The notes under the pieces are model-generated. The model was not told the DNA's origin, searched no databases, and was given only the letters and a program-made list of their open reading frames with translations. From an uncultured beta proteobacterium (lineage in GTDB: Bacteria > Pseudomonadota > Gammaproteobacteria > Burkholderiales > SG8-39): DNA of 64,000 nucleotides. Shown one piece after another: positions 1 through 64,000 of the stretch. Where the stretch lies: assembly GCA_963744255.1 (NCBI GenBank), contig CAVUSZ010000019.1, positions 11,096 to 75,095 on the forward strand, written 5' to 3'. Each line of letters begins with the position of its first letter. Within the stretch, counting starts at the first letter, position 1. The position numbers and the translations under genes were made by a program.

Positions 1-216
1 AACGCGCAGCAAGTGCCTGGGTGCATTTCAGTTGCGCGCGCGGCGATATCTGACGATCTGCATGGGAAACACCGTCGAAAGAGTTAGCGTGGGACGCGTC
101 TTGCTGGCGAAAGTCATCAGCGCGTCTCAAGCGCTTTCGCGCAGCAACGGCGCCGATAAGGGTTACTTGCTGGCGGCGGGACCCCTAATCTCAAGCAAGC
201 GTGCGGAGCATCGGCG

Positions 217-1698
217 ATGAAGGCCGAGATCGCCCGCGGCGCGGCGTGGATGATGCTGTTCAAGATCGTCGACCGCGCGGTCGGCGTGATCAGCACGGTT
301 GTGCTTGCACGACTGTTGGTGCCCGCAGATTTCGGTCTTGTGGCGATGGCGATGTCGGTCATCGCACTGATCGAACTCGCCACCGCATTCGGATTTGACG
401 TTGCGCTTATCCAGCGCCCGTCTCCTACGCGGACTGATTTCGACACAGCGTGGACGCTCAACCTGCTCATTGCGGCTCTGGTCTCCATGCTCACGGTTGG
501 ACTGGCCTGGCCGACCGCGAGCTTTTACAACGAACCTCGCCTGGTCGAAGTGATGTTGGTGTTGGCTGCCGGTTGGCTGCTTACCGGCTTCGAGAACATC
601 GGGATCGTGGAGTTCAGGCGCCGCATGGACTTCCGCCCGGAGTTCATCTTCATGGCGTCGCGACGAGTGATCGCGTTCGTGATTGGGCTGGCGGCAGCGA
701 TCCTGCTTCGCAGCTATTGGGCGCTCGTGATCGGCATGATCGCCGGCCGCGCGGCCGGCGTCGCTCTGAGCTACTTGATGAACGGATATCGGCCGACACT
801 GAGTCTCGGTTCGGCGCGCGATCTCGTCGGTTTTTCGAGTGGCATCCTCGCCGTCAATGTGCTCGCCGCGGGTATTGCGCGCGTGCCGCACTTCTTCGTC
901 GGCCGCCAGTACGGGCCTCAGGCCCTCGGTGCCTACACGATCGGCTCGGAACTGGCGTACATGCCGTCAAATGAGCTCATTGCACCGATCAATCGCGCCG
1001 TGTTTCCCGGTTATTCACGGCTGACTCACGATGTTGCAAAGCTTCGTGAGGCTTACCTGAGTGTGGTGTCCGTAATCGTCCTTGCCGTGCTTCCGGCAAG
1101 CGTGGGAGTTGCTGTGATCGCAGATCCGCTGGTGATGGTCCTGCTTGGATCCCAGTGGATGGGCGCCGTTCCGGTGATTCAGGTTCTTGCCGGAGCCGGC
1201 GCGATTGCCGCTATTGTGTCCAACAATGGTTCCGCTTACATGGCGCTGGGTCGCACGTGGATCCTGCCCGCGGTACTTGCGTCCCGGCTGGCGGCGATGT
1301 TCGCGCTTTTGTTCACCCTGCCGGCAGGCCTTGGTTCCCTCGGCGTGGCGTATGCCGAATTGGGCGCCTACGCGCTCAGCCTCCTGGTCGGCCTTCCCGT
1401 GCTCTTTAGGGCGATGCAAATCTCTCTCGCCCAATATTTCGCCGGCTTTTGGCGTCCCGCCGTCGCGAGTGCTGTCATGGGGTTCGGCGTTGCGAAAACC
1501 ATCGAACTCATCGGTAGTGGTGCCGGGTCGTTCGATACTCTGCCGCAACTGCTAGGCGGCGTTGCTGTCGGCGTCGTCGCGTACGTCGTGCTGGTGGCCA
1601 TACTTTGGCTGTTATCGGGCCAGCCGCCCGGTGCCGAAGCATTTGTCGTCTCGCGCGCGAAGGCGCTCATGGGCCGGCTTCGGCCACAGCACAGTTGA
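217..1698 (+). CDS. MOP-superfamily polysaccharide/O-antigen flippase (Wzx-like)
   Basis: 493-aa ORF that is hydrophobic and multi-pass throughout. The N-terminus AAWMMLFKIVDRAVGVISTVVLARLLVPADFGLVAMAM is typical of Wzx/LPS-biosynthesis flippases. Family recall only. Confidence 0.8.
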   Translation: MKAEIARGAAWMMLFKIVDRAVGVISTVVLARLLVPADFGLVAMAMSVIALIELATAFGFDVALIQRPSPTRTDFDTAWTLNLLIAALVSMLTVGLAWPTASFYNEPRLVEVMLVLAAGWLLTGFENIGIVEFRRRMDFRPEFIFMASRRVIAFVIGLAAAILLRSYWALVIGMIAGRAAGVALSYLMNGYRPTLSLGSARDLVGFSSGILAVNVLAAGIARVPHFFVGRQYGPQALGAYTIGSELAYMPSNELIAPINRAVFPGYSRLTHDVAKLREAYLSVVSVIVLAVLPASVGVAVIADPLVMVLLGSQWMGAVPVIQVLAGAGAIAAIVSNNGSAYMALGRTWILPAVLASRLAAMFALLFTLPAGLGSLGVAYAELGAYALSLLVGLPVLFRAMQISLAQYFAGFWRPAVASAVMGFGVAKTIELIGSGAGSFDTLPQLLGGVAVGVVAYVVLVAILWLLSGQPPGAEAFVVSRAKALMGRLRPQHS

Positions 1699-1812
1699 AC
1701 GCAACAGCTTCAGCTGGACCCGTCAGGCTCCTGTGAAACAAGGCGCTTGACACACCAGGCTACAAGCACCGAAAGTGGACCGCAAAGCGCGGCTCGCTGC
1801 TGCGACCGCGAC

Positions 1813-2457
1813 TCAGCCGAAATGCGCGTCCTGCTGGCGCCGTAACTCATCGCTAAGGCGGCCCCCGGGAACTTTGACGTCGTCGTAGCCGATGGCTCTG
1901 TCCTTCGGAATGGCGCGACGCAGCTTGCAACCCTCCGCCAATCCCATCGGCAGCAGCCGCTGCGCGCGGCTTGTCTCGTAGTTCTCGAGCAGGGCGTAGG
2001 CGGTAAAACCGCCGATGCCATCGAGGGTCTCGCCTTCCTTCAGGTCGCGTTTCGCGACCGCGACCGAATCGCAGGATGGTGCGCCAATCGGTGCCACAGT
2101 GGCGTCCTGCAACAGTGCAGTGCGCGCGGCAGTCAGCGGAATCTCGAGGTGAGGCAGGTGAAATGGTGTGTAGAAGACGTAAAGAGGGCCGTTGCCCATC
2201 TTCAGGTACTTCAAGTAGTCCATGCGCATCGCATCTTCCGTATGGCCCACCACGAAGGCGCCGTTCGATGGTGCCGCTCCGACCGTAAAGTCGACCATAC
2301 CGCCGCCAATGAGGCGCTCGCTGTAATAGGCGGCGGCCTCATTGACATGCGCCAGCGACGGCCCGTACATCCCACGCTTGCCGACCTTGAAGCCGGTCCC
2401 GTTGGCGAGTACGTTCAGCTCCATCGACAGCTTGGTGCCGTCGGCGAAATGGGTCAT
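1813..2457 (-). pseudogene. C-terminal half of a SAF-domain NAD(P)-dependent oxidoreductase (COG4091-like); N-terminal Rossmann half missing
   Basis: The 214-aa ORF starts inside the family at THFADGTKLSMELNVLANGTGF. An in-frame TAG lies 30 nt upstream of the ATG. Full-length relatives are roughly twice as long. Confidence 0.5.
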
Positions 2458-2788
2458 CGTGGTCGCCTTTTGCTTGGCGCGCCCCTAGTATCTAACCGCC
2501 GGCCGCTACTTTTTCTTCGCGGTCCGCCAGCTAGTTGCGGCCAGCTCTCCTTGGCGCGCGTAGTCGAGCGCCTCTTCCAGGACCATCGCCGCCTCCTGCG
2601 AGGCTGGGCGGGCAGTATCGGCGAAGCATGTAGCGGGAGGCGCCACCTCCGCTGGGGGCGCTCGCGGCCGGGCCGTGCGATAGATTGTATGGGGATAAGG
2701 GCTATCCACTCAGCTCCACTGCCTCAATATGTCGTGGTCACGTCCCGTGGGCTGCGATGCGCTGATAGGTCACCGGCTGCGTCACCAC

Positions 2789-2941
2789 GGCCTGCGCTTC
2801 GAGATGGTTGCGGCCGCGTTTGGGGCGCCGGCAGCCGGCGGCGTTTTTGTGCCGATCAACCCGCTGTTGAAGGCGGAACAGGTCGGCCACATGCTCCGCG
2901 ACTGCAACGTGCGAGTGCTGGTTACCTCGCCCGAGCGGTTC
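2789..2941 (+). pseudogene. About 50-aa internal fragment of an AMP-dependent acyl-CoA ligase (resembles exopolysaccharide/exosortase-associated ligases)
   Basis: The peptide FGAPAAGGVFVPINPLLKAEQVGHMLRDCNVRVLVTSPERF sits inside ORF 2729..3373. The flanking translation is arginine-rich nonsense. Confidence 0.45.
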
Positions 2942-3394
2942 GGCGATCGCGGTCACGTCGCTCGCGCGATAGACGAACGCCAGCGCGATCGCGCTGCCGG
3001 CAGCCGCGAGCGCGCAGATGGCGAACAGCAGGTGCTCGGTCGCCCTGGCGCCGCGACCGGCGATGAAAAGATGGTTGAGCGCGACCGCGATGAACGCGGC
3101 GCCGATCATGAACTGCGCGATGCTGACTGGATCCATCGAAAGCCGAGGATGTGCGAGCGGCGTCTGCCGGCTACGAAAGGGCGACGCCGGATTCTAACAA
3201 CGCAGGCCCGCACGACGCCGCGGCCGGACGCCGTCCGACGTCCGGAGGCGCCGCATCAGCCGCCCAGCGCGACCTTGCATGGATACGCCCGAATCGCGTG
3301 TCGCAACAGCGCGCCCGCGAGCATCGTGAGGCCGCCGGCACCGACACTCAGTCGGGCGATTGCCGCGCCCTGAGCGTTCACGCCGACCTGGGGG

Positions 3395-3708
3395 TTACCT
3401 AGGTGCGAGCGCGAGGCCGATACCGACCTCCTTCAGCCTCGGCATTTCCGCACGCGTGCCGGCCGCCATGTTGGCCAGCGTCACGTCGCGCATCACCACG
3501 CTGACGCGCGGGTAGGACCCGAACTGGGGCCGGCACCGATGGTGAGCTTGCGGCCAGTCGACTGCTCGACCGCGCTCTCGACGCGCGCGACGACGATCTT
3601 GAGATCCAGCGAGCCGAGGATCAGCCAGGCGGCGATAGCGAGGCCCGCCGCGACGACCGCGATCGCTGCCGCGATGCCGATCGCCCACCGGAGGAAGGAA
3701 CGTTTCAT
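3395..3708 (-). pseudogene. AsmA-family protein, N-terminal remnant with frame break and premature end
   Basis: MKRSFLRWAIGIAAAIAVVAAGLAIAAWLILGSLDLKIVVARVESAVEQSTGRKLTIGAGP continues in another frame as QFGSYPRVSVVMRDVTLANMAAGTRAEMPRLKEVGIGLALAP and then stops. AsmA proteins are normally more than 600 aa. Confidence 0.5.
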
Positions 3709-3800
3709 CGAGCGCGCGCGTCGCTGCGACTTCCTCTACGATGACGGGCGAGGGACCATGACCGTACGAGAACTCTCGACCCCCGCTGGCAGGCGGCGCC

Positions 3801-4610
3801 ATGCGGCACATCCTGCTGATCGGCATGGGCGGCATCGGCCGCCACGTCGCCCACGCGCTGCAGAACGAGGCAAACCGCGTGCGGCTGTCGATTCTCGTGC
3901 GCAGCCAGTACGTGCGTGAGGTCAAGGCGCGCGTCGAGGACGTGGCACGGGGAGAAGTGCAGGTGGTCGACCAGTTCGAGAAGCTCACCGATATCCCGGA
4001 GCTCGCGGTCGAGTGCGCCGGCCACGCGGCGGTAGCCGAGTACGGCGAGACGTGCCTGACGAGCGGGGCGGATTTCCTCGTCACGTCGGTCGGCGCGCTG
4101 ACCGACGCCTATCTGCTCCGCCGGCTCGAGCGGGCGAGCCGGACCCACATCGGCAAGGTGCTGATCCCGGCCGGCGCACTCGCCGGTATCGACGCGCTCG
4201 CGGCGGCGCGCCACGGCGGGCTCGAGCGCGTGCGCTACACGTCGCGCAAGCTGCCGCTCGCGTGGGTGGATACGCCGGCGGAGAAGATGTGCGACCTCGG
4301 CTCGCTCACCACCTCGACCGAGTTCTACGCCGGAAATGCCGGCGATGCGGCGCGGCTTTTTCCGCAGAACGCCAACGTCGCGGCGACGATCGCTCTCGCG
4401 GGGCTCGGGTTCGACCGGACCGAGGTGTCGCTGAACGCCGACCCCGAGGCGCCCGGCAACGTGCACATCATCGAGGCCGAGGGCGGGTTCGGGCGGCTCC
4501 GCGTCGAGATCGAGAACAAGCCGCTCGCCGACAACCCGAAGACTTCCACGCTCGCGGCGCTATCGGTCCTGCGCGCGATCCAGAACCGGATCGGCGCGAT
4601 CCAGATCTAG
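3801..4610 (+). CDS. nadX: L-aspartate dehydrogenase
   Basis: 269 aa. It has an N-terminal GMGGIG Rossmann motif, and the C-terminal [16 protein letters not shown] region is typical of NadX. Confidence 0.85.
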
Positions 4611-6445
4611 GCGGGCAACGGGGCGGCGGCAGTCGGTGCCGGGGTGGCCTGCAACGCCTTCAGCTCGTCCTCGTTCAGCGTCTCTTTCTGCAGCAGCAGT
4701 TGCGCGCCCCGCTCGAGGATGGCGCGCCTGTCGTTGAGAATTCCGATCGCCTTGGCGAGCGCGCGGTCGACGAAGCCCTTGACCGCGGCGTCGATCTCGC
4801 GCGCGGTCTCCTCGCTGTACTCGCGGCTCTTCAGCGCGCCGCCCGGCAGCGCGAGAAACGGGCTCTGCTCGGACTCGTACGCAATCGGACCGAGCTTCTC
4901 GACCATGCCGAAGCGCGTGACCATGCTGCGCGCGATGTTGGCGACCTTCTGCAGGTCGTCGGCCGCGCCGGTGGAGATCTCGTCGAAGACGACGTGCTCC
5001 GCCGCACGGCCGCCGAGCAGCACCGCCATCTTGTTTTCGAGCTCGCTGGTCGTCATCAGGAACCGGTCCTCGAGCGGGCGCTGGATCGTGTAGCCGAGCG
5101 CGCCGATGCCGCGCGGGATGATCGAGATCTTGTGCACCGGATCGGCGCCGGGCAGCGTCATCGCCACGAGCGCGTGTCCCATCTCATGATAGGCGACGGT
5201 GCGCCGCTCCTTCTCGTTGAGGACGCGGTTCTTCTTCTCCAGCCCGGCGACGATGCGCTCGATGCCGTCGTGGAAGTCCTTGAGCGAGACAGCCGTAGCG
5301 CCGTGGCGCGTGGCGAGGAGGGCGGCCTCGTTCACCAGGTTCGCGAGATCGGCGCCGGAGAAGCCGGGGGTCAGCGCGGCGATCTTCTCGGGATCGACGT
5401 CGTCCGCGAGCTTCACCTTCTTCAGATGCACCTGCAGGATCTCGATCCTGCCTTTCTTGTCGGGGCGGTCGACGAGCACCTGGCGGTCGAAGCGGCCGGC
5501 GCGGAGCAGCGCCGGATCGAGGATTTCGGGCCGGTTGGTCGCGCCGATCAGGATCAGCCCGCTCGAGGAGTCGAAGCCGTCGAGTTCGACCAGGAGCTGG
5601 TTCAGCGTCTGCTCCTTTTCGTCGTGACCGCCGACGCCGTACGCGCCGCGCGCGCGCCCGAGCGCGTCCAACTCGTCGATGAAGATGATCGCCGGCGCGA
5701 GCTTGCGCGCCTGGTCGAACAGGTCGCGCACCCGCGCCGCGCCGACGCCGACGAACATCTCGACGAACTCCGAGCCGTTGATCGACAGGAACGGCACCCC
5801 CGACTCCCCGGCGACCGCGCGGGCGAGCAGCGTCTTGCCGGTGCCGGGCGGGCCGACGAGCAGGATGCCCTTCGGAAGCCGCCCGCCGAGGCGGCCGTAC
5901 TCCTTCGGGTTCTTCAGGAACTCGACGACCTCCCTTAGCTCCTCCTTCGCCTCGTCGACGCCGGCAACGTCGTTGAACGTCACCTTGACGTCCTTTTCCA
6001 TGTAGATCTTGGCCTTGCTTTTCCCGATCGACAGGAATCCGCCGCCCATGCCCTGTTTCTCGGCGAACTTGCGCATGACGAACCACCACAGGCCGAAAAA
6101 GACCATCGCCGGCAGCACGAACCCGAGGATGTCGCGCAGGAACGTGCTCTCGAGCACCCCGGTGTACTTGACGTTGTACTGCTCGAGGTCCTTGGCGAGC
6201 CGTTCGTCCACCCGCACCGCGACGAACCGGGTGCGCTTGTCGGGGAGCGGCTCCTTGAACTTGCCCTCGACGGTGTTCTCGCGCACCACGACCTCCTCGA
6301 TCTTGCCCTGCTTGAGGTAGTCGACGAACTCGCTGTAGGTGATCGGCTCGACGGTGCGCATCTCGACCCACACGCTGTGGAGCCACATCACGGCGAGTGC
6401 CGCGAGGACGAAGTACCAGAGGTTGATCTGCGTTTGTCGTTCCAT
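4607..6445 (-). CDS. ftsH: ATP-dependent zinc metalloprotease FtsH (paralog)
   Basis: Walker A GPPGTGKT, Walker [13 protein letters not shown] region and HEMGHA zinc site are present. I prefer the start at [12 protein letters not shown] (cat at 6443-6445) over the 6565 start in the ORF track. Confidence 0.9.
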
Positions 6446-6600
6446 GGGGGTGAAAAGCGATTGCGCGATGCGGAGCGCGATTTTCCGGTTGCGGACGGCG
6501 TCGGCCGGGATCAGAATTCTCGCAGGCGTCCTACCTGACGTCGATCGCGTCCGGACAGCTGACATGGGTCCGCCGGACGCGGATTCAAGGAGCGAGAGCC

Positions 6601-6885
6601 ATGGGCCGAGCGATTCCCGAGCCGCCGCGGGACTTCGAGAAGACCTGCATCATCGAACGCCCCGACGGGTTCTATTGGCAGTCGGATGCGACCGGCGAGG
6701 GGTACGGTCCGTTCCCCACCCTCGCCGAAGCCGAAGCGGACATGGAGTCCGGCGGCGAGGTCGAGGATCTCGATCTCGAAGACAGGCTGGAGGAAATGGA
6801 GGCCGAGATCGGCGTGTCCGGCTGGGTCGATCCGGACACCGGCGACCTCGGCGAGAGCTGGACTCCGCGGCTGGAAGACCACTAG
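6601..6885 (+). CDS. Small acidic hypothetical protein (94 aa)
   Basis: AAGGAG lies 8 nt upstream of the ATG. GC3 is high and the sequence is strongly acidic. No family recognised. Confidence 0.6.
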
Positions 6886-7481
6886 CCTGCCGCCCGCGGC
6901 CCGCCCGCAAGTCTGCCAAGCACCCGCTTCATCGCCCGGAAGAGCTTCGGCACGAGCCACGCCGCGGCGATCAGGAACGCGGCGAGCAGCACCAGGAACA
7001 CGACCGGCGCCTTGATCGCCGCGAGGAAGCCGGCCGGCACCAGCAGGTCCTCCCCCAACGACGCCACCCAATTCGAGAACGGCTCGGGCGACGTGTTGAT
7101 CACCGCCCGCGCGCCCGCCTTCGTCAGGTGCGCCCCCGAGGCGATCGCCCCGCCGAGGATCGCCGCCACCATGACCCAGACCGGATCTGCCTGACCGAGC
7201 GCCGCGGCGGCGAGCACCGCGCCTGCCGGTACGCGGATAAACGTGTGCACTGCGTCCCACACGCTGTCGAAGGCCGGCACCTTGTCGGCCACGAACTCGC
7301 CGAGCGCCATCACCCCCGCGGCGGCGAGCACGAGCGGATGCTGGAGCACCTCGAGCGCCGGGGGCAGGTCGAGATAGCCGAAATGGGCCATCGCGCCGGC
7401 GATGAATAGCACCGCGTACAGGCGGATGCCGCTCGCCCAGGCGAGCCCGGCGCCGAGCGCGATGCTGTGCAGCCAGTCCAT
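6882..7481 (-). CDS. DUF4126-type integral membrane protein
   Basis: This is the last 199 aa of the artefactually long ORF 6882..9188, starting MDWLHSIALGAGLAWASGIRLYAVLFIAG. It is multi-pass hydrophobic and 600 nt in frame. Confidence 0.7.
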   Translation of the reverse strand: MDWLHSIALGAGLAWASGIRLYAVLFIAGAMAHFGYLDLPPALEVLQHPLVLAAAGVMALGEFVADKVPAFDSVWDAVHTFIRVPAGAVLAAAALGQADPVWVMVAAILGGAIASGAHLTKAGARAVINTSPEPFSNWVASLGEDLLVPAGFLAAIKAPVVFLVLLAAFLIAAAWLVPKLFRAMKRVLGRLAGGPRAAG

Positions 7482-7622
7482 TGCGGCATTATAGGAACGT
7501 GCGCGTTTGCGTCGCCCCGGCCGCCGATGGGACAATCCGCGCCGGCCGGCGGCCCCGCCTTCGAGCGGGCGCTGGCAGAACGGTCGCCGCGCGCCTGCGT
7601 TCACGTCCGAGGAGCGAAGTCC

Positions 7623-8876
7623 ATGAGCACCAGCCAGACGGTCCGGGCATCTAAGCGTCGCCGCGTGCTGCAGGCCGCCGCCGCGTCCGCAGCCCTGTCG
7701 AGTCTCGGCTTTCCGGCCATCGTCCGCGGACAGGCGTCCACACTCAAGGTCGGAGTGCTGCTGCCGCGCTCGGGCTTCCAGGGATTCATCGGACAGTCGT
7801 GCCAAAAGGGCGCCGACCTCGCGCCCGGCGTGATCAAGGGACTGCTCGGCCTGAACGTCGAGTTGATGAACGCCGACACCGAGACCAACGTCGACACCGC
7901 GCGCACCCGCGCCGAGCGCCTGATCCAGGAAGGCGCGAACGTGCTCGTCGGCCCGTTCGACTCGGGCGCCGCCTCGGCGATCGCGCAGGTCGCCGAGCAG
8001 CGCGGCGTGCCGTTCGTGATCAACATCGCCGCTGCGCCCCAGATCACCGAGCAGGGCTACGGCTACGTGTTCCGCAACTTCCCCACCGCCCCCGAACTCG
8101 TCACCAACGGCCTCGCGCTGATCGGCGACCTGTTCCGCGCGACCAGCACCGTGCCGCGCACGGCCGTGTACATGCACGTCAACGATACCTTCGGGCAGGC
8201 GAACACGCGGGCGATCCAGGCGATCCTGCCGCGCCTCACCCAGCTCCCGTTCAAGGTCGTGGAGACGATTTCCTACGACCCCGCGAGCAAGGACCTGACT
8301 GTCGAGGTCTCGAAGGCGCGGGCGGCGAAGGCCGATTTCGTGCTGCTCGTCTCCCGGCTCAACGACGCGATCATCCTGCGCCGCGAGATGGTGAAGCAGC
8401 GCTGGAACCCGATGGGCGTGGTTAGCCCGGGCTCGCCGGGGATGTACGAGGAGCAGTTCTACAAGGCCCTCGGCAAGCTCTCCGAGTACTGCATCTCCAA
8501 CGTGCCCTGGTACGATCCGAAGGCGCCGCTCACGAAGACCGTCGAGGCGGCGTTCAAGAAGCAGAACCCGAACGACTCCCTGAAGTTCCATGCCCTCAAC
8601 GTCGGCTTCACGTTCGAGGCAATCCTCATCGCTGCGGACGCTTTCCGACGGGCCAAGTCGACCGACCCGAAGGTGCTGACCGACGCGATCAGGCAAACGA
8701 ACATCACCTCGCGGATGATGCTCGGCGGCCCGATCAAGTTCAACGCGAAGGGCCAGGTCGAGGGCAACGCCTCCGCGTGCATCCAGAACCTGAATCTGAG
8801 CCCGACCGTCGTGCTGCCGGCGAGCGCCGCCGAGACGAAGCCGGTGTTCCCGGTGCCCGACTACAGGCCGGCGTAG
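7623..8876 (+). CDS. ABC transporter substrate-binding protein, branched-chain amino-acid (LivK/LivJ) type
   Basis: Start is at MSTSQTVRASKRRRVLQAAAASAALSSLGFPAIVRG (Tat-like signal) with GAGGAG upstream. The fold is a periplasmic-binding type I family and the gene heads the Liv permease/ATPase genes. Confidence 0.85.
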   Translation: MSTSQTVRASKRRRVLQAAAASAALSSLGFPAIVRGQASTLKVGVLLPRSGFQGFIGQSCQKGADLAPGVIKGLLGLNVELMNADTETNVDTARTRAERLIQEGANVLVGPFDSGAASAIAQVAEQRGVPFVINIAAAPQITEQGYGYVFRNFPTAPELVTNGLALIGDLFRATSTVPRTAVYMHVNDTFGQANTRAIQAILPRLTQLPFKVVETISYDPASKDLTVEVSKARAAKADFVLLVSRLNDAIILRREMVKQRWNPMGVVSPGSPGMYEEQFYKALGKLSEYCISNVPWYDPKAPLTKTVEAAFKKQNPNDSLKFHALNVGFTFEAILIAADAFRRAKSTDPKVLTDAIRQTNITSRMMLGGPIKFNAKGQVEGNASACIQNLNLSPTVVLPASAAETKPVFPVPDYRPA

Positions 8877-8903
8877 CTCGCGCTCGGGGAGGGCCGGCCC
8901 CTC

Positions 8904-9773
8904 ATGGATCCGGTCAACGTCGCGAATCTCGCTCTCGCTGGCGTCCTCACCGGCCTGGTCTACGGGCTGATGGCGCTCGGGCTGTCGGTGATCTTCGGCG
9001 TCGTGCGGGTAGTGAACTTCGCGCACGGCGAGATGATGACGATCGCCATGTACGCGACCGTCGTGCTCTTCGCCGCGCTCGGGCTCGACCCGTTCCTCGC
9101 GGTCGTGCCGGTGGCGATCGCGTTCTTCGTCTTCGGGTACGCGCTGCAGGCGGCGCTCATCAACCCGTTCATCACCCGGCCCGAGCACTCGCAGTTCATG
9201 CTGCTCGTCGCGGTCGCGATCATCATGGTCAACGCGCTGCTCATGATCTTCGGCCCGAGCGCGCGCAACGTCCAGCTCGACTACCTGCTGGAGTCGGTCG
9301 AGCTCGGCCCGCTCCTGCTCGATCGCGGCAAACTGTACGGAGCGATCGTGGCCTGCGTGACGTCGGGACTGCTGTTCGCATTCTTCAGGTTCACGCGCAC
9401 CGGTACGGCGATCCGCGCATGCGCAGACAACTATCTCGGCGCCAAGGTGGTGGGCCTCAACGTGAAGCGCTACTACGCGTTCACGTTCGGTCTCGGCGCC
9501 GCGTGCGTCGCCGTCGCCGGGTGCGTGATGTGCCTCCTCGTCGACGTAACCCCGGTCCTCGGACCCGCGTACACGCTGCTCGCGTTCGTGATCGTGATCG
9601 TCGGGGGCCTCGGGTCGATGGGCGGGGCGCTTCTCGGCGGCGTCCTAATCGGCGTGTCCGAAGCGCTCGCAGGGCTCTTCATCGCACCGTCGGCGAAGAG
9701 CATGATCAGCTTCGCGCTGCTGATCCTCGTGCTGCTCTTTCGCCCGCAGGGTCTGCTCGGAAAGCGGTCGTGA
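8904..9773 (+). CDS. livH: Branched-chain amino-acid ABC transporter permease (LivH-like)
   Basis: 289 aa. The N-terminus GVLTGLVYGLMALGLSVIFGVVRVVNFAHGE is typical of LivH. Confidence 0.9.
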   Translation: MDPVNVANLALAGVLTGLVYGLMALGLSVIFGVVRVVNFAHGEMMTIAMYATVVLFAALGLDPFLAVVPVAIAFFVFGYALQAALINPFITRPEHSQFMLLVAVAIIMVNALLMIFGPSARNVQLDYLLESVELGPLLLDRGKLYGAIVACVTSGLLFAFFRFTRTGTAIRACADNYLGAKVVGLNVKRYYAFTFGLGAACVAVAGCVMCLLVDVTPVLGPAYTLLAFVIVIVGGLGSMGGALLGGVLIGVSEALAGLFIAPSAKSMISFALLILVLLFRPQGLLGKRS

Positions 9774-10747
9774 ACCGGCGCGCCGGCGTCCTGCTGGGAA
9801 TCCTTGCCGTGGCGCTGTTGGCGCTGCCGGCTGTGGCGAACAGCTACATCCTCTCGGTGGCGACGCTGATCCTCTTCTTCGCGTACGCCGGCCAGGCGTG
9901 GAACGTGATGATGGGATTTGCCGGGCAGCTCTCGCTCGGGCATTCGCTCTACGTCGGGGTCGGTGCGTACGCCGCCGCCGGACTCTTCTTCCACTACGGG
10001 ATCGGCCCGTGGGCCGGGATCTGGCTCGCAATCGCGCTGTGCGTGGCGCTCGGGGCGGCGATCGGCTTCCTCGCCTTCCGGTTCGGGATCTCTGGCGTCT
10101 ACTTCGCGCTGCTCACGATCGCGTTCGCCGAGTTCACGCGCATCGGCTTCGACCACATCGCGTGGCTCGGCGGGCCAGGCGGACTGTTCATCAAGGTTGC
10201 GCAGCGCGAGCAGCTGGACCTAGCAAACCTGCGCGGACCGCCGGCGATGTTCTACTACCTGATGCTCGCCCTCACGGCGGCCGCGCTTGCGCTTTGCGCG
10301 TGGCTCCTCAGGAGCCGCGCCGGCTACTACTGGCAGGCGATCCGGGAGGACGAGCAGGCGGCCCAGGCGCTCGGCATCAACACGTTCCGCTGGAAGATGC
10401 TCGCGGTGGTGATCAGCTCGGCGATGACGGCGGTCGCGGGCGTGTTCTTCGCGTTCTACTACAACAATCTCTTCCCCGAGCAGATCTTCAACATCAGCCG
10501 CTCGATCGAGATCATCCTCGGGCCGGTGATCGGCGGCGTCGGCACGCTGTTCGGGCCGGTGCTGGGCGCGGCCATGCTCACGATCCTCGCCGACGGGATT
10601 ACCGAGCTGCTCGCCGTGATCGGCATCGAGATCCCGGGCGTGAAGCAGGTGTTCTACGGCCTTGTACTGCTCGTGGTCGTGATGTTCCTCCCGCACGGCA
10701 TATGGCCGGCGGTCGCGAAGAAGCTGGGTCTCGAGCGACGGGCCTGA
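9770..10747 (+). CDS. livM: Branched-chain amino-acid ABC transporter permease (LivM-like)
   Basis: GTG start overlaps the livH stop (GTGA at 9770-9773). The motif AGQAWNVMMGFAGQLSLGH is present. Confidence 0.85.
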   Translation: MNRRAGVLLGILAVALLALPAVANSYILSVATLILFFAYAGQAWNVMMGFAGQLSLGHSLYVGVGAYAAAGLFFHYGIGPWAGIWLAIALCVALGAAIGFLAFRFGISGVYFALLTIAFAEFTRIGFDHIAWLGGPGGLFIKVAQREQLDLANLRGPPAMFYYLMLALTAAALALCAWLLRSRAGYYWQAIREDEQAAQALGINTFRWKMLAVVISSAMTAVAGVFFAFYYNNLFPEQIFNISRSIEIILGPVIGGVGTLFGPVLGAAMLTILADGITELLAVIGIEIPGVKQVFYGLVLLVVVMFLPHGIWPAVAKKLGLERRA

Positions 10748-10749
10748 GC

Positions 10750-11475
10750 GTGGCGCTGCTCGAGGTTCGCGAGGTCTCGAAATCCTTCCGCGGGCTGCGT
10801 GCGGTCTCCCGCGTGTCGTTCGACGTGGGCGAGGGGGCCATCGTCGGGCTGATCGGACCGAACGGAGCGGGCAAGACGACGACGTTCAACATGGTGGCCG
10901 GCGTGTTCGGGCCGGACGGCGGCGAGATCCGCTTCGTCGGCCGCCGCATCGACGGCCTGCGCGCGGACCAAGTGTGCGCGGTCGGGGTCGGCCGGACATT
11001 CCAGATCGTGCGGCCGTTCGCGGGTTTGAGCGTGCTCGACAACGTCATCGTCGGTGCACTCAAGCGGACGTCCGGCGTGGCCGCGGCACGGCAGTCGGCG
11101 GCGCAGATCCTGGACCAGCTCGGGCTCGGAGCGAAGCGCGATCTGCCTGCGTCCGCGCTGACGCTTCCGGACCGCAAGCGGCTCGAGGTCGCCCGTGCGC
11201 TCGCGACGCGGCCGCGGCTGTTGCTGCTGGATGAGGTGATGGCGGGGCTCCGGCCGACCGAGTGCGACCAGATGGTTGCGGTGTTCCGGGATATCAATCG
11301 CAGCGACGGGCTGACGGTGCTGCTGATCGAGCACGTCATGCGCGCGGTCATGGCGCTCGCCCGGGAGCTCGTGGTGCTGCATCACGGCGAGGTCCTCGCG
11401 CGCGGCGCGCCGGAGGAGGTCGTGCGGAACGCGGCGGTGCTCCAATGCTATCTCGGCGAGGAGACCGTGATATGA
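10750..11475 (+). CDS. livG: ABC transporter ATP-binding protein (LivG-like)
   Basis: GTG start lies 3 nt after the livM stop. Walker A GPNGAGKTT and Walker B LLLLDEVMAG are present. Confidence 0.85.
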   Translation: MALLEVREVSKSFRGLRAVSRVSFDVGEGAIVGLIGPNGAGKTTTFNMVAGVFGPDGGEIRFVGRRIDGLRADQVCAVGVGRTFQIVRPFAGLSVLDNVIVGALKRTSGVAAARQSAAQILDQLGLGAKRDLPASALTLPDRKRLEVARALATRPRLLLLDEVMAGLRPTECDQMVAVFRDINRSDGLTVLLIEHVMRAVMALARELVVLHHGEVLARGAPEEVVRNAAVLQCYLGEETVI

Positions 11476-12194
11476 GCGCGCCAGCGCCGCTGCTCGCCGT
11501 CGACGGCCTGGATCTCTACTACGGCGATGCGCAGGCGCTCGCCGGCGTCGCGCTCGAGGTGCCCGCGGGCGAGATCGTGGCGATCGTCGGGGCGAACGGT
11601 GCGGGGAAAACGTCTCTCATCCGGGCGATCGCCGGTATCGAGACGCCGCGGGCCGGCCGCATCCGGTTTCGGGGCCGCGACGTGACCGGGCTCGGCTCGC
11701 ATGCGACCTGCGAGCTCGGCATCGGGCAGGTTGCCGAGGGACGCCAGGTGTTTCCTTCGCTCACGGTGCTCGAGAACCTGGCGATGGGCGCGATGCTGCC
11801 GCGGGCGCGGGGACGAACGAATCAGACGCTGGGCGAGGTGTACGCTCTCTTTCCGCGGCTGGCCGAGCGCAGGCAGCAGGTCGCGGGGACGCTTTCAGGC
11901 GGCGAGCAGCAGATGCTTGCGATCGGGCGGTGCCTGATGGGACGGCCGGAACTGGTCATGTTCGATGAGCCCTCGCTCGGACTCGCGCCGACCATCGTGC
12001 AGGAGGTGTTTCACGCCGTTCGCATGCTGCACGAGCGGGGCCTGACGATCGTCCTCGTCGAGCAGAACGTCGCAGTCTCGCTCAAGCTCGCGCAGCGTGC
12101 ATACGTGCTCGAGAACGGGCACGTTGTGATGCAGGGGACCGGCGCCGAGCTGCTCGCCGATGACCGGGTGCGGCAGGCTTATCTCGGGCTTTGA
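11472..12194 (+). CDS. livF: ABC transporter ATP-binding protein (LivF-like)
   Basis: ATGA overlap with livG. Walker A GANGAGKTS, signature LSGGEQQM and Walker B MFDEPSLGL are present. Confidence 0.9.
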   Translation: MSAPAPLLAVDGLDLYYGDAQALAGVALEVPAGEIVAIVGANGAGKTSLIRAIAGIETPRAGRIRFRGRDVTGLGSHATCELGIGQVAEGRQVFPSLTVLENLAMGAMLPRARGRTNQTLGEVYALFPRLAERRQQVAGTLSGGEQQMLAIGRCLMGRPELVMFDEPSLGLAPTIVQEVFHAVRMLHERGLTIVLVEQNVAVSLKLAQRAYVLENGHVVMQGTGAELLADDRVRQAYLGL

Positions 12195-12338
12195 GCCGTG
12201 GCATGACGGAGTGCGCGTCTGGGTCGCGTGCATGCAAGGCTGGCACGGCTCCTGCTCTGAGTAGGATAACTTTCGCCTTTTTCCTCCTCCTTTGGGGTGA
12301 AAGTCGTTTACCTAGGGGACTTCGGTCCCCTTTTTTTT
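12193..12338 (+). ncRNA. Candidate 3'UTR-derived structured RNA ending in the liv terminator
   Basis: A long imperfect hairpin (GAGCCGTG..CACGGCTC, 12193-12251) is followed by a single-stranded CU-rich tract TTCCTCCTCC, the GGGGTGAAAGTC core and the terminator. The tail is about 70 percent identical over about 45 nt to 26440-26504. Confidence 0.3.
12315..12338 (+). terminator. Rho-independent terminator of the liv operon
   Basis: GGGGAC-TTCG-GTCCCC hairpin followed directly by T8. Confidence 0.8.
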
Positions 12339-12545
12339 GCTATACCGAAAGCTATACCGCGGGCTGGCTCAGCCGGTGAACAATTTCACGGCGACCAGGG
12401 CGGCGCGGTGGTCGGGCGTCCAGCATACGTGCGGAGCCTATGCCAGATTGCCGACAGCGGGGCAAACATTGACGCTGGACGGCGTCGGTTCACCCAGCGG
12501 GCTCCTCGCGCCGCCGTACTTCGATCACGCTTCAATGGTCCGCCG

Positions 12546-12717
12546 GGAACCTACAGCGCGCTTGGCGCGAGCAGCACGCTGATATCCGTTGATCCCTCGC
12601 GCCAGGGCGTCGCGGTCTTCCTGACCCAGTTCATGCCCGGGGCAGGCCCGAGCGGTCGACGCGATCGCCTATCGCAACGAGTTCAACGCGGCGGTCGATA
12701 CCGACCTCACACGCTAG
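12546..12717 (+). pseudogene. C-terminal remnant of a beta-lactamase-related serine hydrolase
   Basis: GTYSALGASSTLISVDPSRQGVAVFLTQFMPG resembles the family's conserved C-terminal block. The tail continues in another frame (AVDAIAYRNEFNAAVDTDLTR-stop). No catalytic N-terminal part is present. Confidence 0.4.
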
Positions 12718-12723
12718 TGATCC

Positions 12724-12924
12724 TCACGCGCCGCAGTGCGCGGCTTCGGCGCGCTTTCCTTCATCCAGCGCTGCGAAAAGCCGATCGCGGCGGATCAATC
12801 CGGCGCCCGAGGGACGCGTGAGCTTCGCGGGAAGAGGTGCCTTCGTCGTCTTTACGATACGAAGAGCGCGAGTCCCGCGCTCCACGGGATCGGAGAATGT
12901 CTGTGCGCTCCTTTCTCTGGACAT
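12724..12924 (-). pseudogene. N-terminal 66-aa stub of a MalT/LuxR-type large ATP-dependent regulator
   Basis: APLPAKLTRPSGAGLIRRDRLFAALDEG matches the usual N-terminal signature (TKL.RP....LV.R.RL...L) of this family. The ORF stops after 66 aa, whereas relatives are about 900 aa. Confidence 0.4.
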
Positions 12925-13294
12925 TTCGCGAGCGAAGGCGGGTCGGCGCCAAGCGCGATGCTATACCGATCAGCGCCGAGCTCCAGCTTGCGGCGTGAGC
13001 GGCGAGATTTCGATACCGCAATGATGCAGGCCTAGTTCAAACAGCGCTCGTCCGTACGGCATAGGTGCGCACTTCGGAGGCTTAGCGCGCATTTGGCATA
13101 CCTAGGGCATGACCGCTCGCTGCGGGGGAAACGCGTGGCGAGCGGCCGACCCTGCTCTTCGGCTTAGAACCTCCGGTCGATTGTCCGCACTCGCGCCCGT
13201 CGCCACACTTTGCTTCGTCACGTGTCAAGCGATACCCATACGTGGCGATACACGACTCAAGCAGTCTCTTTCAACTTTTCTAGGAGAACGCATC

Positions 13295-13540
13295 ATGAAA
13301 GACCTGGACGAAGCGAAGCGCATCAAGTCTTGCGAGGTCGCCGATCTCGCGAGCGAAGGTGTGCAACGCGCCTTGGCGGCGCGCAAGGCCGCGCTCGAGC
13401 TGACACCGGCGCAAACCGAAGAAGTGAGCGGCGGCATCGGGTTTGTAAACCCGATCATTTACGGCGGACCCTTCTTCACCAGTGCCGTCAATCCGGCCAG
13501 TATGCCGGGTCTCGGGGCCGGCAAGACCGTCGGTTTCTAA
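13295..13540 (+). CDS. Double-glycine-leader precursor peptide (microcin/bacteriocin-like): 47-aa leader plus 34-aa core
   Basis: AGGAGA lies 8 nt upstream of ATG 13295. The leader ends LELTPAQTEEVSGG (GG codons 13430-13435). The core is IGFVNPIIYGGPFFTSAVNPASMPGLGAGKTVGF. A C39-peptidase ABC exporter and a CvaA-like adaptor are co-oriented downstream. Confidence 0.7.
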   Translation: MKDLDEAKRIKSCEVADLASEGVQRALAARKAALELTPAQTEEVSGGIGFVNPIIYGGPFFTSAVNPASMPGLGAGKTVGF

Positions 13541-13551
13541 GGACGACACCA

Positions 13552-13986
13552 ATGCCCGCCAAAACCGAGACGCTTTGCCCCAGTGCCCAGCCTGATTGGG
13601 AAGGGGCGCGGCTGTTCGCGGTGGTGGGCGGCACGCCGGAAAAGCCGGAAACGGCCTATCTCGATCGGACTCAGCCGGTGACGCAGGAAGTGCTCGAGCT
13701 GGCTGGGCCGGTCGCGCCGGCGGAAGTTTTCCGCTTCGCAGCTCCGTGCGTGCAGCGCGGTTGCGGTCATTACGACGGCACCGAACACAAGTGCCGTCTA
13801 GCCGAAAAGACCGTGCGATGGATGCCGGTCGCGGTCGAGAAGCTTCCGCCGTGCGCAATTCGGCCCTCATGCCGCTGGTGGCAGCAAGAAGGTCGCGCGG
13901 CATGCCGGCGTTGCCCACTCGTCGTGACCAATAACTACGCACCGACCGACGCGATGCGCGATGCAGCCGATTTCAATCTGAAGTAA
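13552..13986 (+). CDS. Cysteine-rich 144-aa protein of unknown function
   Basis: It starts 11 nt after the precursor stop. There are eight Cys, in CVQRGCGHYDGTEHKC and PPCAIRPSCRWWQQEGRAACRRCP blocks. It has no TM segment or signal peptide. No family recognised. Confidence 0.65.
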   Translation: MPAKTETLCPSAQPDWEGARLFAVVGGTPEKPETAYLDRTQPVTQEVLELAGPVAPAEVFRFAAPCVQRGCGHYDGTEHKCRLAEKTVRWMPVAVEKLPPCAIRPSCRWWQQEGRAACRRCPLVVTNNYAPTDAMRDAADFNLK

Positions 13987-14050
13987 CGCGAGGCTTGTCA
14001 GGGCGTTCGGACAGTTCGCAGCCGCTCGACAAGCGTCTCGCTCGATTCAG

Positions 14051-15298
14051 ATGACTACCCAACTCTTCAGACAGGAAGCTTTAACCGCCAGGGCAGACTG
14101 CCTTCACGGCAGCACGCTCGCGACCTATTCGCCATCGCTTGCCTTGCTGACGATCGCAGCGGCCCTGATAGCCGTGGCAATCGTCAGCTTTGCCGTTTGG
14201 GGTGAGTACACCCGCAAAGAACATGTCACCGGATATCTCGCGCCAACAAAGGGTTTGATCAAGATTGTTACGCCGCAGGCGGGGACCGTGATCGAGAAGC
14301 ACGTTGCCGAAGGGCAAGCAGTTGTGCAAGGCGACACCTTGCTGGTTATCACCAGCGAACGCGCGACTTCGACCACACATGAGGCGCAAGCAGCAGTGCT
14401 GCTCGAGCTTCGCCGCAGGCGCGACAGCTTGCGCAGCGAAGAGGCTAACCAGGCCGAGATCGACGCTCTAGCCGCGCAGGGGCTCGCCGAGCGCAGACGC
14501 CATCTCGAGATGGAGCTCGCGCAGGCGCGAGAGCAAATGGAACTGCAGCGCCAGCGCGTTGCGAGCGCCGAGCGCACAGTCAAACGATACGAAGAGTTGA
14601 TCGCGGCCCGTTTCGTCGCCCCGGCGACACTTCAGCAGAAACAAGAGGAGTTGCTGGAAGCGCGCGGCCAGCTCTCGAGTCTGCAACGCGGCATCACCAC
14701 CCTCGCTCGCGATATCAACGCCGCGCGCATGGAGATCGCATCGAGCGGCCTCAAGCGCGCCAACAATTCGGCTGCGTTGCAGCGGCAGATTTCGGAGCTC
14801 GAGCAGAATCTCACGGAGGCCGATACGCGCAGGCACGTGGTGCTCACCGCGCCGGCGAACGGCACGGTGACGACAATCCTCGCCGAGATCGGGCAAGCTG
14901 CGAGCCCCGGCACGCCGCTTCTTTCCATCCTGCCCGACGGTGCGGAACTGGAGGCGCACTTGCTTGTGCCGACCCGCGCCGCGGGCTTCATCAAATCGGC
15001 GCAGCCGGTTGCGCTGCGCTATCAGGCATTTCCCTACCAGCGGTTCGGCCATTACTTGGGCGAGGTGAGCGAAGTCGGCCGCACCGTGATCCAGCCGAAC
15101 GAATCGAACCTTCCTCTGCCGGTGCAGGAACCCGTGTATCGCGTCACCGTGCGTTTGCCCGCGCAGCTTGTTCTCGCATATGGACAAAGCATTCCGCTGC
15201 AGGCAGGTATGGCGCTCGACGCCGACGTGTGGGTCGACCGGCGACGCGTGATCCAGTGGGTGTTGGATCCTATCCTTTCAGTCACGGGGCGCGTCTAA
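14051..15298 (+). CDS. HlyD/CvaA-family periplasmic adaptor (bacteriocin secretion)
   Basis: It has the N-terminal LFRQEAL motif typical of colicin V secretion protein CvaA, a single N-terminal TM segment, a long coiled-coil and a C-terminal beta-barrel region. Confidence 0.9.
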   Translation: MTTQLFRQEALTARADCLHGSTLATYSPSLALLTIAAALIAVAIVSFAVWGEYTRKEHVTGYLAPTKGLIKIVTPQAGTVIEKHVAEGQAVVQGDTLLVITSERATSTTHEAQAAVLLELRRRRDSLRSEEANQAEIDALAAQGLAERRRHLEMELAQAREQMELQRQRVASAERTVKRYEELIAARFVAPATLQQKQEELLEARGQLSSLQRGITTLARDINAARMEIASSGLKRANNSAALQRQISELEQNLTEADTRRHVVLTAPANGTVTTILAEIGQAASPGTPLLSILPDGAELEAHLLVPTRAAGFIKSAQPVALRYQAFPYQRFGHYLGEVSEVGRTVIQPNESNLPLPVQEPVYRVTVRLPAQLVLAYGQSIPLQAGMALDADVWVDRRRVIQWVLDPILSVTGRV

Positions 15299-15307
15299 GG
15301 GACAGCG

Positions 15308-17450
15308 ATGCTCGATCTCTCGATCGCGCGACGCACGCCCATAGTTCTACAAACCGAGGCCGCCGAATGCGGCCTCGCCTGTCTCGCGATGATCGCGAGC
15401 CACCATGGGCACCGCATCGATGTCGCCAGCTTGCGCGCCCGCCACGCGATCTCGCTCAAGGGTGTCAGCCTGGCGGACCTCATGCGAGTCGCGGCAAGTC
15501 TGCAACTTGCGCCGCGTGCGCTGCGGCTCGAGCTGGAACACTTGCGCGAGCTCAGGCTGCCCTGCCTCGCGCACTGGGACTTCAACCACTTCGTCGTGCT
15601 TACCCGGGTACGCGGTGACCGAGTGACTTTGCACGATCCGGCGATCGGCCGGCGCGACATGGGCATCGCGGAGTTTTCCAAGCATTTCACCGGCGTCGCG
15701 TTGGAGCTTTCGCCGACGCACGAGTTCGCGCGGCGGCCGCAAGCGCCGCGTGTGCGCCTCGCCTCGCTCATCGGCCGCTTACCGGGACTGCCTGGGACTG
15801 TCACTCAGGTGATCGTCCTCGCGCTCGTGCTGCAACTCGTCGCGATCCTTGGTCCGTTCTACATGCAATGGGTGCTCGACCATGCGATCGTCGCCCAGGA
15901 CCGCGATCTCCTCGTTGTGCTCGCCGTCGGATTTCTCGCGCTCGCGCTGATCCAGACTGGCGTCAATGCGCTGCGCGCCTGGGTGCTGATGGTTCTCGGC
16001 ACTACGCTCAACCTGCAGCTCGCGTCGAATCTATTCCGCCATCTGATTCGATTGCCGATGGCGTGGTTCGATCGCCGCCATATGGGCGACGTCGTGTCGC
16101 GCTTCGAATCGCTCAACACCATTCAACGCACGCTGACCGTGGATTTACTCGAGGCAATGATCGACGGTGTGATGGCACTCGTCACGCTGGCGATGATGCT
16201 GCTCTATAGCGTCAAGCTGGCGTTGGTTGCCATCGTCGCCGCGACGTTGTACGCGGCACTGCGGTTGGCACTCTACCGGCCGCTGCGGCTCGCGACCGAG
16301 GAGCGAATCGTGCGTGGGGCGAAGCAGCAAAGCCACTTTCTCGAGACGGTACGCGGCATGCAGAGCATCAAGCTTGCCGTGCACGAGAACCAGCGCACCA
16401 GTGGCTGGCAGAACCTGATCGTGGATCAATTCAATGCCGGCATCCGGACGCAACGGCTGGGAATCCTCTATCAATCGCTCAACGGGCTGCTGTTCGGAAT
16501 CGAGAATGTCGTCACGATTTCCCTCGGCGCAGCGCTGGTCCTCGATGCACCGAAGGGTGCCGGCTTCTCGGTGGGGATGCTGTTGGCTTTCGTGGCCTAC
16601 AAGACCCAGTTCGTCCAACGCGTGGCGGGTCTCATCGAAAAGGGGTTGGAGCTCCGTATGCTGACCCTGCATTCCGATCGCGTAGCGGACATCGCGCTCG
16701 AACCGGCCGAACCCCATGCTGACCTCGCGCCCGTCGGTGCCGTCCCCGTAGCCGGATCGATCGAATTGCGAGGTGTGTCGTTCCGCTACGCCGATTCGGA
16801 CCCGTTCGTGCTCGAGAAACTCGACCTACACATCGAGGTGGGCGAATCGGTAGCGATCGTCGGGCCCTCCGGGTGTGGGAAGACGACGCTGGTGAAGCTC
16901 ATACTTGGCCTGCTGCAGCCGCTCGAGGGAACGATCGCTGTTGGCGGCGTCCCCCTTGCGCGTCTTGGCCTTGCGCGCTATCGCGGCGATGATCGCGAGC
17001 GTGATGCAGGACGACCAGCTCTTTGCCGGCTCGATCGGTGAAAACATCTCGTTCTTCGACCCGCAACCGGATCATGCGCGCATCGAAGCTTGTGCGCGGC
17101 GTGCCGCCGTGCACGAAGACATCGCCACGATGCCGATGCAATACAACACGCTGGTCGGAGACATGGGAACGGTCCTCTCGGGTGGACAAAAGCAGCGGGT
17201 CTTGCTTGCGCGGGCGCTGTACCGCGAGCCGCGGATTCTCGTTCTCGACGAAGCGACGAGCCATCTGGACGTCGCGCGCGAGCGCAGCGTCAATGAAGCG
17301 GTGCGCGCTCTCAAGCTCACCCGCATCATCGTCGCTCATCGACCAGAAACCATCGCTACCGCCGACCGCGTCGTGGCACTCGGAGGTGGACGCATCGTCC
17401 ACGACATGGAAGTGGTGGAAGGAAAGGCCGCTCGCGCGGAAGCGGCCTGA
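15308..17450 (+). pseudogene. Peptidase-C39 ABC transporter (PCAT, CvaB-like); one +1 frame break near 16978-16990 as assembled
   Basis: C39 motifs QTEAAEC21GLACLAMI and NH94FVVL are present, followed by a six-TM region and Walker A GPSGCGKTT in ORF 15308..17041. Q-loop VMQDDQLF, signature LSGGQKQR and Walker B ILVLDEATSHLD are in ORF 16905..17450, in the +1 frame. Confidence 0.85.
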
Positions 17451-18061
17451 ACGAGAACACTGCTGCTGATTCACGCCGTGCGCGGTGCGCAGGACGCGCT
17501 ACTCGACTCGGAGGAGCTCGACGACGAGGCGCTCGACCGGATGCGCGCGCGGTACGCCGCCCTCGCCGAGCGCGCATGCGCTGCAGGCGGCGAGGTGCCG
17601 GCGCCGGTACCATCGACTGCAGGGCAATCGCGTCGCCAGCGACGCAGCCCGCGCGAGCGACGGCGGGGCTAGGCAGTTTTAACGAAGCGAGGGGCCACAT
17701 TCCCTCGCGCTTCCCAAAGCCCAGGAACGACGCGTTCGCCGGCGGTTTCTTCCAAGCCTCAGGGCCAGCACGGCGCCGTCCCGGGTCATCGCCGGAGCGG
17801 CCGCATCCGGCGCGCCCGGATCTCCAGCTTTCATCGTGGCTTTTTTGCGTCGTCGCCACGGACAACGGTAACTCTTACTGCAGGCCTCCAGCGACGACTT
17901 TCCCTCAAGGTATTGATTCCACACGCAGCCTCGCCCGGGTACGGCTGTTGCAGTGAGGGCGACAGCAGGACCTTAGCTTAGCAGCACCGTAGCAACTAGC
18001 GCTCGCAGCCGGGAATACCCCGACGGCGAGCCCGAGCGAAGTGTTTAGCTAGGAGTCGATC

Positions 18062-18229
18062 ATGTTTTCATGGGCAGTGACGTTTCTGGTGATTGCGCTG
18101 ATCGCGGCGGTATTCGGGTTCACCGGGATCGCGGGTACGGCGGTCAACATCGCCTGGATCCTGTTCGTCGTCGGACTGATCCTCGCGGTCGTGTTCTTCG
18201 TCTTCGGGCGGCGTAGCCCGCCCCTGTAG
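18062..18229 (+). CDS. DUF1328 (UPF0391) small membrane protein, 55 aa
   Basis: It is not in the ORF track because it is under 60 aa. Sequence [55 protein letters not shown], with AGGAG 6 nt upstream. Confidence 0.75.
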
Positions 18230-18231
18230 CC

Positions 18232-18510
18232 ATGAACCTCATCGATACGGCGGAGCTCGAGCGCCTCGTGCGGGAAACTTTTCCGCAGAGGAACCAGTTC
18301 TCCACCGAGGCGGATCTCGGCCTCGCACCGGGCTCGCGGCCCCCGGTCGCTTTCGTGCACGGCGGTTGCGACCCGTTCCTCGACCGCCACTTCGAGGCTT
18401 GGCTCTGCGGTTCGACGGGGTTCGTCGCCGTGCACCAAGTACTCAACCGACTCTGCCGCGCCGGCGTGCTCGCGCCCGGCGACTACGCGGTCATGCGCCG
18501 GCCGTCATGA
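18232..18510 (+). CDS. Hypothetical protein (92 aa)
   Basis: It starts 3 nt after the DUF1328 stop and has an ATGA overlap with the next gene. No family recognised. Confidence 0.5.
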   Translation: MNLIDTAELERLVRETFPQRNQFSTEADLGLAPGSRPPVAFVHGGCDPFLDRHFEAWLCGSTGFVAVHQVLNRLCRAGVLAPGDYAVMRRPS

Positions 18511-19109
18511 AACGGTTGGACAGAACGGTCACGGCCTGCGTCGTCGCAGCAGTTGCGATGTGCGGCCTCGGGACGGCGCGAACGCTGACCGCAGCGGGAC
18601 CAGCGGTCGCTCCGGTCGAAATGGCGACCGCACCCGACCCGGCGCGCGCTGCTGTCGCGGCCTACCTCGCCGAGCGCTACGGCCGGGATGCCGGCGCGAC
18701 TCGCGTGTACGTGGAGGAGGCGCACGCGGCCGCCGAGGCGTTTGACGTCGATCCACTGCTCGTGCTCGCGGTGATGGCGGTCGAGTCGCGGTTCGATCCG
18801 CGTGCGCGGAGCGGCTATGGCGCTCGCGGACTCATGCAGGTCGTGCCCCGCTTCCACCGCGAGAAACTCGCCGACCACGGCGGGGAGGCGGCGCTCGCCG
18901 ACCCCAGGGTCAATGCGCTGGTCGGCACGCAGATCCTGAAGGAGTACCTCGGGCGGGCAGGCGGCGTGCGCGGCGGTCTCCAGCGCTATGCTGGGTCGAA
19001 CGACCACGAACAGCGCTATTCGCGCAAGGTGCTCGCCGAGAAGGAGCGACTCCGCCGCGTGGCCGTGCTCGCCGAGCGCGATGGCCGGCTGGAAGGAAAG
19101 TCCTCGTGA
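18507..19109 (+). CDS. Lytic transglycosylase (SLT domain) with signal peptide
   Basis: Start at MKRLDRTVTACVVAAVAMCG. The SLT catalytic block LVLAVMAVESRFDPRARSGYGARGLMQV is present. Confidence 0.8.
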   Translation: MKRLDRTVTACVVAAVAMCGLGTARTLTAAGPAVAPVEMATAPDPARAAVAAYLAERYGRDAGATRVYVEEAHAAAEAFDVDPLLVLAVMAVESRFDPRARSGYGARGLMQVVPRFHREKLADHGGEAALADPRVNALVGTQILKEYLGRAGGVRGGLQRYAGSNDHEQRYSRKVLAEKERLRRVAVLAERDGRLEGKSS

Positions 19110-19149
19110 TCCGCTTCGGATCGGCGGTTGAGAACCGCCCGAGGGTCAG

Positions 19150-19461
19150 GTGAGGCAGTCGCCGGTGGCGCAAGCGAACGAGCGCTATAGCGATACCGCC
19201 GGTACCGGCGGCCAAAGTCGCGCCAGCGGTTTCCGCCCGGCCTTCCTCGATCGTGCGACGCGGATCGTGTACCCCTCTCGCTACGCCGATGGACGGCTCG
19301 CGCCGTTCCACGTGCTCGACGGCCTGCCGCGTCCGCTCGTCGTCACCCGGCACCGCGACGGCGTGGTCGTCGGCGTGAAGACGGCGGTGATGGCTGGGTT
19401 CGTCAGGAGCGGACGCTTCCACACGCACGCGCAGGCGGCGCGTGCGCTCGTCCGGGCATAG
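19150..19461 (+). CDS. Hypothetical protein (about 100 aa; start uncertain)
   Basis: ORF only. I weakly recall the FLDRATRIVYPSRYADGRLAPFHVLDGLP block as a conserved betaproteobacterial hypothetical protein. Confidence 0.4.
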   Translation: MRQSPVAQANERYSDTAGTGGQSRASGFRPAFLDRATRIVYPSRYADGRLAPFHVLDGLPRPLVVTRHRDGVVVGVKTAVMAGFVRSGRFHTHAQAARALVRA

Positions 19462-20086
19462 CTCGGACGCCGACCTCTTTTCCAGACGTCCTGCGGTGCA
19501 TCGTCCAGGGTCTCCTTCGGGCGAGGAACCGCGGCTCGAATCTTGCGTCGCTGATACTCTCTGGCGCCTTGGCGCGGCGCCTGCTTTCCCGGAGTTTTCC
19601 GGACGCGGCTGCGACGCGTCCCAGCACAAGCGGCGTATCCGCGCGGCAGACGCCATCGTGTTCGCCACGCCGGAGTACAACTACTCGATGTCGGGCGTGC
19701 TGAAGAACGCGCTCGATTGCGCCTCGCGGCCCCACGGCGACAACGCATGGGCCGGGAAGCCCGTCGCGATCATGAGCGCCTCGATGGGGCTCTTCGGTGG
19801 CACCCGGGCCCAGCACCACCTCCGGCAGTCGCTGGTTTTCCTCGACATGTGCCCGATCAACCAGCCGGAGGTCGCGATCGCCAACGCGGCGAAGGCGTTC
19901 GGGCCGCAGGGCGATCTCGTGGACGAAACGAGCCGCAAGCTGATCCGCGAACTGCTCACCAACCTGACGCGCTGGACGCGCCGGCTCCAGGCGACCGCGG
20001 AGGGCGACAAAGCGGCGCCCGGCGATGAAGGTGCACCTACCCAGGGGCGGCGTGCGCCGGTCGCCGCTCGCTCGGCCGCATCCTGA
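19442..20086 (+). pseudogene. NADPH-dependent FMN reductase, N-terminal part degraded
   Basis: From ADAIVFATPEYNYSMSGVLKNALDCASRP onward it is a clean family match. The expected N-terminal GSLR..S.N block appears only in another frame (VQGLLRARNRGSNLASL, about 19500-19560), with no start codon. Confidence 0.45.
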
Positions 20087-20220
20087 CCGGCGGCTCCCGA
20101 CTCCTGGACGGCCGCGTCGGCACCTTCATCAGCCTTGCATCGCGCATGCCCAGTTACCAAGGCTGGACCCGACGTGCCGTTTCAGACGGGGCTCGCGCCC
20201 CCCGATCCCCCGCGCGCCTT

Positions 20221-20664
20221 CTACTCCACGATCTCAGCCGCGCTCCGCAGCGTCTCCGGTAGGCGCGCCTCCACATGCGGAAAAAGCCGCGCTTCCTCCT
20301 CCTCTATGTGCTCTTGCACGGCCTCGATCAGCCACGCCATCATGGCCTCGTGCTCCGGGTCGTAAGGGGACAACTCGGCGAGTTCGTCCAGGCCGGCTCG
20401 CACCGCGGCATGCACGTTTGCCGCGCGCCGCACTGCTTCCTCTGCCTCGTGCCGGAGCACCTGGTGCAGGGTCTCCTCCTCCAGGCTCAAGTACAGCCGG
20501 AGCTCCAGGCAGATCTCACGGGTCAGCGCCTCCCGGGTGCCGTCTGCGGCGTCCACGTACTGCGCGAAGAGCCGACGGAGCGCCGCGTGGTGAGCGCGAA
20601 GGAGATCGGTGGCCGACCGATGGGCGGATTCGCGTTCTGCCGTCGTCAGGGGATTGAGTTCCAT
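20221..20664 (-). CDS. Hemerythrin-domain protein
   Basis: 147 aa from MELNPL. Spaced His/Glu ligand pattern (HH..L, H..E.., EH.EEEE..LFP). Confidence 0.75.
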   Translation of the reverse strand: MELNPLTTAERESAHRSATDLLRAHHAALRRLFAQYVDAADGTREALTREICLELRLYLSLEEETLHQVLRHEAEEAVRRAANVHAAVRAGLDELAELSPYDPEHEAMMAWLIEAVQEHIEEEEARLFPHVEARLPETLRSAAEIVE

Positions 20665-20799
20665 GGTCTTCAGCGGACATGAAAAAGAATGGGCGAAGAG
20701 CAAAACCAAGCATCAAACGTGCCGGCTGATCGACCCCGGTGCCCCGTAGGGCATGATGATTGCACGGGGTCGGTACGGGTTTCGCTGGAGAGATCACCC

Positions 20800-22164
20800 A
20801 TGACGAGATGCGAACGCCTCAGGTTGCCCAGCTTGGCAACGATCCTCATCGCTGCCTTCGTCGCGGCTTGCACCAACTCTGCCCGGTCCCCGGTCTCGCT
20901 CGGGATCGGCGCAAATCCCACGCTGCCGCCCCCGGAAAAGTCGCTGATTCCATCGGTGAAGGTCGCGCCCGCCAAACCGTGGCCGGACGGGTCCAAGCCC
21001 GCGGCTGCCGCGGGACTCGTCGTGAATGAGTTCGCGAGCGGGCTCGACCACCCCCGTTGGCTGTACGTGCTTCCCAACGGCGATGTGCTCGTCGCCGAGA
21101 CCAACGCCCCCGAGCGACCGCTGCGCAAGGAGCTGCTCGGCTTCAGGGGCTGGGTCATGGGCAAGGTGATGGGGCGCGCCGGCGCCGCGGTGCCGAGCGC
21201 GGATCGCATCACGCTGCTCCGCGACGCGGATGGCGACGGCACCGCCGAAGTCCGCTCGGTGTTCGTCGAGCAGTTGAATTCGCCGTTCGGCATGGCGCTC
21301 GTAGGCAACGAGCTCTTCATCGCCAACACCGATGCGCTGGTGAAGCTGCCGTACCGGGACGGCGACACGAAAGCCTCAGGCCCGGTCACCAAGGTCGCCG
21401 ACCTTCCCGGCGGTCCGCTGAACCATCACTGGACCAAGGGCCTGATCGCAAGCGCCGACGGGTCGAAGCTCTACGTCGCGGTCGGCTCGAACAGCAACGT
21501 CGCGGAGCACGGCATGAAGCACGAGGAGGGTCGCGCGGCGATCTGGGAGTTCGACCGCGCGAGCGGCCAGGGGCGCGTTTTCGCGAGCGGCCTGCGCAAC
21601 CCGGTCGGCATGGCCTGGCAGGGCGACACGCTGTGGACCTCGGTCAACGAGCGCGACGAGCTCGGCCCGAACCTCGTTCCCGACTACATGACCTCGGTGC
21701 GCGATGGCGGGTTCTACGGCTGGCCGTACAGCTATTTCGGGAAGCACGTCGACGAGCGCGTGCAGCCGCAGCGGCCCGAGCTGGTCGCGAAGGCCATCAA
21801 GCCCGACTATGCGCTCGGGTCGCACACCGCCTCGCTCGGCCTCGCCTCCGCCAGGGGTTCGACGCTCCCCGCGCCGTTCAGCGACGGCATGTTCGTCGGC
21901 CAGCACGGTTCATGGAACCGCGACCCGCCGAGCGGCTACAAGGTCATCTTCGTTCCGTTCAGCAGCGGCCAACCGAGCGGAGTGCCGCTCGACGTGCTGA
22001 CCGGGTTCCTCGGCAGCGAAGGCGAGGCTTTCGGGCGTCCGGTCGGCGTCGCGATCGACCGGCGGGGCGCGCTGCTCGTCGCGGATGACGTCGGCAACGT
22101 CATCTGGCGGGTGAGCGCCGCGCGCGCGCCCGCGACTGGCACCGGATCAGCGCCGCCGCGCTAA
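20800..22164 (+). CDS. PQQ-dependent sugar (sorbosone/glucose) dehydrogenase lipoprotein
   Basis: Start MTRCERLRLPSLATILIAAFVAAC (lipobox) with GGAGAG upstream. It has beta-propeller family blocks such as DGDGTAE, LYVAVGSNSNV, GLRNPVGMAW and GFYGWPY. Confidence 0.85.
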   Translation: MTRCERLRLPSLATILIAAFVAACTNSARSPVSLGIGANPTLPPPEKSLIPSVKVAPAKPWPDGSKPAAAAGLVVNEFASGLDHPRWLYVLPNGDVLVAETNAPERPLRKELLGFRGWVMGKVMGRAGAAVPSADRITLLRDADGDGTAEVRSVFVEQLNSPFGMALVGNELFIANTDALVKLPYRDGDTKASGPVTKVADLPGGPLNHHWTKGLIASADGSKLYVAVGSNSNVAEHGMKHEEGRAAIWEFDRASGQGRVFASGLRNPVGMAWQGDTLWTSVNERDELGPNLVPDYMTSVRDGGFYGWPYSYFGKHVDERVQPQRPELVAKAIKPDYALGSHTASLGLASARGSTLPAPFSDGMFVGQHGSWNRDPPSGYKVIFVPFSSGQPSGVPLDVLTGFLGSEGEAFGRPVGVAIDRRGALLVADDVGNVIWRVSAARAPATGTGSAPPR

Positions 22165-22202
22165 AGACGGAACGCGAGCGCAACGCGCCATGCCGCAGCG
22201 AG

Positions 22203-22748
22203 ATGGCGGACGCGCACGCAGAGCGGTTCCCCCGATCCGTCGGGCGGGCGCAGCAGCGCGACGCCACCGGCAACCCGTCGGCTTCACCGACCCAACCACC
22301 CCGCTCGATGTCGAGCGGCCGGTCGAGAGGCCAAGGCGCCGGTGACAGGTCGCAGCAAAGCGGGTCCGCCGATTCGTCGGGCCGGGTGCAGCAGCGCGAC
22401 GCCACCGGCAACCCGTCGGGCTCACCGACCCAATCGCCGCGCTCGATGTCGAGCGACCGCTCGATGGGCCAGGGCGGCAGCGATCGGCTGCAGCACGGTC
22501 AGTCCGGCGCGAGCACCGTGCGCGACGTCCAGCAAGCGCTCGAGAGGAAGGGCTACGACGTCGGGCCGATTGACGGCGTCATGGGCCCGCGCACGCAATC
22601 GGCGCTACGGGAGTTCCAGCAGCAGCAGGGCTTGGCCCAGTCCGGCCAGATCGACCAGCAGACGCTGTCGGCGCTCGACGTGGAGCCGAGAGGGGCCGGC
22701 GACCGCACCGGCATGGGTGGCAGTACCAGCGGTCGTAGCGGCGGCTAA
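22203..22748 (+). CDS. Peptidoglycan-binding (PG_binding_1) domain protein with repeated low-complexity N-terminus
   Basis: The C-terminal VRDVQQALERKGYDVGPIDGVMGPRTQSALREFQQQQGLAQSGQIDQQTLSAL is a classic PG-binding repeat. Confidence 0.7.
   Translation: MADAHAERFPRSVGRAQQRDATGNPSASPTQPPRSMSSGRSRGQGAGDRSQQSGSADSSGRVQQRDATGNPSGSPTQSPRSMSSDRSMGQGGSDRLQHGQSGASTVRDVQQALERKGYDVGPIDGVMGPRTQSALREFQQQQGLAQSGQIDQQTLSALDVEPRGAGDRTGMGGSTSGRSGG
22234..22468. repeat. Imperfect direct duplication, period 138 bp (46 codons)
   Basis: CCGAT(C/T)CGTCGGGC..GCAGCAGCGCGACGCCACCGGCAACCCGTCGG..CACCGACCCAA..CGCTCGATGTCGAGCG occurs at about 22234 and about 22372. It encodes QQRDATGNPS.SPTQ.PRSMSS.RS twice. Confidence 0.8.
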
Positions 22749-22768
22749 CCGAGCGCCCACGACGAGCG

Positions 22769-22800
22769 AGCGGCGGAGACTTATCTCCGCCGCTTTTTTT
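22769..22800 (+). terminator. Rho-independent terminator
   Basis: AGCGGCGGAGA-CTTA-TCTCCGCCGCT hairpin followed by T7. Confidence 0.8.
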
Positions 22801-22865
22801 CCGCGCTCGCGGGCCCGCGACTTGCTGAACCGGGGCGCGCTTCGCACTTTCCGAGGAAACGCTCA

Positions 22866-23875
22866 ATGAGTCAGGCCAAAACCCACGCCGCGCAAGTGGG
22901 CGGCGCCACTGCCGAGAAGCAGCGCGCCATTCAGCGCGAGCAGGACGCGCGCGACCGGGCGAAGTCGCGCAAGGGCGGCAAATCCGGTGGCGACAAGCCG
23001 GTGCAGGCCGGTACTCGCGAGCAGCCGGAGGGGCTGCCTGCCCAGCATCTCGAGAAACCCGGCCGGGAAGCTGATCTGGAGCTTGCGCCGCGCTTTCTGG
23101 CGCCGGACTACAAGGGCAGCGGCAAGCTCGAGGGCATGGCCGCGATCGTGACCGGCGGCGACTCGGGCATCGGGCGCGCGGTCGCGGTGCTGTTCGCGCG
23201 CGAGGGCGCCGACGTCGCGCATCGTCTACCTCGAACGAGCACGAGGACGCGAAGGACACGCAAGCGCACGTCGAGGCCGAGGGCCGCCGCTGCGTGACCA
23301 TCTCCGGCGACGTCAAGGACATGCGCGTTCTGCGAGCAGGCGGTCGAGGAGGTGGTGCGCAAGCTCGGCCGCCTCGACGTCCTCGTCAACAACGCCGCAT
23401 TCCAGGAGCACGCCGCATCGCTCGAGGACATCACCGACGAGCGCCTCGACGAGACATTGCGCACCAATGTCTACGGCTACTTCCACATGGCGCGCGCCGC
23501 GCTGCCCGCACCTCAAGCGCGGCGCATCGATCATCAACACCGGCTCGGTCGTCGGCCTGGAAGGCAGTGCGCAGCTGCTCGACTACTCGACCACCAAGGG
23601 CGCGATCCACGCGTTCACCAAGTCGCTCGCGCAGAACCTGCTCGACAAGGGCATCCGCGTCAACGCGGTTGCGCCCGGCCCGGTATGGACGCCGCTGAAC
23701 CCGGCCGACCGACCGGCCGAGAAGGTCGCGCAGTTCGGCCAGCAACACCGACATGAAGCGCGCCGCGCAGCCCGAGGAGATCTCGCCCGCCTTCGTGTTC
23801 CTCGCGTCGCCGGTCTGCTCGGGCTACATCACCGGCATCGTGCTGCCGATCACCGGCAGCGTCGGCGCCATCTAA
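22866..23875 (+). pseudogene. YghA/general-stress-protein-39-type SDR oxidoreductase broken by five +1 frame shifts
   Basis: The full family sequence can be read across frames 0>1>2>0>1>2: ..TGGDSGIGRAVAVLFAREGADVA | IVYL | NEHEDAKDTQAHVEAEGRRCVTISGDVKD | FCEQAVEEVVRKLGRLDVLVNNAA..ARAALP | HLKRGASIINTGS..YSTTKGAIHAF..APGPVWTPL..AQFGQQ | TDMKRAAQPEEISPAFVFLAS..ITGSVGAI-stop. The span is 1010 nt, which equals 335 codons plus 5. Confidence 0.8.
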
Positions 23876-24614
23876 CGCAGGACAACCTCGAGGTTGCCGA
23901 CCAGGCGGGCGAGGAGGACAGAGCATCGATCGAAAGCGAGTGCTCTACCGGTTCATTGCGTCTTATCACAAGGGACAGGCCTCTCCCGGCGACTGACCCG
24001 GACGCCGCCCCGGAACGCCGTTTGCAGGTCATGCTGCGTCGGAACTCGACCGCGATCGTCGTGGCGCGGACACGGCGGCCGTAGTCGGCTCGCCTCATTG
24101 ACCTCGGGCCGGCGCGGAGCCATCCGGACGTCCTGGCCTCTCTAAGGTGCATTCCCGCGATGCCACGGGCCGCCAAACGCGCCTTGGTGCTGCGAGGGAT
24201 AGCGTCCTCTCGCGCTCTGGCGATGACCCGGAGCGAATCGACCTCACCGGATACGAGTCGCTCGTACCAGACATAGCTGCGTGCGATCGCCTTGATCGCG
24301 CGCGCGGCGAGCATCAAGAGCGCGCACATCCCCGGCTCGGGCGCAAGCCCGTGTACGTGGACCGCGGCAATGCCAAATCGTGTAGAGGGCCAGTTGGCGG
24401 CACAGATGCGATTCTCAGCGTCGATCGACCGCCTGGGTCTGATCGCAAGCAGCGCCAAACTGACGAGATCGGAGCAACAACAGAACGATCCGCGCGCGAG
24501 GCTATCGCGCGCGGATCGTGTCACACCAGTCCGGGCCGTCGTCGTCCTGAAGCTGCCGATCGCACGATTGCGGACCACAACAGCGAGAGGCCGGCCTGCA
24601 ACGTTACGTGGCAC
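23850..24614 (-). pseudogene. Decayed recombinase (serine-recombinase-type C-terminal region) remnant
   Basis: IKAIARSYVWYERLVSGEVDSLRVIARAREDAIPRS resembles the ARAHRW...LESGE..S..E.A...G...SYV block of resolvase-related recombinases. The expected L.LAP.IV..I continuation is only visible, degenerate, in another frame. No intact catalytic domain is present. Confidence 0.3.
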
Positions 24615-24621
24615 ACGTGTG

Positions 24622-25827
24622 CTACCACGGCGCCATCAAGTAGCGCACGGTCATCCCTTCCTCGGAGAAACGGATGCTGGAGACCTCGCCCACCCGCGGG
24701 TCGAGGTGCTTCTGCTCGATGTATTGATCAGTGAGGTCCCGCAAGAGACCCAAGAAAAGCGCCCGCTTGTCCTCGGCATTGAGCCGGTTGCTCGCCACCT
24801 CGGCGAACACGCCCTTGAGAACCTGATCGACCACGACTTCACCGGCCACGACCGTCGAGAAGTGGCCCTCGAGCTCACCCTTGGCAATGACTGCCACGGG
24901 GCCGAACTTGGCCATGCGCAAGGACAATTTGAGGCCAAGGTCCTCCACGGAGACATCCGGTGCGTTATCGCAGGGAATGCCCGGGCTTCCGGCCGTGCCT
25001 GGGATGCGCAGCGTCAGGCCCTCGGTCGAGACGCTGACCTCGTGCTGCCTACCGGTACTCGTGTTCGGTTCGGCGCGGAACTGGAAGCGATTGATCTTGC
25101 AGGTGATGTAAAACTTGGGCGCGGGCCACGGATCCACTAGCTTGCGGAAGACGTTCACCGGCAAGTCCACGTCGCGCAGACTGGGCACCTGGGTCGCCGG
25201 CACGCAGGCGGGACAGGTGCTGGCGTCGCATTGCCGCTTGCGGCTTTGGGCCTTGGCATGCGGCCCCCATTGCAGGTAGCTCAACGAGGTATACGGACCA
25301 CACACCGACTTGCAAGTTTGATTGTGGTTCCTGCACTGGTCCAGACACCTGCCGAGCTGCTTCGGGGGAGTGTCCTTGCACCGGTCCTGGCACTCCGCGG
25401 GACCGGGGTTCGGCGCCGGCTGGCAGCGCTGCACCATGTTCCAGAATGTGAGCTGATCACCGTCGGTGTGCGAGACCTGAAGTACGGTTCCGGAAAGACC
25501 GAGCCAGATCGTATTGCTGATGAATTGGGCCGGAACGGTGATCGTTCGAATGATCTCCGGCGGAGGCGGCGTCGGCGGCGGATTGTCGGGATCGGTAGGT
25601 TCGTCCTCGGGCGGGTCTGGCGGGCCGCAATCGCCGCCCGGACAATCGAGGCGGGCGAGCTGGAGCTGACCCCGGTGGTTGTCGTCTGCGGCGCAGTTGA
25701 TTTGCTCTGCGTCGGTAAGGTCGCTGGTTTCTACCTCATCGGGTGTTATGGCATGCACGGTCATCATGCTCAACAAGAGAGTGGACAAACCGAGCGATCG
25801 TAAGATGCCAGGCGATATTCGTAACAT
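24622..25827 (-). CDS. Orphan secreted cysteine-rich protein (about 400 aa)
   Basis: It has a signal peptide MLRISPGILRSLGLSTLLLSMMTVHA|ITP (an alternative start at 25854 exists). An acidic/proline linker PPDPPEDEPTDPDNPPPTPPPPE follows, then a Cys-rich middle (CQDRCKD..CLDQCRNHNQTCKSVCG..CDASTCPAC) and an unrecognised 170-aa C-terminal domain. GC is visibly lower than in the neighbours. Confidence 0.7.
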   Translation of the reverse strand: MLRISPGILRSLGLSTLLLSMMTVHAITPDEVETSDLTDAEQINCAADDNHRGQLQLARLDCPGGDCGPPDPPEDEPTDPDNPPPTPPPPEIIRTITVPAQFISNTIWLGLSGTVLQVSHTDGDQLTFWNMVQRCQPAPNPGPAECQDRCKDTPPKQLGRCLDQCRNHNQTCKSVCGPYTSLSYLQWGPHAKAQSRKRQCDASTCPACVPATQVPSLRDVDLPVNVFRKLVDPWPAPKFYITCKINRFQFRAEPNTSTGRQHEVSVSTEGLTLRIPGTAGSPGIPCDNAPDVSVEDLGLKLSLRMAKFGPVAVIAKGELEGHFSTVVAGEVVVDQVLKGVFAEVASNRLNAEDKRALFLGLLRDLTDQYIEQKHLDPRVGEVSSIRFSEEGMTVRYLMAPW

Positions 25828-26477
25828 GATCGAGATCTCCAAAAAAGTTCGCATTCGAAAAGCGTCGCGCGTTGCGGTCGCCTCAGCTCACAAGCAAATG
25901 GCTTCCGCTTGCACTACCGCGGATCGCAAGTGGCATGCCAAGTGAACACTGGGCCATTTGCTCTTGTTCATGAGGAAGTTAGAGAGCTGCTCGATGACGA
26001 GGCCGGTGCAACGAAACTTGCTTGACGTACGCCGACCTGAGCCGGCCGCCTCGAGAGTGAAGTCAGGGGTTTTTCGGTAACGCGCGCGCAACGACCGTTG
26101 CGCCGCCACCTGACGCGGGCTTGCAGACGAAACGTTTGCGTCCGCTGCCCTTACCCTCGCGCGGACGGGTAGGCTTGCGTGCGTTGCATGAGGTGTCGGT
26201 CGTGGGCTGGCTGCCGCACACTCCGCAAACGGCGCCGAGCGGCGAGTACGCCGGGGCGCACGGCGCTCAGCTGCTCCGAGCTCGACTACGGGGCATTTCC
26301 GAAAGCTTCAGAGCGAGGGGGTTCATCCGGGAGCTCACGCACAGGTACGGTTGCGCGCCGTCGACAATGCGTAGTGATATCTCGTGACACGCGTTGTGGA
26401 CGTTCACGTCCGCCACCGTGCCCAAGCAGCAGACGCAGGCTTCGCCGGTCTCCGAGTCCTTGGGGTGAAAGTCATTT

Positions 26478-26504
26478 CGGCGGCCTGCGGCCGCCGTTTT
26501 TTTT
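26478..26504 (+). terminator. Rho-independent terminator closing an ORF-free region
   Basis: CGGCGGCC-TGC-GGCCGCCG hairpin followed by T8, preceded by a GGGGTGAAAGTC core at 26462-26473. Confidence 0.75.
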
Positions 26505-26646
26505 CACGTTGGAACCCGTTTTCTGTGACGTGAATTAGCGCTGAACGACCGGCGCTGGCGGGCGCCGTCTGTAGCGGTTTCGACAAGGCCGTCGAGCCCG
26601 CTACGGCTACGGTTGAACCGGGCGTGCCCGGCCCCATAACTGGGCC

Positions 26647-27501
26647 ATGAGCGCGCATTCCTTCGACGCGACCACCGCCGATTTCGACCGCGACGTCCTC
26701 GAGGCCTCGAAACGGATTCCGGTGGTGGTGGACTTCTGGGCGCCCTGGTGCGGCCCGTGCCGGGCGCTCAAGCCCGTTCTCGAAAAGCTCGTCGCCGAAT
26801 TTGAAGGCAAGTTCCTGCTGGCGAAGCTCAACACGGACGAGAACCCCGAAATCGCCGCGCGCTACAACGTCCGCGGGATCCCGAACGTGAAGGCATTCGT
26901 CGACGGCAACCTCGCAAGCGAGTTCACGGGCGCGCAGCCCGAGTCGGCGGTGCGACGGTTCCTCGAGTCGCTCGTGCCATCGCCGAGCGAGGTGCTGCGG
27001 CGTAGCGCGCAGGGCGAAGTCGCCCAAGGCGAGTTCGACGCCGCCGAGGCGAAGCTGCGGCAGGCGATCGCGATCGACGCCGGCAACGACGCGGCGCGTA
27101 TCGATCTCGCCGAGTTGCTGGCCGCGCGGCGGGATCTCGCGGGTGCCGAGGCCGAGCTCGCGGCGATCCCGGAGGGTCGGCGCGAGGGTCGTGCCGCAAG
27201 CCTTCTCACGCGGATCGCGCTCGAGCGGAAGCGCGCAAGCCTGCCCGAGGCGGCGACGCTCAAGACACGCGTCGATGCGCAACCCGACGACCTCGACGCT
27301 CGCGTTGCCTACGCCGAACGTCTCGTCGCCGACGGACGATACCCCGCGGCGCTCGACGAGTTGGTCGAGGTCGTGCGGCGTGATCGAGGCGACCGCCGCG
27401 AGCAGGCGCGCAAGGCGATCCTCGAGGTCTTCGGCCTGGCCGCAGACGACCCAGACCTCGTAGCCGAATACCGTCGAAAGCTCGGCTCGGCGCTGTACTA
27501 G
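26647..27501 (+). CDS. Thioredoxin-domain plus TPR protein (YbbN/CnoX-like)
   Basis: N-terminal VVDFWAPWCGPCRAL thioredoxin motif followed by a C-terminal TPR-like helical half. Confidence 0.85.
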   Translation: MSAHSFDATTADFDRDVLEASKRIPVVVDFWAPWCGPCRALKPVLEKLVAEFEGKFLLAKLNTDENPEIAARYNVRGIPNVKAFVDGNLASEFTGAQPESAVRRFLESLVPSPSEVLRRSAQGEVAQGEFDAAEAKLRQAIAIDAGNDAARIDLAELLAARRDLAGAEAELAAIPEGRREGRAASLLTRIALERKRASLPEAATLKTRVDAQPDDLDARVAYAERLVADGRYPAALDELVEVVRRDRGDRREQARKAILEVFGLAADDPDLVAEYRRKLGSALY

Positions 27502-27661
27502 CGACCGGCTGGCGGCGAGGATTTCCAAGGGGCCTTGGCCACCCTGTTCCGGCATGAGAGGTATGCAAGGGAAGTCTTCCCTTGTTCGTGCGACCGTACC
27601 AGGGGGTAGCCAGTCGCCTGATTCTTCAGGCACAATCGGCCGCAACCACCGTCTGCCGCCG

Positions 27662-28249
27662 ATGGAAGCGCCGCTCATCCTCACGCTCGACTCGCACGGG
27701 GTCCCGCACCGCTGGGTCCCGTGGCAGCAGGCGTGCTTCTACTACGCCAAGAACCTCGTTGCCTGGACCCTTGGGGAGGTCGCGTTCACCGCCCACGGCG
27801 GTATCTCGCGCCTCACCGGCGAGCGCTCGAGCATCACCGGACACTCCATCATCGCCATCAAGGGCAAGGCGATGGCGATGAAGGGCTTCAACCAGGTCCC
27901 GCCGCTCAACAACCGGGAGCTCTTTCGCCGCGATCGGCATGTCTGCGCGTACTGCGGTGGCGAGTTCTCGTTCCTGCGGCTGACGCGCGACCACATCCTG
28001 CCGATGTCGCGCGGCGGCCGGGACTCGTGGATGAACGTGGTGACTGCCTGCCGCCACTGCAACGGGGTCAAGCGCAACCACTCGCCGGAAGAAGCCGGGC
28101 TGCAGCTCCTGTACGCGCCGTACGTGCCGAACAAGGCCGAGTACCTGATCCTCACGAACCGCAAGATCCTGTCCGACCAGATGGAGCTTCTGCTCCAGCA
28201 CGTCTCGTCGCACAGCCGCGTGTTCGATCTGGCCCTCGCGACCCGTTAG
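27662..28249 (+). CDS. HNH endonuclease
   Basis: Start at MEAPLILTLD. HNH core CAYCGGEFSFLRLTRDHILPMSRGGRDSWMNVVTACRHCNGVK. Confidence 0.8.
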   Translation: MEAPLILTLDSHGVPHRWVPWQQACFYYAKNLVAWTLGEVAFTAHGGISRLTGERSSITGHSIIAIKGKAMAMKGFNQVPPLNNRELFRRDRHVCAYCGGEFSFLRLTRDHILPMSRGGRDSWMNVVTACRHCNGVKRNHSPEEAGLQLLYAPYVPNKAEYLILTNRKILSDQMELLLQHVSSHSRVFDLALATR

Positions 28250-28278
28250 CGCGGCGGGCTCGTCCCGCGCCTCACCGC

Positions 28279-29292
28279 ATGGCCCAGGACTTCTGGCGCA
28301 ATTCCGGGTTCCATCTGCTGGAGCGAAACGGCGCAGGGCGCCTGCGCGTCACCGACGACTTCCTGCGCGCCTACTTGCTGCGACCCGAGCTCCGTCCGGT
28401 GGAGGAATCGGGGCCCGCGGAGATCGCCCTGCACGACCGGTTGCTCGGCGAGCCGCGCCGCCCGGTCGCCGCCGGCGAACTCGAGGCCGTCGAGGACGCC
28501 GACGCGCGCGCCAACCTGCGAGTCTGGCTCGACTTCCGCGCGCGTCTGCTCGGCACCGACTCGCTCGAGGCCTGCTATCGCGGTCTCTTCGACGCCGACG
28601 TCCGCACCCCGCCGCTCTTCATCGATCAGCTGGTGCAGATCATCCTGCGCAACGTCCTCGACGGCGTCGACGATCCGCTCGAGGCACGCGCCGCCGAGCT
28701 CTATTATCGCGAGCAGAAGGCGAGCATCGACGAGGGGCGGATCCTGCTCGCCGACCTCGAGACGGTGGAGATGCACGCTTCCGGAGGCAATTATGGCAGC
28801 CTCGGCCGCCTGATCGTCGAAGCACAGACGCCGGTGAAGGCGGTGAATCTCGATGTGCTCGATGCGGACAACGGCGCGCTCTATTGGCTGCGCGACCAGC
28901 GGCATGATCTCGTCTTCAACGTGAACTACGGGCGCGCCGGTATTGCGGCGCTGGGTCGCGTGATCGCGCGCTGGGTGCGGCACTTCCTCGACATCGAGCT
29001 CACCGTCACGCCGCTGCGACAGATCCAGGACGCGCAGTGGGTCTGGCACGTCGGCCTCGACGCCGAGGCTACGTCAGTCCTGAACGACCTGTGGCGCGGC
29101 GAGGAGGTCGAGCCGGGCCGGCTGGCGCGCCTGCTCGCGCTGTTCCGGTTGGACTTCGCCGACCCTGCCGTCCTGCGTCCGGACGTCGCCGGCAGCCCAG
29201 TGTACCTCGCGCTCGCGATGGACGAGGAGAATGTCGTCCGCATGAAGCCGCAGAACCTGCTCCTCAATCTGCCGCTCGCCTCGCCATCGTGA
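28279..29292 (+). CDS. Conserved hypothetical protein (337 aa)
   Basis: Start at MAQDFWRNSGFHLLERN, inside the long ORF 27721..29292. GC3 is high. I weakly recall it as a DUF-type betaproteobacterial family. No catalytic motif recognised. Confidence 0.6.
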   Translation: MAQDFWRNSGFHLLERNGAGRLRVTDDFLRAYLLRPELRPVEESGPAEIALHDRLLGEPRRPVAAGELEAVEDADARANLRVWLDFRARLLGTDSLEACYRGLFDADVRTPPLFIDQLVQIILRNVLDGVDDPLEARAAELYYREQKASIDEGRILLADLETVEMHASGGNYGSLGRLIVEAQTPVKAVNLDVLDADNGALYWLRDQRHDLVFNVNYGRAGIAALGRVIARWVRHFLDIELTVTPLRQIQDAQWVWHVGLDAEATSVLNDLWRGEEVEPGRLARLLALFRLDFADPAVLRPDVAGSPVYLALAMDEENVVRMKPQNLLLNLPLASPS

Positions 29293-29912
29293 CCGCCGCG
29301 CCTGAATACTGGGCACGGGCAAAGCGTGCGCTCGCGCGCCGGGATCCGGTGCTCGCGCAGATCATGCGCGATTGCCCGCGCATCGCGTTGCAAACCCGCG
29401 GCGACCCGTTCCAGACGCTCGCACGCTCGATCGTCGGGCAGCAGATCTCGGTGAAAGCGGCGCAGAGCGTCTGGAACCGGCTCGCGGCGACCGTGCCGGC
29501 CGTCGCGCCGGAAGCGGTCCTGGCAGTCCGTCTTCACCGCCTGCGTTCGTGCGGGCTCTCGGGGCGCAAGAGCGAGTACCTGCGCGATCTGGCGCGCCAT
29601 TTCGTCGATGGCACGATCCAGGTGCACCGCTGGCCGGAGATGGACGACGAGGCGGTGATCGGCGAGCTCGTCGAGGTGCGCGGCATCGGGCGTTGGACGG
29701 CCGAGATGTTCCTGCTATTCAGTTTGCTCCGTCCCGACGTGCTGCCGGTCGACGATCTCGGCCTGCGGCGCGCGGCGAGCCGCCACTATTTCGATGGGGC
29801 GGACGTGGGCGCTGACGACCTCCGCGTGCTCGGCGCCGGGTGGGTGCCCTGGCGCTCGGTGGCAACCTGGTATCTATGGCGCAGCCTCGAGCCGGTGCCC
29901 GTGGAGTACTGA
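29289..29912 (+). CDS. DNA-3-methyladenine glycosylase II-type HhH-GPD base-excision enzyme
   Basis: GTG start overlaps the upstream stop (GTGA). It has the blocks [18 protein letters not shown] and [32 protein letters not shown] (HhH plus catalytic Asp region). Confidence 0.8.
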
Positions 29913-29949
29913 GGCCACGCGGCAGTGGTTTAAAATCCGGGCGCCCGCC

Positions 29950-30918
29950 ATGAAAGCCGCTTTTCTCGACTTCGAGCAGCCGATCGCCGAGCTGGAGGCA
30001 CGGATCGACGAGCTGCGTTTCGTCCAGGACGATTCCGCCGTCGACATCTCCGAGGAGATCACGCGCCTGCAGAAGAAGAGCCAGGCGCTCACAAAGGAGA
30101 TCTACTCGAAGCTGACGCCTTGGCAGGTTGCGCAGGTGGCGCGCCACCCGCAGCGCCCTTACACGCTGGACTACGTCGGCGCGCTTTTCTCCGACTTCGA
30201 GGAGCTGCATGGAGATCGCTCGTTCGCCGACGATCTCTCGATCGTCGGCGGGCTCGCGCGCTTCAACGGCCAGACGGTGATGGTGATCGGCCACCAGAAG
30301 GGGCGCGACACCAAGGAGAAGCTCGCTCGCAACTTCGGCATGCCCCGCCCGGAGGGGTATCGCAAGGCGATGCGGTTCATGCGGCTCGCCGAGAAGTTCG
30401 GGCTCCCTGTGCTGACGTTCGTCGACACGCCGGGCGCGTATCCCGGGATCGGCGCGGAGGAGCGCGGCCAGGCCGAGGCAATCGGCCGGAGCCTGTACGT
30501 GCTCGCGGAGCTAAAGGTGCCGATCGTGTGCACCATCATCGGCGAAGGTGGCTCGGGCGGCGCGCTGGCGATCGCAGTCGGCGACACCGTCATGATGCTG
30601 CAATACGCCACCTACTCGGTGATCTCGCCCGAGGGCTGCGCCTCCATCCTGTGGAAGAACGCGGAGATGGCGCCAGAGGCAGCCGAGACGCTAGGCATCA
30701 CCGCCAACCGACTGAAGACGCTCGGCCTGATCGACAGGATCGTGAACGAGCCGCCGGGCGGCGCACATCGGGACCATGCCACCGCGGCGCAAAGCTTGAA
30801 GAAGGCGCTGCACGACGCGCTGCGTGGCCTCGCGGACAAGAGCCCGACGGAACTCGCCGAGGCGCGGTTCGAGCGGCTGATGGGCCATGGCAGGTTCAAG
30901 GAAGCGGCCACGAAGTGA
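29950..30918 (+). CDS. accA: Acetyl-CoA carboxylase carboxyltransferase subunit alpha
   Basis: [23 protein letters not shown].. and the [23 protein letters not shown] block. Confidence 0.95.
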
Positions 30919-32275
30919 GCTCGCCGAGCGCGTCGCCGCGGAGCTCCGCCGCCACGTCCCGCGCGGCGCGAAGCTGACGCTCGCGCTCTCGGGCGGCGTC
31001 GATTCGATCGCGGCGCTCGACATCCTGGCAGGCCTCGCGCCGTCGTATTCGTTTGCGCTCGACTGCCTCCACGTCAATCACCGGATCAGCCCGAACGCCG
31101 GAGCATGGGCGCGTTTCGCGCGCGCCGCGGCCCGTCGCTACGACCTGAAGTGCACGGTCAGGACGGTCGACATCGCGCCTTTCCGCCGGCTCGGCGTGGA
31201 AGGCGCGGCCCGCGCGGCACGGTACGCGGCGTTCGAGCGCGTCCGGACCGATTTCCTGGCGCTGGCGCAGCATCGGGACGACCAGGCGGAGACGGTGCTG
31301 CTGCAGCTCGTGCGGGGCGCCGGCGTCGCCGGTCTCGCGGGCATGGCGCCCTCGCGTCCCGCCGGGAGGCGCGGCCCGATACTGGTGCGTCCGCTCCTCG
31401 GCGCGTCGCGTGCCGAGCTGGAGGGGTACGCGCGCGACCGGGGCCTCCAGTGGGTCGAGGACGAGTCGAACGCGGACGAGCGGTACGCGCGGAACTTCGT
31501 TCGCCGGCGAGTGATGCCGCTCCTCGCCGACCTGAACGACGCGGCGGCGGCGAACCTGGCGCGAAGCGCCGCACATCTCGCCGAGGCGCAAGAGTTGGCG
31601 CGCGCGCTGGCGGCACTCGACGCGGGCGACGCGGTGCAGGACGGTCGACTGAGCGCGGCAGCGCTCGCCCGACTGCCGCGTGCGCGAGCCAAGAACCTGC
31701 TCCGGTGGGCGATCGCGGAAGCGGACTTGACCACCCCGGACGCGCCCCGCCTCGACGAGATGCTGCGTCAGCTCGCCACCGCGCGAGGCGATGCGACAGT
31801 CCGTTTACCGCTCGACGGCGCGGAGGTGAGGCGCTACCGGGACGCGATCTGGATCGTCCCGGGTTGGACGCCGCCGCCGCGCGGCTTCCGCGCGCGCTGG
31901 GACGGCCGCTCGGCCTGGCCGTTGCCTGAACTCGGCGGCACGCTCAGGTTCAAAGCCACCATCGGGGCCGGTGTCGCCGCCCGCGCTCTCGCCCCCGACC
32001 GGCTCGAGGTCAGGCTGCGGACCGGCGGGGAGCAGTTCCGGCCGGATCGCCGGCGCCCCCGTCGGCTGCTCAAAGCGCTGCTCCAGGAGCGCGGCGTGCC
32101 GCCGTGGGAGCGCGCGCGCCTCCCGCTCCTCTATTGCGCAGGAAAACTGGTTGCGGTTCCGGGAATCGGCGTCGCCGTCGCGGCCGCGGCCGAGCCCGGC
32201 GAGCCCGGCTGGGCGATATCGTGGGCACCCGACCGGCTCAACCTGCCGAAACCCGCGAAAGCGATGTTAAAATAA
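30887..32275 (+). CDS. tilS: tRNA(Ile)-lysidine synthase
   Basis: SGGVDS PP-loop motif, its position after accA, and a C-terminal TilS domain. The start may lie slightly downstream. Confidence 0.9.
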
Positions 32276-32308
32276 CAAGTTATTCACAACTTCTCGAACG
32301 ACGAACCA

Positions 32309-32734
32309 ATGGCGGTAGAACGTACGCTATCCATCATCAAGCCGGACGCAGTGGCGAAGAACGTTATCGGCCAGATCTACGCGCGCTTCGAGGCGGCCGG
32401 GCTGAAGGTGGTCGCGGCCCGGATGATGTGGCTCTCGCAGAACCAGTCGGAGGGTTTCTACGAGGTGCACCGCGAGCGCCCGTTCTTTCGCGATCTCGTG
32501 AAGTTCATGACCACCGGGCCGGTCATGGTGCAAGTGCTCGAAGGCGAGAACGCGATCGCGAAGAACCGCGAGCTGATGGGCGCAACCGACCCCAAAAAGG
32601 CGGCGAAGGGCACGATTCGCGCCGACTTCGCGGAGTCGATCGACGCGAACGCCGTGCACGGCTCGGACGGGGCGGACACCGCGCTCACCGAGATCGCGTT
32701 CTTCTTCCCGAGCGGCGAGATCCACTCGCGCTAG
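32309..32734 (+). CDS. ndk: Nucleoside-diphosphate kinase
   Basis: 141 aa, [12 protein letters not shown].., NAVHGSD active-site block. Confidence 0.97.
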
Positions 32735-32748
32735 TGGCGGCTGCACGG

Positions 32749-33834
32749 ATGAAAGTCAACCTTCTCGGACTCGACGCCGACGCGCTTGCCGGCTTCTTCG
32801 CCGAGCGCGGCGAGAAGCCCTTTCGTGTGCAGCAGGTTCTGCGCTGGGTGCACCAGTTCGGCGAGTCCGACTTCGCGCGCATGAGCGACCTCGCCAAGGG
32901 CCTGCGCGAAATGCTCACGGCGGCCGCCGAGGTCGTGCCGCCGCCGATGATGAGCGACACCGTCGCCGGCGATGGCACCCGGAAATGGCTGCTCGACGTA
33001 GGCAACCGCAACGCGGTCGAGACGGTGTTCATTCCGGAAGCGAACCGCGGCACGTTGTGCGTTTCGAGCCAGGCGGGCTGCACGATGGCCTGCCAGTTCT
33101 GCTCGACCGGCCGGCAGGGGTTCAACCGCAACCTCGCCACCGCCGAGATCGTAGGCCAGCTCTGGCATGCGAACCGGGCGCTGGGTGCCGCCCGCGGTGG
33201 CAATCGCATCATCAGCAACGTCGTGCTGATGGGCATGGGGGAGCCGCTGCTCAACTTCGACAACGTCGTCCGGGCGCTCCGCCTGATGCTGGACGATCGC
33301 GCTTACGGGCTGTCGCGCCGCCGGGTAACGCTCTCGACCGTGGGCGTCGTGCCGATGATGGATCGCCTTCGCGACGAATGCCCGGTCGCGCTCGCGGTGA
33401 GCCTGCACGCCCCCGACGATGCGCTGCGCAGCCGGCTCGTTCCGGTAAACGAGAAGTATCCCCTCCAGACGCTGCTCGCCGCCTGCCGCCGCTACCTCGA
33501 GCGCAGCCCGCGCGACTTCATCACCTTCGAGTACGTCATGCTGGACGGAGTCAATGACGGCGACGCGCACGCGCGCGCGCTCGTCGACCTGGTCGCCGAC
33601 GTACCCTGCAAGTTCAACCTCATTCCCTTCAACCCTTTCCCGCACTCGGGTTTCCGGCGTTCGTCGCCCGGCGCGATCCGCCGTTTCGCCGACCGGCTGC
33701 TCGCCGCCGGCATCGTCTGCACGACGCGCCGCACGCGCGGCGACGACATCGATGCCGCCTGCGGCCAGCTCGCGGGCCGGGTGCAGGACCGGACGAGGCG
33801 GGCGGGCGCGCGACTAGCGAGGGCAACCCAATGA
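32749..33834 (+). CDS. rlmN: 23S rRNA/tRNA A2503 C2-methyltransferase (radical SAM)
   Basis: Start MKVNLLGLD. It has the CxxxCxxC motif [12 protein letters not shown] and a C-terminal [11 protein letters not shown] block. Confidence 0.95.
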
Positions 33835-34643
33835 GCACCATGCTTCGCGCGGTTTCGCTTGTCGCGATCGCCGCGATTCTCGCCACCGGCTGCGCAAACA
33901 GGGGCGAGACCCAGGCGGAACGAGTGCAGCCGACCGATCCCGGTTACGGCCCGGTCATCGGCGACGTCAAGGACGGCCGCACCCGTGCGAAAGCGCACAC
34001 CGATCTCGCCGGGGCCTACTACGAGCTCGGCAACTTCGGGGTCGCGCTCGAGGAGGCCCGCATCGCGCTCGCCGCCGACCCGAACTATCCGCCGGCGTAT
34101 AACGTCCAAGGCCTGGTCAGCATGGAGCTCAAGGACGACGCCGCGGCGGATGCGAGCTTCCAACGCGGCCTCAAGCTCGCCCCGCAGGACCCGGATCTCA
34201 ATCACAACTACGGCTGGTTCCTGTGTCAGACGGGAAAGGAGGAGCAGTCGGTGCAATGGTTCATGAACGCGATCAAGAACCCGCTGTACGCCACGCCGTC
34301 GAAGTCGTACGCGGCGATGGGCCGGTGCCTGCAGAAGCGCAATCCCGCGGAATCGGCGCAATACCTCGAACGTGCGCTGCGCCTCGACCCCAACACCATC
34401 CAGGCGATGATGCCCTATGCGGAGCACCTGTATCGCCGCGGCCAGTACGTCCAGGCGAAGGAGCTCGTCGGTCGCTATAACAAGATGCTCCCCGAGCCGT
34501 CGCCCGAGTCGCTGTGGCTCGCGCTCCGGATCGAGCGCAAGCTCGGCGACCGGGGCGCCGAGGCCAGTCTCGCGACGCAGCTGCGTCGTCGCTACAGCAA
34601 CTCGAGCGAGTACCAGTCGCTGCTGCGCGGGGACTTCGATTGA
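33831..34643 (+). CDS. pilW: Type IV pilus biogenesis/stability TPR lipoprotein PilW
   Basis: Lipobox LATGC, TPR repeats, and the conserved position between rlmN and rodZ. Confidence 0.8.
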
Positions 34644-34645
34644 CG

Positions 34646-35446
34646 ATGAGCAATTCCGCTACCCCGGCGCAACCGGACGAGCCTCAGCGCCCGGGCGCGC
34701 TGCTCGCCGCGGCGCGTCAGGCGCGCCGGATGACCGTTGCCGAGGTCGCGTCGCGGCTCAAGTTCTCGGCGCGGCAGTTCGAGGCGCTGGAGGCTGACCG
34801 ATACGACGCGCTGCCGGACCCTTCCATTGTGCGCGGGATGATCCGCAACTATGCGCGACTCGTTGGCATCGATCCCGGTCCGGTGCTCGACGCGCTGCGT
34901 CAGCATCTCAATGCCGGGCCGGTGACGATGCTGCCGGACAGGATAGAGGTACCGTTCCCCCGCGTGACGCGCCGGGGCTCGTTCGTCTACGTCCTGCTGT
35001 CGGCAATCGTCGTGATCGCGGTCGTAAGCGTGATCGTCGAATGGGTCCTGCGTCCCGGCACACCGGACGTGGCCGCTGCCGGGCAAAGGGCGCCGCTGCT
35101 CCGAGCGCCCGAACCTGTCGCGACCCCGGCCCCGGCGCCGGTCCCGACGCAGATCGCACTGCCCGAGCAGCGGCGCCCGGCCGTTGTCCAGCAGGAGACC
35201 GTGCTGAGCGTGAAACGCATCGAACTCGTGTTCGACCGCGAGTCGTGGGTCGAGATCAAGGACGCCGACGGCCGAGTCGTTTTTTCCCAGCTCAATCCGC
35301 CCGGCACCCGGCGGAACGTCGTCGGCGAGGCGCCGTTCGCGCTCGTCATCGGCGCCGCCAGCGGCGTGAAGCTGCGTTACAACGACTCCGACGTCGACCT
35401 GGGGCCGTTCACGCGCACCGACGTCGCGCGTCTGACCCTCAAGTGA
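34646..35446 (+). CDS. rodZ: RodZ-like helix-turn-helix cytoskeletal protein
   Basis: N-terminal [34 protein letters not shown], a single TM segment, and a C-terminal DUF4115-like region. It lies upstream of ispG. Confidence 0.75.
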
Positions 35447-35450
35447 CGCA

Positions 35451-36716
35451 GTGAAGCGCCGCGGCTCGCGCAAGGTCTGGATCGCGCACGTTCCGCTCGG
35501 GGGCGATGCGCCGATCATGGTGCAGTCGATGACCAATACCGACACCGCGGACCCGGTGGCGACTGCCCGGCAGGTGCTCGAGCTCGCCCGCGCGGGGTCG
35601 GAGGCAGTGCGGGTGACGGTCAACACGGCGGAGGCCGCGGCGGCGGTGCCCGCGATCCGCTCGCAGCTCGACGCCTGGGGCTGCGATGTCCCGCTCGTGG
35701 GGGATTTTCACTTCAACGGCCACAAGCTTCTCACCGAGTTCCCCGGCTGTGCTGTGGCGCTCGCGAAGTACCGCATCAATCCCGGCAACATCGGACGCGG
35801 CGCGAAACGCGACGAGCAGTTCGCGACCATGATCGAAACCGCGTGCCGCCACGCGAAACCGGTGCGGATCGGCGTCAACTGGGGCAGCCTCGACCAGGAG
35901 CTGCTGGTGCGGCTGATGGACGAGAACGCCGCGCGACCCGAGCCGCTCGATGCCGACGCCGTGATGCGGGAGGCCCTCATCACCTCGGCGATCGAAAGCG
36001 CGGCTCGCGCCGAGGAGATCGGACTCCCCGGAGACCGGATCGTCCTGTCGTGCAAGGTTAGCGGCGTACAGGACCTGATTGCCGTATACCGCGAGCTCGC
36101 GCGTCGCTGCGACTATCCGCTGCACCTCGGGCTCACTGAGGCGGGGATGGGCTCCAAAGGGATCGTCGCGTCGACCGCGGCGATGGCCGTGCTGCTACAG
36201 GAGGGGATCGGCGACACGATTCGAGTCTCGCTCACACCGGAGCCGGGCGGCGACCGCACGCGGGAAGTCCTGGTGGCGCAGGAGTTGCTGCAGACGATGG
36301 GCCTGCGTTCGTTCGCACCCCTCGTGATCGCGTGCCCGGGGTGCGGCAGGACGACGAGCACCTTCTTCCAGGAGCTCGCGGCGAAGATCCAGAGCTATCT
36401 CCGCGCGCAGATGCCGGCGTGGCGCGAAGGCTATCCCGGCGTCGAGGGGATGCATGTCGCCGTGATGGGCTGCGTGGTGAACGGGCCGGGCGAGTCGAAG
36501 CACGCGAACATCGGCATCAGCCTGCCCGGGTCGGGTGAGCGGCCGGTCGCGCCGGTCTACGTCGACGGCGTCAAGACCGTGACGTTGAAGGGCGAGGCGA
36601 TCGCCGAGGACTTCCAGCGCATCGTCGAGGACTACGTGCGCACGACCTATGGCCCCGGCGGGAAGGGGCGGCGCGAGGCTGCGGACCACGAAGAGACCAC
36701 CAAGGCCGTCGCTTAG
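35451..36716 (+). CDS. ispG: 4-hydroxy-3-methylbut-2-enyl diphosphate synthase
   Basis: [19 protein letters not shown] and GCVVNGPGE motifs. Confidence 0.95.
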
Positions 36717-36732
36717 AACGGCCCGCGAGCCT

Positions 36733-38016
36733 ATGACCCAGACCATCCAGGCGGTGCGGGGGATGAACGACATCCTCCCGGACGAGGCCGAACTTTGGGA
36801 GTGCCTCGAGGAAACGGTGCGCTCCTGGGCGCGGAGCTACGGCTACCGCAACATCCGCACGCCGCTCCTAGAGCACACGGCACTCTTCCGCCGCGCGATC
36901 GGGGAGGCGACCGATATCGTCGAGAAGGAGATGTACAGCTTCGTCGACGAGCTGAACGGCGAGCATCTGACGCTCCGTCCCGAGGCGACCGCGTCGACCG
37001 TGCGCGCCTCCATCGAGCACTCGCTTCTCTACGGCGGGCCGCAGCGGCTCTGGTACATGGGGCCGATGTACCGGCACGAGCGGCCGCAGAAGGGGCGCTA
37101 CCGGCAGTTCCACCAGGTGGGCGCGGAGGCGCTCGGCGTTCCCGGGCCCGACGTCGATGCCGAGCTGATCCTGATGTGCGCGCGGCTTTGGGACGACCTC
37201 GGCCTCGAAGGCATCCGGCTGCATCTCAACTCGCTCGGCAGCCTCGAGGAGCGGCGCGCGCACCGCGAGGCGCTGGTCGGTTATCTCAGGCGGCACGAGG
37301 CCGACCTCGACGAGGATTCGCGGCGGCGTCTCGTCAGCAACCCGCTCCGCGTGCTCGACACCAAGAACGCGGTGCTGCAAGCGGTCGTCGCGGGTGCTCC
37401 GAAGCTCCTCGACTACCTTGGTGAAGCGTCGCTCAGGCACTTCGACGGCGTGCAAGCCGTGCTGAAAGACGCCGCGATCCCGTACACGATCGACCACCGG
37501 CTGGTCCGCGGGCTCGACTACTACAACCGCACCGTGTTCGAGTGGATCTCGGACCGGCTCGGCGCGCAAGGCACCGTCTGCGGCGGCGGCCGCTACGACG
37601 GGCTCTTCGTGCAGCTCGGCGGCAAGGCCTCGGCGGCGGCCGGGTTCGCGATGGGCGTCGAGCGGTTGATCGCGCTCGTGCAAGACGCCGGGAAGCCGTC
37701 AGCGGCCGAGACTTATGACGTCTACGTCGTGCACCAGGGCGAAACGGCCGACCGGTTCGCGTTCACCGTCGCCGAGCGGCTCCGGGATCACGGCTTCTCG
37801 GTGGTCCAGCACTGCGGCGCAGGCAGCTTCAAATTGCAGATGAAGCGCGCAGACGCGAGCGGCGCCGAAGTGGCGGTGATCGTCGGCGACGACGAGGCCG
37901 CCGCGGGCGAGGCGAGCGTGAAACCGCTGCGGGCCGACCGCGGCCAGGTGCGCGTGCCGCTCGAGCGGCTCCCGGCCGCACTGACCGACATGATCTACCC
38001 GGACGAAAGCGAATGA
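36733..38016 (+). CDS. hisS: Histidine--tRNA ligase
   Basis: Start [16 protein letters not shown]. Class II motifs including [16 protein letters not shown] and GGGRYDGL. Confidence 0.95.
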
Positions 38017-38651
38017 GCACCTACGACCTCGAAGAACAGGAACAGCTCGCCGAGCTGAAGGCATTCTGGAAGCAGTACGGCAATCTGATCGTGCTGGCCG
38101 TTGCGGCCGCGGTTGCGATCTTCGCCGGCTACCGGACCTGGCACTGGTACCAGGGCTCGCAGTCGACGCAGGCGAGCGCCGTCTACGGCGAGCTGCAGAA
38201 GGCCGTGTCGGCGAACGACGGCAAGAAGGTGCGCGACCTCAGCGGTACCTTGATCGAACAGTACCCGCGCTCGGTGTATGCGCCGCTCGGTGCGCTGATC
38301 TCGGCCAAGGCTCATTTCGCCGCCGGAGATCTCAAGACCGCGCGCGCGCAGCTTGCCTGGGTCGTCGAGAACGCGCGCGATCCGGGTGTGCAGGCGGTTG
38401 CGCGGTTGCGGCTCGCCAACGTCCTCATCGACGAGAGAGCGCATGACGAGGCGCTCAAAGTGCTTGCCGTCAAGCTCGAGCCCGCGTTCGAGCCGCTGTT
38501 CGAGGATGTGCGGGGCGACGTGCTCGTCGCGCAAGGCAAGCCCGCGGAGGCGAAGGCCGCCTACCGGTCGGCGCTCGCCAAGCTGAAGCCCGGCGACGAT
38601 GCGGCCCGGGAGCTCATCCAGCTCAAGCTCGACGGGCTCGGCGACAAATGA
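38013..38651 (+). CDS. YfgM-family TPR-like membrane protein
   Basis: N-terminal [18 protein letters not shown] followed by a TM segment. It sits in the conserved position between hisS and bamB. Confidence 0.8.
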
Positions 38652-39820
38652 CGCGAACGGACGGCGCGACCCTGCGCCGACTGCTCTCGCCGTTCCTCGC
38701 CCTCGCGCTCGCCGGCTGCGGGAGCATGAGCTGGAATCCGGTGGACTGGTTCACCCGCTCGGCACCGCCGCCGCCGGCGCCGCTCGCCGACATCCGCAGC
38801 CCGGTGCCCGCACGCGTGCTGTGGCAGGCATCTGTCGGGCGCGCGCGCGACGCCGCGTTCACCCCTGCGGTTGCGGGCGGCAGCGTGTTCGCCGCCGGCG
38901 CAGAGGGGCTGGTGACGCGCCTCGATGCGGCCACCGGCAAGCAGATCTGGCAAGTGAAGCTCCCGAGCATGCTGTCGGGTGGCGTCGGCAGCGACGGGAA
39001 GCTGGTCGTCGTCGGCTCGACCGAGGGCGAGGTGATCGCGCTCGACTCGGATGGGCGGACGCTATGGCGAGCGCGCGTGTCGAGCGAGGTGCTGGCGCCG
39101 CCGGAGATTGCGGGGGATGTGGTCGTCGTCCGGAGCGCCGACAGCCGGATCTTCGCGCTCGACGCGCGCGACGGACGGCGGCGCTGGCTCTATCAGCGCG
39201 CCGCGCCGGCGCTCGCAGTACGCAACCCCGCCGGGCTCGTGGTGCGCGGCGGTTACGTCTTCGCCGGTTTCTCGGGGGGCAAGCTTGTCGCGCTCGCGCT
39301 CGCAAACGGCGGCTTGCGCTGGGAGGGTACGGTGTCGATCCCGAAGGGCACGACGGAGCTCGAGCGGGTGACGGACGTGATTGGGCTGCCCTGGGTCGGG
39401 GAGCGCGAGACCTGCGCCGTCGCGTTCCAAGGTCGTGTCGCGTGCTTCGACCTCGGGAACGGCAACCAGATCTGGGGACGCGACATGTCATCGTCGAGCG
39501 GGCTCGGCGTCGATACCCGGTACGTATACGTGAGCGAGGACCGCGGCGCGGTCTCGGCGCTCGAGCGCACGACCGGCCGCAGCCTGTGGCGCCAGGATCG
39601 GCTCGCGAACCGCAATCTCTCCGCGCCTCTCCCTGTTGGCGCCGAGATCGCGGTCGGCGACGTACAGGGATACGTCCATCTTCTGGCGCAGGACAGCGGC
39701 GCGTTCGTCGGCCGGATCGCGACCGATGGCTCGCCGGTGCGCGCCGCGCCGGTGCCGCTCGCGAACGGCTTTCTCGTGCAGACTTCGGGTGGGACCGTCT
39801 ACGCGTTCGCCACGCGTTGA
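38648..39820 (+). CDS. bamB: Outer-membrane protein assembly factor BamB
   Basis: Lipobox LALAGCGS and a PQQ-like beta-propeller repeat pattern. Confidence 0.9.
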   Translation: MTRTDGATLRRLLSPFLALALAGCGSMSWNPVDWFTRSAPPPPAPLADIRSPVPARVLWQASVGRARDAAFTPAVAGGSVFAAGAEGLVTRLDAATGKQIWQVKLPSMLSGGVGSDGKLVVVGSTEGEVIALDSDGRTLWRARVSSEVLAPPEIAGDVVVVRSADSRIFALDARDGRRRWLYQRAAPALAVRNPAGLVVRGGYVFAGFSGGKLVALALANGGLRWEGTVSIPKGTTELERVTDVIGLPWVGERETCAVAFQGRVACFDLGNGNQIWGRDMSSSSGLGVDTRYVYVSEDRGAVSALERTTGRSLWRQDRLANRNLSAPLPVGAEIAVGDVQGYVHLLAQDSGAFVGRIATDGSPVRAAPVPLANGFLVQTSGGTVYAFATR

Positions 39821-39856
39821 TCGCAACCACGGCGCAATGATCGCGCGCTGGCAGCA

Positions 39857-41185
39857 GTGAAACCCACCATCGTCATCGTGGGCCGGCCGAACGTCGGCAA
39901 GTCGACCCTTTTCAACCGTCTCACGCGGTCGCGAAATGCGCTGGTCGCGGACGCGCCGGGCCTCACCCGCGACCGCCACTACGGCGACGGCCGCCTTGGG
40001 GACCGGCCGTACTACGTCGTCGATACGGGCGGGCTCGAGCCGGTGGCGAAGGAGGGGCTCCTCGGCGAGATGGCAAGGCAGACCGCAGCCGCGATCGCCG
40101 AGGCCGACGCGGTCATCTTCCTCGCCGACGCGCGCGACGGCGTCACGCCGCAGGACCGACGAATCGCTAACGAGCTGCGGAAGGCGCGCGCCGCGGTATG
40201 GCTGGTGGCGAACAAGGCCGAAGGGCTCGACGCTTCGGTCGCCACCGCGGAGTTCCATGAGCTGGGACTGGGCACGCCGCATGCGATCTCCGCGGCGCAC
40301 GGCGATGGCGTGGGCGGGCTGATGGATGCGATGCTGGCGGACTATCCGGCCGACCCAGAGGCCGAAGAGGATCCCGCGGACGACGTGCCCCGAGTCGCCG
40401 TCGTCGGGCGGCCGAACGTCGGCAAGTCGACGCTGGTAAACCGCCTGCTCGGCGAGGACCGCATGATCGTGTTCGATTCCCCGGGCACGACGCGCGATGC
40501 GATCGAGGTGCCGTTCGAGCGCGACGGCCGGCGCTACGTGCTGGTCGACACCGCGGGCGTCCGAAGGCGCGGGCGGGTGTTCGAAACGATCGAGAAATTT
40601 TCCATCGTCAAGACGATGCAGGCGATCGACCGCGCGAACGTGGCGATACTGGTCGTCGACGCTGCCGAGGGTATCGCCGATCAGGACGCGCATCTCGCCG
40701 GGTACGTTCTCGAGCGCGGACGCGCGCTCGTCGTCGCGGCAAACAAGTGGGACGGCCTCGACGAGTACGCGCGCGAGAACGCGAAGCGCGCGATCGAGCG
40801 CAAGCTCGCATTTCTCGCCTTCGCCCGTGTCCACTTCGTCTCGGCGCTCGCCGGCGAGGGCCTGCGTTCGCTGATGGCTTCGGTCGACGAGGCGTACCGG
40901 GCGGCAATGGCGAAGCTCCCGACGCCGCGTCTCACGCGGACGCTGATAGACGCAGTGGCACGGCAGGCACCACCGCGCGCCGGCCTGGTGCGGCCGAAGC
41001 TGCGCTACGCGCACCAGGGCGGACGCAACCCGCCGATCATCGTGGTGCACGGCACGGCGCTCCGCGCGGTCCCGGCAAGCTATCGCCGCTACCTCGAGGG
41101 CGTCTTCCGCAAGGCGTTCGGCCTCGCCGGCACGCCGCTGCGCATCGAGTTTCGCACCGGGCGGAACCCTTTCGTGCGGGAATAG
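39857..41185 (+). CDS. der: Ribosome-associated GTPase Der (EngA)
   Basis: GTG start and two GTPase domains, each with GRPNVGKST. Confidence 0.95.
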
Positions 41186-41268
41186 TCCCATCGGGCGAGG
41201 GGGTGTGCGATGGCGGCGGCCCCCGAAACGCGCTAAAGTAACCGCTGATAACAAACGCCGGAGCGGCC

Positions 41269-41508
41269 ATGAGCAACAAGGGACAACTCCTACAAGACCC
41301 CTTCCTGAACACGCTGCGCAAGGAGCACATCCCGGTGTCGATCTATCTCGTCAACGGGATCAAGCTCCAGGGGCAGATCGAGTCGTTCGACCAATACGTT
41401 GTCTTGCTCAAGAACACCGTGACCCAGATGGTGTACAAGCACGCGATCTCCACCGTGGTCCCCTCGCGTCCGGTCAACCTCAGCCTGGACCACGGCGGCG
41501 ACTCCTGA
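41269..41508 (+). CDS. hfq: RNA chaperone Hfq
   Basis: [50 protein letters not shown]. Confidence 0.98.
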
Positions 41509-41521
41509 TGTTCCGCGGGTA

Positions 41522-42697
41522 GTGGCGGGGAACGCGCCTCGCCTCAGCAGCAGCCGCGTGAACGGCGTTCGGCCGGGCGGCGCGGTGCTCGTCGCGCTCG
41601 ACTTCGGCCGGGATGACCAGGCCGAGAGCCGCGACGAGCTGCGGCTGCTCGTGACCAGCGCCGGTGTCCGGGTCCTCGCGGTCGTAGAGGGGCGGCGCAC
41701 GCGGCCTGATCCGGCGCTGTTCGCGGGCTCGGGCAAGGTCGACGAGGTGGCGCGGATGCGCGCCGAGACCGGTGCGACGCTGGTGATCTTCAACCACGAG
41801 CTTTCGCCGGCGCAGCAGCGCAATCTCGAGCGGCGCCTCGAGTGCCGCGTCGTCGATCGCACTACGCTGATCCTCGACATCTTCGCCCAGCGCGCGAGCT
41901 CGCACGAGGGCAAAGTGCAGGTCGAGCTCGCCCAGCTCCAGCATCTCGCGACGCGGCTCGTGCGCGGCTGGACGCATCTCGAACGCCAGAAGGGCGGGAT
42001 CGGGCTCCGCGGGCCGGGCGAGACGCAGCTTGAGACCGACCGGCGGCTGATCGGGCGGCGGGTACGGGTGCTGAAGGAGCGCCTGGCGAAGCTCGGCCGG
42101 CAGCGCACCGTGCAGCGCCGGGCGCGCATGCGCGGCGAGGTGCTCGCGGTTTCGATCGTCGGCTACACGAACGCCGGCAAGTCGACGCTGTTCAACGCGC
42201 TGACCCGCGCCGGCGCGTACGCGGCCGACCAGCTGTTCGCAACCCTCGACACGACGACGCGGCGGTTGTTCCTGCCTGCGCTCGGCGCGATCACCTTGTC
42301 GGACACGGTCGGCTTCATCCGCGGACTGCCGCACACCCTGGTGGCGGCGTTCCGCGCGACGCTCGAGGAGACCGTGCACGCCGACCTGCTGCTGCACGTC
42401 GTCGATGCATCGAGCCCGAGTCGCGACCGGCAGATCGACGAGGTCAACAAGGTTCTGGCGGAAATCGGTGCCGACGCGATTCCGCAGCTCATCGTCTGGA
42501 ACAAGATCGATCTCAATGGCGTCGGGCCGGGAATCGACCGGGACGAGTGTGGTAACATCGCGCGCGTCCGAATGAGCGCCCGAACGAGCGCCGGACTCGA
42601 CGATCTACGCCAGGCGCTCGCCGAGGCGGCAGCCGCGAAAACCGAATCCCGACGGGCAACGACCCCAGCCGACACGATCGACCTTCATGTCACTTAA
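41522..42697 (+). CDS. hflX: GTPase HflX
   Basis: GTG start, the GPGETQLETDRR block, and G1 GYTNAGKST. Confidence 0.9.
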   Translation: MAGNAPRLSSSRVNGVRPGGAVLVALDFGRDDQAESRDELRLLVTSAGVRVLAVVEGRRTRPDPALFAGSGKVDEVARMRAETGATLVIFNHELSPAQQRNLERRLECRVVDRTTLILDIFAQRASSHEGKVQVELAQLQHLATRLVRGWTHLERQKGGIGLRGPGETQLETDRRLIGRRVRVLKERLAKLGRQRTVQRRARMRGEVLAVSIVGYTNAGKSTLFNALTRAGAYAADQLFATLDTTTRRLFLPALGAITLSDTVGFIRGLPHTLVAAFRATLEETVHADLLLHVVDASSPSRDRQIDEVNKVLAEIGADAIPQLIVWNKIDLNGVGPGIDRDECGNIARVRMSARTSAGLDDLRQALAEAAAAKTESRRATTPADTIDLHVT

Positions 42698-43886
42698 CGA
42701 TCCGCAGTGGGGCCGCCGCGGCGGCGGCGGGGGCGGGGGCGGGAACCAGGGCCCACCGGATCTCGACGAGCTGTGGCGCAACTTCAACCAGCGCCTCGCG
42801 GCGATCTTCGGCCGGCGCGGCGGAGGTGCCTCGGGCGGCGAGCCGCCGAACTTCCGCCAGCTCGGCGGCGGCGCGGGCTTGCTCATCTTCCTCATCGTCG
42901 TGGTCTGGCTCGCGAGCGGGTTCTACATCGTCGACGCGAGCCAGCGCGGCGTCGTGCTCACGTTCGGGAAGTACTCGCAGACGACGGAGCCCGGCCTGCG
43001 GTGGCGGTGGGCGTACCCGATCCAGTCGCACGAGGTCGTCAACATCAGCCAAGTGCGGACCATCGAGGTCGGCTACCGCAACAACGTCAAGTCGAAGGTG
43101 CTGCGTGAGGCGCTGATGCTCACCGACGACGAGAACATCGTCGACATCCAGTTCGCGGTGCAGTACACCATCAAGGACCCCGAAGATTACCTGTTCAACG
43201 TCCGGCGGCCGGACGAGACCGTGATGCAGGTGGCCGAAACCGCGTTCCGCGAGATCGTCGGCAAGTCGAGCATGGACTTCGTGCTCTACGAGGGCCGCGA
43301 GGAGATCGCCGCCCGCGCCGAGAAGCTGATGCAGGACATCCTCGACCGCTATCAGACCGGGGTGCTGGTCAGCAAGGTCACGATGCAGAACGCCCAGCCC
43401 CCCGAGCAGGTGCAGGCCGCGTTCGATGACGCGGTCAAGGCAAAGCAGGACCAGGAGCGGGCGAAGAACGAAGGCCAGGCGTACTACAACGACGTCGTGC
43501 CCAAGGCGCGCGGCGCCGCCGCTCGCCTGCTCGAGGAGGCGAGCGGCTACCGTCAGCGCGTGGTCGCCGCGGCGGAAGGCGAATCTTCACGATTCAAGCA
43601 GGTCCTCGTCGAGTACAACCGGGCGCCGGCGGTGACGCGCGAGCGGATGTATCTCGAGACGGTGCAGCAGATCATGACGAGCACGAGCAAGGTCATGATC
43701 GACGCCAAGGCGGGCGGGAACCTGCTGTTCCTGCCGCTCGACAAGATCGTGCAGATGTCGGCCGCCGCGCTGCCCGACGCCATGGGTACCGGCAAGTCGT
43801 CGTCCGGCGACGCCGCGCCGGGGCCCGAGGCGACCGGGCGCTCGCGCGAGGCATTGCGCTCCCGCGAGCGGGAAGGGCGGCCATGA
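42687..43886 (+). CDS. hflK: FtsH protease modulator HflK
   Basis: Gly-rich N-terminus, a TM segment, and an SPFH/band-7 domain. Confidence 0.9.
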   Translation: MSLNDPQWGRRGGGGGGGGNQGPPDLDELWRNFNQRLAAIFGRRGGGASGGEPPNFRQLGGGAGLLIFLIVVVWLASGFYIVDASQRGVVLTFGKYSQTTEPGLRWRWAYPIQSHEVVNISQVRTIEVGYRNNVKSKVLREALMLTDDENIVDIQFAVQYTIKDPEDYLFNVRRPDETVMQVAETAFREIVGKSSMDFVLYEGREEIAARAEKLMQDILDRYQTGVLVSKVTMQNAQPPEQVQAAFDDAVKAKQDQERAKNEGQAYYNDVVPKARGAAARLLEEASGYRQRVVAAAEGESSRFKQVLVEYNRAPAVTRERMYLETVQQIMTSTSKVMIDAKAGGNLLFLPLDKIVQMSAAALPDAMGTGKSSSGDAAPGPEATGRSREALRSREREGRP

Positions 43887-44770
43887 GGCTCGGCCTGGGC
43901 GCGTTCGTCGGCGCGGTCCTCGTCGCCGCGGTGCTCGCGAGCCTCGCGCTCTTCATCGTGGACCAACGCGAGAACGCGATCGTCTTCCAGCTCGGCGAGA
44001 TCAAGGAGGTGATCACCGAGCCGGGACTGCGCGCGAAATGGCCGCTCATCCAGAACGTGCGCTACTTCGACAAGCGCATCCTGACCATCGACGAGCCGGA
44101 TACCGAGCGCTTCGTCACCTCCGAGAAGAAGAACCTGTTGGTCGACTCGTTCGTGAAGTGGCGAATCGAGGACGTGCGCCAGTACTACGTCACGATGAAC
44201 GGCGACGAGGCGCGCGCGCGCTCGCGTCTCACGCAGGTCATCAACTCGGTGCTGCGCGAGGAGATCGGCAGGCGCAATGTCCAGGACGTCGTGTCCGGCG
44301 AGCGCGACAAGATCATGCAGGTCGTGCGCGACAAGGTGCTGCAGGACGCAAAGCCCTTCGGCATCCAGATCGTCGATGTGCGGCTGAAGCGCGTCGAGCT
44401 GCCGCAGGACGTGAGCGAGTCGGTCTACCGCCGCATGGAGGCCGAGCGCCGCGCGGTGGCGGCCCAGCTGCGGTCGCAGGGCGCCTCCGACGCCGAGAAG
44501 ATCCGCGCCGAGGCCGACAAGGACCGCGAGGTGATCATCGCCGAAGCCTATCGCGACGCCCAGCACGCGAAGGGCGAGGGCGACGCGAAGGCCGCGGCGA
44601 TCTATGCCAAGGCATATAGCGAGAACCCCGAGTTCTACGCGTTCTACCGCAGCCTCGAAGCGTATCGGGCGAGCTTCCGCAGCCGCTCCGACGTGCTCGT
44701 CCTCGAGCCGAGCTCCGACTTCTTCAGGTACTTCAGGAACCCCGGCGCGCACCGACCGGCCGGCAAGTGA
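43883..44770 (+). CDS. hflC: FtsH protease modulator HflC
   Basis: SPFH domain, overlapping the hflK stop. Confidence 0.9.
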   Translation: MRLGLGAFVGAVLVAAVLASLALFIVDQRENAIVFQLGEIKEVITEPGLRAKWPLIQNVRYFDKRILTIDEPDTERFVTSEKKNLLVDSFVKWRIEDVRQYYVTMNGDEARARSRLTQVINSVLREEIGRRNVQDVVSGERDKIMQVVRDKVLQDAKPFGIQIVDVRLKRVELPQDVSESVYRRMEAERRAVAAQLRSQGASDAEKIRAEADKDREVIIAEAYRDAQHAKGEGDAKAAAIYAKAYSENPEFYAFYRSLEAYRASFRSRSDVLVLEPSSDFFRYFRNPGAHRPAGK

Positions 44771-44955
44771 TTACGACGGTCCTGATGGCGGTCGGGCTGA
44801 TGTTCGTGATCGAGGGTGCGCTGCCGTTCCTCGCGCCGCGCGCGTGGCGCGACATGTTCCGGCGCATCCTGCAGTTCAGCGACGGCCAGATCCGGTTCTT
44901 CGGCCTAGCGTCGATGCTCGCCGGGATCGTGCTCATCTCGCTCGCCCGCGCCTGA
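44767..44955 (+). CDS. DUF2065 small membrane protein
   Basis: 62 aa, two TM segments. It occupies the conserved slot after hflC. Confidence 0.7.
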   Translation: MITTVLMAVGLMFVIEGALPFLAPRAWRDMFRRILQFSDGQIRFFGLASMLAGIVLISLARA

Positions 44956-44968
44956 CGGGTGCACCGTC

Positions 44969-47406
<2,438 letters not shown>

Positions 47407-47420
47407 CGTGACCCACGACG

Positions 47421-47927
47421 ATGGGCGACCTCTACGTGAGCTGGACCGATTACCACCAGGCTATCGAGCGTCTCGCGGCGAAGGTGCACGAGTCGGGCTG
47501 GCGCTTCAACCAGGTCGTGTGCATCGCCCGCGGCGGCTTGCGGGTAGGGGACGTCGTGTCGCGCATCTTCAAGCTGCCCCTGGCAATCATCTTCACCAGC
47601 TCCTATGTGAGCGAGGGCGGCACGGTGCGCGGCGAGATCAGGGTCTCCGAGCACATGTCGATGATGACGCCGGAACTGGGCGACCGGGTGCTGCTCGTCG
47701 ACGATCTCGTGGACTCCGGCGTGACGCTCGAGGTCGTGAGGCGCCACATCGCCGAACGTCATCCCAACGTGAAGGAGATCCGCAGCGCGGTCCTGTGGCA
47801 CAAGGCCAGCTCGAAGGTGAAGCCCGATTACTGCGCCGACTACTTCGCCGAAAGCCCGTGGATTCACCAGCCGTTCGAGCCCTACGACACCATGACGGCC
47901 GGCGATCTGCGCTCGCGCGCCGCCTAG
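47421..47927 (+). CDS. Phosphoribosyltransferase-family protein (purine PRT-like)
   Basis: PRPP-binding loop VLLVDDLVDSGVT. Confidence 0.8.
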   Translation: MGDLYVSWTDYHQAIERLAAKVHESGWRFNQVVCIARGGLRVGDVVSRIFKLPLAIIFTSSYVSEGGTVRGEIRVSEHMSMMTPELGDRVLLVDDLVDSGVTLEVVRRHIAERHPNVKEIRSAVLWHKASSKVKPDYCADYFAESPWIHQPFEPYDTMTAGDLRSRAA

Positions 47928-47975
47928 CTTGGCTCGGCCGGAGCGTTACGCACGGGAGCGCCCGGTGAGAAGTGC

Positions 47976-48062
47976 TGGTGCCGCCGGAGGGACTCGAACC
48001 CCCACACCCTTTCAGGCACATGGACCTGAACCATGCGCGTCTACCAATTCCGCCACGGCGGC
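47976..48062 (-). tRNA. tRNA-Leu (anticodon CAG), encoded CCA
   Basis: The reverse complement reads GCCGCCGTGGCGGAATTGGTAGACGCGCATGGTTCAGGTCCATGTGCCTGAAAGGGTGTGGGGGTTCGAGTCCCTCCGGCGGCACCA. It folds as a cloverleaf with a long variable arm and anticodon loop TTCAGGT. Confidence 0.95.
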
Positions 48063-48080
48063 AGGAGGCGCGGATTCTAG

Positions 48081-50285
48081 ATGAATCGCGGTCCCGCTTC
48101 AATTAAGCGCCGCCGCGCCCGCGCCGCCCCGCGATCGCCGGCGGCGAGACGGGCGGCCGATCCGCAGCGCGCGCGCGAAGCCGAGCGCTACGCCGAGCCG
48201 TTGCCTAGCCGCGAGCTCATCCTGCAGACGCTGGAGGAGGAAGCGGTCCCGCTCGACGAGCGGCGGCTCGCGCAGCTTCTCGGCGTACGCCGCAAGGAGG
48301 CGGAAGCCTTTGCCCGCCGCCTCGCCGCGATGGAGCGCGAGGGCCAGGTCCTGCGCAACCGCAAGGGCGCGATCCTCGTCGCGGGCAAGGTCGACGTGGT
48401 GCGGGGGCGGATCGAAGCGCATCCCGACGGGTACGGTTTCGTGGTGACCGACGACGGCAGCGCGGACCTGTATCTCGCGCCCGGCGAGATGCGCCAGGTG
48501 ATGCATGGGGACACCGTGCTCGTGCGTCCCGCCGGCGTCGACCGCCGCGGCCGCCGCGAAGGGCGCATCGTCGAGGTCGTCGAGCGCGCGCACGCCCGAG
48601 TCGTCGGGCGGCTGCATACCGAGCGCGGCGTCGCGTTCGTGGCCGCCGCGGACCGCAGGATCCACCACGACATCCTGCTCGAGCCCGGGGCGACCGCCGG
48701 GGCCAAGCCCGGGCAGATCGTTACCGCCGAGATCGTCGTCCAGCCGGGGCTGCAAACCCAGCCGATCGGCCGCGTCGTCGAGGTGCTCGGTGACTTCGGC
48801 GATCCCGGCATGGAGATCGAGATCGCGCTCCGCAAGCACGATCTGCCGTTCGAATTCTCGCCGGCCGCGAAGCTGCTCGCCGCGCGGCTGCCGCGCGCGG
48901 TGCGGGCCGCCGACCTGAAGGGTCGCAAGGATCTTCGCGCGTTGCCGTTCGTCACGATCGACGGCGAGTCGGCGAAGGATTTCGACGATGCGGTCTACTG
49001 CGAGCCCGCCGGCAAGGGCTTTCGCCTCCTGGTGGCGATAGCCGACGTGAGCCACTACGTCACTGCCCGCGACGCGCTCGACGATGACGCGCGCACGCGC
49101 GGCAATTCGGTGTACTTCCCGCGGCGGGTCATCCCGATGCTGCCCGAGAAGCTCTCGAACGGGTTGTGCTCGCTCAACCCGGAGGAGGACCGGCTCGCGA
49201 TGGTGTGCGACATTGCGGTCGGCGCCCGGGGCGAGCTGACGCGGTACGAGTTCTATCCGTCGGCGATCCGTTCGCACGCGCGACTCACTTATACCCAGGT
49301 GGCACGAGCGCTATACGAGACGCCGGCGCAGATCGAGCCGGCCGTCGCGCCACTCCGCGAGCGCCTGCAGACGCTGGACGAAGTGTTTCGCGCACTGCTT
49401 CACGCGCGCGGCCGCCGCGGCGCGATCGACTTCGAGACGCTGGAGACCGAGATCGAGTTCGACGATCACGGCAAGATCGCGCGCATCGTGCCCCGGCCGC
49501 GCAGCGACGCCCACCGGCTCATCGAGGAGTGCATGCTGGCGGCCAACGTCTGCGCGTCCGACTTCCTGCACCGCAGCGGCCACAAGGCGCTCTATCGCGT
49601 GCACGAGGGACCCACGCCGGAGAAACTGGAAGCGCTGCGCGGTTTCCTCAGAAGCTTCGGGTTGTCGCTCGGCGGCGGTGACTCGCCGCACGCGAAGGAC
49701 TACGCCCGGCTGCTGGAGAGCGTGAAGGCGCGTCCCGACGTCCAGCTTCTCCAGACCGTGCTGCTGCGGTCGCTGAAGCAGGCGATGTACAGCCCGGAGA
49801 ATGTCGGGCATTTCGGCCTCGCCTACGAGGCGTACACGCACTTTACGTCGCCGATCCGCCGCTACCCCGATCTCGTCATTCACCGATCGATCAAGGCGGC
49901 CCTCGAGGGCCGCGCGTACGATCCCGGGGACTGGGCGGCGCTCGGGCTGCATTGCTCGAGAACGGAGCGCCGGGCCGACGACGCCTCGCGCGACGTCCAG
50001 GCGTGGCTCAAGTGCTACTACATGCGCGACCGCGTCGGCGACGAATTCTGGGGCAGCATCAGCGCGGTGACGAGCTTCGGCATCTTCGTCGCGCTCGACG
50101 ACGTCTATGTCGAGGGACTGGTGCACATCTCGGAGCTCGGCAACGACTACTTCCAGTTCGACCCCGTCGGACATCTGCTGCGCGGTGACCGCACCCGCCG
50201 CCAGTTCCGGATCGGCGACCGCGTGCGCGTGCGCGTCGTGCGTGTCGACCTGGAGCTCGCGCGCATCGATTTCGCGCTGGCATGA
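48081..50285 (+). CDS. rnr: Ribonuclease R
   Basis: 734 aa with an RNB catalytic domain (DFDDAVYCE, VYFPRRVIPMLPE) and a C-terminal S1 domain. Confidence 0.95.
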   Translation: MNRGPASIKRRRARAAPRSPAARRAADPQRAREAERYAEPLPSRELILQTLEEEAVPLDERRLAQLLGVRRKEAEAFARRLAAMEREGQVLRNRKGAILVAGKVDVVRGRIEAHPDGYGFVVTDDGSADLYLAPGEMRQVMHGDTVLVRPAGVDRRGRREGRIVEVVERAHARVVGRLHTERGVAFVAAADRRIHHDILLEPGATAGAKPGQIVTAEIVVQPGLQTQPIGRVVEVLGDFGDPGMEIEIALRKHDLPFEFSPAAKLLAARLPRAVRAADLKGRKDLRALPFVTIDGESAKDFDDAVYCEPAGKGFRLLVAIADVSHYVTARDALDDDARTRGNSVYFPRRVIPMLPEKLSNGLCSLNPEEDRLAMVCDIAVGARGELTRYEFYPSAIRSHARLTYTQVARALYETPAQIEPAVAPLRERLQTLDEVFRALLHARGRRGAIDFETLETEIEFDDHGKIARIVPRPRSDAHRLIEECMLAANVCASDFLHRSGHKALYRVHEGPTPEKLEALRGFLRSFGLSLGGGDSPHAKDYARLLESVKARPDVQLLQTVLLRSLKQAMYSPENVGHFGLAYEAYTHFTSPIRRYPDLVIHRSIKAALEGRAYDPGDWAALGLHCSRTERRADDASRDVQAWLKCYYMRDRVGDEFWGSISAVTSFGIFVALDDVYVEGLVHISELGNDYFQFDPVGHLLRGDRTRRQFRIGDRVRVRVVRVDLELARIDFALA

Positions 50286-51037
50286 AGGAGGCGCGGGTGC
50301 TGATCGGGTTCCACGCGGTGCTCGCGCGCCTGCGCGCCGATCCGGAGTCGGTGCTGGAGATCCTGGCCGACGAGACGCGTCACGACGCACGGATCGGGGA
50401 CGCGCTCGCGGCGGCGGAGACGCGCGGCGTGCGGGTGATCCGCGTCCCGCCGCGGCGGCTCGATGGCTTCTATGGCGGAGGTCGGCACCAGGGGATCGTG
50501 GCCCGGGTTCGCCCGCGCGACGAGCGGGTCGATCTCGACGAGATTCTTGGCCGCGTGCGGGAACCGCCGCTGCTCCTGGTGCTCGACGGCGTGACCGACC
50601 CGCACAACCTCGGGGCCTGCCTGCGCGTCGCCGACGCGGCGGGCGTACATGCGGTGATCGCGCCGAAAGACCGGAGCGCCGGGCTCTCCCCGGCGGTAAC
50701 CAAGGTGGCGAGCGGCGCGGCCGAGTCGGTACCGTTCGTCGCAGTAACCAACCTCGCACGGACGCTCGACGCATTGAAGGAGCAGGGCGTATGGGTCGTG
50801 GGAGCTGCCGGCGACGGACCCGACGACCTGTTTGCTGTCGATCTTCCGGGGCCGGTCGCCTGGGTGCTGGGCTCGGAGGGGGAGGGAATGCGGCGCCTCA
50901 CGCGCGAGCGGTGCGACCGTCTCGTTCGCATCCCCATGCTCGGGCAGGTCGGCAGCCTAAACGTAGCCGTCGCGGCCGGGATCTGCCTGTACGAGTCGCG
51001 GCGTCAGCGCGGGGCCGTTGCGAAGCCAAGTCGCTGA
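50282..51037 (+). CDS. rlmB: 23S rRNA (guanosine2251-2'-O)-methyltransferase
   Basis: SpoU/TrmH family blocks [12 protein letters not shown] and [19 protein letters not shown]. It follows rnr. Confidence 0.9.
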
Positions 51038-51042
51038 TTTTG

Positions 51043-51072
51043 TTGCACACGCGGAGGCCGTTCGACTATACT
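51043..51072 (+). promoter_or_regulatory. Candidate sigma70 promoter of the rpsF operon
   Basis: TTGCAC-N18-TATACT lies about 100 nt upstream of the rpsF ATG. Spacing is one nt longer than optimal. Confidence 0.35.
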
Positions 51073-51173
51073 CCCCCGCTTCCTTGCCGCACCGGTTCCG
51101 CATACCGGGCGGCCAAACGGGAACCACGCCGAATCGAGCGGGGGCCCGATCAACCATAAGGAGATCCGCCAGC

Positions 51174-51561
51174 ATGCGGCACTACGAAATCGTCTTCATC
51201 GTCCATCCGGACCAGAGCGAGCAGGTCCCGGCGATGATCGAGCGCTACCGCACCACGGTCGGCTCGCGCCAGGGCAAGATCCACCGCCTCGAGGACTGGG
51301 GCCGCCGCCAACTCGACCTATCCCATCGAGAAGGTCCACAAGGCGCACTACGTGCTCATGAACATCGAGTGCGACGGCGAGACGCTCGGCGAGCTCGAGC
51401 ACGCGTTCAAGTTCAGCGACGCCGTGCTGCGCCACCTCATCGTCAAGATGAAAGGGCCGGTGACGACGCCCTCGCCGATGATGAAGGAAGAGAAGGCGAA
51501 GTCGGTCCTGCATCCGGAAAGCAGCAAGGAAAGCGCAAAGCCGGCGGAAGTGCCGGCCTGA
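51174..51561 (+). CDS. rpsF: 30S ribosomal protein S6, interrupted by a +1 frame break at about 51316-51318 as assembled
   Basis: [47 protein letters not shown] is in frame 0. [44 protein letters not shown].. is in frame +1. AAGGAGA RBS. The span is 388 nt, which equals 129 codons plus 1. Confidence 0.85.
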
Positions 51562-51580
51562 CGCAGAGCGCGGACCGGAT

Positions 51581-51907
51581 TTGGATCGGAGCAGCCGGAT
51601 ATCGACCAACGAACTGACGTTGGCCGGCCGGCTCGCCGCGCGAGACGCGGTGCGCTACACGCCGGCGGGCGTGGCGGTACTGAGCTTCAGCGTCGAGCAC
51701 GAATCCCGGCAGCCCGAAGCCGGCGCAGACCGCGAGGTGAGGATCGAGGTGACGTGCGTCGCGTTCGAGGCCGAGGCGAAGGCGGTCGCGGCGGCGCCGC
51801 TCGGGATCGGGTTGAAGCTCGGCGGGTTTGTCGCGCCGAAGAGCCGGCATAGCCGCCAGCTGGTGCTGCACGTGAACGAGATCGAATTCTTGGAAGGAGT
51901 CAAGTGA
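51581..51907 (+). CDS. priB: Primosomal replication protein N (PriB)
   Basis: OB-fold protein between rpsF and rpsR, with [33 protein letters not shown]. The exact start is uncertain. Confidence 0.8.
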
Positions 51908-52215
51908 TGCCCCCACCCAGCAGAGGCCGTAGCGGCGGCCGAAAAGGCAAGGACGGCCGCAAGGACGGCCGCGGCCGCGAGCGCGGCGGTTCGCGCCAGC
52001 TGTTCAAACGGCGCAAGTTCTGCCGGTTCACCGCCGAGAAGGTGACGTGGATCGACTACAAGGACGTCGACGTCCTGAAGGACTTCATCAACGAGAACGG
52101 CAGGATCATTCCGGCGCGCATCACCGGCACCAAGGCCGGCTACCAGCGCCAGCTGTCAGAGGCGATCAAGCGCGCGCGCTTCCTGGCGCTGCTGCCGTAC
52201 ACCGATCTCCACTAG
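51907..52215 (+). CDS. rpsR: 30S ribosomal protein S18
   Basis: [43 protein letters not shown]. The ATG at 51907 overlaps the priB stop, and a GTG at 51904 is also possible. Confidence 0.95.
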
Positions 52216-52229
52216 GGACGGAGCCGGCG

Positions 52230-52685
52230 ATGCAAGTGATTCTGCTGGAGAAGATCATCAACCTGGGCGGACTCGGCGACGTTGTCAAGGTGAAGGACGG
52301 CTTCGCGCGCAACTACCTGATCCCGCAAGGCAAGGCGAAGCGCGCTACGCGCGAGAACCTGGCCGAGTTCGAGTCCCGTCGGGCGGACCTGGAGAAGGCG
52401 CAGGCCGACGCGCTCGGGGCGGCGCAGGAGCGCGGCGCCAAGCTCGACGGACTGATGATCCAGGTCACCCGCAAGGCTGGCGTCGACGGGCGACTGTTCG
52501 GGTCGGTGACCAACTACGACATCGCCGAAGCGTTGCAGGCGCTCGGTCACGCGGTCGAGCGTGCCGCGATCCGGCTGCCGCAAGGCCCGTTGAAGGCGAT
52601 CGGCGACCATCAGGTCGCCGTTGCGCTGCACGGCGACGTCGTGGTCCACATCACGGTGTCCGTGCTCGGCGAGCAGGGCGGCTGA
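52230..52685 (+). CDS. rplI: 50S ribosomal protein L9
   Basis: [36 protein letters not shown]. Confidence 0.95.
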
Positions 52686-52763
52686 GCTCCGGCAGCGGCG
52701 GTTTCGCTTCTTCCTGACCGCGTCCCGCGCGCGTAGAATCGTAGCGCGATTCTCGCACCGCGA

Positions 52764-54155
52764 ATGGCGCAAACTCTTACCCAAGCTCCCGCCGATTCCC
52801 AGCTCGTCACGCTGCGGGTCCCGCCCAATTCGATCGAGGCCGAGCAGTCGGTGCTCGGGGGTCTGCTCCTCGACAACGGCGCGTGGGACAAGATCGGCGA
52901 CATCATCTCGATCGACGATTTCTACCGCGACGATCATCGGCGCATCTATCGCCACGTCGCGCGCCTGATCGAGCAGGGCCGGCCGGCCGACGTGGTCACC
53001 GTCGCCGAGTCGATCGAGGCGAGCGAGGACAAGGACCGGACGGGCGGCCTCACCTACCTCGGCACGCTCGCCCAGAACACGCCGTCCGCGCACAACATCC
53101 GGCGTTACGCGGAGATCGTCCGCGAACGCGCGGTGATGCGGAAGCTAGTGGCCGTCGGCGCGGAGATCGCCGACAGCGCCCTGAGCCCGTCGGGCAAGGA
53201 AGTCGGGCAGCTGCTCGACGAAGCCGAGTCGAAGGTGTTCCAGATCGCGGAGGCCGGCAACCGCGGCCGCGCCGGTTTCCACGACATCCATCAGCTTCTC
53301 TCGCAGGTAATGGAGCGTGTCGATTTCCTCTACAGCCGCGAGAACCCGAGCGACGTCACCGGCGTGCCGACCGGTTTCCAGCAGCTCGATCAGATGACCT
53401 CCGGCCTGCAGGAAGGCGACCTCGTCATCGTCGCCGGCCGCCCCAGCATGGGCAAGACAGCGTTCGCGCTGAACATCGCGGAGCACGTCGCGGTCGCCGA
53501 GAAGCGCCCGGTGGCGGTGTTCAGCATGGAGATGTCGGGGACGCAGATCGCGGCACGGATGCTCGGCTCGAGGGCGCGCATCGACCAGCACAAGCTGCGC
53601 ACCGGCAAGCTCACCGACGAGGACTGGAGCAAGCTTGCCGACGCGCTGGGCAAGCTGCACGAGGCGCCGATCCACATCGACGAAACCGGCTCGCTCAACC
53701 CGCTCGAGCTGCGCTCGCGGGCGCGGCGGCTTGCCAGGCAGTACGGCAAGCTCGGGATGGTCGTCGTCGACTACCTCCAGCTCATGGTGAGCTCTGGCAA
53801 GCGCGAAGAGAATCGCGCGACCGAGCTCTCCGAGATTTCGCGCAGCCTGAAGGCGCTCGCGAAGGAGCTCGGCGTGCCGGTCGTCGCGCTGTCGCAGCTC
53901 AACCGCAGCGTCGACCAGCGGCCCGACAAGCGGCCGATCATGTCGGACCTGCGCGAGTCCGGCGCGCTCGAGCAGGACGCCGACCTCATCCTCTTCATCT
54001 ACCGCGACGTGGTCTACAACCGCGACACCGCCGAGCCGGGGAGGGCCGAGGTCATCGTCGGCAAACAGCGCAATGGCCCGATCGGCGACGTGCCCCTGAC
54101 CTTCCTCGGGCAATACACCCGGTTCGAGAACTACGCGGCGCCGGGCAGCTATTGA
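52764..54155 (+). CDS. dnaB: Replicative DNA helicase
   Basis: PPNSIEAEQSVLGGLLLDN and Walker A GRPSMGKTAFALN. No intein-sized insertion is present (463 aa). Confidence 0.95.
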   Translation: MAQTLTQAPADSQLVTLRVPPNSIEAEQSVLGGLLLDNGAWDKIGDIISIDDFYRDDHRRIYRHVARLIEQGRPADVVTVAESIEASEDKDRTGGLTYLGTLAQNTPSAHNIRRYAEIVRERAVMRKLVAVGAEIADSALSPSGKEVGQLLDEAESKVFQIAEAGNRGRAGFHDIHQLLSQVMERVDFLYSRENPSDVTGVPTGFQQLDQMTSGLQEGDLVIVAGRPSMGKTAFALNIAEHVAVAEKRPVAVFSMEMSGTQIAARMLGSRARIDQHKLRTGKLTDEDWSKLADALGKLHEAPIHIDETGSLNPLELRSRARRLARQYGKLGMVVVDYLQLMVSSGKREENRATELSEISRSLKALAKELGVPVVALSQLNRSVDQRPDKRPIMSDLRESGALEQDADLILFIYRDVVYNRDTAEPGRAEVIVGKQRNGPIGDVPLTFLGQYTRFENYAAPGSY

Positions 54156-54239
54156 GCCGGTTCCTCGACCGCCTTCGACGCGGCCGGACGTGACGGCTGC
54201 CCGCCTTCGCGCCCGGTCCGGTCCTGCGGCGCCGGTGGG

Positions 54240-55043
54240 ATGCGCTACCATCGCGGCTCGAGCGTTTTCTCTAACCTGTTCCGATTGGCGTGTTTCTCAC
54301 GAGCATCGCGCCGCGCGACTAGACTGCTGGGAGCAGCGATCCTCCTGGCCGGTGCGGCCCACGGTGCGCCGGCCTGCAAGGGCACGCTGTATCTCACGCT
54401 CGACACCAGCAGCATGTCGCAGGCCGAGGACATCGTGCGCATCCTCGCGAAGCATGACGTCAAGGGGACGTTCTTCCTCGCCAACGAGAAGACCGTGCGC
54501 GGGGACCACTCGCTCGATCCGAGCTGGGGGGACTACTGGCGTGACCGGGTCGCGGAGGGACACGCCTTCGGCTCGCACACCTGGGATCACGGCTACTTCC
54601 GCGGTGACGTCGAGGGCGGACGGGTGCGCTACATGCGCGACGGGAAGACCCGCATACTCGACGCGGACGCGCTATGCGCCGAGCTGAAGCGCGTCGACAC
54701 GCGCTTTCGCGAACTGACCGGACGCGGCCTCGATCCGATCTGGCGCGCTCCCGGCGGACGCACGACCCCGAACACGCTGGCAGCGGCGAAGCGCTGCGGC
54801 TACGAGCATGTCCATTGGGCGAGCGCGGGGAACCTCGGCGATGAACTGCCATCGGACAAATACCCGAACGGCGTGCTGCTCGACCGGGCGCTGAAAAACC
54901 TCCGCGACGGCGACGTGATGATGATGCATCTCGGCATCTTGTCGCGGAAGGAGCCGTTCGCGCCGCTGCTCGACCCGCTGCTCACCGCCCTCAAGGCGCG
55001 CGGGTTCTGCTTCGCGACCCTCGCCACGCGGCCGCCGCAATGA
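54240..55043 (+). CDS. Polysaccharide deacetylase-family protein (secreted)
   Basis: Signal-like N-terminus, a NodB-type TFFL block, and HTWDH metal-binding histidines. Confidence 0.8.
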   Translation: MRYHRGSSVFSNLFRLACFSRASRRATRLLGAAILLAGAAHGAPACKGTLYLTLDTSSMSQAEDIVRILAKHDVKGTFFLANEKTVRGDHSLDPSWGDYWRDRVAEGHAFGSHTWDHGYFRGDVEGGRVRYMRDGKTRILDADALCAELKRVDTRFRELTGRGLDPIWRAPGGRTTPNTLAAAKRCGYEHVHWASAGNLGDELPSDKYPNGVLLDRALKNLRDGDVMMMHLGILSRKEPFAPLLDPLLTALKARGFCFATLATRPPQ

Positions 55044-55094
55044 GGGGGCTCGGCAACGGACGCGTTCCACGCGGACGCGATCCGGCCTGCCGAG

Positions 55095-55124
55095 GAAAGA
55101 AAAAACCCGGCCGGGGCCGGGTTT
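55095..55124 (-). terminator. Rho-independent terminator with its U-tract on the minus strand
   Basis: AAACCCGGCC/GGCCGGGTTT hairpin. On the minus strand it is followed by TTTTTTCTTTCC. On the plus strand only three T follow. Confidence 0.6.
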
Positions 55125-55494
55125 GAAAGACAAATTCCCCGGCTCCCGGGGTCGATTCAGAATCCGATCATCGCGCTGTTGCTGAAGAAGGGCACGTCCG
55201 CAGGCCCAGTAGCCCCCAGGCCGGGAAAACCCGAACTTGAGCCGGCTGCGACCTCCCCGGAGTACTCCCGGAAGTGCGGCCCGCCACCGTTGCCGGAGCC
55301 ATACCGAAACGGATCACCGAGCTCATGCGAAGGGTTCTAATAAAATCATCTCGTTAGGAGGGACTCTTTATACGCAATCAGAGAATTCCCCGTCAAGTCG
55401 CTGCCGCAAAAAGATCCCTGCGAACAGGCGAAAGTTGTTGCGCGGACATCGATAACGGCGCCGCAACTTCCCGGCGCCGGTAGACGAGGCCCGC

Positions 55495-56970
55495 CTATAG
55501 AACGTCGGCGGCGTGATCGGCGAGGCGGGAGCGCTCGCCGCGTTGGAGCGTGATGTGACCGGAGTGCGACCAGCCCTTGAACCGGTCGACCGCGTAGGTG
55601 AGGCCGGAGCTCCCCTCCGTGAGGTAGGGCGTGTCGATCTGGGCGATGTTGCCGAGGCAAGCCACCTTCGTCCCGGGGCCGGCGCGGGTGATCAGCGTCT
55701 TCATCTGCTTCGGCGTGAGGTTCTGCGCCTCGTCGATGATGAGGTATTTGTTGATGAAGGTGCGGCCGCGCATGAAGTTGAGCGACTTGATCCTTATCCG
55801 CGACCGGATCAGGTCTCTGGTGGCGGCGCGCCCCCACTCGCCCGCCTCCTCATCGGTGCTATTGAGCACGTCGAGGTTGTCCTCGAGGGCGCCCATCCAC
55901 GGGCCCATCTTTTCCTCCTCGGTCCCCGGGAGGAAACCGATGTCCTCGCCCAAGGGCACGGTAACGCGTGTCATGATGATCTCGCTGTAGTGCTTCACCT
56001 CCAGGGTCTGTATCAGCCCCGCCGCGAGCGTGAGCAGCGTCTTGCCGGTGCCCGCCTGTCCGAGCAGCGTCAGGAAGTCGATGTCGGGGCTCATCAGCAG
56101 ATTGAGCGCGAAGTTCTGCTCGCGATTGCGCGCGGTGATGCCCCAGACCGAGTTCTTCGCATGCGTGTAGTCGCGCAGAGTCTCGAGCACCGCGGTCGTG
56201 CCCGATACCTCCTTGACGATCGCGTGCAGCGGCCGGTCGCCCTCCTGGTACACGAACTCGTTCAGCGTCAGCTCCTGGCACAGCGGGCCGCGGATGCGGT
56301 AGTAGGTGCGTCCGTCCTTCTTCCACGACTCCATGTCCTTGCCATGGAGATCCCAGAAGTCTGCGCCGAGCTCGCGCGCGCCGGTGTAGAGGACGTCAGT
56401 GTCCTCGAGAACCTTGTCGTTGAAGTAGTCCTCGGCCGCGAGCCCCAGCGCATGCGCCTTGATGCGCATGTTGATGTCTTTGGAGACGAGGATCACCTCG
56501 CGCTCCGGGTGCCGCTCGACGAGCGCGGTCACGACGCCGAGGACCTTGTTGTCGGCCTTGTGGGTGGCGAGGCTGGCCGGAAGGCTGCCGTTCATCGCCT
56601 CGGTCTGGAGGAAGAGCCGGCCGGACGCCGTGTCCGCATCGTACCGCGCGAGCGCGATGCCGGCCTGAATGCGTCCGCTCGACTTGCTCACGATCTCGTC
56701 GAGGTACCGACTCGCCTGGCGGGCGTTCCGAGCCACTTCGGAGATGCCTTTCTTGTGGTCGTCGAGCTCCTCGAGCGTCTGCATCGGCAGGAACACGTCG
56801 TGCTCCTCGAACCGGAACAGGCTCGTCGGATCGTGCATCAGCACGTTGGTGTCGAGGACGAAGAGCTTGGTCTTCAGGAGGCGCGGCTTCTCCCGCGTCT
56901 TCTTGGCGGGCTCCGCGGCACGGGCGGGGGCGGGATCGGTGCGGAGATGCGGCTCAGAGTGTCTTGACAA
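55495..56970 (-). CDS. PhoH-like ATPase with N-terminal PIN domain (YlaK-type)
   Basis: PIN block FVLDTNVLMHD and PhoH Walker A GQAGTGKTLL. The start may lie slightly downstream because it overlaps bcp by 17 nt. Confidence 0.9.
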   Translation of the reverse strand: MSRHSEPHLRTDPAPARAAEPAKKTREKPRLLKTKLFVLDTNVLMHDPTSLFRFEEHDVFLPMQTLEELDDHKKGISEVARNARQASRYLDEIVSKSSGRIQAGIALARYDADTASGRLFLQTEAMNGSLPASLATHKADNKVLGVVTALVERHPEREVILVSKDINMRIKAHALGLAAEDYFNDKVLEDTDVLYTGARELGADFWDLHGKDMESWKKDGRTYYRIRGPLCQELTLNEFVYQEGDRPLHAIVKEVSGTTAVLETLRDYTHAKNSVWGITARNREQNFALNLLMSPDIDFLTLLGQAGTGKTLLTLAAGLIQTLEVKHYSEIIMTRVTVPLGEDIGFLPGTEEEKMGPWMGALEDNLDVLNSTDEEAGEWGRAATRDLIRSRIRIKSLNFMRGRTFINKYLIIDEAQNLTPKQMKTLITRAGPGTKVACLGNIAQIDTPYLTEGSSGLTYAVDRFKGWSHSGHITLQRGERSRLADHAADVL

Positions 56971-57409
56971 AGTCGAGTACCTCTTTCGCGTGCCCCGGGA
57001 CCTTGACGCCGCGCCATTCGCGGCGAATCACCCGCGCCCCATCGAGCACGAAGGTCGAGCGCTCGATGCCGCGCACCTGCCGGCCGTACATGTTCTTCAT
57101 CTTGATGACGGCGAACTGCTGGCAGACCTTCTCCTCCTCGTCCGATAGCAGCTCGAACGGAAAGTCCATCTTGGCCTTGAAGGTCTCATGCGATTTCAGG
57201 CTGTCGCGCGAGACGCCGTACACCTCTACCCCCGCCTTCTTGAACTCCTTGTGGAGCTCGCGGAACTGCAGGCCTTCGGTCGTGCAGCCGGGCGTGTTGT
57301 CCTTCGGGTAGAAGTAGAGCACCAGGGCCTTGGCGTCCGACCCGGCGAGCCGGAACGTGCCGCCGCCCGTCATGGGCAGCGAGAAGTCCTTCACCGTCTG
57401 ATTCGCCAC
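56954..57409 (-). CDS. bcp: Thiol peroxidase Bcp (peroxiredoxin)
   Basis: LYFYPKDNTPGCTTE active-site motif. Confidence 0.9.
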   Translation of the reverse strand: MANQTVKDFSLPMTGGGTFRLAGSDAKALVLYFYPKDNTPGCTTEGLQFRELHKEFKKAGVEVYGVSRDSLKSHETFKAKMDFPFELLSDEEEKVCQQFAVIKMKNMYGRQVRGIERSTFVLDGARVIRREWRGVKVPGHAKEVLDFVKTL

Positions 57410-58290
57410 TATCGTTGGTCGGCGGCCGTCGCGACTGCATTGTTGCGGGATTCCGTCGCGTGCGCAACCTCATCATCCCCCGCCAGGAACTCCCGTCCCT
57501 GGACGGTCACGTTGGCGGTCCGGCCGGGACGCGTTTGCCGCTCGATCACGTGGTGCGCGAGCGCCTTGGGCTCGAGACTCTCGGCGAGCGTGCGCAGGCT
57601 GCAGATCTCGTACCCGAGGATGCGCCAGCCGTCGATCAGCCGCTCGAGCACCGGCGCCAGGCGCGACACCCCCCGGTCCGCGTCGACGCTGAAGACGTGT
57701 CCCGCGGGCGGCGCGTCCGCGCTCAGCCTCAGGATCTCGTGGTGCACTGTGGCCGGCGTCAGGCCGTCGCGGGCGAGCAGCTCTTCCATCGTCGCGAGCG
57801 TCGTCGGCAACTGGGGGCAGGCGACGAGTTCCCCTTCACAGATGGGGATGTAAGGCGTTCGTCCGAGCGTGTCCGAGCAGTAGTGGAAGCCGAGCCTCTG
57901 GGTGAGGCGCAGGGCGTGCCGGCTCGTGCGCCAGCCGGGCGCGGCATGCGTGCGGGGGCGCTCGCCGAAGATGATCTCGAAACGATCGCACGCCCGGCGC
58001 ATGGCCTGCTCGATCCAGGCGTCGTTCCCGGGCCCGACGCGCGTCACCCAGCGCGCGGTGTCCCACCCGTACAGGCCGACCTCGAAGCCGGCGTCACGGA
58101 GGCGCTTCATGGCGGCCTCCGCGCGTCGCCCTATCTCCCGGGCGGGGAGCCAGCGCAGCAGGCGCCCCGGCCCCAGGTTGAAGTAGAAGGTGGCGCCGGC
58201 CTCGCGCCGCGCGAGCAGCTCGGCGAGGCGCGGGGCGTGATCGCGCGCACCGCGGACGCCGGCCGCCACGATCCGCAACCCGAGCTTCAT
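57409..58290 (-). CDS. ArnD-like polysaccharide deacetylase / formamido-arabinose deformylase homolog
   Basis: 293 aa. It has an ATFYFNLGP NodB-like block and overall ArnD-like length and layout. Family recall only. Confidence 0.65.
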   Translation of the reverse strand: MKLGLRIVAAGVRGARDHAPRLAELLARREAGATFYFNLGPGRLLRWLPAREIGRRAEAAMKRLRDAGFEVGLYGWDTARWVTRVGPGNDAWIEQAMRRACDRFEIIFGERPRTHAAPGWRTSRHALRLTQRLGFHYCSDTLGRTPYIPICEGELVACPQLPTTLATMEELLARDGLTPATVHHEILRLSADAPPAGHVFSVDADRGVSRLAPVLERLIDGWRILGYEICSLRTLAESLEPKALAHHVIERQTRPGRTANVTVQGREFLAGDDEVAHATESRNNAVATAADQR

Positions 58291-58296
58291 CGGGTG

Positions 58297-58668
58297 CTAG
58301 CTCCGCGCCACGAGCAGGACGCCGATCACTATGAGCCCTACGCCCGCGAGCCGCTGCGCCGTCAGCGACTCACCCAACCACCACCACGCCGCGAGAACAG
58401 TGAGCACGTAGCCGAGGGACACCATCGGGTACGCGATGCTCACCGGCACGCGCGAGAGGGCGAGCACCCATGCGAGCAGGCTCACGGCGTAGGCCACAAC
58501 GCCGGCGAGAACGCGCGGCTCGACCGCAAGGCGCATTCCCGCCGCTGCAAGCCCCGGCGCATCGAACGCGAACGCGCCGATGGCGTTGGTGCCCGCCTTG
58601 AGGAGGAGCTGCCCGGCAGCCCCGAGGAACACCGCGGCGAGGATGAGCGAGAGGCTGACGGCAGTCAT
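58297..58668 (-). CDS. EamA/SMR-like small membrane protein (ArnE/ArnF-like)
   Basis: 123 aa with four TM segments and AAGQLLLKAG. It is adjacent to the ArnD-like gene. Confidence 0.65.
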   Translation of the reverse strand: MTAVSLSLILAAVFLGAAGQLLLKAGTNAIGAFAFDAPGLAAAGMRLAVEPRVLAGVVAYAVSLLAWVLALSRVPVSIAYPMVSLGYVLTVLAAWWWLGESLTAQRLAGVGLIVIGVLLVARS

Positions 58669-58705
58669 CAGAGCTCCGTGAGTTGCGAGGCGGGTCCGCG
58701 AGGGG

Positions 58706-59119
58706 TCAGCCGAGGAGCAGCGCCGCAGCCACCTTTCGCTCCTCGGCCACCAGGATGTTGTAAGTGCGGCACGCGGCCTGCACGTCCATCACCTCGAGGC
58801 CGATCTGCGCCTCGACGAGCGGGCGCGCGATCTCGGGCCGCGGAAACCGGATCGACGCGCCGGTGCCGAGAAGGACGATATCGGCATCGAGCATCGCGAG
58901 CGCAGCGAAGTGGGCTGCTTCCAGCGCCTCGAAGGTGGTTGCCGCCCAATCGGTGACGATCCGCTGGGGGAGCACGACGACGCTGGTCGCGAACCGTGTG
59001 CCGTTGACGGTCACGAAGCCCGGGCCGTAGCCGGTGAACGTGTTTCTGGCCGAGCCAGCGGCAGGATGAAGCTTCAACGAAAAACTCGAATTGCCGTAAG
59101 GGGTTAGGACCGCTAACAT
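58706..59119 (-). CDS. Mth938-like (DUF498) domain protein
   Basis: This is the last 137 aa of the artefactually long ORF 58706..60253, starting [12 protein letters not shown]. The [13 protein letters not shown] block is present. Confidence 0.7.
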
Positions 59120-59158
59120 TATAGCTTCCTCGACTGCGATCACACGAAGCTCCGGACC

Positions 59159-60361
59159 ATGAAGGATTTCCCGCGCATTCGGCGCCTCCCGCCGTACGTC
59201 TTCAACATCACCGCCGAGCTGAAACAGGCGGCGCGCAAGCGCGGCGAGGACATCGTCGACATGAGCATGGGCAATCCCGACGGCGCCACGCCCAGGCACA
59301 TCGTCGAGAAGCTGATCGAGAGCGTGCAGCGCTCCGACACGCACGGCTACTCCGTTTCGCGCGGCATCCCGCGGTTGCGGCGGGCGATCTGCACCTGGTA
59401 TGAACGCCGCTATGGCGTCGAGCTGGATGCCGACAGCGAGGCGATCGTCACGATCGGCTCCAAGGAGGGGATCGCGCACCTGGCGCTCGCAACGCTCGAG
59501 CGCGGCGACATCGTGCTGGTGCCGAACCCGAGCTATCCGATCCACATCTACGGACCGGTGATCGCCGGCGCGGACATCCGACACGTGCGGATGACGCCGG
59601 ACGTCGACTTCTTCGACGAGCTCGAGCGCGCGATCAGGGAATCGTTCCCCAAGCCAAAGATGCTGATCATCAACTTTCCGTCGAATCCGACCACGCAATG
59701 CGTCGATCTCGGGTTCCTCGAGCGCATCGTGAGGCTCGCGCGGCAGCACGACATCCTCGTGGCGCACGATCTCGCCTACGCCGACATCGTGTTCGACGGC
59801 TACCAGGCGCCGTCGATCATGCAGGTCCCGGGCGCGCGCGACGTGGCGGTCGAATTCTTCACGATGTCGAAGAGCTACAACATGGCCGGCTGGCGGATCG
59901 GGTTCATGGTCGGGAACCCCGATCTCGTGAAGGCGCTCGCGCGGATCAAGAGCTACCACGACTACGGCACGTTCACGCCGATCCAGGTCGCCTCGATCGT
60001 CGCGCTGGAGGGGCCGCAGGCGTGCGTCGAGGAGACCGCTCTCAAGTACCGCAAGCGCCGCGACGTCATGGTGAAGGGGCTGCACGAGACCGGCTGGATG
60101 GTCGACGTGCCGAAGGCGACGATGTACGTCTGGGCCGAGATCCCGGAGGCTTACCGGGCGGCGGGCTCGCTCGAGTTCGCGAAGAAGCTCCTCAACGAGG
60201 CGAAGGTCGCGGTATCGCCGGGGGTCGGCTTCGGCGACTACGGCGACACGCATGTGCGCTTCGCGCTGATCGAGAACGAGAACCGCACCCGCCAGGCGAT
60301 CCGCGGCATCAAGGAGATGTTCCGCAAGGACGGTCTTCTCCAGGCGACGCGGGCTGCATGA
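59159..60361 (+). CDS. alaC: Class I/II pyridoxal-phosphate aminotransferase (AlaC-like)
   Basis: LPPYVFNIT.., the PLP-lysine block [15 protein letters not shown], and its position upstream of hom-thrC. Confidence 0.85.
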
Positions 60362-60804
60362 GCTTTCGCGTCATCGCCGTGACCGACGACCGTGGCGCGG
60401 TCGTCGAGCCGCAGTGGCTGGCCCGCGCCGAACGCGTTCACCGCAGTTTGCGGACGGCATTGCCCGCGGACTATGCCGGGAAGCTCGCGCGCGTCTTTGC
60501 CGGGGGAGGGCGGATGTGCGTCGCGACCGAAGGCGAGCGCGTGGTCGGGGTCGCCGTCTACCGGATCAGCGAGAACACGTTCGCCGACGTCTTCCTCTAC
60601 GTGGACGACCTCGTCACCGACGACGCGGAGCGCTCGCGCGGCGTCGGGCATACGCTGATGGCGCATCTCGAGCGGGTCGCCAGGGACGCCGGGTGCGCGA
60701 ACCTCGTGCTCGACTCCGGCACCCACCGCCAACGGGCGCACAAGTTCTATTTTCGCGAAGGCATGTTCATCACCTCGTTCAACTTCAAGAAACCGCTCGC
60801 ATGA
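60358..60804 (+). CDS. GNAT-family N-acetyltransferase
   Basis: Acetyl-CoA loop [25 protein letters not shown] overlaps occur on both sides. Confidence 0.8.
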
Positions 60805-62117
60805 AGCCGATCAACGTCGGGCTGCTCGGCATCGGCACCGTGGGCGGCGGCACCTGGAGCGTGCTCGCCCGCAACCGCGAGGAGATCCAGCGCCGCGCCG
60901 GGCGCGAGATCCGGATCGCGATGGTCGGGGACAAGGATGTCGAGAAGGCGAAGCGGCTGACTGCGGGCCAGGCGAAGGTCGTCGCCGACGGCGACACGGT
61001 CGTCACCGATCCGGACGTCGACATCGTCGTCGAGCTGATCGGGGGGTACACCGTCGCCAAAGAGCTCGTGCTCAAGGCGATCGCGAACGGCAAGCACGTG
61101 GTCACCGCAAACAAGGCGATGCTCGCGGTCCACGGCAACGAGATCTTCGCCGCCGCCCAGAAGCAGGGCGTGATGATCGCGTTCGAAGGCGCGGTAGCGG
61201 GCGGGGTGCCGATCATCAAGGCCCTGCGCGAGGGTCTGACCGCGAACCGGATCGAGTGGATCGCCGGAATCATCAACGGCACCTCGAACTTCATCCTGTC
61301 GGAGATGCGCGAGAAGGGCCTCGCCTTTGGCGAAGTGCTGAAGGAAGCCCAGGCGCGCGGCTACGCCGAAGCGGACCCGACGTTCGACATCGAAGGCATC
61401 GACGCCGCCCACAAGCTGACGATCCTCTCGGCCATCGCCTTCGGCATTCCCATGCAGTTCGACAGGGCCTACACCGAAGGCATCTCGAAGCTCGAGCGCG
61501 AGGACATCCGCTACGCCGAGAGCCTCGGCTACCGGATCAAGCTGCTCGGCATCACCAAGTGCACCAAGCAGGGCATCGAGCTGCGCGTGCATCCGACGCT
61601 CGTGCCGGCGCGCCGCCTGATCGCGAACGTCGAGGGGGTGATGAACGCGATCCTGGTGAAGGGCGATGCCGCCGGACCGACCCTCTACTACGGCGCCGGC
61701 GCGGGTGCGGAGCCGACGGCGAGCGCCGTCGTCGCCGACCTCGTCGACGTGACCCGCCTGCACACCGCGGACCCGGGGCATCGCGTGCCCCACCTCGCGT
61801 TCCAGCCCGACCGGCTCGCCGCGACCCGAATCCTGCCGATGGACGAGGTGACGACCTCGTACTACCTGCGCATGCGCGTCGCGGACAAGCCGGGCGTGCT
61901 CGCCGACATCACGCGCATCCTCGCCGACCGGACGATCTCGATCGACGCGATGATCCAGCGCGAACCGGGAGAGGGCGAGGAGCAGGTGGACATCATCATG
62001 CTCACTCACGAGACCCAGGAACGGAACCTGAACGCCGCGATCGCCGCGATCGAGCAGCTTCCGGTCGTCGCCGGGAGCGTGACCCGGATCCGGCTCGAGG
62101 AGCTCGGGCGGAACTGA
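60801..62117 (+). CDS. hom: Homoserine dehydrogenase
   Basis: VGLLGIGTVGGG and a C-terminal ACT domain. Confidence 0.95.
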   Translation: MKPINVGLLGIGTVGGGTWSVLARNREEIQRRAGREIRIAMVGDKDVEKAKRLTAGQAKVVADGDTVVTDPDVDIVVELIGGYTVAKELVLKAIANGKHVVTANKAMLAVHGNEIFAAAQKQGVMIAFEGAVAGGVPIIKALREGLTANRIEWIAGIINGTSNFILSEMREKGLAFGEVLKEAQARGYAEADPTFDIEGIDAAHKLTILSAIAFGIPMQFDRAYTEGISKLEREDIRYAESLGYRIKLLGITKCTKQGIELRVHPTLVPARRLIANVEGVMNAILVKGDAAGPTLYYGAGAGAEPTASAVVADLVDVTRLHTADPGHRVPHLAFQPDRLAATRILPMDEVTTSYYLRMRVADKPGVLADITRILADRTISIDAMIQREPGEGEEQVDIIMLTHETQERNLNAAIAAIEQLPVVAGSVTRIRLEELGRN

Positions 62118-62131
62118 GTGCTTCCGGGCCC

Positions 62132-63544
62132 GTGCGGTACGTCAGCACCCGCGGCGGCATGGCGCCGGCCGCGTTCACCGATATCCTCCTCGAAGGACTT
62201 GCGCCCGATGGCGGGCTGACGACGCCGGAGCGCTATCCGCGCGTCGACCGCGCGACGCTCGCCGCCTGGCGGCGGCTCGACTATCGCGAGCTCGCGCTCG
62301 AGATCCTCGCGCTCTATCTCGGCGAAATCCCGCGCGCGGAGCTGAAGGGGATCGTCGACAGTACCTACACGGCACAGGTCTTCGGCTCCGACGAGATCAC
62401 ACCGGTGAGGACGCTCGAGCCGGGGCTGCATCTCCTCGGGCTCTCGAACGGCCCGACACTGGCGTTCAAGGACATCGCGATGCAGCTCCTCGGGGGGCTG
62501 TTCGAGCACGTGCTCGCGCGTCGCCGCGAGACGCTCAACATCCTGGGCGCGACCTCCGGCGACACCGGCTCGGCCGCGGAGTACGCGATGCGAGGGCGGC
62601 AGGGCATCCGCGTCTTCATGCTCTCGCCGCACGGCAGGATGAGCCCGTTCCAGACGGCGCAGATGTACTCGCTCGTCGATCCGAGCGTGTTCAACCTGGC
62701 GGTGCGCGGGGTGTTCGACGACTGTCAGGACGTCGTAAAGCGCGTCTCGGGCGACGCCGCGTTCAAGGCCCGCTACCGCATCGGCACGGTGAACTCGATC
62801 AACTGGGCCCGGGTCCTGGCGCAGGTCGTGTACTACTTCAAGGCGTACTTCGCGGTCACACGCGGCGACGACGACGAGGTGTCGTTCGCGGTGCCTACGG
62901 GCAACTTCGGCAACGTGTGCGCTGGGCACGTGGCGCGGATGATGGGGCTCCCGATCCGGCGCCTCGTCGTCGCCACCAACGAGAACGACGTCCTCGACGA
63001 GTTCTTCCGCACCGGGCGCTACGGCGGTCGACGGAGCGCGGACGTGTTCGCGACCTCGAGCCCGTCGATGGACATCTCGAAGGCGTCCAACTTCGAGCGC
63101 TTCGTGTTCGACCTCGTCGGGCGCAATCCGCAGACGGTCGCCGCGCTATGGCGCGAGCTCGATGCGGCGGGCGAGTTCGACCTCGCCGGCACGCGGCACT
63201 TCGCGCGCGTCCGCGACTTCGGGTTCGTGTCGGCCCGGAGCTCCCACGCTGACCGGCTCGCGGCGATCCGCGAGATCGACCGCCGCTACGGCGTGGTCGT
63301 GGATCCGCATACCGCCGACGGCATCAACGCCGGACTCGCCTGCCGCGAGGCCGGGGTTCCGCTCGTCTGTCTCGAGACGGCGCTGCCGGCGAAGTTCGAC
63401 GCGACGATCCGCGAAGCGCTCGGGCGCGCGCCGCCGCGACCCCCGGCCTATGACGGGCTCGAGTCGGACCCGCAGCGGTTCGAGGTGATCGACCCGGACG
63501 TCGAAGCAGTGAAGGCGTATATCGCGCAGCGCGCGACAGAGTGA
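62132..63544 (+). CDS. thrC: Threonine synthase
   Basis: GTG start giving VRYVSTRGG, and the PLP-lysine block GPTLAFKDIAMQ. Confidence 0.9.
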   Translation: MRYVSTRGGMAPAAFTDILLEGLAPDGGLTTPERYPRVDRATLAAWRRLDYRELALEILALYLGEIPRAELKGIVDSTYTAQVFGSDEITPVRTLEPGLHLLGLSNGPTLAFKDIAMQLLGGLFEHVLARRRETLNILGATSGDTGSAAEYAMRGRQGIRVFMLSPHGRMSPFQTAQMYSLVDPSVFNLAVRGVFDDCQDVVKRVSGDAAFKARYRIGTVNSINWARVLAQVVYYFKAYFAVTRGDDDEVSFAVPTGNFGNVCAGHVARMMGLPIRRLVVATNENDVLDEFFRTGRYGGRRSADVFATSSPSMDISKASNFERFVFDLVGRNPQTVAALWRELDAAGEFDLAGTRHFARVRDFGFVSARSSHADRLAAIREIDRRYGVVVDPHTADGINAGLACREAGVPLVCLETALPAKFDATIREALGRAPPRPPAYDGLESDPQRFEVIDPDVEAVKAYIAQRATE

Positions 63545-63546
63545 GA

Positions 63547-64000
63547 TCAGGGCGTCGCCTGCCCGGGAGCAATGACGAACACCCGTTCGCTTTCCGGCAG
63601 CACGTCGATTCGGACCCAGTTCACCGTCGGCGACCCGAACACCTCGACCCGGGTAAAGTTCGTCAGGCGGTCGAACGTTAGCGGGTCGGTCAGCGGCTGG
63701 TCGATGCGGTAGCGGTGCCCGTCGCCGTGGATCAAAAGCATCGGCTTGCCGAGCGCCGCGGCGTGTAACCGCAACGCTTGGCGCCAGGCCTCGTAGCCGT
63801 CGCCCCGGCCCGGCTCCGCGCCAAACGTCGGATCGCCATGCGCGAAGACGGCGAGCCCCCGCATCGCCGGCTGTCGCGCCAGCGCGACCGCCTCGGCGAG
63901 CCACGCGAAGTTCGCGCGCATGCGCGCGGCATGCTCCGCGAAGTTCCTGCTCATGCGCCGGGCGGTGTCCGCGTCCGGCGCCGTGCCGTGCCCGAGGTTG
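63547..64000 (-). CDS. Metallophosphoesterase-family protein, C-terminal part (runs off the window)
   Basis: MLLIHGDGHRYRIDQP and VEVFGSP blocks. The frame stays open upstream of the listed Met up to position 64000. Confidence 0.55.
   Translation of the reverse strand, partial: NLGHGTAPDADTARRMSRNFAEHAARMRANFAWLAEAVALARQPAMRGLAVFAHGDPTFGAEPGRGDGYEAWRQALRLHAAALGKPMLLIHGDGHRYRIDQPLTDPLTFDRLTNFTRVEVFGSPTVNWVRIDVLPESERVFVIAPGQATP

Follow-up and report, generated by a model that had tools for sequence, protein, structure and literature searches.

Analysis of the window, a 64-kb stretch of DNA, revealed a genuine four-gene operon that cuts and exports a small peptide. Export of double-glycine peptides through a C39-peptidase ABC exporter (PCAT) and an HlyD-type adaptor is known; what is new is the gene pair heading the operon, which encodes an 81-aa precursor and a 144-aa protein with eight cysteines. 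Judged by sequence comparison, this pair is an ancient two-gene module, also found without a linked exporter, and in Proteobacteria the module appears as a partner joined to a dedicated exporter clade. The pair seems to be widespread and undescribed, and it looks like a new route to modified peptides. In the original prediction for this DNA, the gene set, the motifs, and the GC content stood up, whereas the exporter as a single open reading frame (ORF) and the flanking gene debris did not. The four genes are co-oriented and tightly spaced at the positions predicted, with intergenic gaps of 11, 64, and 9 nt, and the features are as follows.

13282-13286, + strand: Shine-Dalgarno sequence AGGAG, 8 nt before the precursor ATG (13295), read from the sequence
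13295-13540, + strand: precursor gene, 81 aa, made up of a 47-aa leader and a 34-aa core (ORF; leader-helix HMM, E=6.9e-6)
13340-13384, + strand: conserved leader helix, residues 16-30, ADLASEGVQRALAAR (alignment with family helices)
13394-13435, + strand: double-glycine cleavage motif, residues 34-47, LELTPAQTEEVSGG, predicted cut after G47, read from the sequence
13451-13468, + strand: conserved core motif PIIYGG, residues 53-58, family pattern [IVL][IVL]xG[GILF] (tail motif count)
13552-13986, + strand: soluble eight-cysteine protein, 144 aa, candidate leader-dependent maturase (ORF, family conservation)
14051-15298, + strand: HlyD/CvaA-type membrane-fusion adaptor, 415 aa (PF13437, 2.4e-17)
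15308-17450, + strand: C39-peptidase ABC exporter (PCAT), frame interrupted (PF03412, PF00664, PF00005)
16988, + strand: extra G shifting the PCAT frame between Walker A and the Q-loop (DNA alignments, tblastn)

The precursor gene has the good ribosome-binding site claimed for it, and its product was the sole match in the window to a leader-helix HMM built from related loci with the window sequence excluded. The precursor of a sister contig (L091) is identical and is annotated there as an 81-aa gene. The leader helix aligns with "GV.RALAAR" of Proteobacteria and "AV.NAVARR" of Cyanobacteria. Residues 34-47, where a double-glycine leader was predicted, do have the GG, with V at -4 and L at -12; position -7 is Thr and not hydrophobic. 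TIGR01847 (bacteriocin_sig), a 15-residue leader-cleavage model with GG at -2/-1 and hydrophobic residues at -4, -7, and -12, did not reach E<=0.1 on the window precursor, and homologues scored 12.9 to 13.3 bits compared to a cut-off of 15.7. Family members gave subthreshold matches to TIGR01847 and to lanthipeptide-leader models at the GG site, and 63 of 86 family precursor tails matched a GG-leader pattern. The 34 residues remaining after G47, the same sequence as originally quoted, are hydrophobic (GRAVY 0.71), Gly/Pro-rich, and Cys-free. The core motif occurred in 59 of the 86 tails compared to 10.5 expected from shuffles, and it is repeated 3 to 7 times in Thiothrix and Thiolinea precursors, in tandem in those of Thiothrix. 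Assignment of the precursor to the Nif11 (PF07862) or NHLP leader families was rejected because it had no Pfam or NCBIfam match; real Nif11 neighbors at cyanobacterial loci do match the Nif11 model.

The adaptor's match to PF13437 bears out the predicted CvaA type. It also matched PF16576 (9.6e-13) and TIGR01843 (1.1e-41; 143 bits, below the cut-off of 208.65), carries a hydrophobic segment, LALLTIAAALIAVAIVSFAVW, near its N terminus, in keeping with the single membrane anchor of HlyD/CvaA adaptors, and is 44 to 68% identical over its full length to the adaptors of related loci. The exporter matched PF03412 (C39) at 3.7e-37 over model positions 2 to 132 of 133 and PF00664, the six-helix membrane domain of ABC exporters, at 6.3e-35, and both halves of the ATPase domain PF00005 are present, split by a frame break. 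Against PCAT1 (4RY2) it gave E=2.7e-95, with QTEAAECG and NHFVVL aligning with the PCAT1 Cys and His motifs. Family models and PDB homology thus confirm the prediction of a locus that exports a double-glycine peptide by means of a C39 PCAT and a CvaA/HlyD-type adaptor. The exporter had been taken for one uninterrupted ORF; its C39 domain and catalytic motifs were correctly recognized, but the frameshift at 16988 was overlooked. The best NCBIfam model for the exporter was the NHLP-type equivalog TIGR03796, which was rejected at 363.4 bits (N-terminal part) and 132 bits (C-terminal part) compared to a cut-off of 853.3. In Nitrosomonas oligotropha, a 71% identical PCAT and a 415-aa HlyD protein are preceded by a GG precursor and a radical SAM enzyme, and in another exporter relative only GG peptides precede the adaptor. 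These arrangements show an exporter clade that takes different putative maturase modules in one gene slot. The eight-cysteine gene occupies the slot of the radical SAM enzyme of the sister locus, in line with the original suspicion that the peptide is something other than a textbook class II microcin.

The second gene was originally called unrecognized, and this was upheld: its 144-aa product had no match in Pfam, NCBIfam, PADLOC, PHROGs, or PDB sequences. Its eight cysteines are at positions 9, 66, 71, 81, 101, 107, 118, and 121. A Foldseek search with its AlphaFold (AF2) model (pLDDT 96.6) returned no structural neighbor. The protein has no transmembrane segment (maximum 19-residue hydropathy, 0.95), no DNA-binding domain detected by Pfam, and no recognizable catalytic fold or cofactor motif, the last of which counts against a role as a maturase. 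A radical SAM/SPASM maturase, defined by a CxxxCxxC core or a SPASM auxiliary-cluster domain, was rejected, since there was no match to PF04055 or PF13186 and the family profile aligned with radical SAM/SPASM neighbors at an hhalign probability of 0.2%; a RaxST-like tyrosylprotein sulfotransferase was rejected for lack of any Pfam or NCBIfam match. Conservation is high and enzyme-like. Each of the eight cysteines is conserved in at least 90% of 127 diverse members, and R61 and R104 are invariant; in 22-sequence alignments, the Cys, the Arg, and an RWW.QEG block are invariant.

The eight-cysteine family comprises more than 1,000 clusters (1,128 at 50% identity) across distant phyla, yet it lies outside Pfam, NCBIfam, PADLOC, and PHROGs. 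Species-representative genomes contained 247 matching stretches. Eighty loci from Proteobacteria, Cyanobacteria, Acidobacteria, Chloroflexia, and Longimicrobium were kept for comparison, and identity of the eight-cysteine protein was at least 50% throughout. A small ORF matching the leader-helix HMM adjoins the eight-cysteine gene in 67 of the 80, a count obtained on the same loci used to build the HMM, with the window sequence alone excluded. All matches are on the same strand as the eight-cysteine gene and nearly all are directly upstream, with a few extra copies just downstream. This coupling, together with a leader helix shared across phyla, favors the leader-guided, possibly modified peptide of the original prediction over a textbook class II microcin. 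In two independent contigs the leader helix is naturally fused to the eight-Cys domain, so the helix could equally be a subunit rather than a substrate tag.

The surroundings of the pair vary. HlyD and PCAT genes adjoin it in Proteobacteria only, and in about 20 proteobacterial loci, as in the window, the small ORF with its canonical GG motif is the operon's sole GG peptide. In three groups (Thiothrix, Acidobacteria, and Longimicrobium) nothing but the pair is conserved in the neighborhood, and most family members have no adjacent exporter. Export is not inherent in the pair, given that an exporter is missing from many loci and a GG site from some precursors. Cyanobacterial copies lie among genes known from peptide modification, next to those for an APH kinase, a HopA1 lyase, a radical SAM/SPASM enzyme, and Nif11 precursors; about 15 of these loci have radical SAM/SPASM genes and YG-containing Nif11 precursors beside the pair. 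As originally noted, there is no obvious immunity gene: neither an immunity-like gene nor a small membrane protein is conserved in the operon or in related loci.

The layout resembles that of several known systems. The raxX-raxSTAB cluster of Xanthomonas oryzae makes the sulfated RiPP RaxX (PMC6637879, bioRxiv 10.1101/442517). The order there is also precursor, modifying enzyme (here the candidate maturase), HlyD-type adaptor (RaxA), and C39 PCAT (RaxB), in a compact cluster with a GG-leader precursor and an outer membrane channel encoded elsewhere, and JGI annotators name several of the closest exporter homologues "RaxB." However, gene order alone is shared: the enzyme slot holds the unrelated eight-cysteine protein and not a sulfotransferase, the window leader is longer with a conserved helix, and the core bears no relation to RaxX/PSY. 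Spliceotide clusters (PlpX radical SAM enzyme, PlpY activator, XYG splice motif; PMC11414181) likewise have a short core motif ending in Gly, x-Y-G there compared to hydrophobic-hydrophobic-x-G here, and a small helical element that binds the enzyme, as would be the case here. They differ in that the eight-cysteine protein is not a radical SAM/SPASM enzyme, Tyr is not conserved in the motif, and the proteobacterial loci have no radical SAM gene. NHLP/Nif11 precursors and their PCATs (TIGR03793, TIGR03798, TIGR03796) share the long helical leader ending in GG, the hypervariable cores, and the best exporter model, and cyanobacterial members adjoin Nif11 precursors; but the window precursor matches neither precursor model, the exporter falls short of the equivalog cut-off (363 versus 853 bits), and the partner protein is new. 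Colicin V and class II microcin export (CvaA-CvaB-TolC) also uses a double-glycine leader, a C39 PCAT with Cys and His, and a CvaA-like adaptor. The colicin V leader is about 15 aa long. A class II microcin of the colicin V type was rejected on the 47-aa leader, compared to about 15 to 20 aa, and on the lack of a conserved small membrane immunity gene; the window operon also has an extra conserved cytoplasmic protein, and the conservation of its precursor family alongside that protein extends to loci without a linked exporter.

On this evidence, we consider it somewhat probable that the locus is a RiPP-like production and export operon in which the eight-cysteine protein would be a leader-dependent maturase of a new fold. 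A conserved leader, a variable core, and genetic coupling, all marks of a RiPP, are present, and the modifying enzyme is putative. Counting against this reading are the many loci with no exporter, the precursors devoid of a GG site, the window precursor's failure to reach TIGR01847, and the interrupted exporter frame. The leader helix would dock onto the soluble eight-cysteine protein, which probably holds two Cys4 metal sites and may act on, or at least bind, the hydrophobic-hydrophobic-x-Gly motif PIIYGG. The C39 domain of the PCAT would then recognize LELTPAQTEEVSGG and cut after G47 during export through the HlyD-type adaptor and an unlinked TolC-like channel, a mechanism carried over from the CvaAB, RaxAB, and PCAT1 families, whose domains are found here. 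The predicted product is the 34-aa peptide, with an unmodified monoisotopic mass of 3382.74 Da. A more specific version, in which a new metalloenzyme fold guided by the leader helix installs an undescribed modification at the hydrophobic-hydrophobic-x-Gly motif and defines a new RiPP class, is put forward tentatively, at rather less than even chances. The class as part of that same reading, and with the same reserve, would span at least five phyla and include single-core, multicore (Thiothrix), and enzyme-fused variants, the proteobacterial members being exported by a dedicated PCAT clade. If the protein is a maturase, natural-product research would gain a novel enzyme fold, a new leader family with which to mine genomes, and a minimal system of two genes easily tested in E. 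coli.

Alternatively, the peptide may leave the cell without modification, as a signal or as a toxin resembling a class II microcin, with the eight-cysteine protein acting as a noncatalytic leader-binding chaperone or holdase or handing the peptide over to the exporter. The lack of a catalytic motif or known fold would fit this, as would the very hydrophobic core, the plain GG peptides handled by the same exporter clade, and the helix-domain fusions, which are expected of a stable binding pair. We nevertheless think it unlikely, since the pair is kept in many genomes without a linked exporter and with precursors lacking a GG site, and a holdase does not usually show conservation as strong as this, at least 50% between phyla with Arg, Glu, and Trp residues invariant. 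The short core motif is also conserved and repeated, as modification sites typically are, and in the sister locus the same slot is taken by a radical SAM enzyme. A noncatalytic eight-cysteine protein would still be an unrecognized, widespread peptide-binding partner needing explanation. The pair might instead be an intracellular module with some task other than making peptides, such as a regulator that senses metal or redox state and has a small helical partner; in Proteobacteria it would simply lie next to an exporter that carries other cargo or the C-terminal tail only. Eight conserved cysteines would fit such a sensor, fused versions are known, and most family members have no adjacent exporter; but this is very improbable given the roughly 20 proteobacterial operons in which the small ORF is the only GG peptide, the lack of a detected DNA-binding domain, and a cyanobacterial context of peptide biosynthesis. 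That the eight-cysteine protein gives the cell immunity or self-protection against a toxic peptide seems hardly credible, even though its gene lies directly beside the precursor gene in an operon with no other immunity candidate. Immunity proteins normally diverge together with their toxins, whereas this one is far more conserved than the variable cores; it is also soluble and occurs with nonexported, repeat-type precursors.

Whichever of these roles applies, the locus in this genome could be a decaying, nonfunctional remnant. The exporter frame is broken at about 16985-16988: the ORF from 15308 stops early at 17041, with the ATPase domain truncated after Walker A, and the remaining ATPase continues in another frame to 17450. 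With intact homologues, tblastn placed the frame change at 16984/16986, and DNA alignments to L008, L009, and the 99.45% identical sister contig L091 showed one inserted base; deleting the G at 16988 gave a 713-aa exporter without stop codons. The lower GC of the locus would also suggest acquired DNA. However, the sister contig, which comes from another assembly, lacks the extra base and has an intact 713-aa exporter, and 12 of 14 substitutions between the two across the four genes are synonymous, which together with the identical precursor means that the genes are under selection. Between the two assemblies there are 15 indels over 22 kb, among them five single-base insertions that break an SDR gene in the window only, which points to assembly error. 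Decay is therefore quite unlikely, and the extra exporter base probably reflects misassembly or else a very recent mutation.

The flanking gene debris originally described was not borne out: the ORFs in 12297-13032 and 17359-17953 have no Pfam match, and these stretches are without gene calls in the sister contig. The lower GC at the locus was confirmed, at 0.62 to 0.65 across 13 to 17 kb compared to about 0.67 to 0.70 around it.

The four genes of the operon lie on one strand and are separated, in order, by gaps of 11, 64, and 9 nt:

13295-13540, same strand as the other three: precursor ORF, 81 aa
13552-13986, same strand as the other three: eight-Cys (Cys-rich) ORF, 144 aa
14051-15298, same strand as the other three: HlyD-type adaptor ORF, 415 aa (PF13437, 2.4e-17)
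15308-17450, same strand as the other three: exporter (Peptidase_C39, 3.7e-37; ABC_membrane, 6.3e-35; ABC_tran)

An AGGAG sequence is positioned 8 nt upstream of the precursor's ATG, and the product reads MKDLDEAKRIKSCEVADLASEGVQRALAARKAALELTPAQTEEVSGG followed by IGFVNPIIYGGPFFTSAVNPASMPGLGAGKTVGF, which matches the sequence given in the original prediction. The adaptor and exporter domains are directly established, a GG-type site is seen in the precursor, and there is nothing unusual in the export half of the operon. If unmodified, the predicted 34-aa product would have a mass of 3382.74 Da. The GC content of the locus is 0.62 to 0.65 compared to about 0.67 to 0.70 in the surroundings. The precursor had no match in Pfam, NCBIfam, PADLOC, and PHROGs scans, and no curated precursor family fits it, the GG site giving only sub-threshold matches. 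No sigma-70-like promoter was found within 12100-18100, no Rfam families or tRNAs were found near the locus, and the 64-kb window contained neither a TolC-like gene nor second copies of any of the four genes. At 12314-12331, 3′ of the upstream branched-chain amino acid ABC transporter genes, there is a strong terminator-like hairpin (AGGGGACTTCGGTCCCCT and then T7), followed by ∼1 kb without a recognizable gene up to the precursor; in this ∼1 kb the window and its sister contig differ by 12 mismatches and 3 indels.

The closest solved relative of the exporter is PCAT1 (4RY2; E = 2.7e-95 across residues 11-699), and in the alignment its QTEAAECG and NHFVVL sequences fall opposite the respective PCAT1 Cys and His motifs; the protein scored below the TIGR03796 cutoff. 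The exporter ORF that begins at 15308 stops early, at 17041, and the remaining part of the ATPase domain is read in another frame. Alignment with intact homologues places one frame up to 16984 and another from 16986. The sister contig L091 is 99.45% identical to window positions 5309-27455, with 15 indels over 22 kb, and the sole indel inside the four genes is an extra G at 16988 in the window, the removal of which gives a stop-free 713-aa exporter. A search with this repaired protein retrieved an essentially identical 713-aa protein (100% per BLASTP, 2 amino acid differences) on L091, which is the ENA contig ERZ25039541:contig_47726. The extra G is no less likely to be an assembly error than a real mutation. 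Frequent indel errors in assemblies of this type are also indicated by L007 and L008, two near-identical ENA metagenome contigs carrying the same related locus: HlyD and PCAT are broken into many small ORFs in one and intact in the other. Between the window and L091 the precursor is identical, the 1 substitution in the Cys-rich gene and the 6 in the adaptor gene are all synonymous, and 2 of the 7 substitutions in the exporter gene replace amino acids. The four genes are therefore under purifying selection. True pseudogenization of the exporter in this strain, a question separate from the role of the precursor and eight-Cys pair, would account for the broken frame but is rather improbable.

The four-gene operon of the original prediction is real, and its interpretation as a double-glycine peptide export locus other than a textbook class II microcin is supported; the frame break at 16988 was overlooked, and the remark that the flanks consist of gene debris is unsupported, the flanking ORFs having no Pfam match and L091 having no gene calls in those regions. 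Elsewhere in the window, at 22866-24084, five single-base insertions break a short-chain dehydrogenase gene into three frames, and 44 mismatches are crowded into about 550 nt. The same gene is intact (334 aa) in L091 at 17560-18564, and the window stretch looks like a locally error-rich piece of assembly or else a degraded copy.

The eight-Cys protein belongs to a large family. A word-indexed search recovered 363 relatives at 57 to 99% identity, nearly all annotated as hypothetical and one as a nitrogen fixation protein, and an exhaustive profile search recovered 1128 clusters (50% identity) at E ≤ 1e-3, or 783 at E ≤ 1e-10. A search of species-representative genomes gave 247 stretches coding for a relative. 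The 80 loci that we retained, each sharing 50% or more identity with the query protein, represent Beta-, Gamma-, and Alphaproteobacteria, many Cyanobacteria, Acidobacteria, Chloroflexia, and Longimicrobium. Across 127 diverse members, conservation of each of the eight cysteines is 90% or higher, R61 and R104 are invariant, and the RWW.QEG block is invariant inside the two 22-sequence alignments. Pfam, NCBIfam, PADLOC, and PHROGs gave no match to the protein or to distant and fused family members; the precursor and eight-Cys scans left only sub-threshold traces (DUF6083, a phage zinc-binding domain, and phrog_16378; E of 0.004 to 0.3). The AlphaFold2 model from 22 close homologues was unusable (pLDDT of 47), and the 127-sequence alignment gave a pLDDT of 96.6 and a pTM of 0.89. 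A sequence profile search of the PDB had no meaningful match, and Foldseek with the model found nothing better than E = 1.5 (TM ≤ 0.16) in the PDB and E = 0.47 in BFVD. Literature searches under varied key terms returned no description of the family.

Further analysis of the related loci showed that the ORF immediately preceding the Cys-rich gene encodes a helix motif (GV.RALAAR for Proteobacteria, AV.NAVARR for Cyanobacteria) and, as a rule, an LS..E...V.GG site. The tails are variable except for a short motif, for example, PIIAGG, PIIYGG, PIICGG, or PILVGII, and the pattern [IVL][IVL]xG[GILF] occurs in 59 of 86 tails compared to 10.5 expected by shuffling. An HMM of the helix region, built from the related loci with the window excluded, matched in 67 of the 80 loci, in every case on the strand that carries the Cys-rich gene and nearly always directly upstream of it, with a few extra copies just downstream. 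Within the 64-kb window it matched the 81-aa ORF only (E = 6.9e-6). Scoring within the source loci is circular, whereas the window match and the specificity of strand and position are not. In some family members a leader-like helix is fused to the eight-Cys domain, and one such fusion is present on two independent contigs. The precursors of Thiothrix and Thiolinea contain 3 to 7 tandem PPVVAGG-LPxPTP repeats and no leader GG site; what is repeated is thus the core motif itself. The GG leader is also absent from the Acidobacteria, Chloroflexia, and Longimicrobium precursors. It is directly established that helix-leader peptides and the eight-Cys protein are coupled across phyla and that the core motif is conserved.

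In about 20 proteobacterial loci, the genes immediately after the pair are HlyD and PCAT, and PCAT is intact in all of them except the error-fragmented L007. Outside these loci the pair usually stands alone, and it has no other conserved neighbor in the Thiothrix, Acidobacteria, and Longimicrobium groups. In 15 to 19 cyanobacterial loci, the pair is set in a peptide modification neighborhood that comprises an APH-type kinase, a HopA1-type lyase, a radical SAM/SPASM enzyme, YG-motif Nif11 precursors, a PPIase, and HlyD. Nitrosomonas oligotropha has a 67-aa GG precursor and a 352-aa radical SAM enzyme upstream of a 415-aa HlyD and a PCAT 71% identical to that of the window, and in a Burkholderiales MAG a PCAT 68% identical to it is preceded by plain GG peptides. 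Judging from these sequences, the exporter clade is modular. Since a radical SAM enzyme precedes the sister HlyD/PCAT genes, the eight-Cys gene occupies the slot of a known maturase type.

We lean, by a little, toward the eight-Cys protein being the maturase of the precursor. The leader helix (residues 16-30) would bind the eight-Cys protein, which, probably via two Cys4 metal sites, would modify or hold the core motif (PIIYGG, residues 53-58). The C39 domain would then cut after G47 as the peptide leaves by way of PCAT, HlyD, and an unlinked outer membrane channel, a step proposed because it is established for CvaAB-TolC, RaxAB-RaxC, and PCAT1; this would release a hydrophobic peptide of 34 aa. 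We consider a noncatalytic chaperone that binds the leader unlikely. That the pair is an intracellular module with another function is quite improbable. Least credible is an immunity factor: the eight-Cys protein is soluble (19-residue hydropathy maximum of 0.95), is extremely conserved, and is found where exporters are absent.

Among known systems, the closest architecture is raxX-raxST-raxA-raxB, which comprises a precursor, one enzyme, an adaptor, and a PCAT (PMC6637879; 10.1101/442517), but the window protein in the enzyme slot is unrelated to the sulfotransferase. The export logic is common to colicin V, whereas the short leader and immunity gene of class II microcins are both missing. 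The long helical GG leader is shared with NHLP/Nif11 systems, although neither leader model was matched. The Gly-ending core motif and the cyanobacterial radical SAM adjacency recall spliceotides (PMC11414181); however, Tyr is not conserved in the motif, and the eight-Cys protein is not a radical SAM enzyme. The pair is best filed as an undescribed, widespread module of the RiPP/GG-peptide kind, and there is a fair chance that the eight-Cys protein is a new enzyme fold and the pair a new RiPP class.

Several specific identities were rejected or set aside. A stand-alone SPASM-like Fe-S domain received a probability of 0.2% by hhalign against the neighboring radical SAM/SPASM proteins. PlpY of spliceotide clusters was set aside on the basis of its published description, a predicted single enzyme-binding helix (PMC11414181), and of a separate 59- to 60-aa ORF that the cyanobacterial loci have after the radical SAM gene. 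LanX of class V lanthipeptides was ruled out, since CaoX is an APH-family protein (PMC9486802). In a comparison limited to the three EbfG biofilm peptides as quoted in the paper and to the published HetP motif, the precursors resembled neither (PMC4997328, PMC3140520).

Other features of the related loci were apparent. The repeat precursors (L001 7434-7952, L029 5622-5987, L030 5403-5876, and L032 5597-5968) are proline rich, with P-V-V-A-G-G in each repeat and no linked exporter, and one is on a Thiothrix fructosivorans plasmid. Several gammaproteobacterial loci have, immediately 5′ of the helix-leader precursor, a member of a second conserved GG-peptide family with a core resembling LSDFHxxAWPxIN and no counterpart in the window:

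L004, 7441-7632: second GG-peptide family
L025, 5461-5667: second GG-peptide family
L024 and L026, about 5485-5682: second GG-peptide family

In Nostocales and Trichodesmium the pair is inside larger clusters (L084 2265-9124, L065 5614-11578, and L074 3583-6417) with YG-motif Nif11 precursors, a radical SAM/SPASM enzyme followed by the 59- to 60-aa ORF, and an APH kinase with a HopA1 lyase; L084 has two copies of the eight-Cys gene. The N. oligotropha locus (L093 1442-6184; GCA_900110385.1) is apparently an uncharacterized radical SAM peptide locus using the same exporter clade as the window. In the fusion proteins P0127 (L089 4001-4774 and L090 1753-2526), P0138, and P0195, a low-complexity linker joins the leader-like helix to the eight-Cys domain. 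P0127 and P0138 also carry a Y-D/E-I/F-G-G-W motif, and the fusion in L089 adjoins Nif11 and NHLP precursors and a radical SAM gene.
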